Part shown: positions 1-64,000 of the stretch, in pieces
Numbering within the stretch: position 1 is the first letter of the stretch
How the letters are laid out: each line of letters begins with the position of its first letter
From: an uncultured Clostridia bacterium
Lineage (GTDB): Bacteria; Bacillota; Clostridia; TANB77; CAG-508
Reading direction: 5' to 3'
Assembly: GCA_949948835.1 (NCBI GenBank)
Contig: CATLHF010000001.1
Coordinates: forward strand, 68,962-132,961
DNA length: 64,000 nucleotides
The notes under the pieces: generated by a model
The model's database searches: none
What the model was told of the DNA's origin: nothing
The model's input: only the letters and a program-made list of their open reading frames with translations
Translations under genes and position numbers: made by a program

Positions 1-893
1 TATCCTATTTTTCTTAAACTTTTTTCTTCTCGATAGTAATATAACACAAAAAACGGTGCAAGTAAAATTGCAAAATATTTTATTGCTGTTGCACATGCAA
101 GCATTACAATAGCAGGTAGTATTTTCTTTTTGGTTATTAAAAAGTAAATTCCTACTAGTATAAAGAAAATAACAAATATTTCATTATGTACATTGGATAA
201 TCCTTCAAATAAAATAAGTGGATTTAAGGCATAAAGTATAGTATATTTTTTACTTTGATTTGTTATTTTATACACAAAATAAGTATTGGCAAGATGTAAT
301 AATAAATTGAACAATTTGTAAACAAATAAGGCTACCCCTAAATTTCCAAACGATACATTACTTAATACTTTACAAACAAGTGGCCAAATTGGTCCATATA
401 CAACAACTTGTTCGCTCCAAGTACCCTTCATTTTTAAAAGCATACTATCATTGCTTGCTTGTTCATTATTTACCATCAATTCATCAATAGAAGTATCATA
501 TGGATTTACTCCATAATGTGCTTCACCCCAACCAGTACCAATATAATAAAATATATCTGTACTCGTCATTGGCAAAACGATCATAAACAAAATAGCAACA
601 ATTAAAACAAATCGTAACAGAATTTTCCATGTTGGAAAAATTGTATCATGGTGTTTTATAAAATAAAAGTATAATACTGCTATCCCAATCCACAATCCCA
701 TAAATAAAATGGTTTCAACTATTTTTTGAGAACTAAGGATTTGATTGGATGGATTGATAAAAAAAGAATAACTAGAATCCAAATCTGCTATTGTATTTCC
801 TTTTAAAACATACAAGCATGAAGGAATCGCCATACATATACATAGCAAAACAAATATAAGTTTTAAATTAACTTTACCCTTAATTTTTTCCAT
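1..893 (-). CDS. polytopic membrane protein, putative GT-C-type (DUF2029-like) glycosyltransferase; C-terminus lies beyond the window start
   Basis: Absent from the ORF track because there is no stop in the window. Hand translation of the minus strand from ATG 893..891 (GGAGAA RBS upstream) stays open to nt 1: MEKIKGKVNLKLIFVLLCICMAIPS...VYGPIWPLVCKVL...NPLILFEGLSNVHNE... It has many hydrophobic spans. Confidence 0.7.
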   Translation of the reverse strand, partial: MEKIKGKVNLKLIFVLLCICMAIPSCLYVLKGNTIADLDSSYSFFINPSNQILSSQKIVETILFMGLWIGIAVLYFYFIKHHDTIFPTWKILLRFVLIVAILFMIVLPMTSTDIFYYIGTGWGEAHYGVNPYDTSIDELMVNNEQASNDSMLLKMKGTWSEQVVVYGPIWPLVCKVLSNVSFGNLGVALFVYKLFNLLLHLANTYFVYKITNQSKKYTILYALNPLILFEGLSNVHNEIFVIFFILVGIYFLITKKKILPAIVMLACATAIKYFAILLAPFFVLYYYREEKSLRKIG

Positions 894-936
894 CACTTTT
901 CTCCTTCTTTATCTTTATAATTTCTATTCCCTTTTT

Positions 937-2418
937 CTAAATTTCGCATAAATGTAAAGTATCGTCTTGGAATAGAAGCTGTTCTTTACTAAATTCATTC
1001 CAATCTTTTGCTTCAAAATATGTAGTATATATTTTTTTATCTTTTGCTACTTGTTGTAATTTCTTATTTGTATAATAATTTAAACAATGTATATCAGACC
1101 ATTTAGCACATATTGCTCTTATTGTAAAAGTATTTATTGGTAAATCTTCATAGGTTAAATGCACTACTTTTTGTTTGTATATCGCAACTTTTGTTACTTT
1201 AATTCCTGTTTCTTTTTCGTATTCTTCCATACTTTGTCTTATTTTTTGGCAGTATTGTTCTTCGCTTTTTTGTGTTTTTATATTCATTATTCCTAAGTTT
1301 ATATAATTAAACACATTAACTCCTACTGCAATAATAGAAAATACTAATAATATTAATTGTACATATTTTTTGTCTTCCTTATTTTGAAATAGTACATATA
1401 AAATTGATAGCCCAATCATTGCTCCCACTGCCATTAACATTCTTGCAGAAACAGATAATCCGTTTTGTAGAAATAATGGCACTGTACATGAAAATACAGC
1501 TATTGCAAGTATCAACATGTATTTTAAGATTTTCCTTATTATCTCTTTCCTTATTAATACAAGCATTATGATTGTTACCCAAATGCAACATATAAAAATA
1601 CCTTTCTGAAATAGTCCAAATGTATTTATTATTACATTAAATGATATAGATAATAAGCTCTTTACATTTTGAATTATATTTAGCTCGTGTGTTAATCTAC
1701 CCTGCTGTGTATTTGTTAAAATTGCTCCTATTTGTATACTTGCTATCATCAATACTAATGCTATTATGCAGATAAAGCCTATTTTAAGTAAGTGTATTAT
1801 CCATTCTTTTATCGTTTTTTTCTCATCAATGGAAAAGAAAAATACGGATAATACAATAAAAAAATTAATCGTTCCTTGGTAAGCTATGCTTGCAATAATC
1901 ACTATTATAAGAGCCATTATTGTTTTGTACTTTTTATTTTCATTTATTAATATACTTGCTTTTGTACATAAAAGGATACTTAATGCCATTACCAGTTCCA
2001 TATAAGCAAATGCTTCTACTATCATAGGATTAAAAACCGCAATAAAACTGCCTAATAACATTATCGTTTTCGTTAATAAAGTAATCTCTTTATTTTTTGT
2101 TCTCATCTTCTTATATAAATATTGATATATCAAATACGTGGAACAGCACTGAAATATCAGGGTTGCAATCATCATAAATACAGCATATACCTGCATTGGT
2201 ATATTAAGTACTTGTCCAATTGTTAACACTAAATAATTTATAATTCGCCCATCCTGTAATGGATACTTCTTATATCCTTCATATCCCAAATCCATATTCC
2301 AATACGTATCTGTTATCATATGAAATCGCAAGAAAATTCCACAAGTAACAAGTCCCATTATAAGAATAATTACAAATATTTTTAATTTCTCTTTTTGCTC
2401 TTCTTTTGTTTCCTGCAT
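937..2418 (-). CDS. polytopic membrane protein (putative GT-C-like glycosyltransferase or polymerase)
   Basis: The ORF is 937..2493. The likely start is MQETKEEQK at 2418, just past the queH stop (2420). It has more than 10 hydrophobic segments and sits in the glycosylation locus. Confidence 0.65.
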   Translation of the reverse strand: MQETKEEQKEKLKIFVIILIMGLVTCGIFLRFHMITDTYWNMDLGYEGYKKYPLQDGRIINYLVLTIGQVLNIPMQVYAVFMMIATLIFQCCSTYLIYQYLYKKMRTKNKEITLLTKTIMLLGSFIAVFNPMIVEAFAYMELVMALSILLCTKASILINENKKYKTIMALIIVIIASIAYQGTINFFIVLSVFFFSIDEKKTIKEWIIHLLKIGFICIIALVLMIASIQIGAILTNTQQGRLTHELNIIQNVKSLLSISFNVIINTFGLFQKGIFICCIWVTIIMLVLIRKEIIRKILKYMLILAIAVFSCTVPLFLQNGLSVSARMLMAVGAMIGLSILYVLFQNKEDKKYVQLILLVFSIIAVGVNVFNYINLGIMNIKTQKSEEQYCQKIRQSMEEYEKETGIKVTKVAIYKQKVVHLTYEDLPINTFTIRAICAKWSDIHCLNYYTNKKLQQVAKDKKIYTTYFEAKDWNEFSKEQLLFQDDTLHLCEI

Positions 2419-2419
2419 C

Positions 2420-2992
2420 CTATACCCCTTTGTTCTCTTTATCTTTTTTAATCTGCTTACTATATCTATCTTCTTCTGAAAAAACACATCCACAGTACTT
2501 TTGCATATACAATCCTAGTTCTCTTGCTTTTTGTTGTCCTTCACGGAAGCCTACTCGAAAATCATGGTAAAGAAAAGTTAATCCATACTCATTGGCAAGT
2601 TTTTCTCCTATTTCTTTTATTTTTTCGTGGTTTTGATATGGACTTACAAGTAAGGTTGTTGTGAAGCTATCATAGCCATGTTCTTTTGCATATTTTGCTA
2701 CTTGTTCTAGGCGTACTTGATAGCAGTAATTTTGGCATCTGTTTGGTAGGTCATTTATGACGTTTTTTGTGAATTCTTTTAAACCATAATCCTCTTCAAA
2801 TATTGTTTCTATATTGATTATTTTAGCATATTCTTTTAAACAATCTCTTCTTAACTTATATTCCATGTATGGGTGAATATTAGGATTATACCAATATAGT
2901 GTTGGTTCGATTCCTTCTTTTCTTAATGTATCAATACAATAAACACTGCATGGTGCACAACATGTATGCATTAGTAGTTTCATTTTCTTCAT
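2420..2992 (-). CDS. queH: epoxyqueuosine reductase QueH (DUF208)
   Basis: 190 aa with an N-terminal HTCCAPCS and a C-terminal QKYCGCVFSE cysteine motif, both typical of QueH/DUF208. Confidence 0.85.
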   Translation of the reverse strand: MKKMKLLMHTCCAPCSVYCIDTLRKEGIEPTLYWYNPNIHPYMEYKLRRDCLKEYAKIINIETIFEEDYGLKEFTKNVINDLPNRCQNYCYQVRLEQVAKYAKEHGYDSFTTTLLVSPYQNHEKIKEIGEKLANEYGLTFLYHDFRVGFREGQQKARELGLYMQKYCGCVFSEEDRYSKQIKKDKENKGV

Positions 2993-2995
2993 CTC

Positions 2996-4792
2996 CTATT
3001 TGTTTTTAATAATTGCTCCACTATTGTTTTTGAAAATTACTTCTGTATCTTTTAAATCCAGTGCATCTTTATAGGAATTATAATAATTGCTACGATTGAA
3101 GTAAATTAAGTATTCATAGCCATCGTTATTCCAAAGTTTTATGTGGTCTTTCGTTGTTGTATATTCTAAATTTGTTTTAAATTGATATTTTAATATTGCC
3201 CAAAACCAGAACTCTTGTCTTTGGTTAGCAAGAATTAATGCATTGTTATTAGCAAGTATTATATTATTTTGTTTTAGATAGTTTATTATTTCTAATTCTT
3301 CTACTGTGTAGTCTACATCTACTCGAAGTAATACTGTTTTATTAATTCCAAAGATATCCATAACGTCTGTTATTTTTTCATTTTTATTAAATGTATCTTT
3401 TATAACTGGAACATTACTTGTTAAAAATGAATGTATCATTAGCAAGATATAAAAGCCAATATATACACTTGCTAATATTTTTCCATATTTCTTTTCTTCT
3501 ATTAAATAGCATATACCTCTAAGTGTTAAGTAAATAGCAAATTGCCATAATACAAAATACGTTTTAAAGAAATAGTAGGTTGATATGTTTAGTTTAAAAA
3601 TACTAACATATAAAACACACATATATAAAATCCAAATAATAATACTAATCATATCAAATTGTATTTTCTTTTCTTTTACCAAGTAATATATGGTAAATGG
3701 AATAAATAGTAATATATTTGAAAACAGATTTCGATAAATATATCCTTCTGTTTGAATGACATTTCCCACTTGTATTTGAGTAGTTGATAATAATCCTGGA
3801 AGTACATGGTAGCAAAATCCCATAATAGCTGGAACAATTAGTGTTATGATTGAATATGTAATAAGCTTATTATTGATCCATTTCCCTTTTTGCTTATGGA
3901 AATAGAATAAATAGTATATAAAAATCGCTCCATAAATTGGTGGCACAAACAAGTAATACGAAAAGAATAATTCAAAACATAGTAAAAATATAGTTGGTAT
4001 CATGTGCCATGTGTTTAATTTATCCTCTTCTTTCCAATCTTGCATAATTGCAACAATTGCATTAATTGCTAATACACCTATTCCCAAATAAAAGTACCCA
4101 AATAACATATTATTTAAAGGATATCCTAATAAATAGATAATAGATACTGCTCCTGCAATAAAATATGTTAATGTACTTTTAGCATATTTTTTTACTGTCA
4201 CAAAAAACATTAAACCACTCAAGAAAAGTGCAAAAATATCAAATCCTATAAACACTTGATACAAGTTCGTTTCACCAATCCATGGTGCAAATGTTTTAAA
4301 TAAAATGCCAATATTAGAATATGCTCCTGGCATCATGGCATTTGAAGATTTAATATTATCTACTGTTAATAATAAACTTTCATTTTCATAAAACTCTTGC
4401 GCTGATAAGTAATGTAATGATGCATCTGTCATAATATACTTAATATTAATTGGCATGCCGAAATTACAATATGAAACAAAGAATACCACAAAAATTAGTA
4501 TTACAATAAAAATAGTATCTCGTAAATCAAATTGATAAGCTTGTATTTCTTTTTTCCATATCATTACTCCTGCTAATATCACTATAATAGCGATATTTGT
4601 TATCGTTAATGATAATAACGTAATTGGTATATGTAACATGGTATAAGCATAACTAATAAATGTTTGATAGCATAAAAACAACACTACCGTAATTGTAATT
4701 GCTTTTACAATATCCAGTTTATTTTCCTTTTTCTTTACCAAAATAGCAGTTGTTAATAATGCTATTATCGAAATTAAATATGTAAGTGACAT
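2996..4792 (-). CDS. large polytopic membrane protein (putative GT-C/YfhO-like glycosyltransferase)
   Basis: 598-aa ORF with about 12 or more TM segments followed by a soluble C-terminal domain. This is the third such protein in the locus. Confidence 0.6.
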   Translation of the reverse strand: MSLTYLISIIALLTTAILVKKKENKLDIVKAITITVVLFLCYQTFISYAYTMLHIPITLLSLTITNIAIIVILAGVMIWKKEIQAYQFDLRDTIFIVILIFVVFFVSYCNFGMPINIKYIMTDASLHYLSAQEFYENESLLLTVDNIKSSNAMMPGAYSNIGILFKTFAPWIGETNLYQVFIGFDIFALFLSGLMFFVTVKKYAKSTLTYFIAGAVSIIYLLGYPLNNMLFGYFYLGIGVLAINAIVAIMQDWKEEDKLNTWHMIPTIFLLCFELFFSYYLFVPPIYGAIFIYYLFYFHKQKGKWINNKLITYSIITLIVPAIMGFCYHVLPGLLSTTQIQVGNVIQTEGYIYRNLFSNILLFIPFTIYYLVKEKKIQFDMISIIIWILYMCVLYVSIFKLNISTYYFFKTYFVLWQFAIYLTLRGICYLIEEKKYGKILASVYIGFYILLMIHSFLTSNVPVIKDTFNKNEKITDVMDIFGINKTVLLRVDVDYTVEELEIINYLKQNNIILANNNALILANQRQEFWFWAILKYQFKTNLEYTTTKDHIKLWNNDGYEYLIYFNRSNYYNSYKDALDLKDTEVIFKNNSGAIIKNK

Positions 4793-4793
4793 C

Positions 4794-5916
4794 TTATTTC
4801 CTTTCTTTATTCTCTATTATCTCTTGCAATTGTTTTGTTGTATTGTCCCAAGAAAATTGTTTACATACCTTATTATGTAAGTTTTCTGCAAAAGTTTGTC
4901 TTAATTCTTTATCCTTTATTAAAACTTCTAATTTCTCTACAATATCTTGAACTTCTGGTTTGCAAAGTAACCCTTCTTTTCCATCTTCAATGATTTCTGC
5001 TGTACCACCTACATCTGTTGCAACAACAGCACATTTCATAAGTCCCGCTTCTAAAACAGTAGTTGGAAGTCCTTCTGAATAAGATGGATTAATAAAAATA
5101 TCCGATATAGCATATTGTTTCATCATGTCTTTGTGGTCTAATTTTCCTAACATTGATATGTTGGTATTTTTATTAAGTCGTTCATATAATGGTCCGTCTC
5201 CTGCAATAAGCAATTCTATTTTAGGATATTTTTTTCGTAGACTTTTATATGCCTCTCCTAATAAGCAAAGCCCTTTATCTTCAATTAATCGACCTGCATA
5301 TAAAATTTTAATGCTTTCGTTTTGCTTCATATTATTTTTATATAATTCATATTCTGATGTTTCAATAGAGTTATATAAGACACCTTTTGCCGTTATATTA
5401 AAATGTTCTAACCATTTGCCACATGCCTTCGATACCCCGGTAAAAATCACTAACATACTTTTTTATTGTATTTGTTAAAAGATGTTCATAAATATGTCCA
5501 AAGAAATCCAAAATCTTATTATATACTGTAAAATGGCTACTTCCATGTTCAATTAAAATACTTGGAATATTTTTCTTCTTTGCAAATTTTGCGCCTAGCA
5601 AAGAGGTTAGCCAAAACCTTGTATTTAAGACGCAGAACTCAATATTTTCTTTTTTTAATTGTGCCATAATTTCTCTATATTTTTTGTTTTTCTTGATAAT
5701 TGGATAGCGTGACGAACATATTTTATATATAGGAAGACGATAAACAGTTGCATATTCAAGTTCTTCTACTTCTTTTAATTTCTCTTCGTATTTGGTTGTT
5801 ACAATAATAACTTTTATATTTTGTTTTGTTAAGTTTTTTGCCAAGTTATCTTCATATCGTTCAACACCTCCTGTATGAGGCAAATAGTATCCTGAAAAAA
5901 ACGCAACCGTTTTCAT
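4794..5916 (-). pseudogene. GT4 (GT-B fold) glycosyltransferase split by one frameshift
   Basis: The N-half ORF 5398..5916 reads MKTVAFFSGYYLPHTGGVERY. The C-half ORF 4794..5456 reads YAGRLIEDKGL...EGLPTTVLEAGLMKCAVVATDVGGTAEII. The two overlap in different frames around the gatttttaccggggt tract (5435-5446). Confidence 0.75.
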
Positions 5917-5928
5917 TGTTTCCTCCTT

Positions 5929-6923
5929 CTAATTTGTTAGTTTATTATAGATAAAAAGACTTATTTTAGCTAATTTAAATTTATCTAATAAAAAGAATAT
6001 TTTTACAATAATTCTATTTTGTTTATCCCCTTGAAACATTTCTTTTCCCTTTAGTAACGGATTTTTATTGTATTTTATCTTATTTTTTACAAAAAAATTT
6101 ATAATTTTATTATATTCTACTTTAAAATCTGAAAACTTTAGATTTTTGCATAAAACTTTTAAATATCCAAACCCTGTGTAAATAAAAAAATACAACTCTA
6201 TATACGGACGTTTTGCTTCATTTTTAGCTTTATTCTCATCCCATACTTCATACATTTGCTCTAATATTTTTTCAATATGAATATTAGTATTGTTCTTTTG
6301 TATACTACCGTGTAATTCCTTTTTCGTTTCCTCTGTAATAATAGCCAACATAATCAAGTTCACTTACTTTATCTGTTTTTAGTAATGCCTGCATATTAAA
6401 GTAGGCATCTTCTGCAAATGCTTGGTTTGAAAAAGTAATTTTATTATCTAGCAAATATTGTTTTCTATATATTTTTCCGTGTAGCACCTAATATCGTGTA
6501 TTGGTATAATGTTTCAGATACCTTTTTATTTAGACCTTTTGTTGCATCAAAGTACTTTTCTCCACTACATACAATGTCTTGTTGTTTGGTAACAATCTCA
6601 TTTACCAATTTTTCTATGTAATCTTCTTTTATTTTATCATCACTGTCTAAAAAGATAACATACTTTCCGCTTGCATTTTGAATTCCTGTATTTCTCGCTT
6701 CTCCTGCTCCTGCATTTTCTTGTTTTACATATTTAATACGATTATCTTTTTCCTTTAAAGCGTTAATGAGTTTTTCAGAACTATCTGTAGAGCCATCATT
6801 AACAATAACAATTTCAAATTCGCCATATGTTTGTCCCATTACACAATTCAAACATTCTTCTATGTATTTTTCCGAATTATATACTGGAATAATAACAGAT
6901 ACTAATTCTTTCAATAATGACAC
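5929..6923 (-). pseudogene. GT2 glycosyltransferase split into three ORFs (two frameshifts)
   Basis: ORF 6465..6923 carries the GT2 N-terminus (VSVIIPVYNSEKYIEECL...IVNDGSTD...FLDSDD). ORFs 6305..6487 (HGKIYRKQYLL...AEDAYF) and 5929..6363 continue the same protein in other frames. Confidence 0.75.
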
Positions 6924-6924
6924 C

Positions 6925-8157
6925 TCATTCTCTATTCTTTTTATAATATTGATATTTTGCTAATGCAAAAAAAAGTAAATAATATGTTAGCATTATAACA
7001 AAATAAGATAACACGATTCCTTTTTCTCCAAGTATATATATTAAATAATTTGAAGCTATAAATGCAATTATACCTGTTACAAGATATACCCAAAACTGTT
7101 CTTTTATTTTTCGATAAATTGTTAATATAATGGTTTTTATAAATCCCATAGCATATAAAACATATGAAAATAAAATAGCAATTAACACCATAGTATAACC
7201 AGTTAAATCAACATGATAAATCAAGTTTAGTACTGGAATTCCAAGAAAATATCCAAGTAGAATTGCTAATATTCCAAATCCTATAATCATATATATTATC
7301 TTATTTTCTATTTTTTTCATTTGTTTTAGGTTATTTTCTTTATAAAGTTTTGTTAAATCGTTCATGGCTGGAGCTATAATAAATTGTGCAAATAGTGATA
7401 ACACACTTGCTGGCATCAAAATAATTCCATAAATTGCTTGAATATCATTAGTTAAATAGTTTTCAATTGCATATTTAGGTGCATTTAAAATATACATCGT
7501 TAAAAAACTGCCCGCAAATAAGAAAAATTCGCTTTTATAAATTTTCCATACATATGTAGGTGTTGCTTTTTCTTCTTTTACAATAAATGGTATGGCTTTG
7601 GGTAAATCATAACATAGTATCGTTAAAAGGCTTACTATTGGTAAACTAATACAAGCATAAATTAAATTATTGGTAAAATAATCTACTGCTACAAATAGTA
7701 AAATTCCTACTATTGATTTAATCACTAAAGACTTACCTACTAAATGTAATTTCTCATTCTTTTGTAACACTCCATAAAATACATCTCCAAATGCCTCTAG
7801 CGCTTTCCATAAGCATAAGCAAAATAGAATTGTACTTTTATACTGATCATATTTGCTAAGTATCATAAATCCAACCGTAATTATTAGCATTCCAATACAA
7901 GTAATAATTCTGCTTACGATATAATCTTTGTCCTTTATTTCTCCTTTAATATCCGTCACTTGACAGTTCCTACCAGAATAAATTGCGAAGATGTATAAAA
8001 TATAAGCAGTTGCAACAGTAATTGAAAAAATTCCTGCATCATCTAATCCATTTATTCTTGTAATCGCGATTAAAAAGAATAAGGAATTAAAGGATGCAAG
8101 AGTGCTCCCAATAGTATTCCATATGAAATTACGAAGTATGGTTTTATTTTTTATCAT
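6925..8157 (-). CDS. MOP-superfamily polysaccharide flippase (Wzx-like)
   Basis: 410 aa with about 12 TM segments and an N-terminus (LRNFIWNTIGSTLASFNSLFFLIAITR) typical of O-unit or teichoic-acid flippases. Confidence 0.7.
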   Translation of the reverse strand: MIKNKTILRNFIWNTIGSTLASFNSLFFLIAITRINGLDDAGIFSITVATAYILYIFAIYSGRNCQVTDIKGEIKDKDYIVSRIITCIGMLIITVGFMILSKYDQYKSTILFCLCLWKALEAFGDVFYGVLQKNEKLHLVGKSLVIKSIVGILLFVAVDYFTNNLIYACISLPIVSLLTILCYDLPKAIPFIVKEEKATPTYVWKIYKSEFFLFAGSFLTMYILNAPKYAIENYLTNDIQAIYGIILMPASVLSLFAQFIIAPAMNDLTKLYKENNLKQMKKIENKIIYMIIGFGILAILLGYFLGIPVLNLIYHVDLTGYTMVLIAILFSYVLYAMGFIKTIILTIYRKIKEQFWVYLVTGIIAFIASNYLIYILGEKGIVLSYFVIMLTYYLLFFALAKYQYYKKNRE

Positions 8158-8494
8158 TTTTCTCGTCCATTTCTTCTATTTTTTGAGTTAGTATTGCTAA
8201 TTCTTGTGCCAATTCTGTTGTTTTTTGTTTTTCATCATTTAATAATCTACTTTGTTTAAAGTTAATAAATAACAAAAACACAACTCCTAGTAAAAATACT
8301 AAAGATGGCGAATAGCTAATTCCTAGTTTTAAGCTTATTTCGTCTAAGCTTTTTGGAAACATTGCAAGTAGTATAATAGCAAATGTTGCCAAAATCCAAA
8401 AAATGCTTTCATACATATCAAAGTTTTTATTCATTACAGATTTGATAATATATACAATTAAAATAATTCCAATAATAACAAACAATATATTCAT
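8144..8494 (-). CDS. DUF2304 family small membrane protein
   Basis: 116 aa with 3-4 TM segments plus a C-terminal coiled tail. It sits immediately downstream of a GtrB-like GT2, the usual DUF2304 context. Confidence 0.65.
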   Translation of the reverse strand: MNILFVIIGIILIVYIIKSVMNKNFDMYESIFWILATFAIILLAMFPKSLDEISLKLGISYSPSLVFLLGVVFLLFINFKQSRLLNDEKQKTTELAQELAILTQKIEEMDEKNDKK

Positions 8495-8495
8495 T

Positions 8496-9209
8496 CTATT
8501 TCTTCTTTCTAAACAAATTTCTAAGAATAATGATAATAATGTTATAAAATACCTTTATCATATATTTGATTGGTCCAATAATCCCTTTATGCATGCTTGT
8601 CCCATATTTTCTTTCTCTCATATTGGTTGATATTTCACAAATTTCATACCCATTTAGTAATAATTCAATAATTAAATTAGCATCTGGAAATTCTGGATAA
8701 TTTCCCATTCCAGCAAAATACGAAATCGTTTTTTTGTTAATACACTGAAATCCTGAAGTAGGATCTTTGATGATTTTATGGCAAATCATTTTAATTAAGC
8801 TAGATAAGATATTAGTACCTAGTTTTCTCATTGTGCCATGTTTATATTTTGTTTCTTCTAAGAAGCGAGAACCAATTACAATATCTGGGTGATTTTTTTC
8901 CATATATTCTAATAGTTTTCTTGCTTCACTTGGAATATGTTGCCCATCTGCATCCATTTGTAACACATAGTCATAATCATGTTTATTAGCATATTTAATT
9001 CCTGTTTGAACTGCTAATGAATATCCTAAATTAAATGGTAATGAGATACAATTAACATTTCTTTTTTTTACCACTTCTTCCGTTTTGTCTGTAGATGCAT
9101 CATTTATAACTAACAAATCTACATCTGGTAAATCTCTTTTAATTTCATCAATAACTTCTTCAATATTTTGTTCTTCATTATGCGCTGGCATTACAATTAA
9201 TGCTTTCAT
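8496..9209 (-). CDS. GT2 polyprenol-phosphate glycosyltransferase (GtrB/CsbB/DPM1-like)
   Basis: 237 aa reading ALIVMPAHNEEQNIEEVI...VINDASTDKT...QMDADGQH, a GT-A fold with a DxD-type motif. Confidence 0.8.
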   Translation of the reverse strand: MKALIVMPAHNEEQNIEEVIDEIKRDLPDVDLLVINDASTDKTEEVVKKRNVNCISLPFNLGYSLAVQTGIKYANKHDYDYVLQMDADGQHIPSEARKLLEYMEKNHPDIVIGSRFLEETKYKHGTMRKLGTNILSSLIKMICHKIIKDPTSGFQCINKKTISYFAGMGNYPEFPDANLIIELLLNGYEICEISTNMRERKYGTSMHKGIIGPIKYMIKVFYNIIIIILRNLFRKKK

Positions 9210-9231
9210 ATGTGCATTTCACCTACTTTAT

Positions 9232-10239
9232 TTATTTTTCTTCATATGGAAACCCTAAATGCATATATGCATCTTTCATGGCAATTCTTCCTCTTGGCGT
9301 ACGAGATACAAATCCTTGTTGCATTAAATATGGCTCATATACATCTTCAATGGTTTCTACTTCTTCTCCTATGGTTGCAGCAAGTGTTTCTAGTCCTACT
9401 GGTCCCCCATTGTATTTTGTAATAATGGTTTCTAATATTTTTCGATCGGTTTCATCTAATCCTAATTCATCGATTTCTAATTTATTTAAGGCAATTTTTG
9501 CAATTTCTAAAGTAACTTCTCCATCTCCTAAAACGGAGGCATAATCACGAACTCGTTTTAAAATTCGGTTTGCAATTCTTGGTGTTCCTCGAGAACGTCT
9601 TGCAATTTCAAAAGATGCTGTTTCGTTAATTGTTACTCCTAAAATAGAAGCTGACCTTCTTACAATTTCATCTAACTGTTCTGGTGTATATAGTTCTAGT
9701 CGACTTACAATTCCAAAACGGTCGCGTAGAGGTGTTGTTAAAGAACCTGCTCTTGTTGTAGCACCTATTAGAGTAAACTTTGGTAGGTCTAGCCTTATCG
9801 ACCTTGCACTTGGTCCTTTTCCAATAATAATATCTAATGTAAAATCTTCTAATGCTGGGTATAGAATTTCTTCTACGCTTTTATTTAGTCTGTGGATTTC
9901 ATCAATAAATAACACATCAAATTCTGAAAGATTGGTAAGAAGTGCCGCTAAATCTCCTGGCTTTTCAATTGCTGGGCCTGATGTAATTTTTATATTAGAA
10001 TTCATTTCATTCGAAATAATATTGGATAAAGTTGTCTTTCCTAGTCCTGGCGGTCCATATAATAAGACATGGTCAAGAGGCTCCCCTCTTTTTTTAGCAG
10101 CCTCTATGTATACTTTTAAATTCTCTTTTACTTTGTCTTGTCCAATATATTCCTTTAATGTTTTAGGTCTTAGTGTGTTTTCTAATCTTTCTTCTTCCAC
10201 ATTTTCTAATTCTGGACGAATAAGGTTATTTTCCTCCAT
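9232..10239 (-). CDS. ruvB: Holliday junction branch migration helicase RuvB
   Basis: [19 protein letters not shown]...[13 protein letters not shown]...DEIHRL; the full-length similarity pattern is that of RuvB. Confidence 0.95.
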
Positions 10240-10251
10240 GGGTTCACCTCT

Positions 10252-10947
10252 TTATTTTTCAATTACTACAGGGTATCCAATAAATAAACCTGTTTCAACA
10301 ACTCCTACGATGCTTTTTAACTTTTTCTCATAAGTTTCATCTACATTACGAAATACAGCATCTAATATTACATTTCCACTTTCTGTTACAACTGGTCCAT
10401 CTTTTCCGACAGCAAGTCTCAAAGTAACATCTTCTGCTCCCATTTCAACTAAGGCTTGTCTTACTAAATTAATTGCTTCTGGGTTTACCTCTACTGGAAT
10501 TGGAAATTTATCGCAAATGTGTTCTACCATTTTAGAATCATCAACTAATATGTAAGTAAGTTTACTTGCAGCAATGTTTAGTTTTTCTTTGTACATTGCT
10601 CCTCCTCTTCCTTTTACTAACCAATTATGTGGGTCTACTTCATCTGCTCCATCATATGACCAATCTGGTTTTTGAACCATAAGAGTTGTAGTCGGTATTC
10701 CAAGATTTTCACATAACATTTTTACTTCATACGAAGTTGGTATTGCTGTAATATGTAAATTCTCTTGTTTTACTTTTTCGGCAATTGCTTTTGTTGCAAG
10801 AAACGATGTTGAGCCAGAACCCACTCCAATGACATCTCCATCTTTTACTTTTTCCGCTAACTTTTTAGCAATTCTTTCTTTTGCCTCTACATTGCTCATG
10901 CTTCCATTCCAAAGTGATTTTTGTTTTACATTTTCTTCCCAATTCAT
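10252..10947 (-). CDS. rpiA: ribose-5-phosphate isomerase A
   Basis: GVGSGSTSFLATKAI...DGADEVD...KGRGGAM motifs; 231 aa. Confidence 0.9.
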   Translation of the reverse strand: MNWEENVKQKSLWNGSMSNVEAKERIAKKLAEKVKDGDVIGVGSGSTSFLATKAIAEKVKQENLHITAIPTSYEVKMLCENLGIPTTTLMVQKPDWSYDGADEVDPHNWLVKGRGGAMYKEKLNIAASKLTYILVDDSKMVEHICDKFPIPVEVNPEAINLVRQALVEMGAEDVTLRLAVGKDGPVVTESGNVILDAVFRNVDETYEKKLKSIVGVVETGLFIGYPVVIEK

Positions 10948-10986
10948 ATTACTCTCTCCTATTTTTTATTTATTTTACTATGAAAT

Positions 10987-12780
10987 TTATGGATTATGTT
11001 CAATAATCGTTTCTAGTTGTGCATATGTATCCGTTGATAATAATTGTTTTGATATGACTGTTCCATTTTGTTTTAAGATTCTATATGCTCTTGATTTATA
11101 TCCTCCATGTCCTTTTTGAACCGTCTTTTTGGTTCCTTGTGGTAATGAAGCATTAACTCTATATACCGTTTTCATTGGAATCGTTTGCAAAGTTTGTGAT
11201 TGAATCACAACATCATATTCTACTTCTTCCTTACAACCATAAATACTAACTGTAATTCTTCCGCCATTTACACGAGATACAATCTTTACTGGGTATTTTC
11301 TAGAATTCTTAAAAATAAATTCTGGTCCTCCCCAAGAAACAGTTGCGTCTGTACTTAATGGAACATATCCTGTTGCGAAACGATGGTTAGAACGTTTTAC
11401 TATTTCTAAGTTTGCTCTTAATGCTGTATTATAAAGGGTTGATGAAACTTGACAAATTCCTCCTCCAATTCCATTTTCCACTCTTCCATTTACATATACT
11501 GCTGCAGATTTATAACCTGCTGCTGCAGTTCTTTTACCTACTACTTTGTTATAAGAAAAAGTTTCTCCTGGCATTAAAACTACTCCATTAATTTTGTTTG
11601 ATGCTAATTTAATATTCGTAGTTCTGTTGGTATTACTTGTTGAAAATGTTGTTGAATAGCTTGCAAGTAAATTGGGAAATGCTTCTGTTCCAATTTGATT
11701 AGTTGTTACATTTGGTTTTGTAATTTTTAGTGGTATGGTTATAGTATTTTCAGAAGAACTATTTAATTGGTTTTGTGCTTCTTCCACACTTACCCCAAAA
11801 TCAACACCCTCTACATGCGGATAAACAGTAAATGGCTCTTTTGTATAATACGCATCTTTTGCTTCTTTATAAATCTCACTTCTTATTTTCGATAAATCAA
11901 TTGCATTTGGCTGTTGTTCTATTACTGGAATTTCAATTGTTGCTGTTTCTTCTTTGAAAGAATTACAAGCTTCTACAATTTGTTTTTTTAAAGTTTCTTG
12001 TTCAATTACAACACCTACTTGCCCTTTATCAATGATTAGATTTACACCCTCTACTGCATAGCTACTTTGTTTTACTGCATCTGGTAAATTTCCTTCAGTA
12101 GATGCAATAAAATTTGTTAGTAATTCATCTTTATAGGAATATGCTGGATTAATATCTATTTTCCAAAGATTCGCATTTAAAATATCATAATTATCTTTTA
12201 AAATATTTCCTGTTCTTCCAATGTTATATGCTAAATCAATGGTTTCTTGTAATTTAAAGTTCATTTCAATTTGCTGTGGTGTAACAATAGTTTCAAATTC
12301 TCCATGTTTTAAGGTAATATCTTTTTTCAATTGTTTTTCTAATATTTCGTTTAATTGTTGTGCGACCTGTTCTTTTGTTAAGTTGCTAACATCAATTCCT
12401 TTAATGGATACCCCTTTTACAATCTTATCATTACTTTTATTCATTAATGCGAATATAACAGAAAATACCATTACTGCTATTAACAATATAGTAGATACAA
12501 TTGCAATTACTTTTGTATAACGATATAATCCATCTACTTTTTTTGCTTCATTGGAAACTTCTTGCTCTTTTATTTCTTCACTTTCTTCTAGAATGGTAGC
12601 TTCTACTTGTTCTACTATCTCCTCTTGTTGTCGCTTAACATTACTTTCTTCTGGTTCTTCTGCTTTTTCATCTTGTCTTTCTTCTTTCTTCTCTTCTATA
12701 ACTTCCTCTTGTTTTTCTTCTGTTTCAATTGTTTCTTCTATCATTTCAATCTCTTTTTCTTTCAATTTTAAACTCCCCAA
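10987..12780 (-). CDS. VanW-family protein with an acidic N-terminal tail, one TM segment and a C-terminal G5 domain
   Basis: The VanW core reads GGGICQVSSTLYNTALRANLEIV. The C-terminus is G5-like (QGTKKTVQKGHGGYKS). The exact start is uncertain because the first codon in the track is TTG. Confidence 0.8.
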   Translation of the reverse strand: MGSLKLKEKEIEMIEETIETEEKQEEVIEEKKEERQDEKAEEPEESNVKRQQEEIVEQVEATILEESEEIKEQEVSNEAKKVDGLYRYTKVIAIVSTILLIAVMVFSVIFALMNKSNDKIVKGVSIKGIDVSNLTKEQVAQQLNEILEKQLKKDITLKHGEFETIVTPQQIEMNFKLQETIDLAYNIGRTGNILKDNYDILNANLWKIDINPAYSYKDELLTNFIASTEGNLPDAVKQSSYAVEGVNLIIDKGQVGVVIEQETLKKQIVEACNSFKEETATIEIPVIEQQPNAIDLSKIRSEIYKEAKDAYYTKEPFTVYPHVEGVDFGVSVEEAQNQLNSSSENTITIPLKITKPNVTTNQIGTEAFPNLLASYSTTFSTSNTNRTTNIKLASNKINGVVLMPGETFSYNKVVGKRTAAAGYKSAAVYVNGRVENGIGGGICQVSSTLYNTALRANLEIVKRSNHRFATGYVPLSTDATVSWGGPEFIFKNSRKYPVKIVSRVNGGRITVSIYGCKEEVEYDVVIQSQTLQTIPMKTVYRVNASLPQGTKKTVQKGHGGYKSRAYRILKQNGTVISKQLLSTDTYAQLETIIEHNP

Positions 12781-12796
12781 AAATTAAAAAATAAAC

Positions 12797-12821
12797 CGTA
12801 TTATAACTTATGCATAATACG
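12797..12821 (-). terminator. rho-independent terminator after the ytvI-like gene
   Basis: The minus strand reads CGTATTAT-GCATAAGTT-ATAATACG followed by GTTTATTTTTT. Confidence 0.5.
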
Positions 12822-12893
12822 ATTTATATATTATCATATAAATAAAAAATGAACAACACATTTTCCCAATTTTTGACGGTTTTTTCTTATATT

Positions 12894-14003
12894 TTATTCT
12901 TGCTCAAAAATTGTTTTTAATACGCCTTTTTCAATAACCTCTGAAAAGATTTCTTTTAATACAATTAGTACAATAGGTCCTATCATAAGTCCTAAGATAC
13001 CAAGGAATTTAAATCCTGTATACATAGCCAGTAATGTAAATATTGGATGTAGTCCCATTTGGTGGCTAATCATTTTTGGTTCAATTAGGTTTTTGATAAT
13101 TGCCCATATAATCCATAAAATTCCTACTCCAATTGCTGCTGGAATATTGCCTGCTAGTGCTAAGTATGCTACCCATGGAATCATAACCGTTCCTGCTCCA
13201 AAAATTGGTAACAAATCCACAAATCCAATAAAAATTGCCATAATAATTGGATATTCAATTTGTAGACCGAAAAATTCCATTCCACATAATCCAATTAGTA
13301 CTAATATAAAGCAAATACAAGATAGTTTCGCTTCTGCTTTTATGTAATTAATTCCCACACTAAAGGTTGTCTTTCCATATGTTTTTGCTGTTTGTAACCA
13401 TTTACTTGGAATATGTTTTTTACACACTTCCATGATGTAATCACGATCAAAGCAAATAAACACTACTGCCAGAATCGTAATAAATCCATAGGTAAACCAA
13501 GATGGCATTGCACTAATTGTATTAAGTACTCCTGTAAAGAAATTAACAATAAATGTTTTTAGCCCTTCTAATAATCCTCCATAAGATTTTTCTGCAATTT
13601 GCATCACTTCTTCTGGAATCTGTATTCTTCCTTCTTGTATGTCTCGTAATAAACTCATTCCATATTCATATGCATTCGAAATATAGCCATTTAAATTTTC
13701 TACTAGTGCAATGGACTCTGTTATAATACTAGAAACTAATATGCTAATAAGTACAACAATAATTCCTACGATTAAAATTAAAGAAACAACACTAGCAGGT
13801 TTTCTCTTCCATTTTAATTTTTTCATCAATAGTTTAATTAGTGGCTCTGCAATGCTTGCAATTATAAGTGCAATCACAAATGGCATATAAAACAAAGTTG
13901 TTTTATATAAAGCATATACTGCTACAAGAACAACAACAAATATGCTTATTTTCATTGCAATCTTTTTATAATAATCCTTTTTTTCCTCCATCTTTTTCTC
14001 CAT
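12894..14003 (-). CDS. ytvI: AI-2E family transporter / sporulation integral membrane protein YtvI-like
   Basis: 369 aa, polytopic, with the PerM/AI-2E pattern (...DLLPIFGAGTVMIPW...). Confidence 0.7.
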   Translation of the reverse strand: MEKKMEEKKDYYKKIAMKISIFVVVLVAVYALYKTTLFYMPFVIALIIASIAEPLIKLLMKKLKWKRKPASVVSLILIVGIIVVLISILVSSIITESIALVENLNGYISNAYEYGMSLLRDIQEGRIQIPEEVMQIAEKSYGGLLEGLKTFIVNFFTGVLNTISAMPSWFTYGFITILAVVFICFDRDYIMEVCKKHIPSKWLQTAKTYGKTTFSVGINYIKAEAKLSCICFILVLIGLCGMEFFGLQIEYPIIMAIFIGFVDLLPIFGAGTVMIPWVAYLALAGNIPAAIGVGILWIIWAIIKNLIEPKMISHQMGLHPIFTLLAMYTGFKFLGILGLMIGPIVLIVLKEIFSEVIEKGVLKTIFEQE

Positions 14004-14058
14004 TTCATAGTCTTTATATTATTTTATAAAAGGACGAACTTTACTTCGCCCCTTCTTT

Positions 14059-15846
14059 TTAGTTAAATATTTCATCAAATTCTTCTGCTGTAATAGTTTC
14101 TTTTTGTAGTAATAAATTTGCTACAATATCTAGTTTATCCGAATTTTGTTTTAAAATTTCTTGTGCTTGTTGGTAGGCTGTATCAATTAATGTTTTTACT
14201 TCTACTCCAATCACATCTTCAATACTTTCACCAAACATATTTAAATTTTCGTTTTCTTCTAACGAAATTGGTCCAAGTCTATCGCTCATTCCATAAGCTG
14301 TTACCATATCTTTTGCAATTTCGGTTGCTACTTGTATATCATTTCTTGCTCCTGTTGAAATATCATTTAATGCTAATTTTTCAGCAGCTCGTCCTCCTAA
14401 TAAACCTACTAATCTTTCTTCTAATTCGGTCTTCGATTTATAGAATTTATCTTCATTTGATTTATACATAGTATAGCCACCTGCAACTCCTCTTGGAATA
14501 ATAGAAATTTCTTTTAATGGGTCTGAAGTTTCTAAAAATTTTCCTACAATAGCATGTCCTGCTTCGTGGTATGCTGTTAGTTTCTTTTCTTTATCTGAAA
14601 TGATTCTTGTCTTTTTTTGTACACCAACTGTTACCTTTTTAACTGCTTCTTCAATATCCTCTTGGCAGATAGCATCATGTCCATTAATAGTTGCAATAAT
14701 CGCAGATTCATTTAGGATATTCGCAAGTTCTGCACCTGTATATCCAGCTGTATCTTCTGCAATGCTTTTTAACGATACTGTAGATGCAAATTTCTTTCCA
14801 TCGGAATGAATTTTTAAAATTTCTTCTCTTCCTCTTACATCTGGTGGTGCAATGGTAATCTGACGATCAAATCTTCCTGGTCTTAATAATGCTTTATCTA
14901 GCATTTCTGGGCGGTTTGTAGCAGCAAGTACAATAATGGTTTCATTTTCTTCAAATCCATCCATTTCTACTAATAATTGGTTTAACGTTTGGTTATTTTC
15001 TGACTCAGCACCACTATTAGAAGTTCTTCTAGAACCAATGGCATCAATTTCATCAATAAATACAATACATGGTGCTAGTTTTCTTGCTTTTTCAAACAAT
15101 TTTCTAACACGAGATGCTCCAAGTCCTGCAAACATTTCAATAAATTCAGAACCACTCATTGAAATAAATGGCACTCCTGCTTCTCCTGCAATTGCTTTTG
15201 CAATTAATGTTTTTCCTGTTCCTGGTTTTCCATATAATAAAATTCCTTTTGGAATTTTTGCTCCCATATTATAAAAACGTTTTGGCTCTTTTAAGAAATC
15301 AACTACTTCTTCTAGTTCTTTCTTCTCTTCATCTAGTCCTGCAATGTCTTTAAAACGCACTTTACTTTTATTTTCATCACCACCGTAAACTTTTCCTTTA
15401 TCACCAAGCCCTTGCATTTCAATAATTAATATCACAACAGCAATCATTAATAAAGTTGGTAGCATACTAAATAATACCGTTGGTACTTGTAAAAAGATAT
15501 TTTTTGGTTTTTGATTTAATTTAATTTCTTTCCCTTGTTCTGTCTTTTCATGTAGCAATTCGATAAAAGCTTGTGTGTTTGGAAGAATAACTGTTTTTTG
15601 TTCTTCTTCATCTTTTAATTTTACTTTAACAGAAGTACTTCCTACTGTCATTTCAATCTCTTCTACCATTTCTTCATTAATTTCTTTAATCAGATCAGTA
15701 TATGCCATGTTTTTTTCTTTATCGTTGTTCTTTTTGTTTACTAACATTAATGCTATAACAATTGCACCTAATGCTAATATGGCACAAATCATAATTAGCA
15801 TATATTGTTTTTGTTTTTTCTTGTTATTGTCTTTTTTCTTGTCCAT
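14059..15846 (-). CDS. ftsH: ATP-dependent zinc metalloprotease FtsH
   Basis: Walker A GKPGTGKTL, the second region of homology, and the HEAGHAIVG zinc site. The track ORF starts at TTG 15888; ATG 15846 is more plausible. Confidence 0.95.
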   Translation of the reverse strand: MDKKKDNNKKKQKQYMLIMICAILALGAIVIALMLVNKKNNDKEKNMAYTDLIKEINEEMVEEIEMTVGSTSVKVKLKDEEEQKTVILPNTQAFIELLHEKTEQGKEIKLNQKPKNIFLQVPTVLFSMLPTLLMIAVVILIIEMQGLGDKGKVYGGDENKSKVRFKDIAGLDEEKKELEEVVDFLKEPKRFYNMGAKIPKGILLYGKPGTGKTLIAKAIAGEAGVPFISMSGSEFIEMFAGLGASRVRKLFEKARKLAPCIVFIDEIDAIGSRRTSNSGAESENNQTLNQLLVEMDGFEENETIIVLAATNRPEMLDKALLRPGRFDRQITIAPPDVRGREEILKIHSDGKKFASTVSLKSIAEDTAGYTGAELANILNESAIIATINGHDAICQEDIEEAVKKVTVGVQKKTRIISDKEKKLTAYHEAGHAIVGKFLETSDPLKEISIIPRGVAGGYTMYKSNEDKFYKSKTELEERLVGLLGGRAAEKLALNDISTGARNDIQVATEIAKDMVTAYGMSDRLGPISLEENENLNMFGESIEDVIGVEVKTLIDTAYQQAQEILKQNSDKLDIVANLLLQKETITAEEFDEIFN

Positions 15847-15908
15847 GTTGATTCCTTTCTTTATTTTGTTATTGTCTTGAATGGGCAATTACAATCGCCT
15901 CTACATTT

Positions 15909-17009
15909 TTATTCATTGTTCTGTAATTTTGTTGCTTCTTGTGGTGCTAAGCCATCGCCACTTAATCCTGTTTCTTCTTTTTCTTTTTTTCTTGTTTTCT
16001 TTTTTTCTTCTTTGTTGTTTTCTTCCTTGTTTTCATTATCTTTATTTTCTTTTTTTTCTTTTTTTGCTTCTTCTCGCTTTTTTTGTTCTTCACGTAGTTT
16101 CATTTCTTGCCTTACTCGTTCTTGTTCTTCTATAATTTTCATTAATTCTGCTTGTTTGTTAATGAAATCTGCTTTAATCATTAAAATAGCTACAATTACA
16201 TAAATATAAGAAATGGTTGTGTACATCCAGCTAAAGTATTGAATCGTGAATCCTGTTAAACTATTTACTACTACATAAATTAAATTTAATAAAAGTGGTA
16301 ATGTTAATGCGTAAATTCCAATATTAAACGTTGCTTTAAAGCGTATTTTCATACCAGCAATTCTTGCCACAATAAAGCCTAATACTGCTAACATAACAAC
16401 ATCAACAAACGTACTTGCAAGGTAAATGATATATAAATAAATTATCATCACAATAAATAGGCTAATATACAAACTTACCTTATCAATTTGTGAAACAAAA
16501 TCAAGAACTCCTTGTTTATCAAATTCAGAAATTGGATAATTTTGTAGAATGTCTTTATAATGGTATTCCATTTGTTGAGCTAAGAGTTCATTCTTATAAA
16601 TAATTTTATCTCCCAATATCAGCATTCCTGTTTCATAACCACTTAATTTTTTAGTATAATCTTGTATTTGTTCTTCTGTTGCATCCGTATCAATTGTAAG
16701 ATATGGTAAAATTGAATGGTCATTCCTAATTTCTAGTGTTTGCCCTTGGTTAATTTCTAAACTACCTTCTGCAAAATGAAGTTCATTAATATTGTCATTA
16801 AAGTAATTAAGTGCTTCTTGAAAGTAGGTATGGAACTGGTAAATAAAAATACCAGCCACAACAATTACAAAAATCAACATCATTTTTAACAAGTATTTTA
16901 TTGCTATGGATATGTTTTCAGCTCCAAATATGCCATATTGTTCAAAATCTTTCATTGCCAAATATGCTCTTTTAAAAAAACCTACTTTTTCTTTATTTTC
17001 TTTGGTCAT
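15909..17009 (-). CDS. DUF1189 (YvdJ-like) membrane protein with a Lys/Glu-rich C-terminal tail
   Basis: The N-terminus FFKRAYLAMKDFEQYGIFGAENISIAIKYLL plus multiple TM segments resemble DUF1189. The last ~80 aa are K/E low complexity. Confidence 0.5.
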   Translation of the reverse strand: MTKENKEKVGFFKRAYLAMKDFEQYGIFGAENISIAIKYLLKMMLIFVIVVAGIFIYQFHTYFQEALNYFNDNINELHFAEGSLEINQGQTLEIRNDHSILPYLTIDTDATEEQIQDYTKKLSGYETGMLILGDKIIYKNELLAQQMEYHYKDILQNYPISEFDKQGVLDFVSQIDKVSLYISLFIVMIIYLYIIYLASTFVDVVMLAVLGFIVARIAGMKIRFKATFNIGIYALTLPLLLNLIYVVVNSLTGFTIQYFSWMYTTISYIYVIVAILMIKADFINKQAELMKIIEEQERVRQEMKLREEQKKREEAKKEKKENKDNENKEENNKEEKKKTRKKEKEETGLSGDGLAPQEATKLQNNE

Positions 17010-17023
17010 TTAACTTTCTCCTT

Positions 17024-18421
17024 TTAACATTTTTCTACAATCATTTCTTCTTTGGTATCTTTTACAGTATACCCTCTTTTTAAGAGTTCATCACGTAGTT
17101 CATCGGATTTTTGAAAATCTCTATTTTTCCTTGCTTCTTTTCTTTGTTCTACAATCTCCATAATTTCTTCTGGAATTTCTTCTTTATCTATAATTTTATC
17201 AATTTTAACTCCTAAAACGCTATCAAATTTGGCAAGTAATTTTGCTACTTCTACATTTTTCTTTTCCAAACGAGCTACTTCCCATACAAAGCTCATAGCA
17301 AGTGGCATGTTTAAATCATCATTAATTGCCTTATGGAAATTTTCTTCTGCAAGGTTTAATTTTTCTCTATCTGCTTTTGTTAATTCATCTTTTCCATTTA
17401 AATGATTTTGGTAACTCGTACGTAATCTTTCTAATGATTTTGATGCTGCATCAATACCTTCCCATGTAAAATTTAATTTGTTTCGGTAATGACAAGAATA
17501 ACTAAATAATTTATATACAATTGGGTCATATCCTTTTTCTTTGATGTCTTTTATTAGATATACGTTTCCTAAACTTTTAGACATCTTTCCACCATTAATT
17601 AGCAAGTATTCTCCATGCATCCAATAATTAGCTGGTATTTTACCACAACTTCCTTTACTCTGTGCAATTTCATTTTCATGATGAGTTGGTATTAAATCAA
17701 TTCCTCCTGTATGAATATCAAATTGTTCTCCTAAATATTTTTGTCCCATGGCAGAACATTCAATATGCCAACCAGGGTAGCTTAATCCCCATGGACTATC
17801 CCATTTCATTAAATGATTTTCAGGCGCTTTTATCCATAAAGCAAAATCATATGGATTTCTTTTCTCTTGGTCTACTTCTACCCTTGCTCCTGCCTTTTGG
17901 TTTTCAACATCAATATTCGTTAAAACAGGATACCTATCTAATTTTGAAACATCAAAATAAATAGCTGTTGATGTTTCATAAGCATATCCATTTTCTATTA
18001 GTTTTTTAACATATTCAAGCATTTCCTTAATATGGTCAGTTGCTTTACAAACAATTTCAGGTGTTTCAATATTTAAATCTTTTAAATCATCAAAAAATAA
18101 TTTGGTGTAATACTCTGCAATTTGCATTGGTGACTTATGCTCTTCTCTTGCTGATTTTAACATTTTGTCTTCACCTTCATCACCATCAGATACCAAATGA
18201 CCAACATCGGTGATATTCATCGCATGTTGTATTTGATAGCCATTATACCTAAGTACTCTTCTTAAAATGTCTTGAAATATATTGGTTCTCATATTTCCAA
18301 TGGTTGCATTTTTATATACTGTTGGTCCACATGAATATATTCTTACCCCATTTTCACTGATTGGTTTAAAGATTTCTTTTGATTTTGTAAGTGTGTTATA
18401 TAATTTAAAATCCACTAACAT
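17024..18421 (-). CDS. cysS: cysteine--tRNA ligase
   Basis: A class I aaRS with SCGPTVY, the ..HIGN-like region and KMSKSLGN. 465 aa. Confidence 0.95.
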   Translation of the reverse strand: MLVDFKLYNTLTKSKEIFKPISENGVRIYSCGPTVYKNATIGNMRTNIFQDILRRVLRYNGYQIQHAMNITDVGHLVSDGDEGEDKMLKSAREEHKSPMQIAEYYTKLFFDDLKDLNIETPEIVCKATDHIKEMLEYVKKLIENGYAYETSTAIYFDVSKLDRYPVLTNIDVENQKAGARVEVDQEKRNPYDFALWIKAPENHLMKWDSPWGLSYPGWHIECSAMGQKYLGEQFDIHTGGIDLIPTHHENEIAQSKGSCGKIPANYWMHGEYLLINGGKMSKSLGNVYLIKDIKEKGYDPIVYKLFSYSCHYRNKLNFTWEGIDAASKSLERLRTSYQNHLNGKDELTKADREKLNLAEENFHKAINDDLNMPLAMSFVWEVARLEKKNVEVAKLLAKFDSVLGVKIDKIIDKEEIPEEIMEIVEQRKEARKNRDFQKSDELRDELLKRGYTVKDTKEEMIVEKC

Positions 18422-18446
18422 TTTCCACCTTTCTTTTAAACTTCGA

Positions 18447-18484
18447 AATTAGAGTATAAGACTTTTTAAGTCTATACTCTAATT
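18447..18484 (-). terminator. rho-independent terminator after the PBP gene
   Basis: A near-perfect 16-bp palindrome: aattagagtataagac-ttttta-agtctatactctaatt. Confidence 0.7.
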
Positions 18485-18504
18485 CAAATTAAATGATAAC
18501 TTCT

Positions 18505-21213
18505 TTAGTCTATGGTATTTGTTATTGTATTGGTCGTATTTCCTCCTGATGGTTTGTCATTTTTATCAATTACTTTTACAGTAATTGTTTTAGTTGCTAC
18601 ATTTTTTGAGCTATCTTCTACTGTATATGTTATGGTATAAGTTCCTTTTTTAGAAGTATCAATTTTATCAACAACTTTTCCATCTTTCTTAATTTCTGTT
18701 TTGATGTTTTTTGTTACATCTCCATCCACATTATCTTTTGCACTAACTTGTGGCATTGTAAATTTAGCATCTTGTTTTACTTCAATGGTATCTTTAACAT
18801 CTTTTACTGTAATAACTGGTTTTTCTGTATCTGCTTTTTTAGTATGTGTATCGCAAGTTGCTGTTGGTGCCATATACTGTGCGTCTCCTGCTGATTGCCA
18901 AGAAGTGTTGGATTCACTATTTGGTCTTGTAATAAATACTCTTTCTTCTGTATCTTTACAAAATTCATTTGCTAATTTACCTGTTTCTTTACATATTTTT
19001 AATTTTACGTGTGTGCTACAACTTCCTGAAGGCGCTGTTCCTTTTACATAGTAATCACTATATGCTCTTGAACCTCTTGGGTCATGTTCACAATTTTCTG
19101 TTGCAAGTAAACCAGAATCCATACAAACTCTTGCGGTTACAATTCCATTTGGTTTTGAAAAACTTGCAGAAGCTAATCCTTTATGAATTTTATTCATAAT
19201 GTTACCCCATCTGCCAGATACCGTACCACTTCCTGGAACAACTGAACTATTTCCATCAGCTGGATTGTCAAATCCAAAGAACATAGAAGCTGTATAATAT
19301 GGTGTAAATCCGCAAAACCATGTCGCAGTAGACTTGTTTGTAGTTCCTGTTTTTCCACAAGTTTGCATTCCACTAACTCTTGCTCGTGTTCCTGTTGCTC
19401 CACTTGCTCCTGTTAAACCAGTTCCTGTTGGTTCAGTTAATAAGGATTGTATTAACCATGCATTTTGCTCTGAAAATACACGATGTGTTTCTTGTTTCTT
19501 TTCCATAATGACATTGCCATTTCCATCTTCTACTTTCGTATAGAAAGTAGGTTCAATGTAAACACCATTATTAGCAATTGTTGCATATGCTCCTGCCATT
19601 TCTAAAGGACTTGCTCCATGATCAATTGAGCCTAATCCTAATGATAATCCTTCATTTCCAGATAATGTTGTAATTCCTAATTTTCTTAAGTAGTCAATTG
19701 CTTTCGTAGGTGTTAATTTTTGTATCATTTTAACTTCTGGAACATTTCTAGATACTCTTAAAATGTATCGTATATTCATTAATCCATAATAATTTCTTGT
19801 ATCATTTTTTGGCGTATATTTCCCATAGCTTACAGGAGTATCATCTATAACACTTCCTGTTGTAATTAATCCTTCTTGAATGGATGGTGCAATAATAGCA
19901 ATTGGTTTAATGGAAGAACCTGGTTGGTGTGTTGCACTTGTTGCCCTATTATTACCCCATGGTGTCTTTTCTCCAATTACTCCTCTTGAAGCAACTACGT
20001 ATCCTGTTTTATGGTCAATAACAGCCATACCAGATTGTAACTGTACTGTTACTTTTGTGTCATTTCCATTTTCATCTTTTCTTGTTACTTTTTTTGTTTT
20101 AACCCAATCCTTGCTATTGGTATAAGCATCATCTAAAATTGCTTGAAATTCTTTATTTTCAGTAATATAAATTTTATATCCGCCACTTTTAATTTGTTTT
20201 TCTGCTATATCTTTCTTTAAATCATGTTCTTTTGCATATTGTGCAATTACTTGTTTTACCGCTTCTTCTTCACTTTGTGTTAAAGAATTATTGTTTGTAA
20301 TTTGACCCTCTTTAAAGCCCAATCCTGCATCCACTTCTGCAATTGCTGCATCATATTGTTCTTTTTCTATTTTACCTTGTTCTTTCATTTCATCTAATAC
20401 GGTTTTTGTTCTTTTTGTAATTCTTTCCATATTAGGTGATTCTTTAAATGGGTTATATAGGTTTGGTGAATGGTTAATTCCCGCAATATATGCTGCTTGT
20501 GCTAGGCTTAATTCAGTTGGTTGCTTATCAAAATAATAGTTTGCTGCAATTTTAACACCATATACGTTTTTTGCTCCTCCTCCAAGAGGAATCGTATTTA
20601 AGTAAGATTCTAATATTTGATTTTTAGACATTTCGTTTTCAATTTGAAATGCTTTGGCAATTTCTCTTACTTTCCTTTTCCAATCTCTATCATCATCCCC
20701 TGTTGCATTCTTAATTAATTGTTGTGTAATAGTACTTCCACCATAACTAGAATTTCCTGTTGCAAATTTTAAAACAGCACCAAGTGTTCTTTGAATGTCC
20801 ACTCCTCTATGCTCATAAAATCTCTTATCTTCAATTGCCACAAATGCTTTTGGTAAGTATTCTCCCATTTCCGATAATAGAATAACTTCTCTATTTTCGT
20901 CACCATTTAAAGTCGCTACTACATTACCGTTTAAATCCACTAAAACCGTGTTTTCTGTTTTAATGTTTAAATCTGATGCTGATATTTTTAAATTGCCACC
21001 AAATGCGCCAAAAAATACCCCTGCAATTATCCCTGCTCCAACAATAACTCCTATTACAATTAAAGCTATCATTATTTTTAATGCTAACATTAATTTAGGA
21101 TGTTTTCCTTTCTTCTTTGTTTTCTTTCCTTTTTTATTATCATCTTTTAGAGTTTTTACTTTTTTTGTTTTATCATTATCCACGCTCTTTTTTGTTCTTT
21201 TTTTATTTCCCAT
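18505..21213 (-). CDS. class A penicillin-binding protein (transglycosylase + transpeptidase) with a Cys-rich and Ig-like C-terminal extension
   Basis: GT51 motifs are present (AIEDKRFYEHRGVD, GGSTITQQL), as is the transpeptidase SxxK region (GSSIKP). The C-terminal ~200 aa hold a Cys-rich segment and an Ig-like repeat (DNVDGDVT...TYTITYTVEDSSKN). Confidence 0.9.
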   Translation of the reverse strand: MGNKKRTKKSVDNDKTKKVKTLKDDNKKGKKTKKKGKHPKLMLALKIMIALIVIGVIVGAGIIAGVFFGAFGGNLKISASDLNIKTENTVLVDLNGNVVATLNGDENREVILLSEMGEYLPKAFVAIEDKRFYEHRGVDIQRTLGAVLKFATGNSSYGGSTITQQLIKNATGDDDRDWKRKVREIAKAFQIENEMSKNQILESYLNTIPLGGGAKNVYGVKIAANYYFDKQPTELSLAQAAYIAGINHSPNLYNPFKESPNMERITKRTKTVLDEMKEQGKIEKEQYDAAIAEVDAGLGFKEGQITNNNSLTQSEEEAVKQVIAQYAKEHDLKKDIAEKQIKSGGYKIYITENKEFQAILDDAYTNSKDWVKTKKVTRKDENGNDTKVTVQLQSGMAVIDHKTGYVVASRGVIGEKTPWGNNRATSATHQPGSSIKPIAIIAPSIQEGLITTGSVIDDTPVSYGKYTPKNDTRNYYGLMNIRYILRVSRNVPEVKMIQKLTPTKAIDYLRKLGITTLSGNEGLSLGLGSIDHGASPLEMAGAYATIANNGVYIEPTFYTKVEDGNGNVIMEKKQETHRVFSEQNAWLIQSLLTEPTGTGLTGASGATGTRARVSGMQTCGKTGTTNKSTATWFCGFTPYYTASMFFGFDNPADGNSSVVPGSGTVSGRWGNIMNKIHKGLASASFSKPNGIVTARVCMDSGLLATENCEHDPRGSRAYSDYYVKGTAPSGSCSTHVKLKICKETGKLANEFCKDTEERVFITRPNSESNTSWQSAGDAQYMAPTATCDTHTKKADTEKPVITVKDVKDTIEVKQDAKFTMPQVSAKDNVDGDVTKNIKTEIKKDGKVVDKIDTSKKGTYTITYTVEDSSKNVATKTITVKVIDKNDKPSGGNTTNTITNTID

Positions 21214-21364
21214 AAAAATATCCTCCTTCGTGATGAAACAATTATATTACATTATTTCAAAAAGATAAAGAGTTTTAAGAAAAATTTAATGATTTTAAGA
21301 ACCCCCTGTCATCTATGGCGACAGCCCCCCTTAAGTAAATGAGCCTTTACTCTACTATTTTAGA

Positions 21365-22222
21365 CTAGCATATCAGTATATCTCCTGCACAAGTTATACA
21401 TTTTGCTCCTTGTTTAATTAGGTTGTTGGTGCCTATGGAATTTTCGCTTGTGATATTTCCTGGTACAACGAATACATCTTTTCCTTGGTCTAATGCAAAA
21501 TCAACAGTGTTTAATGTTCCACTTTTTTCTTTTGCTTCTACTACAATAATTCCATCACTTAATCCACTAATAATTCGATTTCTTGCTGGAAAATTTAATT
21601 TGTTTGGTTTTGTTCCAATCACATATTCTGATAAAATTAATCCTTCTGTTTGAAGAATTTTATTATATAGACCTACATTTTCTTTTGGATAAATTTGGTC
21701 TAATCCATTTCCTAAAACAGCAATTGTTTTACCACCTGCTTGTATACACCCCATATGAGAATAGCTATCAATTCCTTTTGCCATTCCACTTATCACACAT
21801 ATGTCTTGTTTAGCAAGTTCGTTTGAAAATGTTAAACTTACCTCTTTTCCGTACTCAGTGCATTGCCTGCATCCAACCATTGCTATCACACAACTATGAT
21901 TTAATAGTCTCTTATTTCCTCTATAATATAGTATCATTGGTGCATCATAAATATGTTTTAGCTTTTCTGGATAATCTTCATCTAATATCGTAATCATCCC
22001 AATATCATATTTTTTCATATAGCTTACATATTGCTTTAGATTTTTTCGATATCTTTCATCTACTATGTTATCTGCTATTTTTTCTCCAATTCCTTTTATT
22101 TTTACGAATTCTTCTTTGGATAATCTCCAGATTCTTTCTGGTGTTTGATACCTATCTAATAATTGTTTTATTCTAATTGGTCCTAATCCTTCTATTCTAG
22201 ATAACCAAATCCAATATTCCAT
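21365..22222 (-). CDS. dprA: DNA processing protein DprA (Smf)
   Basis: The Rossmann-like DprA core reads ISGMAKGIDSYSH...VVEAKEKSGTLNT. Confidence 0.9.
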   Translation of the reverse strand: MEYWIWLSRIEGLGPIRIKQLLDRYQTPERIWRLSKEEFVKIKGIGEKIADNIVDERYRKNLKQYVSYMKKYDIGMITILDEDYPEKLKHIYDAPMILYYRGNKRLLNHSCVIAMVGCRQCTEYGKEVSLTFSNELAKQDICVISGMAKGIDSYSHMGCIQAGGKTIAVLGNGLDQIYPKENVGLYNKILQTEGLILSEYVIGTKPNKLNFPARNRIISGLSDGIIVVEAKEKSGTLNTVDFALDQGKDVFVVPGNITSENSIGTNNLIKQGAKCITCAGDILIC

Positions 22223-22300
22223 TTTTTACCTCCTATAATATAAATAAAAAGGGAGCGTAAATAAAATCGCTCCCTTCGATTTATATACTCCCCCATATTT

Positions 22301-23149
22301 TTATTTTTGTTCTCTATATTTTGCTGCTTTTACTACGTTTGTCATAAGCATTGCAATTGTCATTGGACCTACTCCACCTGGTACTGGTGTTATGTATGAT
22401 GCTTTTTTCGATACTTCTTCAAAGTTAACATCTCCTAATAACTTTCCTTCATCTGTTCGGTTAATTCCTACATCAATTACTGCCGTTCCTTCTTTTACCA
22501 TATTGCCTTTTACAAATTCTGGTTTTCCAATTGCTGCAATTAAAATATCTGCTTGTTTTGTTACTTCTTCTAAGTTCTTTGTTTTAGAATGACAAATCGT
22601 AACTGTTGCATTTTTGTTTAACAAGCATTGAATTAATGGTTTTCCTACAATGTTACTTCTGCCAATAATAACCGCTCTTGCTCCTTCGATTGGAACATTA
22701 TATGTTTCTAACATTTTGATAATGCCATATGGTGTACAAGAAACAAAACAATCTTGGTTTAAACTTAATTTTCCAACATTAACTGGATGAAATCCATCCA
22801 CATCTTTTTTCGGATCAATTGCCATAAATGCTTCGTTTATATCTAAATGTCTTGGAATTGGACTTTGCAATAAAATTCCATCAATTTTTTCATCTTTATT
22901 TAGTTTTTGAATTAATTCTAATAACTCGTCCATTGTCGTATCTGCTTTTAATAAAAATTCTTCATATTCTACGCCAATTTCGTTACAGGCTTTAGATTTA
23001 TTTCTTACATATACTGCAGATGCTTTATCATCCCCCACCATGATAACGGCAAGTTTTGGATAAATTCCTTTTTTCTTTAGTTCTTCTACTTCTTCTTTTA
23101 AGTTTGCACGTATATTTTTAGCAAGTTCTTTTCCATCCATTAATTCCAT
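22301..23149 (-). CDS. folD: bifunctional methylenetetrahydrofolate dehydrogenase/cyclohydrolase
   Basis: 282 aa reading ...VGDDKASAVYVRNK...VIGRSNIVGKP...TPVPGGVGPMT. Confidence 0.95.
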   Translation of the reverse strand: MELMDGKELAKNIRANLKEEVEELKKKGIYPKLAVIMVGDDKASAVYVRNKSKACNEIGVEYEEFLLKADTTMDELLELIQKLNKDEKIDGILLQSPIPRHLDINEAFMAIDPKKDVDGFHPVNVGKLSLNQDCFVSCTPYGIIKMLETYNVPIEGARAVIIGRSNIVGKPLIQCLLNKNATVTICHSKTKNLEEVTKQADILIAAIGKPEFVKGNMVKEGTAVIDVGINRTDEGKLLGDVNFEEVSKKASYITPVPGGVGPMTIAMLMTNVVKAAKYREQK

Positions 23150-23271
23150 TTTTGTTTCTCCTTTTGTTTTTTCTTATTATATATAAAACCATATTTTTTT
23201 GCAATTGTTTTTCTCTTAATTTTTACTTTTCTTATGTATCGTGTGCCATATGACACACGATTTGCTAGTAA

Positions 23272-23529
23272 TTAGCAACATTTCTTTTCTTTTTTACAGC
23301 AAACTAACATAACAATTCTTAAAACAATTAATAGTCCTAATATTACTGCAACAGCTATAAAGGCACCTAATCCTAAAAGAACTAAAATCCCAGTAAGCGC
23401 ACCTATAATAAGTCCTAAAACAAATGCAAATGCAACTAATAGAATAGTTAATATTAAATCAACACAACATCTTTTTTCTTTGCAACAACATTTTGGTTGT
23501 TCATAATAACATTTTGGTTCCATATCCAT
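23272..23529 (-). CDS. small membrane protein with cysteine-cluster termini (orphan)
   Basis: A GGAGG RBS lies 7 nt before ATG 23529. The protein is MDMEPKCYYEQPKCCCKEKRCC, then ~55 hydrophobic residues, then CCKKEKKCC. Confidence 0.55.
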   Translation of the reverse strand: MDMEPKCYYEQPKCCCKEKRCCVDLILTILLVAFAFVLGLIIGALTGILVLLGLGAFIAVAVILGLLIVLRIVMLVCCKKEKKCC

Positions 23530-23611
23530 TATAGTCACCTCCTTAAACTATCTTGAAGATAGTTATATAATATATTATGAATTCCCTTTCTTTTTGTGAC
23601 AATTTTCGACT

Positions 23612-24832
23612 TTATTCTTTCTTTTCTTCTCGGATGTTTATCATATTCTTTACTTTCATTTCACCAGCTCTTGTAATTACTTCATACCCATATTTTTTCT
23701 TTAAATCATTTACCACATTTTCTATTTTCTCTTGTTTTGTATTAGTTGTATTATCGAAAATAGATAATTGCATTTGCTCGTTTTCTACTAATTTGCTAGT
23801 TTGAATCCCAATTAGTCGTATTCCTCTATTTTGATGTAAATTGCTTAATAATTCCTTACTAGTTTCATAAATTTCCTTTGTGATATTCGTTGGCGATGCT
23901 AGTGTCTTTTGATGTGAATAGCTTATAAAATCTTTTGTTTTAATTTGTACACTAACCACATTAGCTTTTAGTGCATGTTTTCGTAATCGAAAGGCTACTT
24001 GTTCCGATAATGCAAGTAACACCTCATTTAATCGATTAATGTTATAAATATCTTCTGGAAGAGTAATGGAATTTCCAATGCATTTCGGTTGTTCTGGTTC
24101 ATATACAACTGGACTTTGGTCAATTCCATTGGCATATTCCCACATCAACTTACCATGCTTTCCAAATCGTTTGATAAGCATTTTTTCATCTTGGCTGGCC
24201 AAATCTTCTATTGTTTTAATCCCCATTTGTGCTAGTTTTGGAATGCTTTTTCTTCCTACCATAAATAGCTCAGAAATGGGAAGAATCCACATCTTTGTTT
24301 TTATTTCTTCTGGATATAGAGTATGAACTCTATCTGGTTTCTTAAAATCTGATGCCATTTTTGCAAGTAACTTATTATTTGCAACCCCTATATTAACCGT
24401 AAAACCCAATTCTTCTTTTACTCGTTTATTAATTTCATACGCTTTATCAATCAATTTTTCGTTTGGATGTAAAAATAAGGTCATATCCATAAAACACTCA
24501 TCAACGGAAAAGCGTTCAATTTGGTCTGTATATTCTAATAATAATTGATATAAATCATTCGAATGTTTTTGATAAGAAGCATAATCACCTTGAAACACCT
24601 GTAAATTAGGACACTTCTTTCTAGCTTGATAAATTGGTTCTCCTGTTTTAACACCAAATTCTTTTGCCTTCATACTTTTGGCAAGTACCACTCCATGTCG
24701 ACTTGCCTCATCTCCACCAATCACTGCAGGAATCGTTCGAATATCTAATGTTTCTCCAGAAGCTAGCCTATCAATTGCTGTCCATGATAAAAACGCATTA
24801 TTTACATCTACATGTAATATTTGTCTTTCCAT
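23612..24832 (-). CDS. dinB: Y-family DNA polymerase IV
   Basis: ILHVDVNNAFLS...SVDECFMD and the little-finger region. The start is set at MERQILHVD (24832) because ATG 24859 lies inside the promoter spacer. Confidence 0.9.
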   Translation of the reverse strand: MERQILHVDVNNAFLSWTAIDRLASGETLDIRTIPAVIGGDEASRHGVVLAKSMKAKEFGVKTGEPIYQARKKCPNLQVFQGDYASYQKHSNDLYQLLLEYTDQIERFSVDECFMDMTLFLHPNEKLIDKAYEINKRVKEELGFTVNIGVANNKLLAKMASDFKKPDRVHTLYPEEIKTKMWILPISELFMVGRKSIPKLAQMGIKTIEDLASQDEKMLIKRFGKHGKLMWEYANGIDQSPVVYEPEQPKCIGNSITLPEDIYNINRLNEVLLALSEQVAFRLRKHALKANVVSVQIKTKDFISYSHQKTLASPTNITKEIYETSKELLSNLHQNRGIRLIGIQTSKLVENEQMQLSIFDNTTNTKQEKIENVVNDLKKKYGYEVITRAGEMKVKNMINIREEKKE

Positions 24833-24847
24833 AATATCACCGTTCTT

Positions 24848-24876
24848 ATTATAGAACATGTGTTTTTATGTGTCAA
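24848..24876 (-). promoter_or_regulatory. consensus sigma-A type promoter of dinB
   Basis: The minus strand reads TTGACA-17 nt-TATAAT. Only 15 nt separate the -10 box from ATG 24832. Confidence 0.55.
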
Positions 24877-24925
24877 GTAAAAAATAAAAAAACAAGGGGA
24901 AATATGTCTCCCCCCTGCTTTAGAA

Positions 24926-25276
24926 CTAGTTCGGCAACCTAAACCTGTCAATCTCTTTTTCCATCTGTTGCATTCTTCTTTGGACTTCCTGCTTATAGCT
25001 TGAAAAATTTGCTAAAAGCCTTTCTCTTTTAGCATCCAAGAACTGCTTTCCATAGGCAAAAAACTCTTCATCATTTTTGATGTTTACCAAAATCTGTTTT
25101 AATTTTTCGACATCTTCATCAAAAATGTTTTTCAGTTGAAATTGTATATCTTGCTTTTGCCTTCTTTCATAGCGAGTTCCATGTCCATGGTTTTCGTAAT
25201 AGATGGTTTCAATCTGTCCATCACTTATCTGGACTTCTATCTTTCCACCATCTTTTAGGTTAACTGCTGTCGTCAT
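24926..25276 (-). CDS. hypothetical protein (orphan, G+C-enriched islet)
   Basis: 116-aa ORF. Its own terminator (CAGGGGGGA..TTTCCCCTTG + T7) lies at about 24885-24921. The sampled line 24961-25020 has 23/60 G+C. Confidence 0.6.
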   Translation of the reverse strand: MTTAVNLKDGGKIEVQISDGQIETIYYENHGHGTRYERRQKQDIQFQLKNIFDEDVEKLKQILVNIKNDEEFFAYGKQFLDAKRERLLANFSSYKQEVQRRMQQMEKEIDRFRLPN

Positions 25277-25419
25277 TATAGTTCTCCTTTCTGCTTTACT
25301 TTTTTGTTGCTTTTTATATTATATCTTACTTTTATGTAAATTTCAAGTAGAAATAGTTTATAGGTATGTTTTTTCTTTATTTGTGGCATACTTTAAGAAA
25401 GATTTTAAGAGGTGAACTA

Positions 25420-28042
25420 ATGGGTACAAATTTAAAATTGGAAGAAATTGATTTAGAAGAAAAATATGGGCTTGAAGCAACATTATTACCTAACGAATTT
25501 TTAACAAAAATGAATTTTTTGCGGAACTGGCTTAACAACTGATTTTGCAAAGAGTTTATTAGTAAAAAACGGATTAAACGAATTAAAACAAGCCAGAGAA
25601 AAAAAGTGGTATCATTACCTATTCGAAAGCTTATTTAGTCCTTTTAATATTATTTTACTATTAATTTGTGTCGTACTTATTTATACAGATGTTATTTTGC
25701 CAGCTGTTCCTAATTATGCTAATATTATCGTTATTTTAGTATTGGTAATCGCCAGTACTCTCCTTGAATTTATACAAGAATATCGCTCCAATAAAGCAGC
25801 TGCAAAACTTCGAAGCTTAGTTGCTACTACTTGTACAGTTCTACGTGATGGTAAAAAAGTTCAAATTCCACTTAAAGAAATTGTAGTAGGAGATGTTGTT
25901 TTTCTTTCTGCTGGTGATATGATTCCAGCAGACTTACGCATTATTGAAGAGAAAGATTTACATGTTGGACAATCCACTCTTACCGGAGAATCAGAAGCTG
26001 TTAGGAAACTTGCTTTTTCTGAATTAACTTCTTCGAAAGATATTAAAAGTGTTACCGACTTAGATACCATTTGTTTTATGGGTACAAACGTTATTAGTGG
26101 CACTGCAAAAGGTGTTGTTATTAAAACTGCAAACGATACTTATTTAGGAAAAATTGCAAAAACAATTACAACTGGAAAACCAGAAACTGCTTTTCAAAAA
26201 GGAATTAAAAATATAAGCAAACTACTGATTCGTTTTATGCTTGTTATGATTCCAATTACCTTTTTAGTTAATATTGGAAAACATGATATTTTAATTACCT
26301 TTACCTTTTCTGTTGCAATTGCTATTGGAATTACCCCTCTTCTACTTCCTGTTATTTTGTCCTCTTCTCTTGCCAAAGGTGCTATTAGGATGTCTAAGAA
26401 AAAAACCATTGTTAAAAAATTAGATTCTATTCAAAGTTTTGGTGCAATGAACATTCTTTGTACTGATAAAACGGGAACTTTAACCAAAGATGAAATTGTT
26501 CTTCAAACATATTTAGATATTAGTGGAAACGAAAATTATGGTGTTTTAAAACATGCTTTTTTAAACGCTTATTTTCAAACAGGCTTAAAGGGAAATATTG
26601 ATACTGCGATTATCGAAAAAGCAAATGAAATGGAATTAAACAATATTGTAAATAACTATACTAAAATTGATGAAATTCCTTTTGATTTTGCAAGAAGACG
26701 CTTATCTGTTATCGTCTCAGATGGACAAAAAACACAGTTAATTACAAAAGGTGCTGTAGAAGAAATTTTATCGATTTGTACTTTGGTTTATGATAATGGT
26801 TCTGTGCACGAAATCACACCACAAATAAAACAAACCATTCGAAACTTTACTAAGAAACTAAATTCAGATGGATTACGTGTTATCGCTGTTTGTCAAAAAA
26901 ATGAGATTAATGGAATTACCCATTTTAATGTAAAAGATGAATCTAAAATGGTATTAATGGGATTTATCGGCTTTTTGGATCCACCAAAAGAAAGTGCTAA
27001 AATTGCAATTGATAAGTTAAATGAAAAAGGAATTCGTGTGATTGTATTAACAGGAGATAATGAAGAAGTTACAAGATGTATTTGTGAAAAAGTAGGAATT
27101 CGTTCTTCTCGTATTGTATCTGGTAGTCAAGTAAATCGTTCTTCAGATGCAGCACTCCTTCGTTTACTGTATGATACTAATATTTTTGTAAAGCTTTCCC
27201 CTATTGAAAAAGCAAGAATCGTAAGATTACTAAAAGAAGCAGGAAATATTGTTGGTTATATGGGAGATGGTATTAATGATAGTCCTTCTCTTACCAATGC
27301 TGATGTTGGAATTAGTGTTGATACCGCAGTTGATATTGCCAAAGAAACATCTGATATTATTTTATTAGAAAAAGATTTAAATGTATTATTAGATGGTGCC
27401 ATTGAAGGAAGAAAAACATTTGCCAATCTTTTAAAATACATTAAAATGGCCGTTAGCTTTAATTTTGGTGAAGTACTCTCTGTCCTAATTGCAAGCATTG
27501 TACTACCATTTTTACCAATTACACCAATTCAATTATTAGTACAAAGTTTGTTATACGATTTTGGACAACTCTCTCTTCCTTTTGATAATGTGGATAATGA
27601 ATATGTAACAAAGCCAAGAAGGTGGAACTTAAAAGAACTTCGAAACTTCATGTTTTTCATGGGACCAACTAGCTCAATTTTTGATTTAATGGTATTTGCA
27701 TCTTTATGGTTTGGTTTTGGACTACGACTTCCAGACGCTGCGCTTTTCCAAACTATTTGGTTTTCGTATGGAGTGGTATCAAACTTAATTGGCCTTCATA
27801 TTATTAGAACTGCTAAAACACCATTTATCAAAAGCAATGCATCACTTCCCGTATATGCAACCTCTATTACCTTAAGCATCATTGCCCTAATTGTACCATT
27901 TACTGTTTTAGGAAAATGGATAGGTCTTGTCGCCTTTTCGCCAATATACCTTATTGTTATCATTGGATTTCCTATCTTATATTGCTTTATTGCTAGCTTT
28001 GTCAAGAAATTGTATATTAGAAAATATGGTGAATGGATATAG
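25420..28042 (+). pseudogene. mgtA: Mg2+-importing P-type ATPase MgtA, N-terminus displaced by a +1 frameshift at a T6 run
   Basis: DKTGTLT, TGDN and GDGINDSPSL motifs are present. The frame from ATG 25420 stops at 25540..25542. The +1 frame from 25514 (GTGLTTDFAKSLLVKNGLNEL...) runs uninterrupted into ORF 25697..28042. The T6 run is at 25515-25520. Confidence 0.85.
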
Positions 28043-28117
28043 AAGATTTAATCTAAACAAAAAGAAGGTATCAATGAACTCTCTTTGAAATAGTATCGTT
28101 CACAATACCTTCTTTTT

Positions 28118-28672
28118 TTATTTATTGATTGTTTTTTCCTTTTTGATATCTTTTATATACCCTACTGCTGAACATATTACTAAAATTAATTCTAATATAA
28201 TACCCATAATAGACATGATAAATATATTATATGCTAACCATAAGATACCAGCTATTAGTCCTAATATTTTATATGTTTTTACATCCTTTTGCCACAATGC
28301 AAATGTTGTAACCAAAGTAGCTATTACTGATAGTAAACTAAGTGGCCCATCATATGTAAATATTGTTAATGTAATAATAAGTATAACTGTTATAATTAGT
28401 ATAATCACATCTAATTTCTTGCTAATTTCCTTACCTTTTGATTTTCTTGTTTCTTGTATTAAAAGTGTCACATCTCGAAACAGCATTATAACAGACATCG
28501 CCGCTCCTGTATATCCATTTAACATAGCCATTGCAGTAGTTTGTCCAATATGTGCAACAAAATTTGCTGTTAATATCTTAGTCCTATCTTTTAGTAAGTA
28601 GCTTAAACTTAAAATTGCATAATAAACTACTGTTACAATTTGTGAAATAATATAAATAATAGTAATTTCCAT
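28118..28672 (-). CDS. YgjV-family inner membrane protein
   Basis: 184 aa with 5-6 TM segments and a two-half YgjV-like layout. It is paralogous to the broken gene at 43963..44503. Confidence 0.55.
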   Translation of the reverse strand: MEITIIYIISQIVTVVYYAILSLSYLLKDRTKILTANFVAHIGQTTAMAMLNGYTGAAMSVIMLFRDVTLLIQETRKSKGKEISKKLDVIILIITVILIITLTIFTYDGPLSLLSVIATLVTTFALWQKDVKTYKILGLIAGILWLAYNIFIMSIMGIILELILVICSAVGYIKDIKKEKTINK

Positions 28673-28891
28673 ATTTATTCCCTTTTATTTCTTTATTTAA
28701 TTTATTCTGTTTTACCCTATTGATATTATATTATAACATATATTAATTTTCAACATTTTTATTTTTTTAAGTATATGGGGAATCAAATAATTAGAATGTA
28801 ATTAGCATAAATTTGTATTTTTCCATTATTTATGGTACACTTGTAATATGAAACAATAAAGTGTTGTACCTAAAGAAAGAGAGGGGTTTTT

Positions 28892-29242
28892 ATGAAAAAA
28901 CGGACTGTTACTTTTATTGAAGGGGAATATGTAGCATATGATTTACCGAGCAATAAGGCATCTGCAATACTTAATATAATTCAACATTGTTCTAATTATG
29001 AAACGATTGCTCCAAATGTCTATCGTGTCGCAGATATGCATGCTTTAAAACATGTATATAACATATGTACAGAAAATCTTCCCACAAAAGGCAATGAAAC
29101 TGCCCAGTTCTATTTTTTCGCAGGCGATTCTGCTAAGTTAACTATGGGTGAAGAAGAATTAGTAGCTAAATTAAAAAAGCTTGAAACTAAATTTTCTTAT
29201 TCCAAAGTAGCGGACGATGTGTACAGAATTTACGAATTGTAA
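28892..29242 (+). CDS. hypothetical protein
   Basis: 116-aa ORF with a GAGAGGGG RBS. No family recognised. Confidence 0.55.
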   Translation: MKKRTVTFIEGEYVAYDLPSNKASAILNIIQHCSNYETIAPNVYRVADMHALKHVYNICTENLPTKGNETAQFYFFAGDSAKLTMGEEELVAKLKKLETKFSYSKVADDVYRIYEL

Positions 29243-29255
29243 CATCAAAAACCGA

Positions 29256-29298
29256 AAAAAGCAAAGAGAACCATTTTATCTGGTTCTCTTTGCTTTTT
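29256..29298. terminator. bidirectional rho-independent terminator
   Basis: aaaaagcaaagagaacc-attttatct-ggttctctttgcttttt, a 17-bp perfect stem between convergent genes. Confidence 0.75.
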
Positions 29299-29324
29299 AT
29301 CTTCCTTCATCCGGGATACCTATG

Positions 29325-30512
29325 CTATTTTTTTACAACTTGTCCTTCTTTATTTATTTTAAAATTCTTATAAAACATAACATTTACAACCGCAAGTTGC
29401 TCTACCATTGAAAGCATTTGTCCTATTGCTGTGCAAAATGGTGTTTTTAGAAATGATGTTATAACTCTTATGCCAGATGCTACCACTTTATTTGAAGTTA
29501 CTTTTGCTTCAAATGTATCAGCCAATTGTAAATAACATGTTTTTAATTCATATAGTGGTTCTAATAAAAAGTTTATTATTTCAACACTTAAATATAGTAA
29601 TGTAATGATTATATTTAACTCATAATATTGATATGAAAATGCTAACATTACAAATGTTGTAAATAGCAAAATTCCTAGTAACTTATAAGCATTTCTTTTA
29701 TGTTCTTTATAATTGAATTTTCCTTTGCTTATATCTATTTTTGCAACAGTATGAACTGCGCCAAAAGAATCCCACTGTGTATCTGTTACTAATGCTGCAA
29801 AATTTAATGCAGTAACATATTCTTCTCCAAACTCTAACACATTGCTAAATCCAAATAAATATGTTAAAAAGAAGCATAAGTCTCTTGCTATTGAAACAGA
29901 CTCATATTTTATATACTGTAATGGGTGTACTTCAAATTTAAATTTTTTATATTGTTTTATTGTAACAAATAATGTATAAATAAAAATAGTAATTAATGTA
30001 GTTAAAACTACAATTGTTTTATCTTTTACAAATACAGCAGTTGCCATTAATACGCCAAAATTTAATAAATTTAAAATTAACATATATCGATTAGCTAACT
30101 TTTCTTTTCCTTCAAAATATAATTTTTCCATAACAAAAGAAAATATTAATTGTATGTATAATTGAATAATAGAATATAATGCAAATTCTTTGTATATGTT
30201 ATAATCCATATTCATAAATTCGATATAACTTTTTATATTAATTGCAATAAATCCAAATACAACAAATCCCACAATGATTCCTAATGTCATTGAAGATAAA
30301 ACTGCATTTTCTTTTTTATCTTTTTCTTTACTTATATTAGCTCCTGTGGCAAATATGGATCGAAATATTTGCCATATAAATTGTATTGGATATGTAAGGG
30401 TAAACACATTTGCCAAATTTTTGTCCAATACCAAACCAAGCATCATCCATGATAATATTGGTATAAATGAAAAAATTGCTTGGTTAAAACTTATTCTTAA
30501 TAATCGTTTCAT
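29325..30512 (-). CDS. polytopic membrane protein, MOP/MATE-like exporter or flippase
   Basis: 395 aa with about 10-12 TM segments. It is the last gene of the minus-strand accessory cluster. Confidence 0.5.
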   Translation of the reverse strand: MKRLLRISFNQAIFSFIPILSWMMLGLVLDKNLANVFTLTYPIQFIWQIFRSIFATGANISKEKDKKENAVLSSMTLGIIVGFVVFGFIAINIKSYIEFMNMDYNIYKEFALYSIIQLYIQLIFSFVMEKLYFEGKEKLANRYMLILNLLNFGVLMATAVFVKDKTIVVLTTLITIFIYTLFVTIKQYKKFKFEVHPLQYIKYESVSIARDLCFFLTYLFGFSNVLEFGEEYVTALNFAALVTDTQWDSFGAVHTVAKIDISKGKFNYKEHKRNAYKLLGILLFTTFVMLAFSYQYYELNIIITLLYLSVEIINFLLEPLYELKTCYLQLADTFEAKVTSNKVVASGIRVITSFLKTPFCTAIGQMLSMVEQLAVVNVMFYKNFKINKEGQVVKK

Positions 30513-30558
30513 TTCCTTCTAACCTTTTTGCTCCAAATTACTTTTGTTTACTCAAAAT

Positions 30559-31131
30559 TTAATAAAAAATGTTTTCTATCTTTTGGTCTGGATGTGTTTC
30601 TTTTTGTTCTTTTAATTCCCATGGATAGATAAATAGTTTTTCTTTTTTCAAACTAAATCCATAAAAACTTTTTTGTATATCTTTTGGTAAGTTTTCTTCT
30701 CCTCTTACGCAAACACAAGCAAGTAAAATATTTGCATTTGGTAATGTTTTGTTTATTTCATTAAGTGCTGTATGCATGGTTTCTCCTGAACTATATGTGC
30801 CTTCTACCACAAGCAAATTGAGTTTTCTTTCTTTATCTAAATCCTTTAAAGAATTTAATAAAACAATGTGGTCATACTTACCATTTTGTTTTATCTTTTT
30901 TACCTGAATAGGAGCAAACTTGATTAAATTTAACTCATTTGCAATATACACTGCAGGTACCGTACCACTTCTTAAAATTGGCACAACATAGTCGATTCTT
31001 ATATTATTTTCCATAGTATATTTTTCAATTTCTTTTGTTACTTTTAACACATGCTTTTTAAATTCACTATGTGTCATCGTTCTTATCTCGTCTTCATATT
31101 GAATTGGACCATCATTGCTCCTTGTTTGCAT
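30559..31131 (-). CDS. type I phosphoribosyltransferase-like protein (degenerate PRPP motif)
   Basis: 190 aa. The motif LNLLVVEGTYSSGETM is a PRT-type loop but has E-G where D/E-D is usual. The C-terminus has ...YPWE as in XGPRT-like enzymes. Confidence 0.5.
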   Translation of the reverse strand: MQTRSNDGPIQYEDEIRTMTHSEFKKHVLKVTKEIEKYTMENNIRIDYVVPILRSGTVPAVYIANELNLIKFAPIQVKKIKQNGKYDHIVLLNSLKDLDKERKLNLLVVEGTYSSGETMHTALNEINKTLPNANILLACVCVRGEENLPKDIQKSFYGFSLKKEKLFIYPWELKEQKETHPDQKIENIFY

Positions 31132-31188
31132 GATGTTTCACCTCACATTCTTTTTTTAGAATTTCCTTTACAAATTCCCATCTATGTT

Positions 31189-31803
31189 TTATAAACATTC
31201 CCTGTTTTGATTTTTGTAATTTGCTTTTTTATCATTTAAAATATCTTCCGCTTTTTTAGCATAATAGTTATTATTCTTTATTGGTAAATTCAAATTTGTA
31301 ATTATGCTTTTCATATAATCTAAAGATTCATATCTTTTTCCTGTATGCTCACATTTTTCTTCTATTTCTATATAAATTCTATCATTTACAAACTGTAAAG
31401 CAAGCTCATCCCCATTATTTTTTTTGATATACACTAATATGGTCTCTTATTTTCATAAGATCTATATACCCTATTAATTTAAGCATATTGTAAGCATCAT
31501 CTATATTATTAATCTCAACATCAGCATTTATTTGATTTAAAATATTACCATTATTATCTACATGTTTTTGTTTGTATGTTATCAATTTTCTAGAATTAGA
31601 TTTTTCTGAAATATCTCTTATTAAAATAGAATTATTTAGTAATTCGTTGTAATTTTTTGCAATTTTCATATTCTTTTTTCACTAAATAAATATCATTTAT
31701 ATCATATTCTTTTTCTAATTTAAAACCATTGTTAGAAATCGATTTAATAACATTTTCCTTTGTTTCTAGCACTTCAACTGTTATTTCATTTTCTAATTTC
31801 ATA
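31189..31803 (-). pseudogene. CYTH-like (class IV adenylate cyclase / triphosphatase fold) gene with at least three frame disruptions
   Basis: ATG 31803 gives MKLENEITVEVLETKENVIKSDF-stop (31732-34). The next frame reads ISNNGFKLEKEYDINDIYLVKKEYE...-stop (31632-34). ORF 31415..31669 (LIRDISE..KLITYKQKH) and ORF 31189..31434 (LALQFVNDRIYIEIEE) follow. The breaks lie at T6 31674-79 and T8 31418-25 (plus-strand runs). Confidence 0.5.
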
Positions 31804-31824
31804 GAATAATCCCCTATCTTAGCC

Positions 31825-32247
31825 TTATTTTCTTAATTTTAAATATGTTTCGATAAATTTTCTTGATGGTGAATATAAGTTTTCTGGTAAGTTATCTAAG
31901 TCGAACCATTGCCAATCATCTTCTTTTGTTGGTTCCATTACTTTTAATTCACCACTATGCTTTTTTGCTATAACTTGTATTGTTATATAATGTCGGTCTT
32001 GCTGAATATCATCTGCTACATTAAATAGTTCTAAATCATCTACATCTAAATTTGTTTCTTCCTTTACTTCACGTTTAGCACCTTCAAAAAATGTTTCATC
32101 ATATTCTTGCTTTCCACCAGGTACAGTCCAACAATCAACTTCGTATATTCCGCCTGTATCTTTCTTATCTTTAGCTCTATGTCCTAATAATATTTTATTG
32201 CCCTCTAAAATCATTACTCCAATTCCAACTTTAATATATTGCTCCAT
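31825..32247 (-). CDS. Nudix hydrolase (MutT-like)
   Basis: The Nudix box GGKQEYDETFFEGAKREVKEETNL is present. 140 aa. Confidence 0.85.
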   Translation of the reverse strand: MEQYIKVGIGVMILEGNKILLGHRAKDKKDTGGIYEVDCWTVPGGKQEYDETFFEGAKREVKEETNLDVDDLELFNVADDIQQDRHYITIQVIAKKHSGELKVMEPTKEDDWQWFDLDNLPENLYSPSRKFIETYLKLRK

Positions 32248-32475
32248 TCTTTACACCACCTAAAAATTAATATAACAAAATGCTAACAATGTTATCATTT
32301 TAGATATTTTACAATAAAAATTCAGGACTATGTTTCCATAGCCCTTATATCCGTTGGCTATTTGGCAGGTGTGCCAAATCCTGCATCTCTTTTGACCATT
32401 TTCAGGTGTGTGGATGGCACTATTGTCCACTTCAAATAACCTATTTATATTGTACTTTTATTATACAACTTTTAT

Positions 32476-32871
32476 TCATTTCTGTCTAGCTTTTTTCCAA
32501 ATGATTTTTCCTCTATTTCTTATCGTTTGGTTCCATGTTCTTCTATTTAATTTCATTAATGTTATAATTGAATTTTTATTATGTTCTTCATCTTGTCCTA
32601 ATGCTAACTTTACAACAACTCTACCATTCTTTCCTATATTATTAATTTGCTTTAGGTATATCATTGTATCTTCATGTCTATTATCTTCAACTATATAGTC
32701 TGGATTTTCAATTACACTTTTTATATATGGTCGTAATTGTTTATATTCTTCTTCATGATACAAAAGTATATGTTCATATAGTCTTTCATCTGTTAAAATC
32801 ACTTCTTCTGTTATTAATTTATTTTCATATACTCCCAACTTTTTTCTATCTAAATTTGTTATATATTGCAA
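32476..32871 (-). CDS. small hypothetical protein, possibly a PBECR-type (barnase/EndoU/RelE-like) nuclease
   Basis: 131 aa with a TTG start and AGAAGG RBS. The pattern LTDERLYEHILLYHEEE...IENPDYIVED...RVVVKL...NSIITL is recalled from phage/plasmid PBECR-like families, so the assignment is tentative. Confidence 0.4.
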   Translation of the reverse strand: MQYITNLDRKKLGVYENKLITEEVILTDERLYEHILLYHEEEYKQLRPYIKSVIENPDYIVEDNRHEDTMIYLKQINNIGKNGRVVVKLALGQDEEHNKNSIITLMKLNRRTWNQTIRNRGKIIWKKARQK

Positions 32872-32897
32872 TTTATTACCTTCTCTTCTGATTTTTA

Positions 32898-32935
32898 TAA
32901 AAAATGGGAGCTAAAACCTAAATTTTAACCCCCAT
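32898..32935 (-). terminator. terminator-like hairpin 27 nt upstream of the 131-aa ORF
   Basis: The minus strand reads ATGGGGG-T-TAAAA-TTTAGG-TTTTA-G-CTCCCAT followed by TTTTT. Confidence 0.55.
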
Positions 32936-33053
32936 TAATTAAATTATGCTATTTTGTTTTGAGTTAGCATTAACTCAGAATATATCGTTCGCCATTTTGA
33001 GTTGAGCTGCGAAACACTCGAATTATGAATAGCTATTCTCTTTTAGTATATTT

Positions 33054-33083
33054 ACTATACTATTTTTTTATTCATTATGTCAA
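33054..33083 (-). promoter_or_regulatory. sigma-A-like promoter facing the 131-aa ORF
   Basis: The minus strand reads TTGACA-18 nt-TATAGT. Confidence 0.45.
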
Positions 33084-33144
33084 TAATTTTGAGAAAGTTT
33101 ATCAATTTTACAGTTTCTATGTATTAGCATAGTTCACGTTTGTT

Positions 33145-33639
33145 TTATAAATTATTTAATTTAAAGTATTTTTCTAATGCGTCTACATTCATAGTAAAGA
33201 ATTTACTTTTATTATTCTTTAGCAGATTAGCCAATTTTTCAATTTCTATCCATTTAATATTTCTTGATTCATCCGTTTCAGCTACTGGTTCTCCTTCTGC
33301 CTCACATATAAAATGATTACAAATTATCGAATATGCATTTTTTAAATTTTGAGTTACACAAAAAGGCATAAAGTTTATTGTATCAGTTTCTTTACTGTAT
33401 TTCTTTTCCTCTTCTCCATATATTTTAGTAACTTTTAATCCTGTTTCTTCAAAGACTTCTCTTCTTACTGTATCATATGCATCTTCATATTCTCTTATTT
33501 TACCCGCTGGCAATTCATATTGTCCATTTGTTTCGTCTCCGTTTTCTTTCCATCTTTCTTGAATAATAATATGCTTTTTACCATTTATAATTCTTTCTAC
33601 TATAGCACCTATCGCTGGTTTAGCAAACTTTTCTTCCAT
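33145..33639 (-). CDS. Nudix hydrolase
   Basis: The Nudix box AGKIREYEDAYDTVRREVFEETGL is present. 164 aa. Confidence 0.85.
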   Translation of the reverse strand: MEEKFAKPAIGAIVERIINGKKHIIIQERWKENGDETNGQYELPAGKIREYEDAYDTVRREVFEETGLKVTKIYGEEEKKYSKETDTINFMPFCVTQNLKNAYSIICNHFICEAEGEPVAETDESRNIKWIEIEKLANLLKNNKSKFFTMNVDALEKYFKLNNL

Positions 33640-33757
33640 ATTATTTTCCTTTCAAGGTATTATACTATTTTCTACTATGTCAATATTTTTAATAAAGTTT
33701 GTAAAATTACATTTTCAAGCTTATTGCTAGAATTCACTTGATTTTCTATAAATAATG

Positions 33758-34156
33758 CTATTTTTCTAATATTGCAGTTACTTCTATTTCAATTTTTGAG
33801 CCATTTCTTACAAATCCCCCAACTTCTACCATGGTAGAAACAGGCATTGAATTTTTAAAGTATTCTGCTCTTATCGGTGATACAATTTTAAAATCATTAA
33901 TATCTTTTAAATATATAACCGCTTTAACAACATTATCTAAAGTTGCTCCTGCTTGTTTTAATATATCATTAATTTCTTCAAATACTAATCTTGTTTGTTC
34001 TGCCACATCTTCTGTTGCAACTTCATTTACTTCTCCTGCTGGAGCTTGAACTCCAGAAACAAAAATCAAATAAGAATCTCCTAAATCAATTTTTTTAGCT
34101 GGTGTATATACACCTTTCATAACATATCCTTCTGGTTTAATGTTTTCAATTTTCAT
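33758..34156 (-). CDS. ridA: RidA/YjgF family reactive-intermediate deaminase
   Basis: IFVSGVQ...QTRLVFEEINDILKQAGATLDNVVKAVIYLKDINDF...IEVTAI. The start is set at MKIENIK (34156), after the secA stop. Confidence 0.85.
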   Translation of the reverse strand: MKIENIKPEGYVMKGVYTPAKKIDLGDSYLIFVSGVQAPAGEVNEVATEDVAEQTRLVFEEINDILKQAGATLDNVVKAVIYLKDINDFKIVSPIRAEYFKNSMPVSTMVEVGGFVRNGSKIEIEVTAILEK

Positions 34157-34170
34157 ATGCTTACCTCCTA

Positions 34171-36894
34171 TTATTTTCCACAACAGTTCTTATACTTCTT
34201 CCCACTTCCACAAGGACATGGATCGTTTCTTCCTACTTTTGGTTCTTCATTTTTTACAGTTACATGAGCTTGTTCTGCTCCTCCGTTTACGTCGTTTATG
34301 TTTTCTAAGGAAGCATTGGTAATTCTTGCAGCTTCTGTTCTTCTAATTTCTGCTTGTTTCTGGATGTTTAATAAAATTTTTACTACATCATATTGAATGT
34401 CGTAAATCATTTGGTCGAACATATCGGTTCCTTCAATACGATATTGAACAACTGGGTCTTTTTGACCATATGCACGAAGTCCAATTCCATCTTTTAATTC
34501 ATCCATTGCGTCAATATGATCCATCCATTTTTGGTCTACTACTTTTAGCATAACAACTCGTTCTAGTTCTCTTAAATCCGTTTCTCCAATTTCTTGTTCT
34601 TTTTCTTCATAACGAGCTAATGCTTTTTCGGTTAATTCTTTTAATACTTTTTGTTCATCAAATCGTTTTTCTTGTAAACTTTCTAAGTTTTCTAACCCAA
34701 AGATTGTTCTAATTTCTTCTTTTAAAGATTCTTTGTTTACTACTTCTTCTACAGAATATGCATTTACTAAACCTGTTGCAAGTTCTGTAATCATATGAAT
34801 AATACTTTCTTTTAAGTTATTTCCATCTAGTACTTGTTTTCTTTGCCCATAAATAATTTCTCTTTGTGTATTCATAACATCATCATATTGAAGAACGTGT
34901 TTACGAATACTAAAGTTTCTTCCTTCTACTCTTTTTTGTGCTTTTTCAACAGCACCAGAAATAATTTTAGATTCAATTGGCATATCCTCTTCTGCACCAA
35001 GTGTGTTATATACACTTGTAATCATGTCTCCACCAAAAATCTTCATTAAATCATCATCAAGTCCAATATAGAATTTTGATTCACCCACATCTCCTTGACG
35101 ACCACTACGTCCACGAAGCTGATTATCAATTCTTCTAGATTCATGTCTTTCAGTACCAATAATTTTTAAACCACCAGCTGCAATTACTTTTTCTTTTTCT
35201 TCTTTTATTTCTTCATCATATTGTTTTACTAAACTTCTAAATTTCTCTCTTGAAACTAATATTTCTTTATCATCTGTTTCGTTAAATGCCATTGCTTCTT
35301 CAATTTGTTCATCTGTATACCTTGCTCTTTTCATGGCTTCTCTTGCTAAATATTCGCTGTTTCCACCAAGCATAATATCAGTACCACGTCCTGCCATGTT
35401 TGTTGCAATGGTAACTGCTCCAAATTTACCAGCTTGTGCAATAATGGTTGCTTCTTGTTCATGGTATTTTGCATTTAATACAGAATGTGGAATTCCTTCT
35501 TGTTTTAGAATTCTACTCAATTTTTCTGATTTTTCAATTGATACAGTACCTACTAGCACTGGTTGACCTTTTTGGTAGCTTTCTTTTACACTTCTTACAA
35601 TTGCTCTATATTTTGCTGCTTCATTTTTATAGATAACATCATTTTCATCATTACGAACCATTGGCTTGTTGGTTGGAATGGCAATAACGTCTAAGTTATA
35701 TATTTCTCTAAATTCCGATTCTTCTGTCATAGCAGTACCTGTCATACCTGCTAATTTCTCATACATTCTAAAATAATTTTGGAATGTAATGGTTGCAAGA
35801 GTTTTAGATTCATCTGCAATCTTAACATTTTCTTTTGCTTCAATTGCTTGATGAAGACCATTGTTATATCTTCTTCCATACATAATTCTTCCCGTAAATT
35901 CATCAACAATTAGCACTTCTCCATCTTTTACCATATAATCAATATCACGTTTCATAACACCATGAGCACGTAATGCTTGGTTTACATGGTGAACAATTTC
36001 AGAATTGTCTAAATCGTTAAAATTATCGATACAGAAAAAATCTTCCGCTTTTTTAATTCCTTTTGCTGTAAGAGAAGCTGATTTTGCTTTTAAATCTACG
36101 ATATAATCATAGTTTTCATTATCTTGTGTTTGTTCTTCATCTTTAATATCTTCTTCTACAATTACTTTTGCATTTAAACGTTTTACAAAGTCATTTGCCC
36201 TTTTATAAAGGTCTGATGATTGGTTTGCACGTCCTGAAATAATTAATGGCGTACGAGCTTCATCAATTAAAATACTATCAATTTCATCGACAATCGCAAA
36301 ATGTAAGTCTCTTTGTACCGCTTGGTTTTTATAAATTACCATATTATCTCTTAAGTAATCAAATCCAAATTCATTATTGGTTCCATAGGTTACATCACAT
36401 GCATAAGCTTTTCTTTTCTCATCTGGCTCCATTCCAGAAATAGCAAGACCTACACTTAATCCTAAAAATTTATATAATTTTCCCATCCACTCACTATCAC
36501 GTTTTGCAAGATAGTCGTTAACAGTAATAACATGCACCCCTTTTTCTGTTAGTGCATTTAGATATACTGGAAGTGTTGCTACTAATGTTTTTCCTTCTCC
36601 TGTTTTCATTTCAGCAATTCTCCCTTGGTGTAGAATAATACCACCAATTAATTGCACATCAAAATGTCTCATGCCTAATACTCTTTTAGAAGCTTCTCTT
36701 ACAACTGCAAAAGCTTCTGGTAATATATCATTTAATGTTTTTCCTTCTTCTAATTCTTTCTTAAAATATGCTGTTTTTGCCTTTAATTGTTCATCTGATA
36801 ATTTTGAAATCTCTTCTTCAAATGCATTAATCTTGTTAACTATTGGCATAATTCTTTTTACTTCTTTTTCGCTATATGACTTAAATAGTCCCAT
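34171..36894 (-). CDS. secA: preprotein translocase ATPase SecA
   Basis: 907 aa with the DEAD-like motor ([27 protein letters not shown]) and the C-terminal zinc motif [14 protein letters not shown]. Confidence 0.97.
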
Positions 36895-37036
36895 TTTTCC
36901 TTTGCCTCCTAAAACTTAAAATAATTCGCTTGTAACTATATCACTAATCTTCACATTTAGCAAGGTATATTTTGGCATATTTTTTATTTTTTAGCATACG
37001 TTTTAGTAAGGTTCTTATATAGAAAAGAGGTATACT

Positions 37037-37573
37037 ATGTTTATTTGTAACGTAAAGTTAGATCATAAATTTGTTTTTAAAATTGGTTTTGTATGTTTAT
37101 TTATTATTGTGTTAGTTCTTGCTGGATTTAGTATCTATAAGATTTTTTATACAGAACGAGTGAATGATGTAATCCCAACTCCAGATGTTTCCAATATTAC
37201 TGCTAACAATTATACAAACATTTTAAAATCGGTTCATGATAATTTAGAGGAACACATTGGACAAAAAATTCATTTTACAGGATATGTATATCGAGTTTAC
37301 GATTTTAATGAAACACAATTTGTACTAGCAAGAAATATGGTAGTAAGTTCTGATAATCAAACCTTAGTTGTTGGATTTTTATGTAATTACAAAAATGCTT
37401 CTGAATTTTCGGATAACACTTGGGTAGAAATCACAGGAAAAATTACGAAAGGCGATTATCATGGAGATATTCCTGTTATTGAAATACAAGAAATGAAAAC
37501 TTGTAATAAGCCAGATGAAGAATTTGTCTATCCACCAGATGATATGTACATTCCAACAAGTGCATTGTTTTAA
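37037..37573 (+). CDS. single-TM protein with a DUF1980/TIGR03943-like C-terminal domain
   Basis: 178 aa reading HIGQKIHFTGYVYRV...FVLARNMV...WVEITGKI...PVIEIQEM...EFVYP. Confidence 0.45.
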   Translation: MFICNVKLDHKFVFKIGFVCLFIIVLVLAGFSIYKIFYTERVNDVIPTPDVSNITANNYTNILKSVHDNLEEHIGQKIHFTGYVYRVYDFNETQFVLARNMVVSSDNQTLVVGFLCNYKNASEFSDNTWVEITGKITKGDYHGDIPVIEIQEMKTCNKPDEEFVYPPDDMYIPTSALF

Positions 37574-37588
37574 TGCAGTTATAAATGT

Positions 37589-37639
37589 AAACAAAACATG
37601 GAATAAGTTTAAATTTCTCACTTATTCCATGTTTTGTTT
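37589..37639. terminator. bidirectional rho-independent terminator
   Basis: aaacaaaacatggaataag-13 nt-cttattccatgttttgttt, a 19-bp perfect stem. Confidence 0.75.
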
Positions 37640-37643
37640 CTGG

Positions 37644-37922
37644 TTAGCTTAATTCATAAAAAAACATTCTCTCACCGTTGTCAGTTTCTTCGAACTGCAG
37701 AAGACGCCCATCTGAGCAAACCCCTTTCACTCTTGACCAATCTTTCCAAATTCCTTTTCCTACATATAATAACGGTCTGGAACTTGAAGCCATTGCATGT
37801 ACCGCTTTCGGGCCAACAAATATAACAGTTGCCTGACGTTCATCGCTGACGTGGCGTCTTATAATTGCTCCCCGCAATTCTTCAATTGTGTTGAATTTGC
37901 GTTCTAGTACTTTTTTATTCAT
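37644..37922 (-). CDS. hypothetical protein (orphan, G+C-enriched islet)
   Basis: A GGAGG RBS precedes ATG 37922 (MNKKVLERKFNTIEELRG...). Lines 37681-37860 have 82/180 G+C, against 14/60 in backbone line 37081-37140. Confidence 0.6.
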   Translation of the reverse strand: MNKKVLERKFNTIEELRGAIIRRHVSDERQATVIFVGPKAVHAMASSSRPLLYVGKGIWKDWSRVKGVCSDGRLLQFEETDNGERMFFYELS

Positions 37923-37974
37923 AAGCCATTTACCTCCTGTTGATTGTTTGACTTTCTTGTCATGTAACATTTAT

Positions 37975-38003
37975 ATTATACTATTCTTTACATAATGTGT
38001 CAA
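37975..38003 (-). promoter_or_regulatory. consensus sigma-A promoter of the 37922 gene
   Basis: The minus strand reads TTGACA-17 nt-TATAAT. Confidence 0.6.
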
Positions 38004-38061
38004 TATTTTCAAATATAGAAAATACACCATCTAAAACTACAAGATGGTGTACTAGAATTTG

Positions 38062-38289
38062 TTACTCGTATCCAATAACTGCTCTTACTCCTGAAAGCTT
38101 AATCACCCTCATGCCTAACTTGTATGCAATGTCGCCCACGTTCTCTTTTGTGAGTTGCGATTGTGGAAAATAAAACTGAAGGTTTCCTCTCTTACTTTTG
38201 GGCTTTCTTACTCTCGGATAATATCTCCGTATTACCCGTAACGCCTCGTTCAGGTTCATTCGCTTTTCTTCAATTACTAAATACTTCAT
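38062..38289 (-). CDS. hypothetical basic small protein (orphan, same islet)
   Basis: A GAAGGAGG RBS precedes ATG 38289. The protein begins MKYLVIEEKRMNLNEALRVIRRYYPRVRKPKSKRG... and is 75 aa. Confidence 0.55.
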   Translation of the reverse strand: MKYLVIEEKRMNLNEALRVIRRYYPRVRKPKSKRGNLQFYFPQSQLTKENVGDIAYKLGMRVIKLSGVRAVIGYE

Positions 38290-38412
38290 AACGTAATCCT
38301 CCTTCTGCAATTTATTTATCTTTTTATATTTCACATCAGTATACATAATTTGTCAAATGTGTTGTGCTGTATCAAAAAAAGAAGCCAATTTTAGTTTGGC
38401 TCCTTTTATGAT

Positions 38413-38964
38413 TTATGCATTAAAATATCTTTTTAATAATCCATCAAATCCTCTACCATGACGTGCCTCATCTTTACACATTTCATGTACTGTATCATGG
38501 ATTGCATCATATCCTAATTCTTTTGCACGTGTTGCAAGTTCTTTTTTACCCATGCAAGCACCACACTCTGCTTCTGCTCTTAACATGACATTTTTCTTTG
38601 TATCTGGATATACTACTTCTCCTAACAATTCTGCAAATTTTGCAGCATGTTCTGCTTCTTCCCATGCATATCTTTTAAATGCTTCTGCAACTTCTGGGTA
38701 TCCTTCTCTATCTGCTTGACGGCTCATGGCAAGATACATTCCAACTTCTGTACATTCTCCCATAAAGTTATCTTTTAATCCTTTAACAACTTCTTCATCT
38801 AGCCCTTTTGCTACTCCAATAACATGTTCATCTACATACTCTTTTTTAGCAGATTCTTCTCTTAATTCAAATTTATCGCTTCCTACTCCACATTGTGGGC
38901 ATCTTTCTGGAGCTTCTTCTCCAAAATGTACATATCCACATACTTTACAAACATAAGCTTTCAT
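38413..38964 (-). CDS. reverse rubrerythrin (N-terminal rubredoxin-like domain + ferritin-like diiron domain)
   Basis: [13 protein letters not shown]...CPQCG is followed by [12 protein letters not shown]...EEAEHAAKF...DEARHGRGF. Confidence 0.85.
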
Positions 38965-39116
38965 GATATACCTCCTAATTTTATTTTTTAATATCGTACC
39001 ACATTTTAAAATTTTGTCAAGATTTTTCATTTTTTTCTTTCTTTTTTTACTATTTTATGTTAGAATGTGTCATAAGAAAACAAAAGATGATTTTTTATAA
39101 GTTTTGGAGGATAATT

Positions 39117-39371
39117 ATGGAATTTAAAAAATGTGAACGTTGTGGAAGTTTTTTCTTATCAGAAAGCAATATTTGTGGAAACTGTAGCCCAAAAGATACT
39201 TTTGAGCTTTCTAAGTTAAGAACTTATTTTGAAGGAGATGTTAACACTACTTCTATCGATTCCATTGCAGTTGATACAGGAATTTCAGTAAAAAATTTAA
39301 ATCGATATCTTGAAAACGAGGAATTTTCAAAAATATCTAGTAAATTAAATATAGGAAATGTAAAATTATAA
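39117..39371 (+). CDS. small zinc-ribbon protein (YvyF/TIGR03826-like)
   Basis: MEFKKCERCGSFF...CGNCSP followed by an HTH-like segment. 84 aa. Confidence 0.45.
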   Translation: MEFKKCERCGSFFLSESNICGNCSPKDTFELSKLRTYFEGDVNTTSIDSIAVDTGISVKNLNRYLENEEFSKISSKLNIGNVKL

Positions 39372-39395
39372 AAATAAAATAAATAATATAAAATT

Positions 39396-39425
39396 AGGCA
39401 GCATTTCTCGTCTGCCTTTCTTTTA
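39396..39425 (+). terminator. rho-independent terminator directly upstream of tyrS
   Basis: aggcag-catttctcgt-ctgcct followed by ttcttttat. Confidence 0.55.
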
Positions 39426-39447
39426 TATTATTTTAAGGAGGATTTAT

Positions 39448-40674
39448 ATGGCACAATTACAATCAATTTATGATGTGTTAAAACAAAGAGATTTAATAAA
39501 ACAAATTACTTTTGAAGATGAATTTAAAAAAATGGCAGAAAGTGAAGAAAGGTTTTCTGTCTATTTAGGCATTGACCCTACTGCAGATAGTATTCATATT
39601 GGACACTTTATTCCTCTTATGATGATGTCTTATTTTCAAAAATGTGGTCATAGACCAATTATCTTAGTAGGTGGTGGAACTGCCTTTATTGGTGACCCAA
39701 GTGGGAAAACGGATATGAGGAAAATGCTTACCAAAGAAGAAATTTCAAAAAATGTAGATAACATCATAAAACAAGTAAGTAAATTCATCTCTTTTGAAGG
39801 CGATAATGCTGGAATTATTGTTAATAACGGTGACTGGATTTTAGATTTAAATTATATGGAATTTATTCGTACATATGGTGTATATTTTAATGTAAACCGT
39901 ATGTTAGATGCAGAATGTTTTAAACAACGTATGGAAAAAGGTCTTACCTTTTTTGAATTAAATTACATGTTAATGCAAAGTTACGACTTTTTACACTTAT
40001 TTGAAACCAAAGGTTGTAAAGTTGAAATTGGTGGAGATGACCAATGGTCTAACATGCTTGCAGGTGTTGATTTAATTCGTAAAATTCACCAAAATGGAAG
40101 CTTTTGTGTAACTTGCCCTCTTTTATTAAATTCGGAAGGTAAAAAAATGGGGAAAACCGTAAGTGGTGCTTTATGGCTAGATGCTACTAAGACTTCTCCA
40201 TATGAGTTTTACCAATACTGGAGAAATATTGGAGATAAAGAAGTTTATGATGTTTTAAGAATGCTTACCTACTTACCAATGGATGAAGTAAAAAGACTTG
40301 CTTCTTTACCAGGAGAACAAATCAATGAAGCCAAAAAAATTGCAGCTTTTGAAATCACAAAACTAATTCACGGTGAAGAAGAAGCTTTAAAAGCCGAAGA
40401 AGCTTCAAAAGCCCTATTTGAAGGCTCTGGTTCTCTAGAAAATATGCCTACTGTAAAAGTAGAAAGCACAAGCATTTCTATTTTAGATGCTATTTTATTA
40501 ACTGGTATAGCTCCTTCAAAAGGTCAAGCAAGAACTTTAATTTCACAGGGTGGAATTAGCTTAAACGATAACAAAATTGAAGATACAACTTATGTGCTAT
40601 CTGAAAATGATTTTACAGACGGATATGCAATTCTAAAAAAAGGAAAAAAAGTATTTTATAAATTAGAAAAATAA
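39448..40674 (+). CDS. tyrS: tyrosine--tRNA ligase
   Basis: GIDPTADSIHIGHFIP (HIGH) and KMGKT (KMSKS), with a C-terminal S4-like domain. 408 aa. Confidence 0.95.
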   Translation: MAQLQSIYDVLKQRDLIKQITFEDEFKKMAESEERFSVYLGIDPTADSIHIGHFIPLMMMSYFQKCGHRPIILVGGGTAFIGDPSGKTDMRKMLTKEEISKNVDNIIKQVSKFISFEGDNAGIIVNNGDWILDLNYMEFIRTYGVYFNVNRMLDAECFKQRMEKGLTFFELNYMLMQSYDFLHLFETKGCKVEIGGDDQWSNMLAGVDLIRKIHQNGSFCVTCPLLLNSEGKKMGKTVSGALWLDATKTSPYEFYQYWRNIGDKEVYDVLRMLTYLPMDEVKRLASLPGEQINEAKKIAAFEITKLIHGEEEALKAEEASKALFEGSGSLENMPTVKVESTSISILDAILLTGIAPSKGQARTLISQGGISLNDNKIEDTTYVLSENDFTDGYAILKKGKKVFYKLEK

Positions 40675-40715
40675 ACAAAACCCCGACGCAATTTTACTTG
40701 CACCGGGGTTTTGTT
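40675..40715. terminator. bidirectional rho-independent terminator
   Basis: aacaaaaccccgacgcaa-tttta-cttgcaccggggttttgtt. Confidence 0.7.
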
Positions 40716-40720
40716 ATAAC

Positions 40721-41230
40721 CTACTTTACCTTTATGCCGTCTCCTGCATAAATCAGATTCGGATTTTTAATTTCAGGATTCATTTCCAGCAGTTCTTCCA
40801 TATCGGTATGGAAATAGTCTGATATGGTACTAAGGCAATCACCTGATGCAATCACATAGTAGACGTTTTTTATCTCGCCCCAGTATATTTCCGGTATCTC
40901 TACATATGCAAACTTGGCAAAAGTTTCGTCTTCTTCCAATTTGCAATCTGGATTTACTGAGAGCAGATATTCTTCTGTCACCTGCAAGCGTCTTGCAATG
41001 GACTCGATTGTCTCGTCATCCCGTATTACAACATAATAAGCTGTTACTAACTCTTCGCCATCAAGCATTTGTGTATGAATGGTTTGGATAATCGTTGCAG
41101 GTTGTTGCTGTGGATCGTCTTCCTTAACGAATTTGTCAGGATTTATTTCAGCTGCCTCTACCCGCATTGCCCCACACATACATACTGCTGTTACCATTGC
41201 CATAACCATTGTTGCTAATCTCTTCTTCAT
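40721..41230 (-). CDS. secreted protein with two LysM domains (G+C-enriched islet)
   Basis: The signal peptide is MKKRLATMVMAMVTAVCMCGAMRVEA. The LysM-like repeats are YVVIRDDETIESIARRLQV... and YVIASGDCLSTISDYFH...IYAGDGIKV. Line 41101-41160 has 25/60 G+C. Confidence 0.75.
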   Translation of the reverse strand: MKKRLATMVMAMVTAVCMCGAMRVEAAEINPDKFVKEDDPQQQPATIIQTIHTQMLDGEELVTAYYVVIRDDETIESIARRLQVTEEYLLSVNPDCKLEEDETFAKFAYVEIPEIYWGEIKNVYYVIASGDCLSTISDYFHTDMEELLEMNPEIKNPNLIYAGDGIKVK

Positions 41231-41414
41231 CTTGTTTTCTCCTTTTCTTTTAGGTTATTTTATTGGTTTTTTGCAATCACAAAAACAAAATGATTACTTT
41301 ATACCAAATATTAACTACATTATATCACATTTATGTAAATTATTCAAATTTTAGAGTTAAATACAATAAAAGAGGAACTTCTATTGAAGTCCTCTATTCC
41401 TTCATACTAACTAT

Positions 41415-42311
41415 TTATTCACTAAAATTGAACTCTGGTACGTATTCTTCTTCATGTTCTCCTAATTCTTGCATATATCCATTTTCTAAGTTTAAAGAAT
41501 ATAAATATTCTTCTACTTGCTTGTATTCTTTTTTTGTTAATTTTCGATTGATTACGCTATCTTCTTTTGCTTGATAGGTTGGAAAATATTGTGCCATAAC
41601 ACTAATATAGATATCTTGTGGCAAGTTCTCTTTTACCCATTTTAAAATATGCTTTGTATTTAATATATGATTTGGCAAAATCAGATGGCGAATAATTACT
41701 CCTTTTTGAATCATTCCATCTTCATCAAATTTAGGTGTTCCTACTTGGTTATACATTTCTTTTATTGCTTCTTTTGCTGTTTTAAAATAGTTTTTGACGT
41801 TAGAATATTTCATAGCAATATCATCTGAATAATACTTTAAATCTGGTAAATATACATCTACATATCCATTTAACAACTGAATTGTTTCTTTCTTTTCATA
41901 TCCATTCGTATTATACACAACTGGTATTGCTAATCCTTGTTTTTTAGCAATATCTAATGCTTCTATAATTTGATATACATATGATGTTGGCGTTACCAAA
42001 TTAATATTATGAGCACCTTTTTCCTGTTGTTTTAGAAATATTTCCGCTAAATGCTCTACAGTTATCTCTTTTCCTTTTCCGCACTGGCTTATCTCATAAT
42101 TTTGACAATACTTACACTTCATATTACAGTTAGTAAAAAACACAGTTCCAGAACCATTTTTTCCACTAATGCATGGCTCTTCGTAATAATGTAATGATGC
42201 CAAAGCAATCTTTAACTTATCATCACATTGGCATCTTCCTTTTTTTCCTTCTAAACGATTTACTCCACATTCGAATGGACATAATTTACAACTACTTAAC
42301 TTTTCTATCAT
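41415..42311 (-). CDS. radical SAM protein (PflX-like activase family)
   Basis: The CxxxCxxC cluster appears as TNCNMKCKYCQNYEIS. 298 aa. Confidence 0.8.
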   Translation of the reverse strand: MIEKLSSCKLCPFECGVNRLEGKKGRCQCDDKLKIALASLHYYEEPCISGKNGSGTVFFTNCNMKCKYCQNYEISQCGKGKEITVEHLAEIFLKQQEKGAHNINLVTPTSYVYQIIEALDIAKKQGLAIPVVYNTNGYEKKETIQLLNGYVDVYLPDLKYYSDDIAMKYSNVKNYFKTAKEAIKEMYNQVGTPKFDEDGMIQKGVIIRHLILPNHILNTKHILKWVKENLPQDIYISVMAQYFPTYQAKEDSVINRKLTKKEYKQVEEYLYSLNLENGYMQELGEHEEEYVPEFNFSE

Positions 42312-42316
42312 ATTTC

Positions 42317-42937
42317 TTATCTTTCCATCATACTTCTAATTTTTTCTATTACTGCTCCAAATCCAATCTCATTACTATTACTATTTCCTGGAATAATAAT
42401 ATCTGCTATTTTCTTGCATGGTTCTACATATTGTTCATGCATTGGTTTTAATGTATCTTTATATTTGGAAATAATATATTCTAGGTCTAATCCTCTTTCC
42501 TTTTGGTCTCTTTCAATTAGTCTTGTTAGCCTAATATCTGAATCTGTGTCTACAAATACTTTCATATCCATTAAATTAGTAAGTTCCTTATTTTCTAATA
42601 CTAGTATTCCTTCTATTACAATAATTGGTGCTGGCTCCACACTAACTGTTTGTTCTTCTCTAAGTCTAGTTGTATATGAATAAATTGGTCTTTTAATTGT
42701 TTTTCCTTCTAATAATGTTTTTATATCTTTTACTAATAAGTCTGTTTCATACGCCTCTGGACAATCGTAATTTCTCTTTAATCTTTCTTCAAATGTAATG
42801 TTACTTAAACTTTTATAATAAAAGTCATGTGATAAAATAATTGCATTATCTTTAAATTCTTCTTTTATTTTAGATGCTAGTGTTGTTTTCCCAGATGCAG
42901 TACCTCCTGCAATTCCTATTATAATTGGTTTTTTCAT
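42317..42937 (-). CDS. udk: uridine kinase
   Basis: The P-loop is IIGIAGGTASGKTT, with Udk-like length and pattern. Confidence 0.9.
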   Translation of the reverse strand: MKKPIIIGIAGGTASGKTTLASKIKEEFKDNAIILSHDFYYKSLSNITFEERLKRNYDCPEAYETDLLVKDIKTLLEGKTIKRPIYSYTTRLREEQTVSVEPAPIIVIEGILVLENKELTNLMDMKVFVDTDSDIRLTRLIERDQKERGLDLEYIISKYKDTLKPMHEQYVEPCKKIADIIIPGNSNSNEIGFGAVIEKIRSMMER

Positions 42938-42954
42938 AAGTTTATCTCCTTTTA

Positions 42955-43863
42955 CTATTCTCCTATTTCAAATCCTTCTTCTTTGGAAGGTTGTCTTTCA
43001 TTTCCTAATCCTCTATATAAAACATTCATCATTCTTCCTACTCCACCGTTGTTATTATCTACTGGAGTAATAAAATCTGCAACTTCTTTTAATTTCTCTG
43101 TAGCATTTTTCATTGCAATTTTTAATCCTGCTGTTTGAAGCATTTCAATATCATTTCCACCATCACCAACAGCAATAATCTCTTCTTTCTTTATTCCTAA
43201 ACGATTTGCTAGCACTTCAATAGCACTTGCTTTTGTAACTCCTTGTCTCATAATATCATGGTAGCATAATGTTTCAATTCTTCCATCAATTTCAGGTGTT
43301 GTTCTTGTACATTGTCCTGAAATTTGAATTCCTGAAATCTTTTCTAATTCATCAAAGCAAGCTTCTAATTCTTCTTTTGTCCCATTAACAGCAAATAATG
43401 GAATAGAATCTTGTATATTAGAAATATAATCTTCCAAATCATTTTGATAGTTAAATGGCACCCCCATATTATCATACATTGGGTCAATGACACGTCTATA
43501 AGAATATTTAGCATCTGCCACTTCACATTTCGTAGTCATAAATTCATATTCCAAGTTATTTTTCTTACATACCTCTACTAATTCTCTAATTTGTTCTTGA
43601 GATAATGATTGGTTGATGATATATTCTTCTTTTTGAATATCCATTAAAATCGCCCCATTAGTAGCAATAATATAACTTTGAAAAGCATCTCCACCTTTGT
43701 CAGCAATATATCTTGCTACTTCTAATGGTCTTGCTGTTGCAATTACTGGGACAACTCCAAAATCTTTATTTAGCTTATTTATCGCTTCTATATTTTTCTC
43801 AGGTATTTCTTTATAATCGTCAAGTAATGTTCCATCTAAGTCAAGTACTAACATTTTATACAT
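42955..43863 (-). CDS. Cof-type HAD-IIB phosphatase
   Basis: LVLDLDGTLL...VGDGGNDIEML. 302 aa. Confidence 0.85.
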   Translation of the reverse strand: MYKMLVLDLDGTLLDDYKEIPEKNIEAINKLNKDFGVVPVIATARPLEVARYIADKGGDAFQSYIIATNGAILMDIQKEEYIINQSLSQEQIRELVEVCKKNNLEYEFMTTKCEVADAKYSYRRVIDPMYDNMGVPFNYQNDLEDYISNIQDSIPLFAVNGTKEELEACFDELEKISGIQISGQCTRTTPEIDGRIETLCYHDIMRQGVTKASAIEVLANRLGIKKEEIIAVGDGGNDIEMLQTAGLKIAMKNATEKLKEVADFITPVDNNNGGVGRMMNVLYRGLGNERQPSKEEGFEIGE

Positions 43864-43962
43864 TTTTATTTCTCCTTTTTTACATTATGTTTCTATTATA
43901 TATTTTTTTGCTACGCTTGTCAATGGATTATGTCTATTAATTACGCAATATAAAAGCAGGAA

Positions 43963-44503
43963 CTATATTTCAGTTCCTGCCTTGTTTTCTTTCCTTTTTA
44001 TATCATGTCGAATTATTCCTATTACACAAGAAATAATAATAATGCATTCTGTAATCATTCCTGTATATGCTCCAATAATTATATCATAAACAATCCACAT
44101 AGCACTAATTCCTGCTTCTCCTATTCTCATCCATTTTGGATTTTCTTGCCAAGAAACAATCGTCCATATGATAACTGCTACAATTGGAATTAAACTTATC
44201 AAATTTTCATAAGTAAAAATTCCAGCTAATACGAGAAGAATAATAAAAATAAGTAACACAATTAAATTTGGTTTGAATTTCTTTTTATCTAATATATAGT
44301 AGGTAATATTGCGTATCGTTCCAATAATGAAAGTAACTCCTCCGTGAAATTCCGCCTAAAAAAGCGTACTCTAACATATATGCTACATTTGATGCAATTT
44401 GCATTCCTAAAATACTACTTTTCTTTTTAAACTGCATACTTAGCGTTGTTAGTGTAAATGCTACAACTGCTAGGATTTGTGCTAATATAAATAAAACATC
44501 CAT
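43963..44503 (-). pseudogene. YgjV-family membrane protein gene split by a frameshift
   Basis: The N-half ORF (MDVLFILAQILAVV...LEYAFLGG) and the C-half ORF 43963..44259 are in different frames. The alternative frame across 44260-44350 reads EFHGGVTFIIGTIRNITYYILDKKKFKPNLIVLLIF... and joins them. Confidence 0.6.
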
Positions 44504-44595
44504 CGTTACCTCTCCTTTGTAGCAATATTTTATCATAAGTATACATATAATGCTAGTATTTTATAAAAAATAGGTAGTAAATATACTACCCATTT

Positions 44596-45054
44596 TTATT
44601 TATTTAACAAATAAATTCCAAAATTTAAATACGTTGCAAATACAGTCCAAATAACATATGGAACTTGTAATAATCCGGCTATTTTATCTTTTTTATAGAA
44701 TTTTATTGCCATTAGAATAACTAATACTACCAATAATAAAATCCAGAAAAATGAAAATAGTCTCCATTTGAATACAAAAAAGAAAATTGGCCATAATGCA
44801 TTTACTACTAGTTGTAAGTAATAAATAAATGATATGTTGTTATCAACAAGTGCTTTTTCTTTTAACCTGCCATAAGATACTCCCATTAAAATGTATAAAA
44901 TTGTCCATACAATTGGGAATACTAAACTAGGTGGCGATAAAAAAGGCTTTTGTAATGAATTGTAATCCATAGATCCTGAAATAAGAAATCCAACGATTCC
45001 TCCTACAATAACAGGTAGCAAAATGGATTTTACATATGTCTTTAATTTTTCCAT
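44596..45054 (-). CDS. tspO: TspO/MBR family tryptophan-rich sensory protein
   Basis: PSLVFPIVWTILYILMGVS...ALWPIFFF...WTVFATYLN, with five TM segments. Confidence 0.85.
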   Translation of the reverse strand: MEKLKTYVKSILLPVIVGGIVGFLISGSMDYNSLQKPFLSPPSLVFPIVWTILYILMGVSYGRLKEKALVDNNISFIYYLQLVVNALWPIFFFVFKWRLFSFFWILLLVVLVILMAIKFYKKDKIAGLLQVPYVIWTVFATYLNFGIYLLNK

Positions 45055-45166
45055 ATTTTCACCTCTTATCACATTGTATGGATTTTATTGGAAAATATAC
45101 AAAATTTGTTATCTTATTGCTTTTTCAAGGTCTTTATTTTCTTTTTCCAATTGTTTTAAACTCTTT

Positions 45167-45949
45167 TTAGGTGTTGGTAAATCTTCTGGCATCGTTCCGA
45201 CCTGCTTGTTTAATTGCTTTTTTAACAATTTTTCCAATTTTGTTATGTGTGTCACAAGCTTTCTTTTCAGTATCAACTTTATCTCTTTTTAATCTTGATT
45301 CAGTTTGCGTAATACGAAATAGATTAGCTGCAAGTTCTTCACTTCCCATATTATCCAAAATATCTTCTCTATATCTTAATCCTTTTCTTTTAGCAATGTC
45401 ATCAGCAGTTTCTCCATTATATAGACCTTTATATCCCTCATTATGAAACCTATCAAAATTTTTAACTCCTGCATTTTTAGCAGTTTGATTAAGTGAGTAA
45501 TTACCTTTCTTTGTTAAATTTCTTTGATAAAATCTCTTTTCATCTTCTGTTAACGAGCTATATTCTTTTTCACTAATTTCTTGCTTTCTCGTTTGAATTG
45601 CAAAATATGTTTGTGCAAGAGCAATAACTTTTTTCCTAGTATCACCGTTTTGTGCTATTAAATAACATGCATAACGTGTCAATTTATAGTCTGTAATGTT
45701 CTTTGTTGCACCTTTAGGCATTTTTATCGTTTTGTCGACGTCGACAAAATGCTCAAATGCACTAATTCCACTGTTTTTACAAGATTCTTTTGCTTTCTGT
45801 ATTACTCCTTCAAATTTTCGCCATTCCTTATAGCTTAAAACAATTTGTAGCTCTCTTGCATACCAATATTCAATTCCATTTTCGTCAATGTGTTTAATGT
45901 CTTCAAAAGTTTGGTTGTTACAATTTTTCTCTTTTTCTAGTTTATCCAT
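45167..45949 (-). CDS. dinD: DNA damage-inducible protein D-like (DinD / Bro-N-like N-terminus)
   Basis: 260 aa reading ...IEYWYARELQIVLSYKEWRKFEGVIQKAKESC...YKLTRYACYLIAQNGD... Confidence 0.55.
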   Translation of the reverse strand: MDKLEKEKNCNNQTFEDIKHIDENGIEYWYARELQIVLSYKEWRKFEGVIQKAKESCKNSGISAFEHFVDVDKTIKMPKGATKNITDYKLTRYACYLIAQNGDTRKKVIALAQTYFAIQTRKQEISEKEYSSLTEDEKRFYQRNLTKKGNYSLNQTAKNAGVKNFDRFHNEGYKGLYNGETADDIAKRKGLRYREDILDNMGSEELAANLFRITQTESRLKRDKVDTEKKACDTHNKIGKIVKKAIKQAGRNDARRFTNT

Positions 45950-46095
45950 ATAAAACCATCTCTTTTGTGTTTTGTCTTTTTGTTATTATATATAAGCGTT
46001 ATAATAATTGCAATAGTTTTTACGAAAATTTGTTTTAAAATTCATAGATAAAAACTCCTTGAAATAAAATTTGATTTTGAAATAAATGTAATGAA

Positions 46096-46128
46096 TAGTA
46101 AAAGCCACAACCGTATAGTTGTGGCTTT
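46096..46128 (-). terminator. terminator of the tRNA operon
   Basis: The minus strand reads AAAAGCCACAA-CTATACGG-TTGTGGCTTTT immediately after the CCA end of tRNA-Tyr. Confidence 0.7.
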
Positions 46129-46433
46129 TGGTGGACAGGGAAGGATTCGAACCTTCGTACTCGTATGAGAACAGATTTCTTACTACTATAGTTTTCACTA
46201 CCAATTTCTTGTTTGTAGTCTGGACTTTCTCTTTATCTTTTTTAAGATACCAGGTATAAAGTCTCTACACTCGGAAATTTCTTTCCTAGCTCGGGATTAT
46301 CATCAACTTAACTTGCTAAGACTTCCCCGAATTAGCCCGGTTTTCACCACAAAATCACTTTTGTGGGCTGCAATTTCTGCTTTTTTAAGCAAAGCATACA
46401 GTCTGCCGCCTTTAGCCACTCGGCCACCTGTCC
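46129..46433 (-). tRNA. tRNA-Tyr(GUA), type II long variable arm, encoded CCA, interrupted by a 219-nt intron
   Basis: Exon 1 (46433->46398) is GGACAGG TG GCC GAGTGGCTAAA GGC G GCAGA CTGT. Exon 2 (46178->46129) is AAA TCTGT TCTCATACGAGTAC GAAGG TTCGAAT CCTTC CCTGTCC A CCA. Joined, they give an 86-nt cloverleaf with the loop CUGUAAA. Confidence 0.85.
46179..46397 (-). ncRNA. group I intron (small, ORF-less) inserted between anticodon nt 35 and 36
   Basis: It follows a U and ends in G. It carries a GCAG guide; P2 CCACAAAA-GTGA-TTTTGTGG; P3 ACCGGG/CCTGGT; P4 TTCGGGG/TCCCGAG; P6 GGAAA-GAAA-TTTCC; P7 G-A(bulge)-GAC/GTCC; P8 ATCTT-AAAA-AAGAT; and an A-rich J8/7. Confidence 0.8.
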
Positions 46434-46449
46434 ATATTTAGTTAATAAA

Positions 46450-46526
46450 TGGTGCGCCCTCAAGGATTCGAACCTTGGACCCACCGGTTATGAGCCGGTT
46501 GCTCTGACCAACTGAGCTAAGGGCGC
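46450..46526 (-). tRNA. tRNA with CAU anticodon (elongator Met or lysidine-modified Ile2; not an initiator)
   Basis: GCGCCCT TA GCTC AGTTGGTCA GAGC A ACCGG CTCATAA CCGGT GGGTC CAAGG TTCGAAT CCTTG AGGGCGC A CCA. G1-C72 is paired and there is no GGG/CCC anticodon stem. Confidence 0.9.
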
Positions 46527-46539
46527 GTGTCAAGTTGGT

Positions 46540-46613
<74 letters not shown>

Positions 46614-46636
46614 ATCTCTTCTACCGACATTTATAA

Positions 46637-46665
46637 ATTATAAGGGTTATTAAATTGTTTGTCAA
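46637..46665 (-). promoter_or_regulatory. consensus sigma-A promoter of the tRNA operon
   Basis: The minus strand reads TTGACA-aacaatttaataaccct(17)-TATAAT, about 24 nt upstream of tRNA-Gly. Confidence 0.7.
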
Positions 46666-46769
46666 TACTTTTTTAAAAGTTTTTTATATCTTTTTTTCGA
46701 TATTAATTTACATTTTGCGTAGAATAATATAGAATACATATATAATATATGAATAAAGGAAGATTACTT

Positions 46770-47228
46770 ATGTACAATTATGTTTCAAACTCAGAAAACG
46801 ATACAATGACTCTTGCTTATAATTTAGCAAGTAAATTACATAATGGTGATATTGTTGTTTTATCTGGTGATTTAGGTTCTGGTAAAACAAAATTTACGGA
46901 AGGCTTTTTATCTTATTTTGGACTTGAAGACGAAATTTCTAGCCCAACGTTTACGATTGTAAACGAATACCAAAAAAATAGTACAAATATTTATCATTTC
47001 GATGTATATCGCCTATCTTCAAGTGATGAATTTTATGCCATTGGTGGTGAACAATATTTTGAAAATGGTATTTGTATTATTGAATGGGGTGAACAAATTA
47101 AAGATGTTCTACCAAAGGAATATTTACATATTATGTTTGAACGAGATTTAGAGCATGAATCAAAACGAGTTTTAAACATACAACCATATGGTGAAAAATA
47201 TCAAAAATTAATAAAGGAGTTACTATGA
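46770..47228 (+). CDS. tsaE: tRNA t6A37 biosynthesis ATPase TsaE
   Basis: GDLGSGKTKFTEGF...SPTFTIVNEY...YHFDVYRL. The start is set at ATG 46770, behind an AAGGAAG RBS. Confidence 0.9.
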   Translation: MYNYVSNSENDTMTLAYNLASKLHNGDIVVLSGDLGSGKTKFTEGFLSYFGLEDEISSPTFTIVNEYQKNSTNIYHFDVYRLSSSDEFYAIGGEQYFENGICIIEWGEQIKDVLPKEYLHIMFERDLEHESKRVLNIQPYGEKYQKLIKELL

Positions 47229-47917
47229 AAATTTTAAGTATCAATACTTCTTCTAATATATGCTCTGCTGCTATTTTAGAAGATACTAATTTAATAAAAG
47301 AAATCACAATTGATGATGCTAATACCCATTCGATAAAATTAATGCCCTTAATTGATGAGCTATTTCGTAAAACGAATTTATCCATTTCAGATATTGATTT
47401 ATTTGCTTGTGACAAAGGTCCTGGTTCTTTTACTGGTATTCGTATTGGCATTTCTACCATAAAAGCATTTTGTGATGTAACATTAAAACCAAGTGTTGGC
47501 ATTAGCTCTCTTACATCTCTTGCCTACTCTTCCAATTATGAAGGTCTAATTTGTTCTTTAATTGATGCAAAAAATGATAATGTCTACTATGGATTATTTG
47601 AACATAAAAACGGAATTTATACACAAGTTGGAGAATTTTTAGCAGATACCATTTACAATATTACAGAAATATTAAAAGTTTGTAACAAACCCGTCTTTTT
47701 TGTCGGAAATGGTAGCACGATTTATCAAGATGTGTTAAAATCAAATTTGGATAAAAATGCCATTATTGAAAATAATTTAGATTATATAAATTTAAATGCT
47801 TATCATACAGGAAGAGTTGCATTTGATGCGTTTTCTAAAAATGAAATTTCACCTATTTCCCCTCTTTACTTAAAAAAATCAAATGCTGAAAGAGAATTGG
47901 AGGAAAAACGTAAATGA
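47225..47917 (+). CDS. tsaB: tRNA t6A37 biosynthesis protein TsaB
   Basis: MKILSINTSS...CDKGPGSFTGIRIGIST. It overlaps the tsaE stop by 4 nt. Confidence 0.9.
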   Translation: MKILSINTSSNICSAAILEDTNLIKEITIDDANTHSIKLMPLIDELFRKTNLSISDIDLFACDKGPGSFTGIRIGISTIKAFCDVTLKPSVGISSLTSLAYSSNYEGLICSLIDAKNDNVYYGLFEHKNGIYTQVGEFLADTIYNITEILKVCNKPVFFVGNGSTIYQDVLKSNLDKNAIIENNLDYINLNAYHTGRVAFDAFSKNEISPISPLYLKKSNAERELEEKRK

Positions 47918-48348
47918 TACAAATTCGTCCTATGACAATTTCCGATTTAGATAATATGAAAGACATATTAATACAGGATTTTGATGACTTTTGGAATTAC
48001 AATATATTTAAATCTGAATTAGAAAATCCAAACTCTGAATATTTTATTGCTATAGAAAATGATGAAATTGTTGGTTTTGGTGGTATTTGGATTAGCGTTG
48101 ATGATATTCATATCACTAATATTGTAACCAAAAAATCTTATAGAAATCATGGAATCGGAACAAAATTATTAGAACATTTAATAAAAATATCTAAAGAAAA
48201 AGAATTATCTTCTCTTACTTTAGAAGTAAATGAAAAAAACGAACCTGCTATTAAATTATATGAGAAACATCATTTTCAAAAAATTGGACAAAGGAAGAAT
48301 TATTATAATCAAAATGAGAATGCTATTATTATGACATACTATTTTTAG
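47914..48348 (+). CDS. rimI: ribosomal-protein-alanine N-acetyltransferase
   Basis: A GNAT fold (...ITNIVTKKSYRNHGIGTKLLEHL...). It overlaps the tsaB stop by 4 nt. Confidence 0.85.
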   Translation: MIQIRPMTISDLDNMKDILIQDFDDFWNYNIFKSELENPNSEYFIAIENDEIVGFGGIWISVDDIHITNIVTKKSYRNHGIGTKLLEHLIKISKEKELSSLTLEVNEKNEPAIKLYEKHHFQKIGQRKNYYNQNENAIIMTYYF

Positions 48349-48369
48349 TAATATAAAGGAGAAAAACAA

Positions 48370-50754
48370 ATGAAAAAAAATGAATTAAATTACAAACAAC
48401 TAAAAGATTACTGTAATCCAAGTATTTTTAATTTTAGTGATACTTCTGAAATCGAATCCATTCACACAGGAATTGGTCAAGAAAGAGGAATTAAAGCACT
48501 TGAATTTGGAATTAGTGTAGATGTAAAAGGATATAACTTATACTTAGAAGGTCCAGATGGTGTTGGAAAAACCATGTATACCAAAAACTACTTAAATAAA
48601 ATTTCGAAAAAAGAAAAAACGCCTTCTGATTGGTGTTATATCTATAATTTTGATAATCCAAATGAACCTGTTGCTGTTTCATTACATGCAGGACAAGGTA
48701 AAGAATTTAAAGAAGATATGGATGGTTTTATTAAAGATATTAAGGTAGATATTAATAAAACCTTTAGTAACGAGGATTTTGAAAAGGAAAAATCCTTAAT
48801 TAAGCAAGAATTTGAGCAAAAACGTTCTTCTCTTTTAGAAAAATTAAACCAAGAATCTATGAAATATGGTTTCCAAGTAAAAACGGCTCAAAATGGTATC
48901 TATATGATGCCTGTTATTGATGGAAAAACTATTGAAGAAGAAGAATTTGAAAAATTAGATGAAAACATAAAAAAAGAATTTGAAAGCAAATCTGGTATTG
49001 TCCAAGAGCAAATTCTAACTGCCATTGCTGAAATAAAAGCAATTGAAAAAGCATCGGATAAGAAAATTGAGGAATGGCAATCCAATATTGCCCTACTTAC
49101 GATTAATACTCATGTTAATTATATTAAATCAAAATATAAGCGAAATAAGAAAATTAATAAGTTTTTAGATAATGTAAAAAAAGATATTCTAAAAAATGTA
49201 CCATTATTTTTAGAGCAACCTAACAATAATCAAAATCAACAACCTCAGCCAGGTCCAAGACAGGAGCCAAAACAACCATGGCTTAATTATCGTGTTAATT
49301 TGTTTATTGATAATAGTGAATTAGAAGGTTCTCCTGTTATTATGGATTCTAACTATTCTTATCACAACTTATTTGGAAAATTGGAATATGAAAACTATTA
49401 TGGTGCTTTAAAAACAGATTATACCATGTTACAACCAGGTTTGTTACACCGTGCTAATGGTGGTTATATTATCTTACAAGCAAAAGATTTATTGTCGAAT
49501 TCTTTATGTTATGAAGCCTTAAAAAAAGCATTACGTATTAAAGAACTAAATATTGAAAATGCCGTTGACCAACGTAGCTCTATGGTTATGGTTTCTTTAA
49601 AACCAGAGCCAATTCCACTAGATCTAAAAGTTATTTTAATTGGAAGTTCTAACATTTACCATACTCTACTTGCTATGGATTCCGATTTTAAAAAGCTATT
49701 TAAAGTAAAAGTAGAATTTGAAGATGATGCGCCAAAGAATGAAGAAAATGAATTAAAACTTGCTCGCTTTATTCATGGTTTTTGTGAACAAGAAGAATTA
49801 CCACCTCTTGATGCTGGTGCTGTTGCAAAAATGGTAGAATATTCTTCGAAACTTGCTAATAGTAAGAAAAAGCTATCTACAAGGTTTAATGATCTTTCTG
49901 AAATTGTTGCAGAAGCATGTACTTGGGCAAAACTTTCAAAAGCAAAAGTAGTAACTGCTGATTTTATTACCAAGACATTAGAAGAACGTATTGATCGTGT
50001 AAAAAAATACGATTCTAAATATACTGAAATGATTCGTGAAAACACTTTATTAATTAGTACTTCTGGGTTTAAGGTTGGTCAAATTAATGGTTTAACTGTT
50101 ATGACAATTGGAGATTATTCTTTTGGAAAACCTTCTAAAATAACTGTAAACACCTATACTGGCAAATCTGGTATTATTAATATTGAACGTGAAGTTGAAC
50201 TTTCTGGTTCTTCTCATTCAAAAGGTGTATATATTTTAAGTGGATATTTAGGAGAAATGTTTGCACAAGATATTCCGTTATCATTAACGGCAAGTATTTG
50301 TTTTGAACAATTATATAATGGAGTTGATGGTGATAGTGCATCTAGTACCGAATTATATGCCCTACTTTCTAGTTTGTCTGGTGTACCAATTAATCAATCC
50401 ATTGCAGTTACAGGATCTGTTAACCAAAAAGGTGAAATTCAACCAATTGGTGGAGTAAATGAAAAAATAGAAGGATTTTATCAAATTTGTAAAATGAGAG
50501 GATTAGACGGTTCTCATGGTGTTATGATACCAGTTCAAAATATCGATAACTTAAGCCTTTCTGATGAAATTGTTGATGCATGTAAAAATAATAAATTCCA
50601 CATTTATGCTGTTTCTTCGATTGAAGAAGGAATTGAAGTATTAACAGGTGTTCCTGCTGGTAAGAAAGATAAAAATGGACATTTTTCATCAGGAACTGTA
50701 AATGCATTAGTTTATGAAAAATTAAAAAAATATGCTGAAGTAAGTAGTAAATAG
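48370..50754 (+). CDS. Lon-family protease with a long coiled-coil insertion in the AAA+ module (LonC-like)
   Basis: Walker A is LEGPDGVGKT, followed by a K/E-rich coiled insertion of ~200 aa. The C-terminal S16-like domain carries GVDGDSASS (Ser) and GGVNEKIEG (Lys). Confidence 0.8.
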   Translation: MKKNELNYKQLKDYCNPSIFNFSDTSEIESIHTGIGQERGIKALEFGISVDVKGYNLYLEGPDGVGKTMYTKNYLNKISKKEKTPSDWCYIYNFDNPNEPVAVSLHAGQGKEFKEDMDGFIKDIKVDINKTFSNEDFEKEKSLIKQEFEQKRSSLLEKLNQESMKYGFQVKTAQNGIYMMPVIDGKTIEEEEFEKLDENIKKEFESKSGIVQEQILTAIAEIKAIEKASDKKIEEWQSNIALLTINTHVNYIKSKYKRNKKINKFLDNVKKDILKNVPLFLEQPNNNQNQQPQPGPRQEPKQPWLNYRVNLFIDNSELEGSPVIMDSNYSYHNLFGKLEYENYYGALKTDYTMLQPGLLHRANGGYIILQAKDLLSNSLCYEALKKALRIKELNIENAVDQRSSMVMVSLKPEPIPLDLKVILIGSSNIYHTLLAMDSDFKKLFKVKVEFEDDAPKNEENELKLARFIHGFCEQEELPPLDAGAVAKMVEYSSKLANSKKKLSTRFNDLSEIVAEACTWAKLSKAKVVTADFITKTLEERIDRVKKYDSKYTEMIRENTLLISTSGFKVGQINGLTVMTIGDYSFGKPSKITVNTYTGKSGIINIEREVELSGSSHSKGVYILSGYLGEMFAQDIPLSLTASICFEQLYNGVDGDSASSTELYALLSSLSGVPINQSIAVTGSVNQKGEIQPIGGVNEKIEGFYQICKMRGLDGSHGVMIPVQNIDNLSLSDEIVDACKNNKFHIYAVSSIEEGIEVLTGVPAGKKDKNGHFSSGTVNALVYEKLKKYAEVSSK

Positions 50755-50776
50755 TAAATAGTAAATAAAAAGAATT

Positions 50777-50803
50777 GGAGCTGAAAGTAAAACTTTCAGC
50801 TCC
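50777..50803. terminator. bidirectional terminator hairpin
   Basis: ggagctgaaagt-aaa-actttcagctcc. Confidence 0.65.
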
Positions 50804-50810
50804 TTGTTGC

Positions 50811-51056
50811 TTATGATCTGGGTACCCAATACACCGCATAGCCTGCATCTTCTGTCCAGAGAATGGACATGTTTTGGCTAATCTGCTCAATATCTTCAAT
50901 CGGTCCAATCTCAAGTTGTTCTTTGTCTAACATCGGTCCAAGTGAACAACCTCCGACTTCCACTTTCGTAAGAACCAGCTTTTCTCCAATTTTGGGGTAT
51001 CTCCGAATATCATATCCGAAATACACATTTCCAACATAAATATTTTTTTCTACCAT
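50811..51056 (-). CDS. hypothetical protein (orphan, G+C-enriched islet)
   Basis: 81-aa ORF beginning MVEKNIYVGNVYFGYDIRRYPKIGEKL... Line 50821-50880 has 29/60 G+C. Confidence 0.55.
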   Translation of the reverse strand: MVEKNIYVGNVYFGYDIRRYPKIGEKLVLTKVEVGGCSLGPMLDKEQLEIGPIEDIEQISQNMSILWTEDAGYAVYWVPRS

Positions 51057-51261
51057 AAGCTCTTTCCTCCATTGAATTTATAAGTTGCTTTGCTATTATG
51101 TTACATTGCCAAACCAATGGAATTACAAAATGGTTTGTACATTAATATTATACAACATTATGTAAAATTTAGCAATAACTATTGCATGCATTATGTAGAC
51201 ATGGTATAATATAGTTGATTTTTATTAATGGAACTATAATACAACACAAGGAGGATTCCCT

Positions 51262-51525
51262 ATGAAAAATGAATTAACAATCTATACCCCTAACGGCACC
51301 TTCACTGAATATCGGAATGTAGAGCATTTTCAGACTCTGGATAACGGCATCAGCATGTTTACAGTTGGATCTGATACTGTGAGCATGGACAGCTCATCTC
51401 CTGGAGTCAGAAACTCTCTTCCCGTTGGCATGACAGTAAAGTTTAACTTTTCTTTTGTTTATGAAGATTACTCTGAAACAGACCTTAGAGAGATTTCGGA
51501 TGAGAGTGACGGCGGTCATTGGTGA
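51262..51525 (+). CDS. hypothetical protein (orphan, same islet, divergent)
   Basis: 87-aa ORF with an AAGGAGG RBS. Line 51301-51360 has 24/60 G+C. Confidence 0.55.
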   Translation: MKNELTIYTPNGTFTEYRNVEHFQTLDNGISMFTVGSDTVSMDSSSPGVRNSLPVGMTVKFNFSFVYEDYSETDLREISDESDGGHW

Positions 51526-51560
51526 TCATTAGTTCCACATCCAACTGAAGTTTAGTTGGA

Positions 51561-51595
51561 AAAAGCCTTGGCGAAATTTATTCGTCAAGGCTTTT
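51561..51595. terminator. bidirectional rho-independent terminator
   Basis: aaaagccttggcgaa-attta-ttcgtcaaggctttt. Confidence 0.7.
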
Positions 51596-51606
51596 ACTTT
51601 ATTATT

Positions 51607-52164
51607 TTATTCCTCTGTTTTTGCTTCTTCTGCAACTGGAGCAACTTCAGCTGTTTCTACAACTTCTTCTTTTACTGTATCAACAACTTCTTCTACTACT
51701 ACTTCTGTAGTTTCTACTGCAGGAGCTTCTTCTGGAGCTACAGCTGTTTCTTCTACAACTTCGCTGGCTGGTTCTTCTACCATTTCTTCTTTTAAAACGA
51801 TTTCTTTATTTTCAATTCTTGCACCTAATTTTTCTTTTGTCTTAGATGCTTTACCTACTCTGTCTCTTAAGTAGAATAATTTTGCTCTTCTTGCTTTACC
51901 TACTCTTATTAATTCTACTTTTTCAACTAATGGTGAGTGAACTAAGAATGTTTTTTCAACACCTACACCATAAGAAATTCTTCTTACTGTAAATGTTTCA
52001 TTTAGTCCTCCACCTTGTTTTTTAATAATAATTCCTTCAAATACTTGAATTCTTTCTCTATTTCCTTCTTTAATTCTAACATGAACTCTTACTGTATTTC
52101 CAACATCTAATACTGGAACTTTGTTTTTTAATTGTTCATGTTCAATTGATTTTATAATATCCAT
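51607..52164 (-). CDS. rplS: 50S ribosomal protein L19 with a ~67-aa acidic C-terminal extension
   Basis: The canonical L19 core (..[40 protein letters not shown]) is followed by an E/V/A/T-rich tail. The protein is 185 aa, against a typical ~115 aa. Confidence 0.95.
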
Positions 52165-52184
52165 TTGAAAATTTTCCTCCTTCT

Positions 52185-52904
52185 TTATTTATTTTCTTTC
52201 AAATTTTTGATATATTCTATTTCCTCTTTCGTAAAACTTTCCTTTTCTAGCAAATCTGGTCTTTTTTGATAGGTCGTTTCGATTGCCTTTTTTCTTCTCC
52301 ATTTTTCAATATTTTCGTGATGTCCAGACTTTAATATTTCTGGAACCTCTCGTCCTTTAAATGTTTCTGGCCTTGTATATTGCGGATATTCTAATATTCC
52401 ACTTGCAAAAGATTCCTCTTTTATAGAATCAGAATTTAGTACCCCTTCAACATATCTTGCTACACTATCAATTAATACCATTGCAGGAAGTTCTCCTCCT
52501 GTTAAGACATAATCGCCAATTGAAATTTCTTCTGGAGCAATTTCATCAATTACTCTTTCATCAATTCCCTCATAATGTCCACATAAAAGAATGATATGCT
52601 TTTCTTTACTTAATTCTTGAACTTTTTTCTGGTCTAATGTTTTTCCTTGTGGAGTTAAATAAATTACTTTTGCACCATCCGTTTTTACTGAGGCATAAGC
52701 ATCATACACAACATCTGTTCTTATTACCATACCAGCTCCACCACCATATGGAGTATCATCTACTTTTTTGTGTTTATCTTTTGAAAAATCTCTAATATTC
52801 GTAATACTAATATCAATATTTCCATTTTTCATTGCTCTTCCAATAATGCTTTCCTTTAGAGGTGTAAACATTTCTGGAAATAATGTTAAAACATCAAATT
52901 TCAT
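52185..52904 (-). CDS. trmD: tRNA (guanine37-N1)-methyltransferase
   Basis: [13 protein letters not shown]...[11 protein letters not shown]...[12 protein letters not shown]. Confidence 0.95.
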
Positions 52905-52913
52905 AATAACTCC

Positions 52914-53420
52914 TTATATTAGTCCATTTAACAAGTGAACAATCATCTTTTTATTTTGAATATCAACTGTTTTTACCACTTGGCTAATTGCTGGTAATAA
53001 GATTTGTTTTCCCTCTTCATTTTTAACAACATAAATATCATTGCTTCCCGTTGGATAAACATCGATAATCTTACCTAATGTTTCTCCTTCTTCGGTTTCT
53101 ACTTCCATATCTAATAAATCAACAATAAAATACGTATCTTCTGGTAATTCTACTGCATCTTTACGGTCTATTTTTAAATAACAATTTCGGTAGTTTTCAG
53201 CAATATTAATATCATCTATTCCTTTTAATTTCAAAAGCACCATATTTTTTGAATACTTTACTTCTTCAATTTCAAAAGTTTCTAACCCTTTTTTGGTTTG
53301 AAGATAAATGCTTTCCAAATCCTCGAATCGATTGATGTTATCTGTAAAAGGCATTACTTTTACAAATCCTTTAATTCCATAAGTATTTACAATTTGACCA
53401 ATTTCCATTAACTGCTCCAT
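52914..53420 (-). CDS. rimM: 16S rRNA processing protein RimM
   Basis: IGQIVNTYGIKGFVKV... with a PRC barrel C-terminus. It sits in the conserved operon position. Confidence 0.9.
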   Translation of the reverse strand: MEQLMEIGQIVNTYGIKGFVKVMPFTDNINRFEDLESIYLQTKKGLETFEIEEVKYSKNMVLLKLKGIDDINIAENYRNCYLKIDRKDAVELPEDTYFIVDLLDMEVETEEGETLGKIIDVYPTGSNDIYVVKNEEGKQILLPAISQVVKTVDIQNKKMIVHLLNGLI

Positions 53421-53431
53421 ATAACAATTCC

Positions 53432-53665
53432 TTATTCTTCTACAAATTCAATATTTACTTTTTTATTTTCTTTTGTAGCAATTGCTTTTGCAACAGTACG
53501 AATGGCTTTTGCAATTCTACCTTGTTTTCCAATTACTTTTCCCATATCAGAATTTGCAACTTTAACGCTAAAGCTGATTGCATTTTCTTTTTGGGATTCC
53601 ATAATTTCAACTTGGTCTGGATTTGCAACTAAATTTTTAATTATTATTTCAAGCATTTCTTTCAT
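53432..53665 (-). CDS. ylqC: KH-domain RNA-binding protein (YlqC family)
   Basis: The VIGKQGRIAKAIRTV KH motif is present. The start is set at MKEMLEII, after the rpsP stop. Confidence 0.85.
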   Translation of the reverse strand: MKEMLEIIIKNLVANPDQVEIMESQKENAISFSVKVANSDMGKVIGKQGRIAKAIRTVAKAIATKENKKVNIEFVEE

Positions 53666-53678
53666 AAATCTGCTCCTC

Positions 53679-53912
53679 CTAGTTTGCTTTTTCAATTAAA
53701 GCTTTAACTGTATCTGTTGGTTTTGCACCATTTTTAATCCATGTTGCAACTTTTTCTGCATCTAATACGATTGTAGCTGGATCTGTCATTGGATTGTATG
53801 TACCAATTTGTTCAATGATTTTTCCATCTCTTGCTCTTCTTGAGTCAGCAACAACAATGTGATAGAATGGAGCTTTTTTAGCACCTACTCTTTGTAATCT
53901 GATTTTTACCAT
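53679..53912 (-). CDS. rpsP: 30S ribosomal protein S16
   Basis: [30 protein letters not shown]... Confidence 0.95.
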
Positions 53913-53973
53913 TTTATTTTCACCTCCTGAAAATGTATTAATTTATATAAATTTAAAAATTTAATAACATAAT

Positions 53974-55323
53974 TTATAGCTTAAATCCTTTTAAATCTTC
54001 TGGATTGATTCCTTTTAACATGTTTTTCATGCCTTTATCGGTTTTCATTTTTTTCATCATTTTCTGTGTCATTTCAAAAGAATTCATAAATTTATTAACT
54101 TCTTGTACGGTTGTTCCAGAACCTTCTGCAATTCTTTTTCTTCTAGAACCATTTAATAGTTTTGGATTTCTTTTTTCTTTTTTGGTCATAGAACAAATAA
54201 TTGCTTCAATTCTTACAAATTCTTTATCATCAATTTTAACATCTTTTAGTGCATTCATTCCGGGTATCATCTTTAAAATAGAAGAAAATGAACCCATTTT
54301 TTTCATTTGTCTTAGTTGTGTTAAATAATCATCTAGGTCGAACTCTTGCTTTCTTAATTTCTGTTCTAATTTTAATGCTTCTTCTTCATCAAAAGCTTCT
54401 TCTGCTTTTTCGATAATGGATAACACATCACCCATTCCCAAAATTCTAGATGCCATTCTTTCTGGATGAAATACTTCTATATCACTTAATTTTTCACCTG
54501 TTGCTGCAAATTTGATTGGTCTACCAGTTACTTTTTTAACCGATAACGCAGCACCACCACGGGTATCTCCATCTAATTTCGTTAAGATAACACCATCAAT
54601 TCCTATTTCTTCATTAAAAGATGTTGCTACATTAACTGCATCTTGACCTGTCATGGCATCAACTACTAAAAGAATTTCATATGGTTTTAAATTTCCTTTT
54701 AGGTTTTTAAGTTCTTGCATTAATTCTTCATCGATATGTAATCGCCCTGCTGTATCGATAATAACAACATCATTTAGTTTAGAAATAGCTATATTCATTG
54801 CTTGTTTTGCAATATGAACAACATCTTTGGATTCTTCATTTGCAAAAACAGGAATGTTTAATTGTTTTCCTACTACTTGTAATTGTTTAATAGCTGCAGG
54901 TCTGTATACGTCACAAGCAACTAATAGCGGATTTTTTCCTTGTTTTCGAAGTAGATTCGCTAGTTTTCCAGCTGTTGTTGTCTTTCCAGAACCTTGAAGA
55001 CCTACTAGCATAATAACAGTTGGTGGATTTGGATTAAAATTAATTTTACTTTCAGTTCCACCTAGTAGCTCTACTAATTCATCTTTTACAATTTTAATAA
55101 CTTGTTGTCCTGGTGTTAACGACTTTAATACGTCTTGGCCAAGTGCTTTTTCATTTACATTTGCCATAAATTCTTTTACAATTTTATAGTTAACATCTGC
55201 CTCTAGCATCGCAAGTTTTACTTCTCTTAGCATTTCTTTTAAATCGCTTTCGGTAACTCTTGCACTACCCTTAATTTTTCTTGTAATTTCTTGTAATCTT
55301 GAAGATAATCCTTCAAAAGCCAT
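53974..55323 (-). CDS. ffh: signal recognition particle protein Ffh
   Basis: An NG domain (GLQGSGKTTT, DTAGRL, TKLDGD) and a Met-rich M domain. Confidence 0.97.
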   Translation of the reverse strand: MAFEGLSSRLQEITRKIKGSARVTESDLKEMLREVKLAMLEADVNYKIVKEFMANVNEKALGQDVLKSLTPGQQVIKIVKDELVELLGGTESKINFNPNPPTVIMLVGLQGSGKTTTAGKLANLLRKQGKNPLLVACDVYRPAAIKQLQVVGKQLNIPVFANEESKDVVHIAKQAMNIAISKLNDVVIIDTAGRLHIDEELMQELKNLKGNLKPYEILLVVDAMTGQDAVNVATSFNEEIGIDGVILTKLDGDTRGGAALSVKKVTGRPIKFAATGEKLSDIEVFHPERMASRILGMGDVLSIIEKAEEAFDEEEALKLEQKLRKQEFDLDDYLTQLRQMKKMGSFSSILKMIPGMNALKDVKIDDKEFVRIEAIICSMTKKEKRNPKLLNGSRRKRIAEGSGTTVQEVNKFMNSFEMTQKMMKKMKTDKGMKNMLKGINPEDLKGFKL

Positions 55324-55350
55324 ATCTTCCTCCTATTTCCAAGGTAACCC

Positions 55351-55698
55351 TTATACTAAACAATTTAGTTCTTTTTTCACATGTTCTAAAATACTAGCAA
55401 TTTTCTTGTCTGAAAATTTTGTTTCAATTTTTCCTAATTCTAACAGTATTTTTTCGATTTGTTGTTCTTGTTCTAATGTCTTTTTCATAATTCCTAGCTT
55501 TTCTTCATATTCGAAAAGTTTTGCTTCCCCCTTCATGATATTGTCTCTTACTGCTTGCCTTGTAATACTATAATTTTCAGCAATTTCTGATAAAGAATAA
55601 TCATTATTATAGTAATCATCTAATACATTAAATTGTTTCTCCGTTAACAACTTTCCATAGATTTGGCAAAGGAGACTTATTTTCACATTTTTTTCCAT
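55351..55698 (-). CDS. ylxM: UPF0122 / YlxM putative DNA-binding protein
   Basis: A sigma-70 region-4-like HTH (YSLSEIAENYSITRQAVRD) in the conserved position upstream of ffh. Confidence 0.85.
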   Translation of the reverse strand: MEKNVKISLLCQIYGKLLTEKQFNVLDDYYNNDYSLSEIAENYSITRQAVRDNIMKGEAKLFEYEEKLGIMKKTLEQEQQIEKILLELGKIETKFSDKKIASILEHVKKELNCLV

Positions 55699-55728
55699 AC
55701 AATTACCTCTTTTTTGTAATGCTAATAT

Positions 55729-55757
55729 ACTTTACACTATTTTTCCCAGTTTGTCAA
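55729..55757 (-). promoter_or_regulatory. sigma-A promoter of the ylxM-ffh operon
   Basis: The minus strand reads TTGACA-17 nt-TAAAGT. Confidence 0.55.
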
Positions 55758-55788
55758 GAGTTTTCCTGGATTTTTAATAGTTTTTTTA

Positions 55789-55821
55789 AAAAATAGATGC
55801 CACATTGTGATATCTATTTTT
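55789..55821 (-). terminator. terminator after the decayed pilin-like gene
   Basis: aaaaatagat-13 nt-atctattttt, with a T-run on the minus strand. Confidence 0.55.
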
Positions 55822-55844
55822 ATCCACCATTTTCTTTTCAAGTT

Positions 55845-56635
55845 TTATTGTTCTACTAATTTAAACGGATTTGTTTTAGTTCCGTCTCCACTATTTGTTT
55901 TAATATCTGATATTAAAGTTATAACCGGACGAACTGCTTTCGACCAAGTATAGGAAGCTTAGTGACCTTCTGGGAACATTATACTTCCTGTCTCTCATAC
56001 TCTATAAATATAGCTCCCACTATTCCAGTATGTACCACCATTGGACGTCCAAATCACAAAAAACGAAGCATCCAGTCCTTTTACACTTTGATTATCATTC
56101 AACTGTCGATAGGCTAACCAATATTCTTCTCCTATATTACCTATCTCCTGAGCATTTTGACTTTTGTTGCATATTTATCATTTACATAGTTTCTGCAATA
56201 TTTAATGTTTCTATTCCTTCATTATAAGATTCTTTTGCTTCTTCTAAATCACTACTTCCTAATGTTACTTTTCCCACTGATTCTGCACTTATTATTTGTA
56301 GTCCATATGTTTCATCATTATATAACACTTGCCACAATCCATTGTAGCCATTTCCACCATTATATTCCACATAATCTCCCGGTTCACTTTTGTTTTTAGC
56401 GTTACCGTTTCTACTGGCATTTGTGTATTGTCTTCACCAGCTATTATATTTTGTGCTTCGTTAAAGAAATCTCCAATTACTTGTTGTTCATATTCTGCTA
56501 CATTTTGATAATTCTTTCGTGCTTCTTTTGCCATTGTTAAAATTCCATATTCACCTATTGTTAAGTTTATTGTAATTCCTGCCAAAATTAGTAATACAAT
56601 GATCGTGCTATAAGTGTTATCCCTTTGTTTTTCAT
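55845..56635 (-). pseudogene. decayed third copy of the pilin-like paralogue family
   Basis: ATG 56635 gives MKNKGITLIARSLYY-stop. The shifted frame continues TIIVLLILAGITINLTIGEYGILTMAKEARKNYQN (ORF 56292..56585). Further fragments include 56182..56370. The C-terminal remnant ..VRPVITLISDIKTNSGDGTKTNPFKLVEQ-stop ends at 55845. Confidence 0.65.
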
Positions 56636-56660
56636 TTTTCTTTTGTCTCCTTATTTATTT
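56421..56660 (-). repeat. conserved 5' module (RBS + first ~70 codons) of the pilin-like family, copy C
   Basis: By eye, it aligns almost base for base with 57721-57960 and 59061-59300. Confidence 0.7.
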
Positions 56661-56863
56661 TTTCTTTTATCTTTTCTATTTCTTCTTTCTTAAACGCTGT
56701 TAATTCTTCTCTTTCTATTTTTATTCCCCCCTTTTAATTTGTTTTTTTCTTTTTTGATTTCTAAGTTTTAGAATTTTAAGAATACTTTTTGACTTTCTTT
56801 GATTCAATTTCTTTGAATAAAACAATTGATATAAATCATATGTTCACTATACCATAAACAACG

Positions 56864-56901
56864 AAAAAGCAAACATTTTTTATTAAAATATTTGCTTTTT
56901 T
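56864..56901 (-). terminator. terminator after pilin-like copy A
   Basis: aaaaagcaaa-17 nt-tttgcttttt. Confidence 0.5.
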
Positions 56902-56907
56902 ATACAT

Positions 56908-57936
56908 TTATTTGGTTTGCAAATCCCACATTTGAGTTGTCTGATTCCACTTTGCTGTAATTCCAGTTTTTAAATGAACAACTGGGCGTATTCCAAATTT
57001 ATCAATGTTTATCCCTGCTATATTTAAGCCATTTGTATACTGCAATGTACATAAACACTCAGGATCCCCACTTACAGAACCATAATATCCATGTGGTGTA
57101 GCAAAAAAGTAACCATTGTTACTACCATTTAATTCTGTATATGGAAAATACAATTCGTCCTTTATACTTAAGTCCATAGTAATTACAGAAGATGATTGCT
57201 TAGAATAGCTAATTCCATAGCCACCAGAACCTATTAAATTAAGTTTACTACTATGATTAGTATTATTCTTTTCATCATAACTTCGTAAAAACATTACTGA
57301 AGTTGGTCCACCCACAGCTAAATCTGCATAATCATCATTTACAAAAGATGTCCAATTATTTGTGTTTAACAATACAGATGCAACTTTCGAATTTTTATAA
57401 TTGCTATTTAATTTGTCTTGCATAAATAATTCTGCGTTTGTTGACCAATTTGATTGAAATGCAGGTACAGTATTCCAAATGGCATTATATTCACCACTAG
57501 TTTGTATATTAGTTGATATTGTTGGTATTTTAACAGCTGGTATGCATTCAGAAGGCATTATAAATACTTCCCCATTAGCATCTTTATAAAATATTTTCCA
57601 TTCCTCAATTCCATTTACACTATATTTTACTTTATCCCCATAGTAATTTGAGCTTAAGGCATCACTCAGTTTAACTATGGCTGTTGGTCGTCCGCTTTCA
57701 TCTGGATTGGTTTCACTTCCATTTCCTCCAGCAATAATATTTTGTGCTTCATTAAAGAAATTTCCTATTGCACCTTGCTCATATTCTGCTGCATTTTGAT
57801 AATTCTTTCCTGCTTCTTTTGCCATTGTTAAGATTCCATGTTCACCTATTGTTAGGTTTATTGTAATCCCTGCTAAAATTAGTAATACAATAATTGTGAT
57901 AACTAGTGCTATCAAAGTTATACCTTTGTTTTTCAT
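56908..57936 (-). CDS. pilin-like protein with a prepilin-type N-terminal hydrophobic segment (copy A)
   Basis: MKNKG|ITLIALVITIIVLLILAGITINLTIGEHGILT.. This is a class III signal-like N-terminus, but with Ala instead of Glu at +5. The C-terminal domain is unique and ends ..FGIRPVVHLKTG... Confidence 0.7.
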   Translation of the reverse strand: MKNKGITLIALVITIIVLLILAGITINLTIGEHGILTMAKEAGKNYQNAAEYEQGAIGNFFNEAQNIIAGGNGSETNPDESGRPTAIVKLSDALSSNYYGDKVKYSVNGIEEWKIFYKDANGEVFIMPSECIPAVKIPTISTNIQTSGEYNAIWNTVPAFQSNWSTNAELFMQDKLNSNYKNSKVASVLLNTNNWTSFVNDDYADLAVGGPTSVMFLRSYDEKNNTNHSSKLNLIGSGGYGISYSKQSSSVITMDLSIKDELYFPYTELNGSNNGYFFATPHGYYGSVSGDPECLCTLQYTNGLNIAGINIDKFGIRPVVHLKTGITAKWNQTTQMWDLQTK

Positions 57937-57960
57937 TTTTCTTTTGTCTCCTTTTACTTT
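57721..57960 (-). repeat. conserved 5' module of the pilin-like family, copy A
   Basis: See copy C. The shared strings include gcattttgataattctttc, ttaaagaaat and ctcatattc. Confidence 0.7.
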
Positions 57961-58241
57961 TTTGTTTTATTATACATTTGCATTTAGGAGAACTCAATAA
58001 AATATGTTGTTTTTTAATATAATGATTCTACATAATTGTCTTTTTATCGTTACAAAAACAAGACATTTATAAAATTGTTTTTAGCATTTCTTAATATTTT
58101 CCTGGTTTTTCTTTCCTAATTTTAATACTTGTCGTTCTTCTTCAATAATTAACTCTAAAAAGCTTATCTGCATCTGCATAGCCATAATGTTCATTAATAG
58201 CTCTAATTTAAATTTATTTGAATATTGGAACATAAAAAGAA

Positions 58242-58280
58242 CCCCCAATTATTAAACTTTTTTGTCTAATAATTGGGGGG
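58242..58280 (-). terminator. terminator after pilin-like copy B
   Basis: cccccaattatta-13 nt-taataattggggg, with a T-run on the minus strand. Confidence 0.75.
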
Positions 58281-58310
58281 TACTTCAAATCTGATATCTG
58301 TTCTTATTTA

Positions 58311-59276
58311 CTATTTACTTAATATAAAAGTACCATCTTCTGCATCCACTTTTGCATATATACCTTCACTTTTTACACTAAAACAAATACGATAATTATT
58401 TTGATAAATTTGGTTAATGTAATCTAATGTACCATCTGCTGCTATAGATATAGGTATCGTCATGGAACCATCAGAATTTCTTATATTGGTCATATATTTA
58501 ACTTTTCCATAAACACCAACTGCACCTGCGCGACAGCACAAGTCCCACTTTATTCCCATCTTTTTTAGTTGTTCCATATCTTTTTTGTAGCTTTCGCCAT
58601 ATATAACAAGTCCTGTATTTCTTGATGTCCATCCCGATGGAAGAGTCCATGACGAGTTCAACTCCTCAGCTCTTCCCCCATCATCATTTTTATTGATAAA
58701 CATACCATTTGATACAGTTGGATCGGTTCCCACACATCTAGCATCATATACATAATCTGTATTAATATAAGCTGCTGTCCCCCTATTTGCTACTTCAACA
58801 TGATTATTCCAATTATCTCTTGCTTGTTCCCATGTCGTTCCTCCAAATGATGCTGTAGAATAATCCGTTGTTGTTACAAGTTGCAAGCCATATTCAGATT
58901 CTATAGGATATAATACCTTACAAGAAATTACTCCATTTTTTCCTTTAGACTCCACTCCTGTATCATATTTTATAGTATCTCCTACTTTTAGTTCACTTAA
59001 TTCTATTTTTGTTTCTGGTTTATCGTTTCCTCCTGGATTTGTTCCTGTTCCATTACCATTTCCACCTGCTATGATATTCTGTGCTTCGTTAAAGAAATTT
59101 CCTATTGCACCTTGCTCATATTCCGCTGCATTTTGATAATTCTTTCCTGCCTGTTTTGCCATGATTAAGATACCATGTTCTCCTATTGTTAGATTAATTG
59201 TAATTCCTGCTAAAATTAATAATACAATAATTGTAATCACAAGTGCTATTAATGTAATACCCTTTCTACTTTTCAT
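58311..59276 (-). CDS. pilin-like protein with a prepilin-type N-terminal hydrophobic segment (copy B)
   Basis: MKSRKG|ITLIALVITIIVLLILAGITINLTIGEHGILIMAKQAGKNYQNAAEYEQGAIGNFFNEAQNIIAGGNG is followed by an unrelated C-terminal domain. Confidence 0.7.
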   Translation of the reverse strand: MKSRKGITLIALVITIIVLLILAGITINLTIGEHGILIMAKQAGKNYQNAAEYEQGAIGNFFNEAQNIIAGGNGNGTGTNPGGNDKPETKIELSELKVGDTIKYDTGVESKGKNGVISCKVLYPIESEYGLQLVTTTDYSTASFGGTTWEQARDNWNNHVEVANRGTAAYINTDYVYDARCVGTDPTVSNGMFINKNDDGGRAEELNSSWTLPSGWTSRNTGLVIYGESYKKDMEQLKKMGIKWDLCCRAGAVGVYGKVKYMTNIRNSDGSMTIPISIAADGTLDYINQIYQNNYRICFSVKSEGIYAKVDAEDGTFILSK

Positions 59277-59300
59277 TTTCTTTTGTTCCTCCTATCTTAA
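59061..59300 (-). repeat. conserved 5' module of the pilin-like family, copy B
   Basis: By eye, roughly 85-90% identical to copy A over about 200 nt. Confidence 0.7.
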
Positions 59301-59384
59301 ATTTCCTAGTTTTGTATTTTACTATTTGTATGAATAGTATGCACAATTTAAAACAACTTCATACTTGTTTAATACCATGGCATT

Positions 59385-59413
59385 ATTTTATGATTACTAA
59401 TGATATTTGTCAA
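59385..59413 (-). promoter_or_regulatory. sigma-A promoter upstream of pilin-like copy B
   Basis: The minus strand reads TTGACA-17 nt-TAAAAT. Confidence 0.5.
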
Positions 59414-59454
59414 GTGTTTTGTTTATTTATTTATTAAATTTTATTGGTAAAATA

Positions 59455-59489
59455 AAGGAGGATAGTAATATTGCTTACTATCCTCTTTT
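59455..59489 (-). terminator. terminator after valS
   Basis: The minus strand reads AAAGAGGATAGTAA-GCAATA-TTACTATCCTCCTTT followed by ATTTTA. Confidence 0.65.
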
Positions 59490-59497
59490 AAAAAATT

Positions 59498-62188
59498 TTA
59501 TTGTAAATTTTCTAGTCTTTCTATTGTTGTTTTTAGCATTTCTTCATATTTTGCTAGTTTTTCTTTTTCTTCCCTAATTTTAGCCTCTGGTGCTTTTGAA
59601 GTAAATCCTGGGTTTGATAACATTTTTGTTCCTCTTTCCACTTCTTTTTCTAGTCTTTCTTTTTCTTTTTGTAAACGGTTCTTTTCTTCTTGCAAATCAA
59701 CTAAATCTTCAAATGGCATAAATACCTCCATTCCGTCCGCTAAAATGGAAATTGCATTTTGTGGAATGTTTTGTTTCTCTTCTTGCACAATGATTTCATT
59801 TCCAAATCCCAATTTTTGTATATACTCCTTTGATTCTTCAATTTCTTTTTGATAATCCTTTGTTACAAATATTAGGTTTGCCTTCTTTGATGGATGAACA
59901 TTCATATTAGCTCTTACATTACGAATACCTATTATGACTTGTTTCAAACTTTCTATAAAGTCCTTCGTTTCATTATACTCTATTCTTTTCTTTGTTTTTG
60001 GCCAATGTGATACCATTAAAGCCTTATCATCATAATTTACTAATTTAGAATATATTTCTGATGTGATAAATGGCATAAATGGATGTAATAGTTTTAAGCT
60101 ATCTCCAAAAACATAGTTTAGTACAAAGCTTACTTGTACTTTTTCTTCTTCATTTTCACTATATAATCTTGATTTCACAATTTCAATATACCAATCACAG
60201 AATTCATTCCAAATAAAATTATATATTTTATCAAGAGCAATTCCTAAATCGTAATTTTCTATATTTTCAGTTACTTCTTTAATTAAGTTGTCTAATTTAT
60301 TTAAAATCCATTTATCTTCAACTCTTAAAGCTTCTGATTGATATAAGCCTGTTTCTTTATCTTTAATTTCTTTAGAAAATGCTATAATTTTTCCATCATC
60401 TGCTAAATTCATGGTAATAAATTTGGCTGCATTCCAAATTTTATTGGCAAAATTAGATGCTTGGTCTAATTTTTCTGGCATATAACGAATATCATTTCCC
60501 ATTGTTGTTCCAGAAATAACTGAAAATCTTAATGCGTCTGCACTATATTCGTTAATAACATCTATTGGGTCTACTCCATTTCCTAATGTTTTTGACATTT
60601 TTCTTCCTTCCGCATCTCTTACAATTCCGTGAATTAAAACATCTTTAAATGGTGGAATATCTGTAAATTCTAAACCTTGTGTCATCATTCTAGATACCCA
60701 GAATGTAATAATATCAAAACCTGTTACTAATACATTTGTTGGATAGAATTCTTTATAGTCTTCATTTTCAGTATTTGGCCAACCAAGTGTTGAAAATGGC
60801 CATAGGGCTGAACTAAACCATGTATCTAATGTATCTGAATCTTGTTCTAAGTTACTACTTCCACATTTTTTACATGCACTAGGCATTGTTTTTGCAACAT
60901 GAATTTCTCCACAGTCTTTACAATAGTATGCAGGAATTCGATGTCCCCACCATAATTGACGAGAAATACACCAATCTTGAATGTTATCTAACCAATGGAA
61001 ATATTGTTTTTCATATCTTTTTGGCACAAATCTTGTTTCATCATTTCTAACACTATCTGCTGCACGTTTGGCTAAATCTTTCATACTAACAAACCATTGT
61101 GTTGATATTTTAGGTTCTATGGTATGTTTACATCTTTCACATTTTGCAACATTGTGTGTATATTCTTCTTCTTTAACTAATGCACCAATTTCTTTTAATT
61201 TTTCTACAATAAGTTTTCGTGCTTCTAATAATTCCATTCCTTTATATTCTGGAATTAAATCTCCCATCTTGAAGTTTTCATCAAATACTTCAATCATTTC
61301 TAGGCTGTGTCTTAATCCTGCTTGGTAATCGTTTGGGTCATGTGCAGGTGTTATTTTAACACATCCTGTTCCAAAATCTTTTTCTACAAACTCATCTGCT
61401 ATAATTGGAATTTCTTTATTCATAATTGGCAAAATACACATTTTCCCAACTAAATCTTTGTATCTTTCATCGTCTGGGTGAACAGCAACCGCTGTATCTC
61501 CAAGCATAGTTTCTGGTCTTGTGGTTGCAACAGTAATATATCTATCTTCGTCCTTTATTTTATAACGAATATGCCATAAATGTGATGGTTCCTCATGGTA
61601 TTCTACTTCAGCGTCGGAAATTGATGTGTTACAGCTAGTACACCAGTTTACCATACGTTTTCCTTTATAGATTAATCCTTTTTCATATAGGTTAATAAAT
61701 TGCTCTAAAACGGCATCGCTCATTCCTTCATCTAACGTAAAGCGATTTCTTGCCCAATCACAAGAACATCCTAATTTTCTTTGTTGTTCCTGAATCGTTC
61801 CCCCATATTCTTTGGTCCATTTCCAAGCTTCTTCTATAAATTTCTCTCTTCCTAAATCTTCTTTTTTAATTCCTTGGCTATCTAATTTTTGAACGACTTT
61901 CATTTCGGTTGAAATGGATGCATGGTCTGTTCCTGGTAGCCATAAGGTTCTATATCCTTGCATTCTTTTAAAACGAATTAAAATATCTTGAATGGTTCCA
62001 TCTAATGCATGACCCATATGTAGTTTTCCTGTCACATTTGGCGGTGGCATCATAATGGTAAATGTCTCTTTTTCCTTATCTTTACATGGTTTAAAATAAC
62101 CCTTCTTCTCCCAATCTTCATATAATTTTCCTTCAAATTCTTTTGGATTATACTTGTCTGCTAATTTGTGATTACAATTTTCACACAT
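59498..62188 (-). CDS. valS: valine--tRNA ligase
   Basis: PPPNVTGKLHMGHAL (HIGH), KMSKTLGN and a C-terminal coiled coil. The start is set at ATG 62188 (GGAGGAAT RBS); the upstream 20 codons of the track ORF overlap the T-box terminator. Confidence 0.97.
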   Translation of the reverse strand: MCENCNHKLADKYNPKEFEGKLYEDWEKKGYFKPCKDKEKETFTIMMPPPNVTGKLHMGHALDGTIQDILIRFKRMQGYRTLWLPGTDHASISTEMKVVQKLDSQGIKKEDLGREKFIEEAWKWTKEYGGTIQEQQRKLGCSCDWARNRFTLDEGMSDAVLEQFINLYEKGLIYKGKRMVNWCTSCNTSISDAEVEYHEEPSHLWHIRYKIKDEDRYITVATTRPETMLGDTAVAVHPDDERYKDLVGKMCILPIMNKEIPIIADEFVEKDFGTGCVKITPAHDPNDYQAGLRHSLEMIEVFDENFKMGDLIPEYKGMELLEARKLIVEKLKEIGALVKEEEYTHNVAKCERCKHTIEPKISTQWFVSMKDLAKRAADSVRNDETRFVPKRYEKQYFHWLDNIQDWCISRQLWWGHRIPAYYCKDCGEIHVAKTMPSACKKCGSSNLEQDSDTLDTWFSSALWPFSTLGWPNTENEDYKEFYPTNVLVTGFDIITFWVSRMMTQGLEFTDIPPFKDVLIHGIVRDAEGRKMSKTLGNGVDPIDVINEYSADALRFSVISGTTMGNDIRYMPEKLDQASNFANKIWNAAKFITMNLADDGKIIAFSKEIKDKETGLYQSEALRVEDKWILNKLDNLIKEVTENIENYDLGIALDKIYNFIWNEFCDWYIEIVKSRLYSENEEEKVQVSFVLNYVFGDSLKLLHPFMPFITSEIYSKLVNYDDKALMVSHWPKTKKRIEYNETKDFIESLKQVIIGIRNVRANMNVHPSKKANLIFVTKDYQKEIEESKEYIQKLGFGNEIIVQEEKQNIPQNAISILADGMEVFMPFEDLVDLQEEKNRLQKEKERLEKEVERGTKMLSNPGFTSKAPEAKIREEKEKLAKYEEMLKTTIERLENLQ

Positions 62189-62213
62189 ACTAATTCCTCC
62201 TTTTATTTTGATA

Positions 62214-62450
62214 TCAAAAAAGCTCCACCCTGTATAAGGGTGAAGCAATTGTTCACGGTACCACCTTAATTTATAGTATTTCTACTATATCTTAATTAGC
62301 TTTTAACGTGGCTTAAACGAATATTCTTACTTTATTTCAAAATATTAACTCCAAAGCTACTTCAATTTGTCTTTTTCTTATAGAAACTCTCAGCCCATGA
62401 TTTCTACTCTCTTAAAGCAAGTGCAAACCTACTCCTCTTCTTCCTTGTTT
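62214..62450 (-). promoter_or_regulatory. T-box riboswitch leader of valS (candidate specifier GUA = Val)
   Basis: The minus strand carries the T-box sequence AATTAAGGTGGTACCGTG (62271->62254). The terminator is GCTTCACCCT-TATAC-AGGGTGGAGC + T6. Stem I elements are AGAGAGTAG, GCTGAGAG and TTGAAGTAGC. Confidence 0.85.
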
Positions 62451-62463
62451 TTCATATACCCCT

Positions 62464-62492
62464 ATTTTACTCTGATAAGTATCTTTTGTCAA
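62464..62492 (-). promoter_or_regulatory. sigma-A promoter of the valS leader
   Basis: The minus strand reads TTGACA-17 nt-TAAAAT. Confidence 0.6.
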
Positions 62493-62494
62493 TC

Positions 62495-62698
62495 CTAAAT
62501 ATTAAAATAAATTAACAATGCACCAATAATGGCAAAAATAAATCCTAATATTTTCATTCCAGCAGTTGCTTCATTTTGGTCTCCAAAGCCAAATAGTTTT
62601 TTTGTTAAACTACGTGCATCAAATGCCATAACAACTCCTAATAGTGCTATTACAAGTCCAATTCCTACTAAAATTCCTTTTATCATACTCTTCAACAT
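62495..62698 (-). CDS. small two-TM membrane protein (hypothetical)
   Basis: 67-aa ORF beginning MLKSMIKGILVGIGLVIALLGVVMAF...ILGFIFAIIGALLIYFNI. Confidence 0.45.
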   Translation of the reverse strand: MLKSMIKGILVGIGLVIALLGVVMAFDARSLTKKLFGFGDQNEATAGMKILGFIFAIIGALLIYFNI

Positions 62699-62785
62699 CC
62701 TTTTAATTTTATATACTCTATCATATTATTTTTTATGTGTTTTGTCAAGGAGAAAGTCCTGCGTCAATTCAGACGCAAGACTTTT

Positions 62786-63400
62786 TTAGTTGCCTTTTTT
62801 TCTCATATATTCCAAAATTTTTGTGGCAAAAAACATCGTAATTCGTTCTTCATATGTTTCATATTTGCTATATTCCTGTCCAATAACATCAAGAAGTTGG
62901 CTCTTTATTCTCTCTTCTTCGGTTTGATTTCCATCTTTAAGAATAATTGTTAAGCCCTTCAGGCCGTATTTAGATAAAACCTCTTCTTCGCTTCTTTCTA
63001 GAGCTGTAGCTATACATCTCTTAATGGAAGGATATAACGCTCCTTTTGCTTCTTCAGTAAGCATCTCTCTCATATGAATTAACTCTTCTTCTACTTTTTC
63101 TCTCACTTCCTCGGTTGTGTCACCATTTGCAATTGCTTCCAGCATAACTTCTTTTGCTCTTTTTTGTGCCTTTTTTTCAATTTCTTCTGGAGATTGATTT
63201 TTCTTAACTCCGATATAGGAATTACCTTTTAGTAAAACTTCCATGGTTTTTTCAAAGTTAACTTCCGGATTCGCATACGAATAACATATTAAATCCGTTA
63301 GAGGAATTGATCCTCTACTTCCAAGCTTGATACTCATCTCCCGAAATATCGGTGATAACAGCCCCATAGCTATTTTTTCTTCCTGTGTTCGTATTCTCAT
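62786..63400 (-). CDS. hypothetical protein (orphan, G+C-enriched islet)
   Basis: 204-aa ORF with an AGGAGGAAG RBS. Line 62941-63000 has 26/60 G+C. No family recognised. Confidence 0.6.
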   Translation of the reverse strand: MRIRTQEEKIAMGLLSPIFREMSIKLGSRGSIPLTDLICYSYANPEVNFEKTMEVLLKGNSYIGVKKNQSPEEIEKKAQKRAKEVMLEAIANGDTTEEVREKVEEELIHMREMLTEEAKGALYPSIKRCIATALERSEEEVLSKYGLKGLTIILKDGNQTEEERIKSQLLDVIGQEYSKYETYEERITMFFATKILEYMRKKGN

Positions 63401-63511
63401 TGCTCTTCCTCCTTATTTATAGCAACTATACTAGCTTACTATATCTTTGCCCATTTTATTGTTAACATAAATACATTTTGCCACATTCTGTAAATAATTG
63501 CAACTTCTATA

Positions 63512-64000
63512 CTATATTTCTATTCTATCTTGAAATTTTTCTTTTACCATTTGTTTCAATAATTTATTTTCTTCTTTTTCTAATTTAGGATCATCTTGTA
63601 ATATTTTAATTGCTAAACTTTGTACCATTTTTAACATTGGCATATCTTCAAATAAGTTTGCTATTTTAAATTCTGGAAGTCCATGTTGTTTGGTTCCAAA
63701 GAATTCTCCTGAACCTCTTAACTCTAAATCCTTTTCCGATATAACAAATCCGTCATTGGTCTCCTGCATAACTTTCATTCTTTGGCGAATCACTTCTGAA
63801 TTTCCTTGGTATTTTAAAATACAATAAGATTGGTACTCTCCTCTTCCAACTCTTCCACGTAATTGATGAAGCTGAGCCAAACCAAAACGTTCTGCATTTT
63901 CTATTACCATAATGCTTGCATTTGGTACATTGACTCCTACTTCAATAACTGTTGTCGAAATTAAAATATCAATATTGCCACTTTTAAATTCTTCCATAAT
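63512..64000 (-). CDS. recG: ATP-dependent DNA helicase RecG, C-terminal part (N-terminus beyond the window end)
   Basis: Helicase motifs V-VI are present: ILISTTVIEVGVNVPNASIMVIENAERFGLAQLHQLRGRVGRG. Confidence 0.9.
   Translation of the reverse strand: MMEEFKSGNIDILISTTVIEVGVNVPNASIMVIENAERFGLAQLHQLRGRVGRGEYQSYCILKYQGNSEVIRQRMKVMQETNDGFVISEKDLELRGSGEFFGTKQHGLPEFKIANLFEDMPMLKMVQSLAIKILQDDPKLEKEENKLLKQMVKEKFQDRIEI

Follow-up and report, generated by a model that had tools for sequence, protein, structure and literature searches.

The tRNA-Tyr(GUA) gene in the 64-kb stretch of DNA analysed here (the window) is very probably a live gene, the last of a Gly-Met-Tyr operon, and its U35 and A36 are separated by a compact IC3-like group I intron that has no ORF and needs to be spliced out. 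The group I intron is genuine and almost certainly functional, and it is probably self-splicing.

The split tRNA-Tyr gene and its operon

A sequence-only reading of this DNA had placed a 5' exon at 46433->46398, an intron at 46397->46179 and a 3' exon at 46178->46129. These coordinates proved exact when ARAGORN was applied to the joined exons and, with the intron search on, to the split gene. The joined exons were called as tRNA-Tyr(gta), an 86-nt cloverleaf with a long variable arm, G1-C72 and A73, and the intron search, a check proposed along with that reading, recovered the gene as split, placing a 219-nt intron at actgt|aaatc. This was the only tRNA-Tyr gene found within the 64-kb window. 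Default ARAGORN and Rfam at gathering thresholds both reported the neighbouring tRNA-Gly and tRNA-Met genes and did not see the split tRNA-Tyr, a loss to standard annotation that had been foreseen. ORF 45986..46204 of the ORF list, already suspected, is most likely spurious, because it overlaps the 3' end of the intron, the 3' exon and the terminator. The coordinates of the operon, the exons and the intron elements are collected in Table 1.

Contigs L001, L003 and L004, from no fewer than three independent sequencing runs, carry the window's intron allele in identical form, and the whole gene was present on L003. The gut samples with this allele include SRR34729408, SRR34729421, SRR34729424 and SRR31320894, and genomes MNRL01, FR902206 and JAGAIV01 are among the carriers of the intron. 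The flanks of the window locus were 79-82% identical to those of the nearest genome loci among the matches listed.

Table 1. Features of the tRNA operon, the split tRNA-Tyr gene and the modelled intron structure, in window coordinates
Feature	Position	Strand	Basis or observation
Sigma-70-type promoter of the tRNA operon, TTGACA-17-TATAAT	46637..46665	-	Predicted from consensus; 12/12 match to consensus
tRNA-Gly(UCC), operon gene 1	46540..46613	-	ARAGORN; Rfam tRNA 68.9 bits
tRNA-Met(CAU), directly upstream of tRNA-Tyr	46450..46526	-	ARAGORN; Rfam tRNA 73.5 bits
tRNA-Tyr(GUA) 5' exon, 36 nt, ending CUGU (acceptor 5' strand, D arm, 5' anticodon stem, loop C32-U35)	46398..46433	-	ARAGORN
Group I intron, 219 nt, IC3-like, no ORF	46179..46397	-	RF00028, covariation, precise absence in near-identical loci
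P1, CUGUA/UGCAG, with splice-site U.G wobble at U46398	46368..46401 (46401-46397 / 46372-46368)	-	Four exon pairs including U.G invariant, 99/99
P1a, extension hairpin enclosed by P1	46393-46387 / 46382-46375	-	Pair 18:37 is GC, AU or CG
P2 hairpin, CCACAAAA-GUGA-UUUUGUGG, GNRA-type loop	46347..46366	-	8/8 pairs changed on both sides; 99.5% paired
Catalytic core	46222..46340	-	P1-P9 model, 99-sequence alignment
P3	46340-36/46254-50	-	4/5 pairs with double changes
P4	46330-26/46295-91	-	2/5 pairs with double changes
P5, UC/GA	46321-20/46301-00	-	U-A to C-G in 38 sequences
P5a, CAA/UUG	46315-13/46306-04	-	Supported pairing in alignment
P6, GCU/AGU	46290-88/46271-69	-	P1-P9 model
P6a	46286-82/46277-73	-	5/5 pairs with double changes
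P7, G-(A)-GACUU / AAGUCC, bulged A46264	G46265 + 46263-59 / 46227-22	-	100% paired and 5/6 pairs invariant in 99 sequences
P8	46249-44/46239-34	-	5/6 pairs with double changes
J8/7, A-rich	46233-46228	-	P1-P9 model
P9 three-way junction: P9 ACUAC/GUAGU, P9a CAA/UUG, P9b UAGU-GAAA-ACUA	46182..46219	-	P1-P9 model
omegaG, last intron nucleotide	46179..46179	-	101/101 collected split genes end in G
tRNA-Tyr 3' exon, 50 nt, starting AAA (A36-A38; 3' anticodon stem, long variable arm, T arm, acceptor 3' strand, A73, encoded CCA)	46129..46178	-	ARAGORN; relatives
Intrinsic terminator-like hairpin (13 pairs), then T run	46100..46129	-	Predicted, consensus scan

Group I signature of the insert

The insert was compared with the Rfam group I intron model, RF00028 (Intron_gpI). 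In a 451-nt local search, positions 46401..46198 on the minus strand matched model positions 1-253 with 44.0 bits (E 4.4e-10); the gathering score is 50, and the match was absent from the whole-window Rfam run at gathering thresholds. Two homologues at the same tRNA site scored above the 50-bit cut-off, namely the intron of a Bacilli metagenome-assembled genome (MAG), L114, with 50.8 bits and the Omnitrophota intron L011 with 93.6 bits. Two close relatives of the window's intron were not reported by RF00028 at E<=1e-3 in a 47-kb search. Taken alone, the sub-cut-off match is suggestive.

Covariation in the intron secondary structure

A P1-P9 model was written on the window's sequence and tested on an alignment of 99 split-gene sequences. 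Standard pairs made up 97.5% of the 6,414 pair cells, compared with 36-43% when the 3' partners were slid by 1-3 columns. Changes on both sides were seen in 39 of the 67 pairs (572 cells), and none of 500 shuffles attained any of the observed measures. The minimum free energy fold of the window's sequence alone regained P1, P1a, P2, P4, P6a, P8 and the P9 junction (z = -3.37). The data showed that the core from P3 to P8, including the P3/P7 pseudoknot, is present and is supported by covariation. The invariance of the exon pairs in P1 and of P7 is as expected for a splice-site helix and a guanosine pocket, and by homology we infer that the guanosine-binding pair is G46263-C46223.

The core that had been drawn by hand from the sequence, P2 to P8, mostly held up in this alignment, and its P7 with a bulged A was borne out (Table 1). 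However, its P5, CTTA/TAAG, was rejected, with 69.7% of cells paired, the same as in shuffles; the supported pairings there are UC/GA and CAA/UUG. The outermost A-U pair of its P3 was dropped because that U covaries in P8, and its GGAAA-GAAA-TTTCC hairpin, labelled P6, corresponds to P6a, P6 proper being GCU/AGU. Two GCAG guides had been offered for the exon CUGU. The one at intron nt 27-30 (46371-46368) stood, was invariant in 99 of 99 sequences, and is lengthened by U46372 to complete P1, whereas the one at nt 18-21 was paired in 45.6% of cells and was rejected; it belongs to the covarying P1 extension hairpin.

The conserved P9 three-way junction with its GAAA hairpin was absent from the hand drawing. 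P9b occurred in the alignment as UAGU/ACUA, UAGC/GCUA, UAAC/GUUA and CAAU/AUUG, and its hairpin has a counterpart, 'gcagcgaaagcugu', in the IC3 seeds and classical tRNA introns. The L9b loop was GAAA throughout, and L2 was a GNRA loop in nearly all members of the gut lineage. P10 comprised at most 2 bp, both A-U pairs, and P2, P6a, P8 and P9 were short and almost entirely A-U.

Relatives carrying the split gene

Related genomes were searched for the same insertion, as had also been proposed with the sequence-only reading. The scan covered one genome per bacterial species with a pattern consisting of the 5' exon only, in which the loop was barred from continuing as in an intact gene. At least 120 loci matched, and in 101 of those listed the 3' exon (AAATCYG...GGTTCGAATCC) lay 197-591 nt downstream; about 17 of the 120 listed matches were not introns but either chance matches or tRNA-Tyr genes in which loop position 37 or 38 carries a variant base. 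Among the matches listed there were therefore at least 101 split genes, with 100 distinct introns at one site, in about 100 species-level genomes. The U before the intron and the terminal G, both noted from the window alone, were present in 101 of 101 split genes (100 distinct introns), followed by AAAUC in each.

About 87 of the 101 split genes were from gut MAGs of 28-30% G+C, labelled Clostridia or Clostridium sp. CAG:354, CAG:567 or CAG:575, with human, ruminant, rabbit and chicken hosts. A separate lineage accounted for 13 (12 Candidatus Omnitrophota MAGs and one MAG labelled Planctomycetales), and the remaining one was the Bacilli MAG, L114. The window's intron shared 72-98% identity with those of the other gut Clostridia and 45-52% with the Omnitrophota Tyr introns. 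The CUGU|A site of tRNA-Tyr is occupied by at least three divergent intron lineages, those of the gut Clostridia and Bacilli, of the Omnitrophota, and of a published seed that is described below.

The exons of these relatives were also analyzed. In 30 distinct exon pairs the acceptor stem, whose strands lie on either side of the intron, was paired in 208 of 210 cells, and both bases had changed at 3:70, 5:68 and 7:66. A73 was present in 101 of 101 relatives, and CCA was encoded in 95 of 101.

It might be asked whether the structure is an assembly chimera or an unrelated, ribozyme-like insertion. The Rfam score below threshold is all that speaks for such an origin, to which we give practically no credence, and it is already refuted by the identical allele in at least three independent runs and by at least 100 distinct homologous introns, with covariation, at the same site.

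Empty sites and intron-less alleles

A metagenome collection was scanned for the spliced junction, and intact tRNA-Tyr genes were sought. Intact genes were found at no fewer than 120 metagenome loci, of 28% G+C. Many of those listed were identical to predicted spliced products, and L200 was exactly the product predicted for the window.

Intact and split loci were aligned. L151 and L061 (Clostridium sp. CAG:354_28_25) were 98.7% identical over 3,144 nt, in an alignment that stopped exactly at the 5' splice site and restarted exactly after omegaG. The intact locus L211 was 99.3% identical to the split locus L012 over 1,684 nt, and the intact locus L176 was 93.3% identical to the split locus L006 over 6 kb and also in the 3' exon. 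L150 and L190 were 95% identical to L124 over 3 kb, with the alignment beginning exactly at the 3' splice site. L166 was syntenic with the window, carrying tRNA-Met, an intact tRNA-Tyr and a Bro-N gene. The junctions 46398|46397 and 46179|46178 are thus the exact break points relative to intron-less alleles, a proxy for excision at the DNA level, and the empty sites set the boundaries of the intron without recourse to any model. Together with the covariance model and the covariation, they uphold the earlier claim that tRNA-Tyr(GUA) is split after U35 by a group I intron.

Intact tRNA-Tyr genes with identical exon sequences are common in gut metagenomes, which is what would be seen if the split gene were a decaying pseudogene whose insert is no longer spliced, with an intact tRNA-Tyr elsewhere in the genome doing the work. 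However, the intact genes look like alleles, not second copies, because they lie at the locus of the split gene in the same tRNA-Met context (tRNA-Met immediately upstream in 69 of 95 intron-less and 67 of 84 intron-bearing relatives among the loci listed) and because, in flanks with as much as 99.3% identity, the break falls exactly at the splice sites. None of the fetched loci carried both forms. In addition, the cloverleaf is perfect in about 100 species, in which changes on one side of the intron are compensated on the other, P7 and the guide are invariant while the helices covary, and the consensus promoter and terminator are still present. From the 64-kb window and the fetched loci, we therefore consider a dead remnant very improbable. 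The intron shows presence/absence polymorphism at one orthologous locus, and in these sequence comparisons it behaves as a mobile or losable element with a wide distribution across one clade of low-GC gut Clostridia.

An endonuclease-bearing relative

The intron of L114, at the same tRNA-Tyr site, is 591 nt long, and its core was 69% identical to that of the window's intron. An ORF inserted in its P1/P2 region matched PF11645 PDDEXK_5, a PD-(D/E)XK endonuclease family, which we take to be the family of I-Ssp6803I, encoded in the Synechocystis tRNA-fMet intron. In this respect the L114 intron resembles that of Synechocystis, whereas the window's intron is ORF-less. The L114 ORF has no canonical start codon ahead of the domain, and it may be decaying. 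Its presence suggests how the lineage moves or once moved.

The helicase gene of a crAss-like Bacteroides phage is split by an intron that carries an endonuclease, and the 3' end of that intron was 87% identical to the last 59 nt of the window's intron. A scan of viral contigs for the exact core and for the exon junction gave no match to either, and BLAST against phage genomes gave only partial matches of about 60 nt to other group I introns.

Comparison with known tRNA introns

Group I introns were recently surveyed in 80,413 bacterial genomes using RF00028 at a low threshold and ARAGORN intron calls, which raised the number of interrupted bacterial tRNA types from 4 to 21 (Williams 2020, bioRxiv 10.1101/2020.01.27.920355). 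The seed alignment of that study contains 'Mba143.Tyr.4Ug', in tRNA-Tyr after the fourth loop nucleotide, with U-1 and omegaG. The view that a tRNA-Tyr host and this insertion site would be unusual is therefore out of date; because the Tyr.4Ug seed has exactly this setting, neither is unprecedented. Our literature search on tRNA-Tyr and group I introns returned nothing else of relevance, and tRNA-Tyr was not mentioned in a 2014 review or in a 2025 group I database paper.

By its sequence, the setting of the window's intron (tRNA-Tyr anticodon loop, after nucleotide 4, U-1/omegaG) matches class Tyr.4Ug. In the seed alignment, Mba143 shares with it the tRNA-Tyr host, the site after CUGU, the GCAG guide and the P1-P9 layout. 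However, the two are only about 50% identical, so the window's intron belongs to a different lineage, and its P1 extension hairpin and P9 three-way junction are both missing from the Mba143 seed row. The window's lineage was followed here in gut Clostridia of about 87 species and showed presence/absence polymorphism.

The best-matching seed was Wba81.Asp.4Ug (58% identity), which lies at the same position 4 after CUGU, has the same GCAG guide and shares the motifs CUAAUUCGGGGAA, AAUCCCGAGC and GUGUAGAGACUA, but as aligned there interrupts tRNA-Asp, with a GUC anticodon, and has a simple P9 hairpin. The resemblance to the Azoarcus tRNA-Ile(CAU) intron (IC3), which had been proposed in the sequence-only reading, was confirmed by the row Aol6.Ile2.5Ug of the same alignment. 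Both introns are compact, ORF-less, anticodon-loop introns of about 200 nt; they share AAUUCGG(C/G)GAA, GUGUAGAGACU and AGUCCAG, and both have a bulged A in P7, a GNRA L2 and a GAAA L9. The receptor-like P5 reads CCUAAGC/UAUGG in Azoarcus and UCUUAGC/GAUGA in the window. The Azoarcus intron differs in its site (after position 36, site 5), in its host tRNA and in being G+C-rich, and overall identity is 44%. Moreover, its self-splicing and structure are known by experiment, whereas the window's intron is known here from sequence alone.

The cyanobacterial and plastid tRNA-Leu(UAA) intron, judged by the seed row Ncf2.Leu.3Ug, resembles it in the core of the family and in a three-way P9 junction that bears a GCNGCGAAAGCNGU-type hairpin, and its exons can likewise stay paired in the anticodon stem; it differs in its site (site 3, after U34), its tRNA-Leu host and an identity of 49%. 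The IC3 tRNA intron signature of the window's intron, consisting of AAUUCGGGGAA, AAUCCCGAGC, GUGUAGAGACU, AAAGUCCAG and the GAAA P9 hairpin, aligned with the seeds, to which the intron is 44-58% identical. The intron is therefore called IC3-like, an assignment made by resemblance.

Proposed splicing pathway

By homology with characterised group I introns, we propose the following pathway. P1 would form when UGCAG, the internal guide at intron nt 26-30, pairs with C32-U35 and the first base of the intron, so that the splice site has the U35.G wobble. P1 takes only these nucleotides, and therefore the anticodon stem could remain paired and keep the two exons in contact. A free guanosine would dock in the P7 pocket (G46263-C46223, beside bulged A46264) and attack after U35. 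OmegaG at 46179 would next fill the pocket, and the 3'-OH of U35 would attack after omegaG, so that the exons would be ligated to give the loop CUGUAAA. P8 and the receptor-like P5/P5a region are the probable docking sites of the L2 GNRA and L9b GAAA loops; with both loops and a tetraloop-receptor-like P5/P5a in place, Azoarcus-like tertiary contacts are plausible.

The peripheral helices have a very high A+U content, and a protein or high Mg2+ may be necessary for the intron to fold efficiently. A group I intron that is genuine but splices inefficiently on its own in the cell, and depends on a host factor (for instance a maturase-like protein, an RNA chaperone or an enzyme that binds tRNA), would fit the short, almost entirely A-U helices P2, P6a, P8 and P9, the lack of an ORF in the intron and the weak RF00028 score, and many organellar group I introns do require such helpers, for example CYT-18. 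However, every element for autonomous catalysis is present and conserved, homologous classical bacterial tRNA introns of similar size self-splice in vitro, and the TyrRS encoded nearby has standard bacterial domains only. Dependence on a protein is on balance rather unlikely, and self-splicing of the tRNA-Tyr intron is the reading that we prefer.

Significance for gut Clostridia

The finding leaves the understanding of group I intron mechanism unchanged and will not surprise a specialist; its worth lies in annotation and in the study of intron dynamics among gut bacteria. The gene escapes tRNA finders at default settings and Rfam at its gathering thresholds, and a spurious ORF is called in its place. 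Genomes of this gut clade will consequently seem to have no tRNA-Tyr, because the default tools miss the split gene. The list of bacterial tRNAs split by introns, which has recently grown, also gains a well-documented lineage.

The split gene could be the sole tRNA-Tyr gene of the strains that carry it, in which case all decoding of Tyr in widespread human and animal gut Clostridia would pass through a ribozyme step. We regard this as quite unlikely. If it were true, the ribozyme step could respond to GTP or Mg2+ status, the intron could shield the DNA or RNA of the anticodon loop from site-specific nucleases, and strains of one species that differ in having the intron would serve as a natural experiment on whether it is costly or beneficial. 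Near-identical strains that differ in the presence of the ORF-less intron, together with the relative that carries an endonuclease ORF, are usable for the study of intron gain and loss in abundant gut bacteria.

Introns related to that of the window

The group I intron of the window (46179-46397) was compared with tRNA-Tyr loci of other genomes. It was 97.9% identical to the intron of locus L056, from MAG RGIG8482 (water deer cecum), but the flanking genes of the two loci were only about 82% identical. This difference fits a ribozyme under strong constraint or an intron that was recently exchanged.

Among the matches listed, a divergent second lineage of tRNA-Tyr introns was found, mainly in Candidatus Omnitrophota MAGs (loci L011, L022, L024, L029, L048, L055, L083, L084, L086, L097, L111 and L113, with L112 cut by the locus end). 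These introns were 197-243 nt long; their P1 was minimal and their P9 simple and capped by GUAA, and L011 scored 93.6 bits against the Rfam group I intron model, RF00028. In MAG JAZDFW01, two tRNA-Tyr genes contained an intron, each on a contig of its own (L022 and L048). Six tRNA-Tyr genes of this lineage, among the matches listed, did not encode CCA.

The intron of locus L114 scored 50.8 bits against RF00028 and contained an ORF matching PF11645 (PDDEXK_5, E 9e-7). The frame of this ORF is open from 6680 onward, yet no canonical start occurs before the TTG at 6812, so the ORF is possibly a homing endonuclease gene in decay. In the crAss-like Bacteroides phage Kolpuevirus sp. 'frurule' (L245), the replicative helicase was annotated as two pieces with a GIY endonuclease gene between them, and the 62 nt ahead of the second piece shared 87% identity with the 3'-terminal part (P7-P9) of the intron in the window. 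The RF00028 search of L245 reported no match at E<=1e-3.

Variants of tRNA-Tyr were also observed. In four intron-bearing genes with the acceptor GGGCGGG/CCCUCCC (L023, L065, L104 and L122), the acceptor stem was mismatched at C4:U69, and the D stem had a compensated U10-A25 pair. Seven Atribacterota / Caldatribacterium loci (L030, L054, L068, L090, L094, L105 and L120) were rejected as split genes, being false positives of the 5'-exon pattern: their tRNA-Tyr was intact, with the anticodon loop CUGUAGA. Position 37, usually A, was G in these seven genes among the matches listed.

Surroundings of the split gene

A tyrosyl-tRNA synthetase gene and the split tRNA-Tyr gene were some 5.5 kb apart. 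The Rfam search of the window at gathering score reported no T-box upstream of the synthetase gene; a T-box leader and a skipping-rope RNA, both elsewhere, were the sole further matches in the whole window.

Features of the window and of compared loci
Feature	Sequence	Position	Strand	Details
Tyrosyl-tRNA synthetase gene	window	39448-40674	plus	standard bacterial domains, including S4-like C-terminal domain
Gene downstream of tRNA-Tyr	window	45167-45949		encodes Bro-N domain protein
ORF	window	45986-46204	minus	72 codons, TTG start
T-box leader	window	62233-62454	minus	Rfam 108.7 bits
Skipping-rope RNA	window	32357-32440	minus	Rfam 64.2 bits
L114 split tRNA-Tyr	locus L114 (Bacilli MAG JAFRIJ010000002.1, goat jejunum)	6676-7266		591-nt group I intron, site as in window
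L245	OQ198718.1	75280-77741		phage locus

The sequence-only reading had called the 72-codon ORF spurious, and we agree that it most likely is; it overlaps the 3' end of the intron, the 3' exon and the terminator.

When intron-less loci were compared with intron-bearing ones (L151 with L061, and L211 with L012), the upstream flanks were 98.7-99.3% identical, and similarity reached about 56 nt beyond the splice junction, to where the tRNA ends, and stopped there. Therefore, the DNA downstream of tRNA-Tyr differs between near-identical strains. Bro-N domain proteins, one of which is encoded downstream of tRNA-Tyr in the window, are often phage-associated. The 3' end of tRNA-Tyr may be an integration or recombination boundary.
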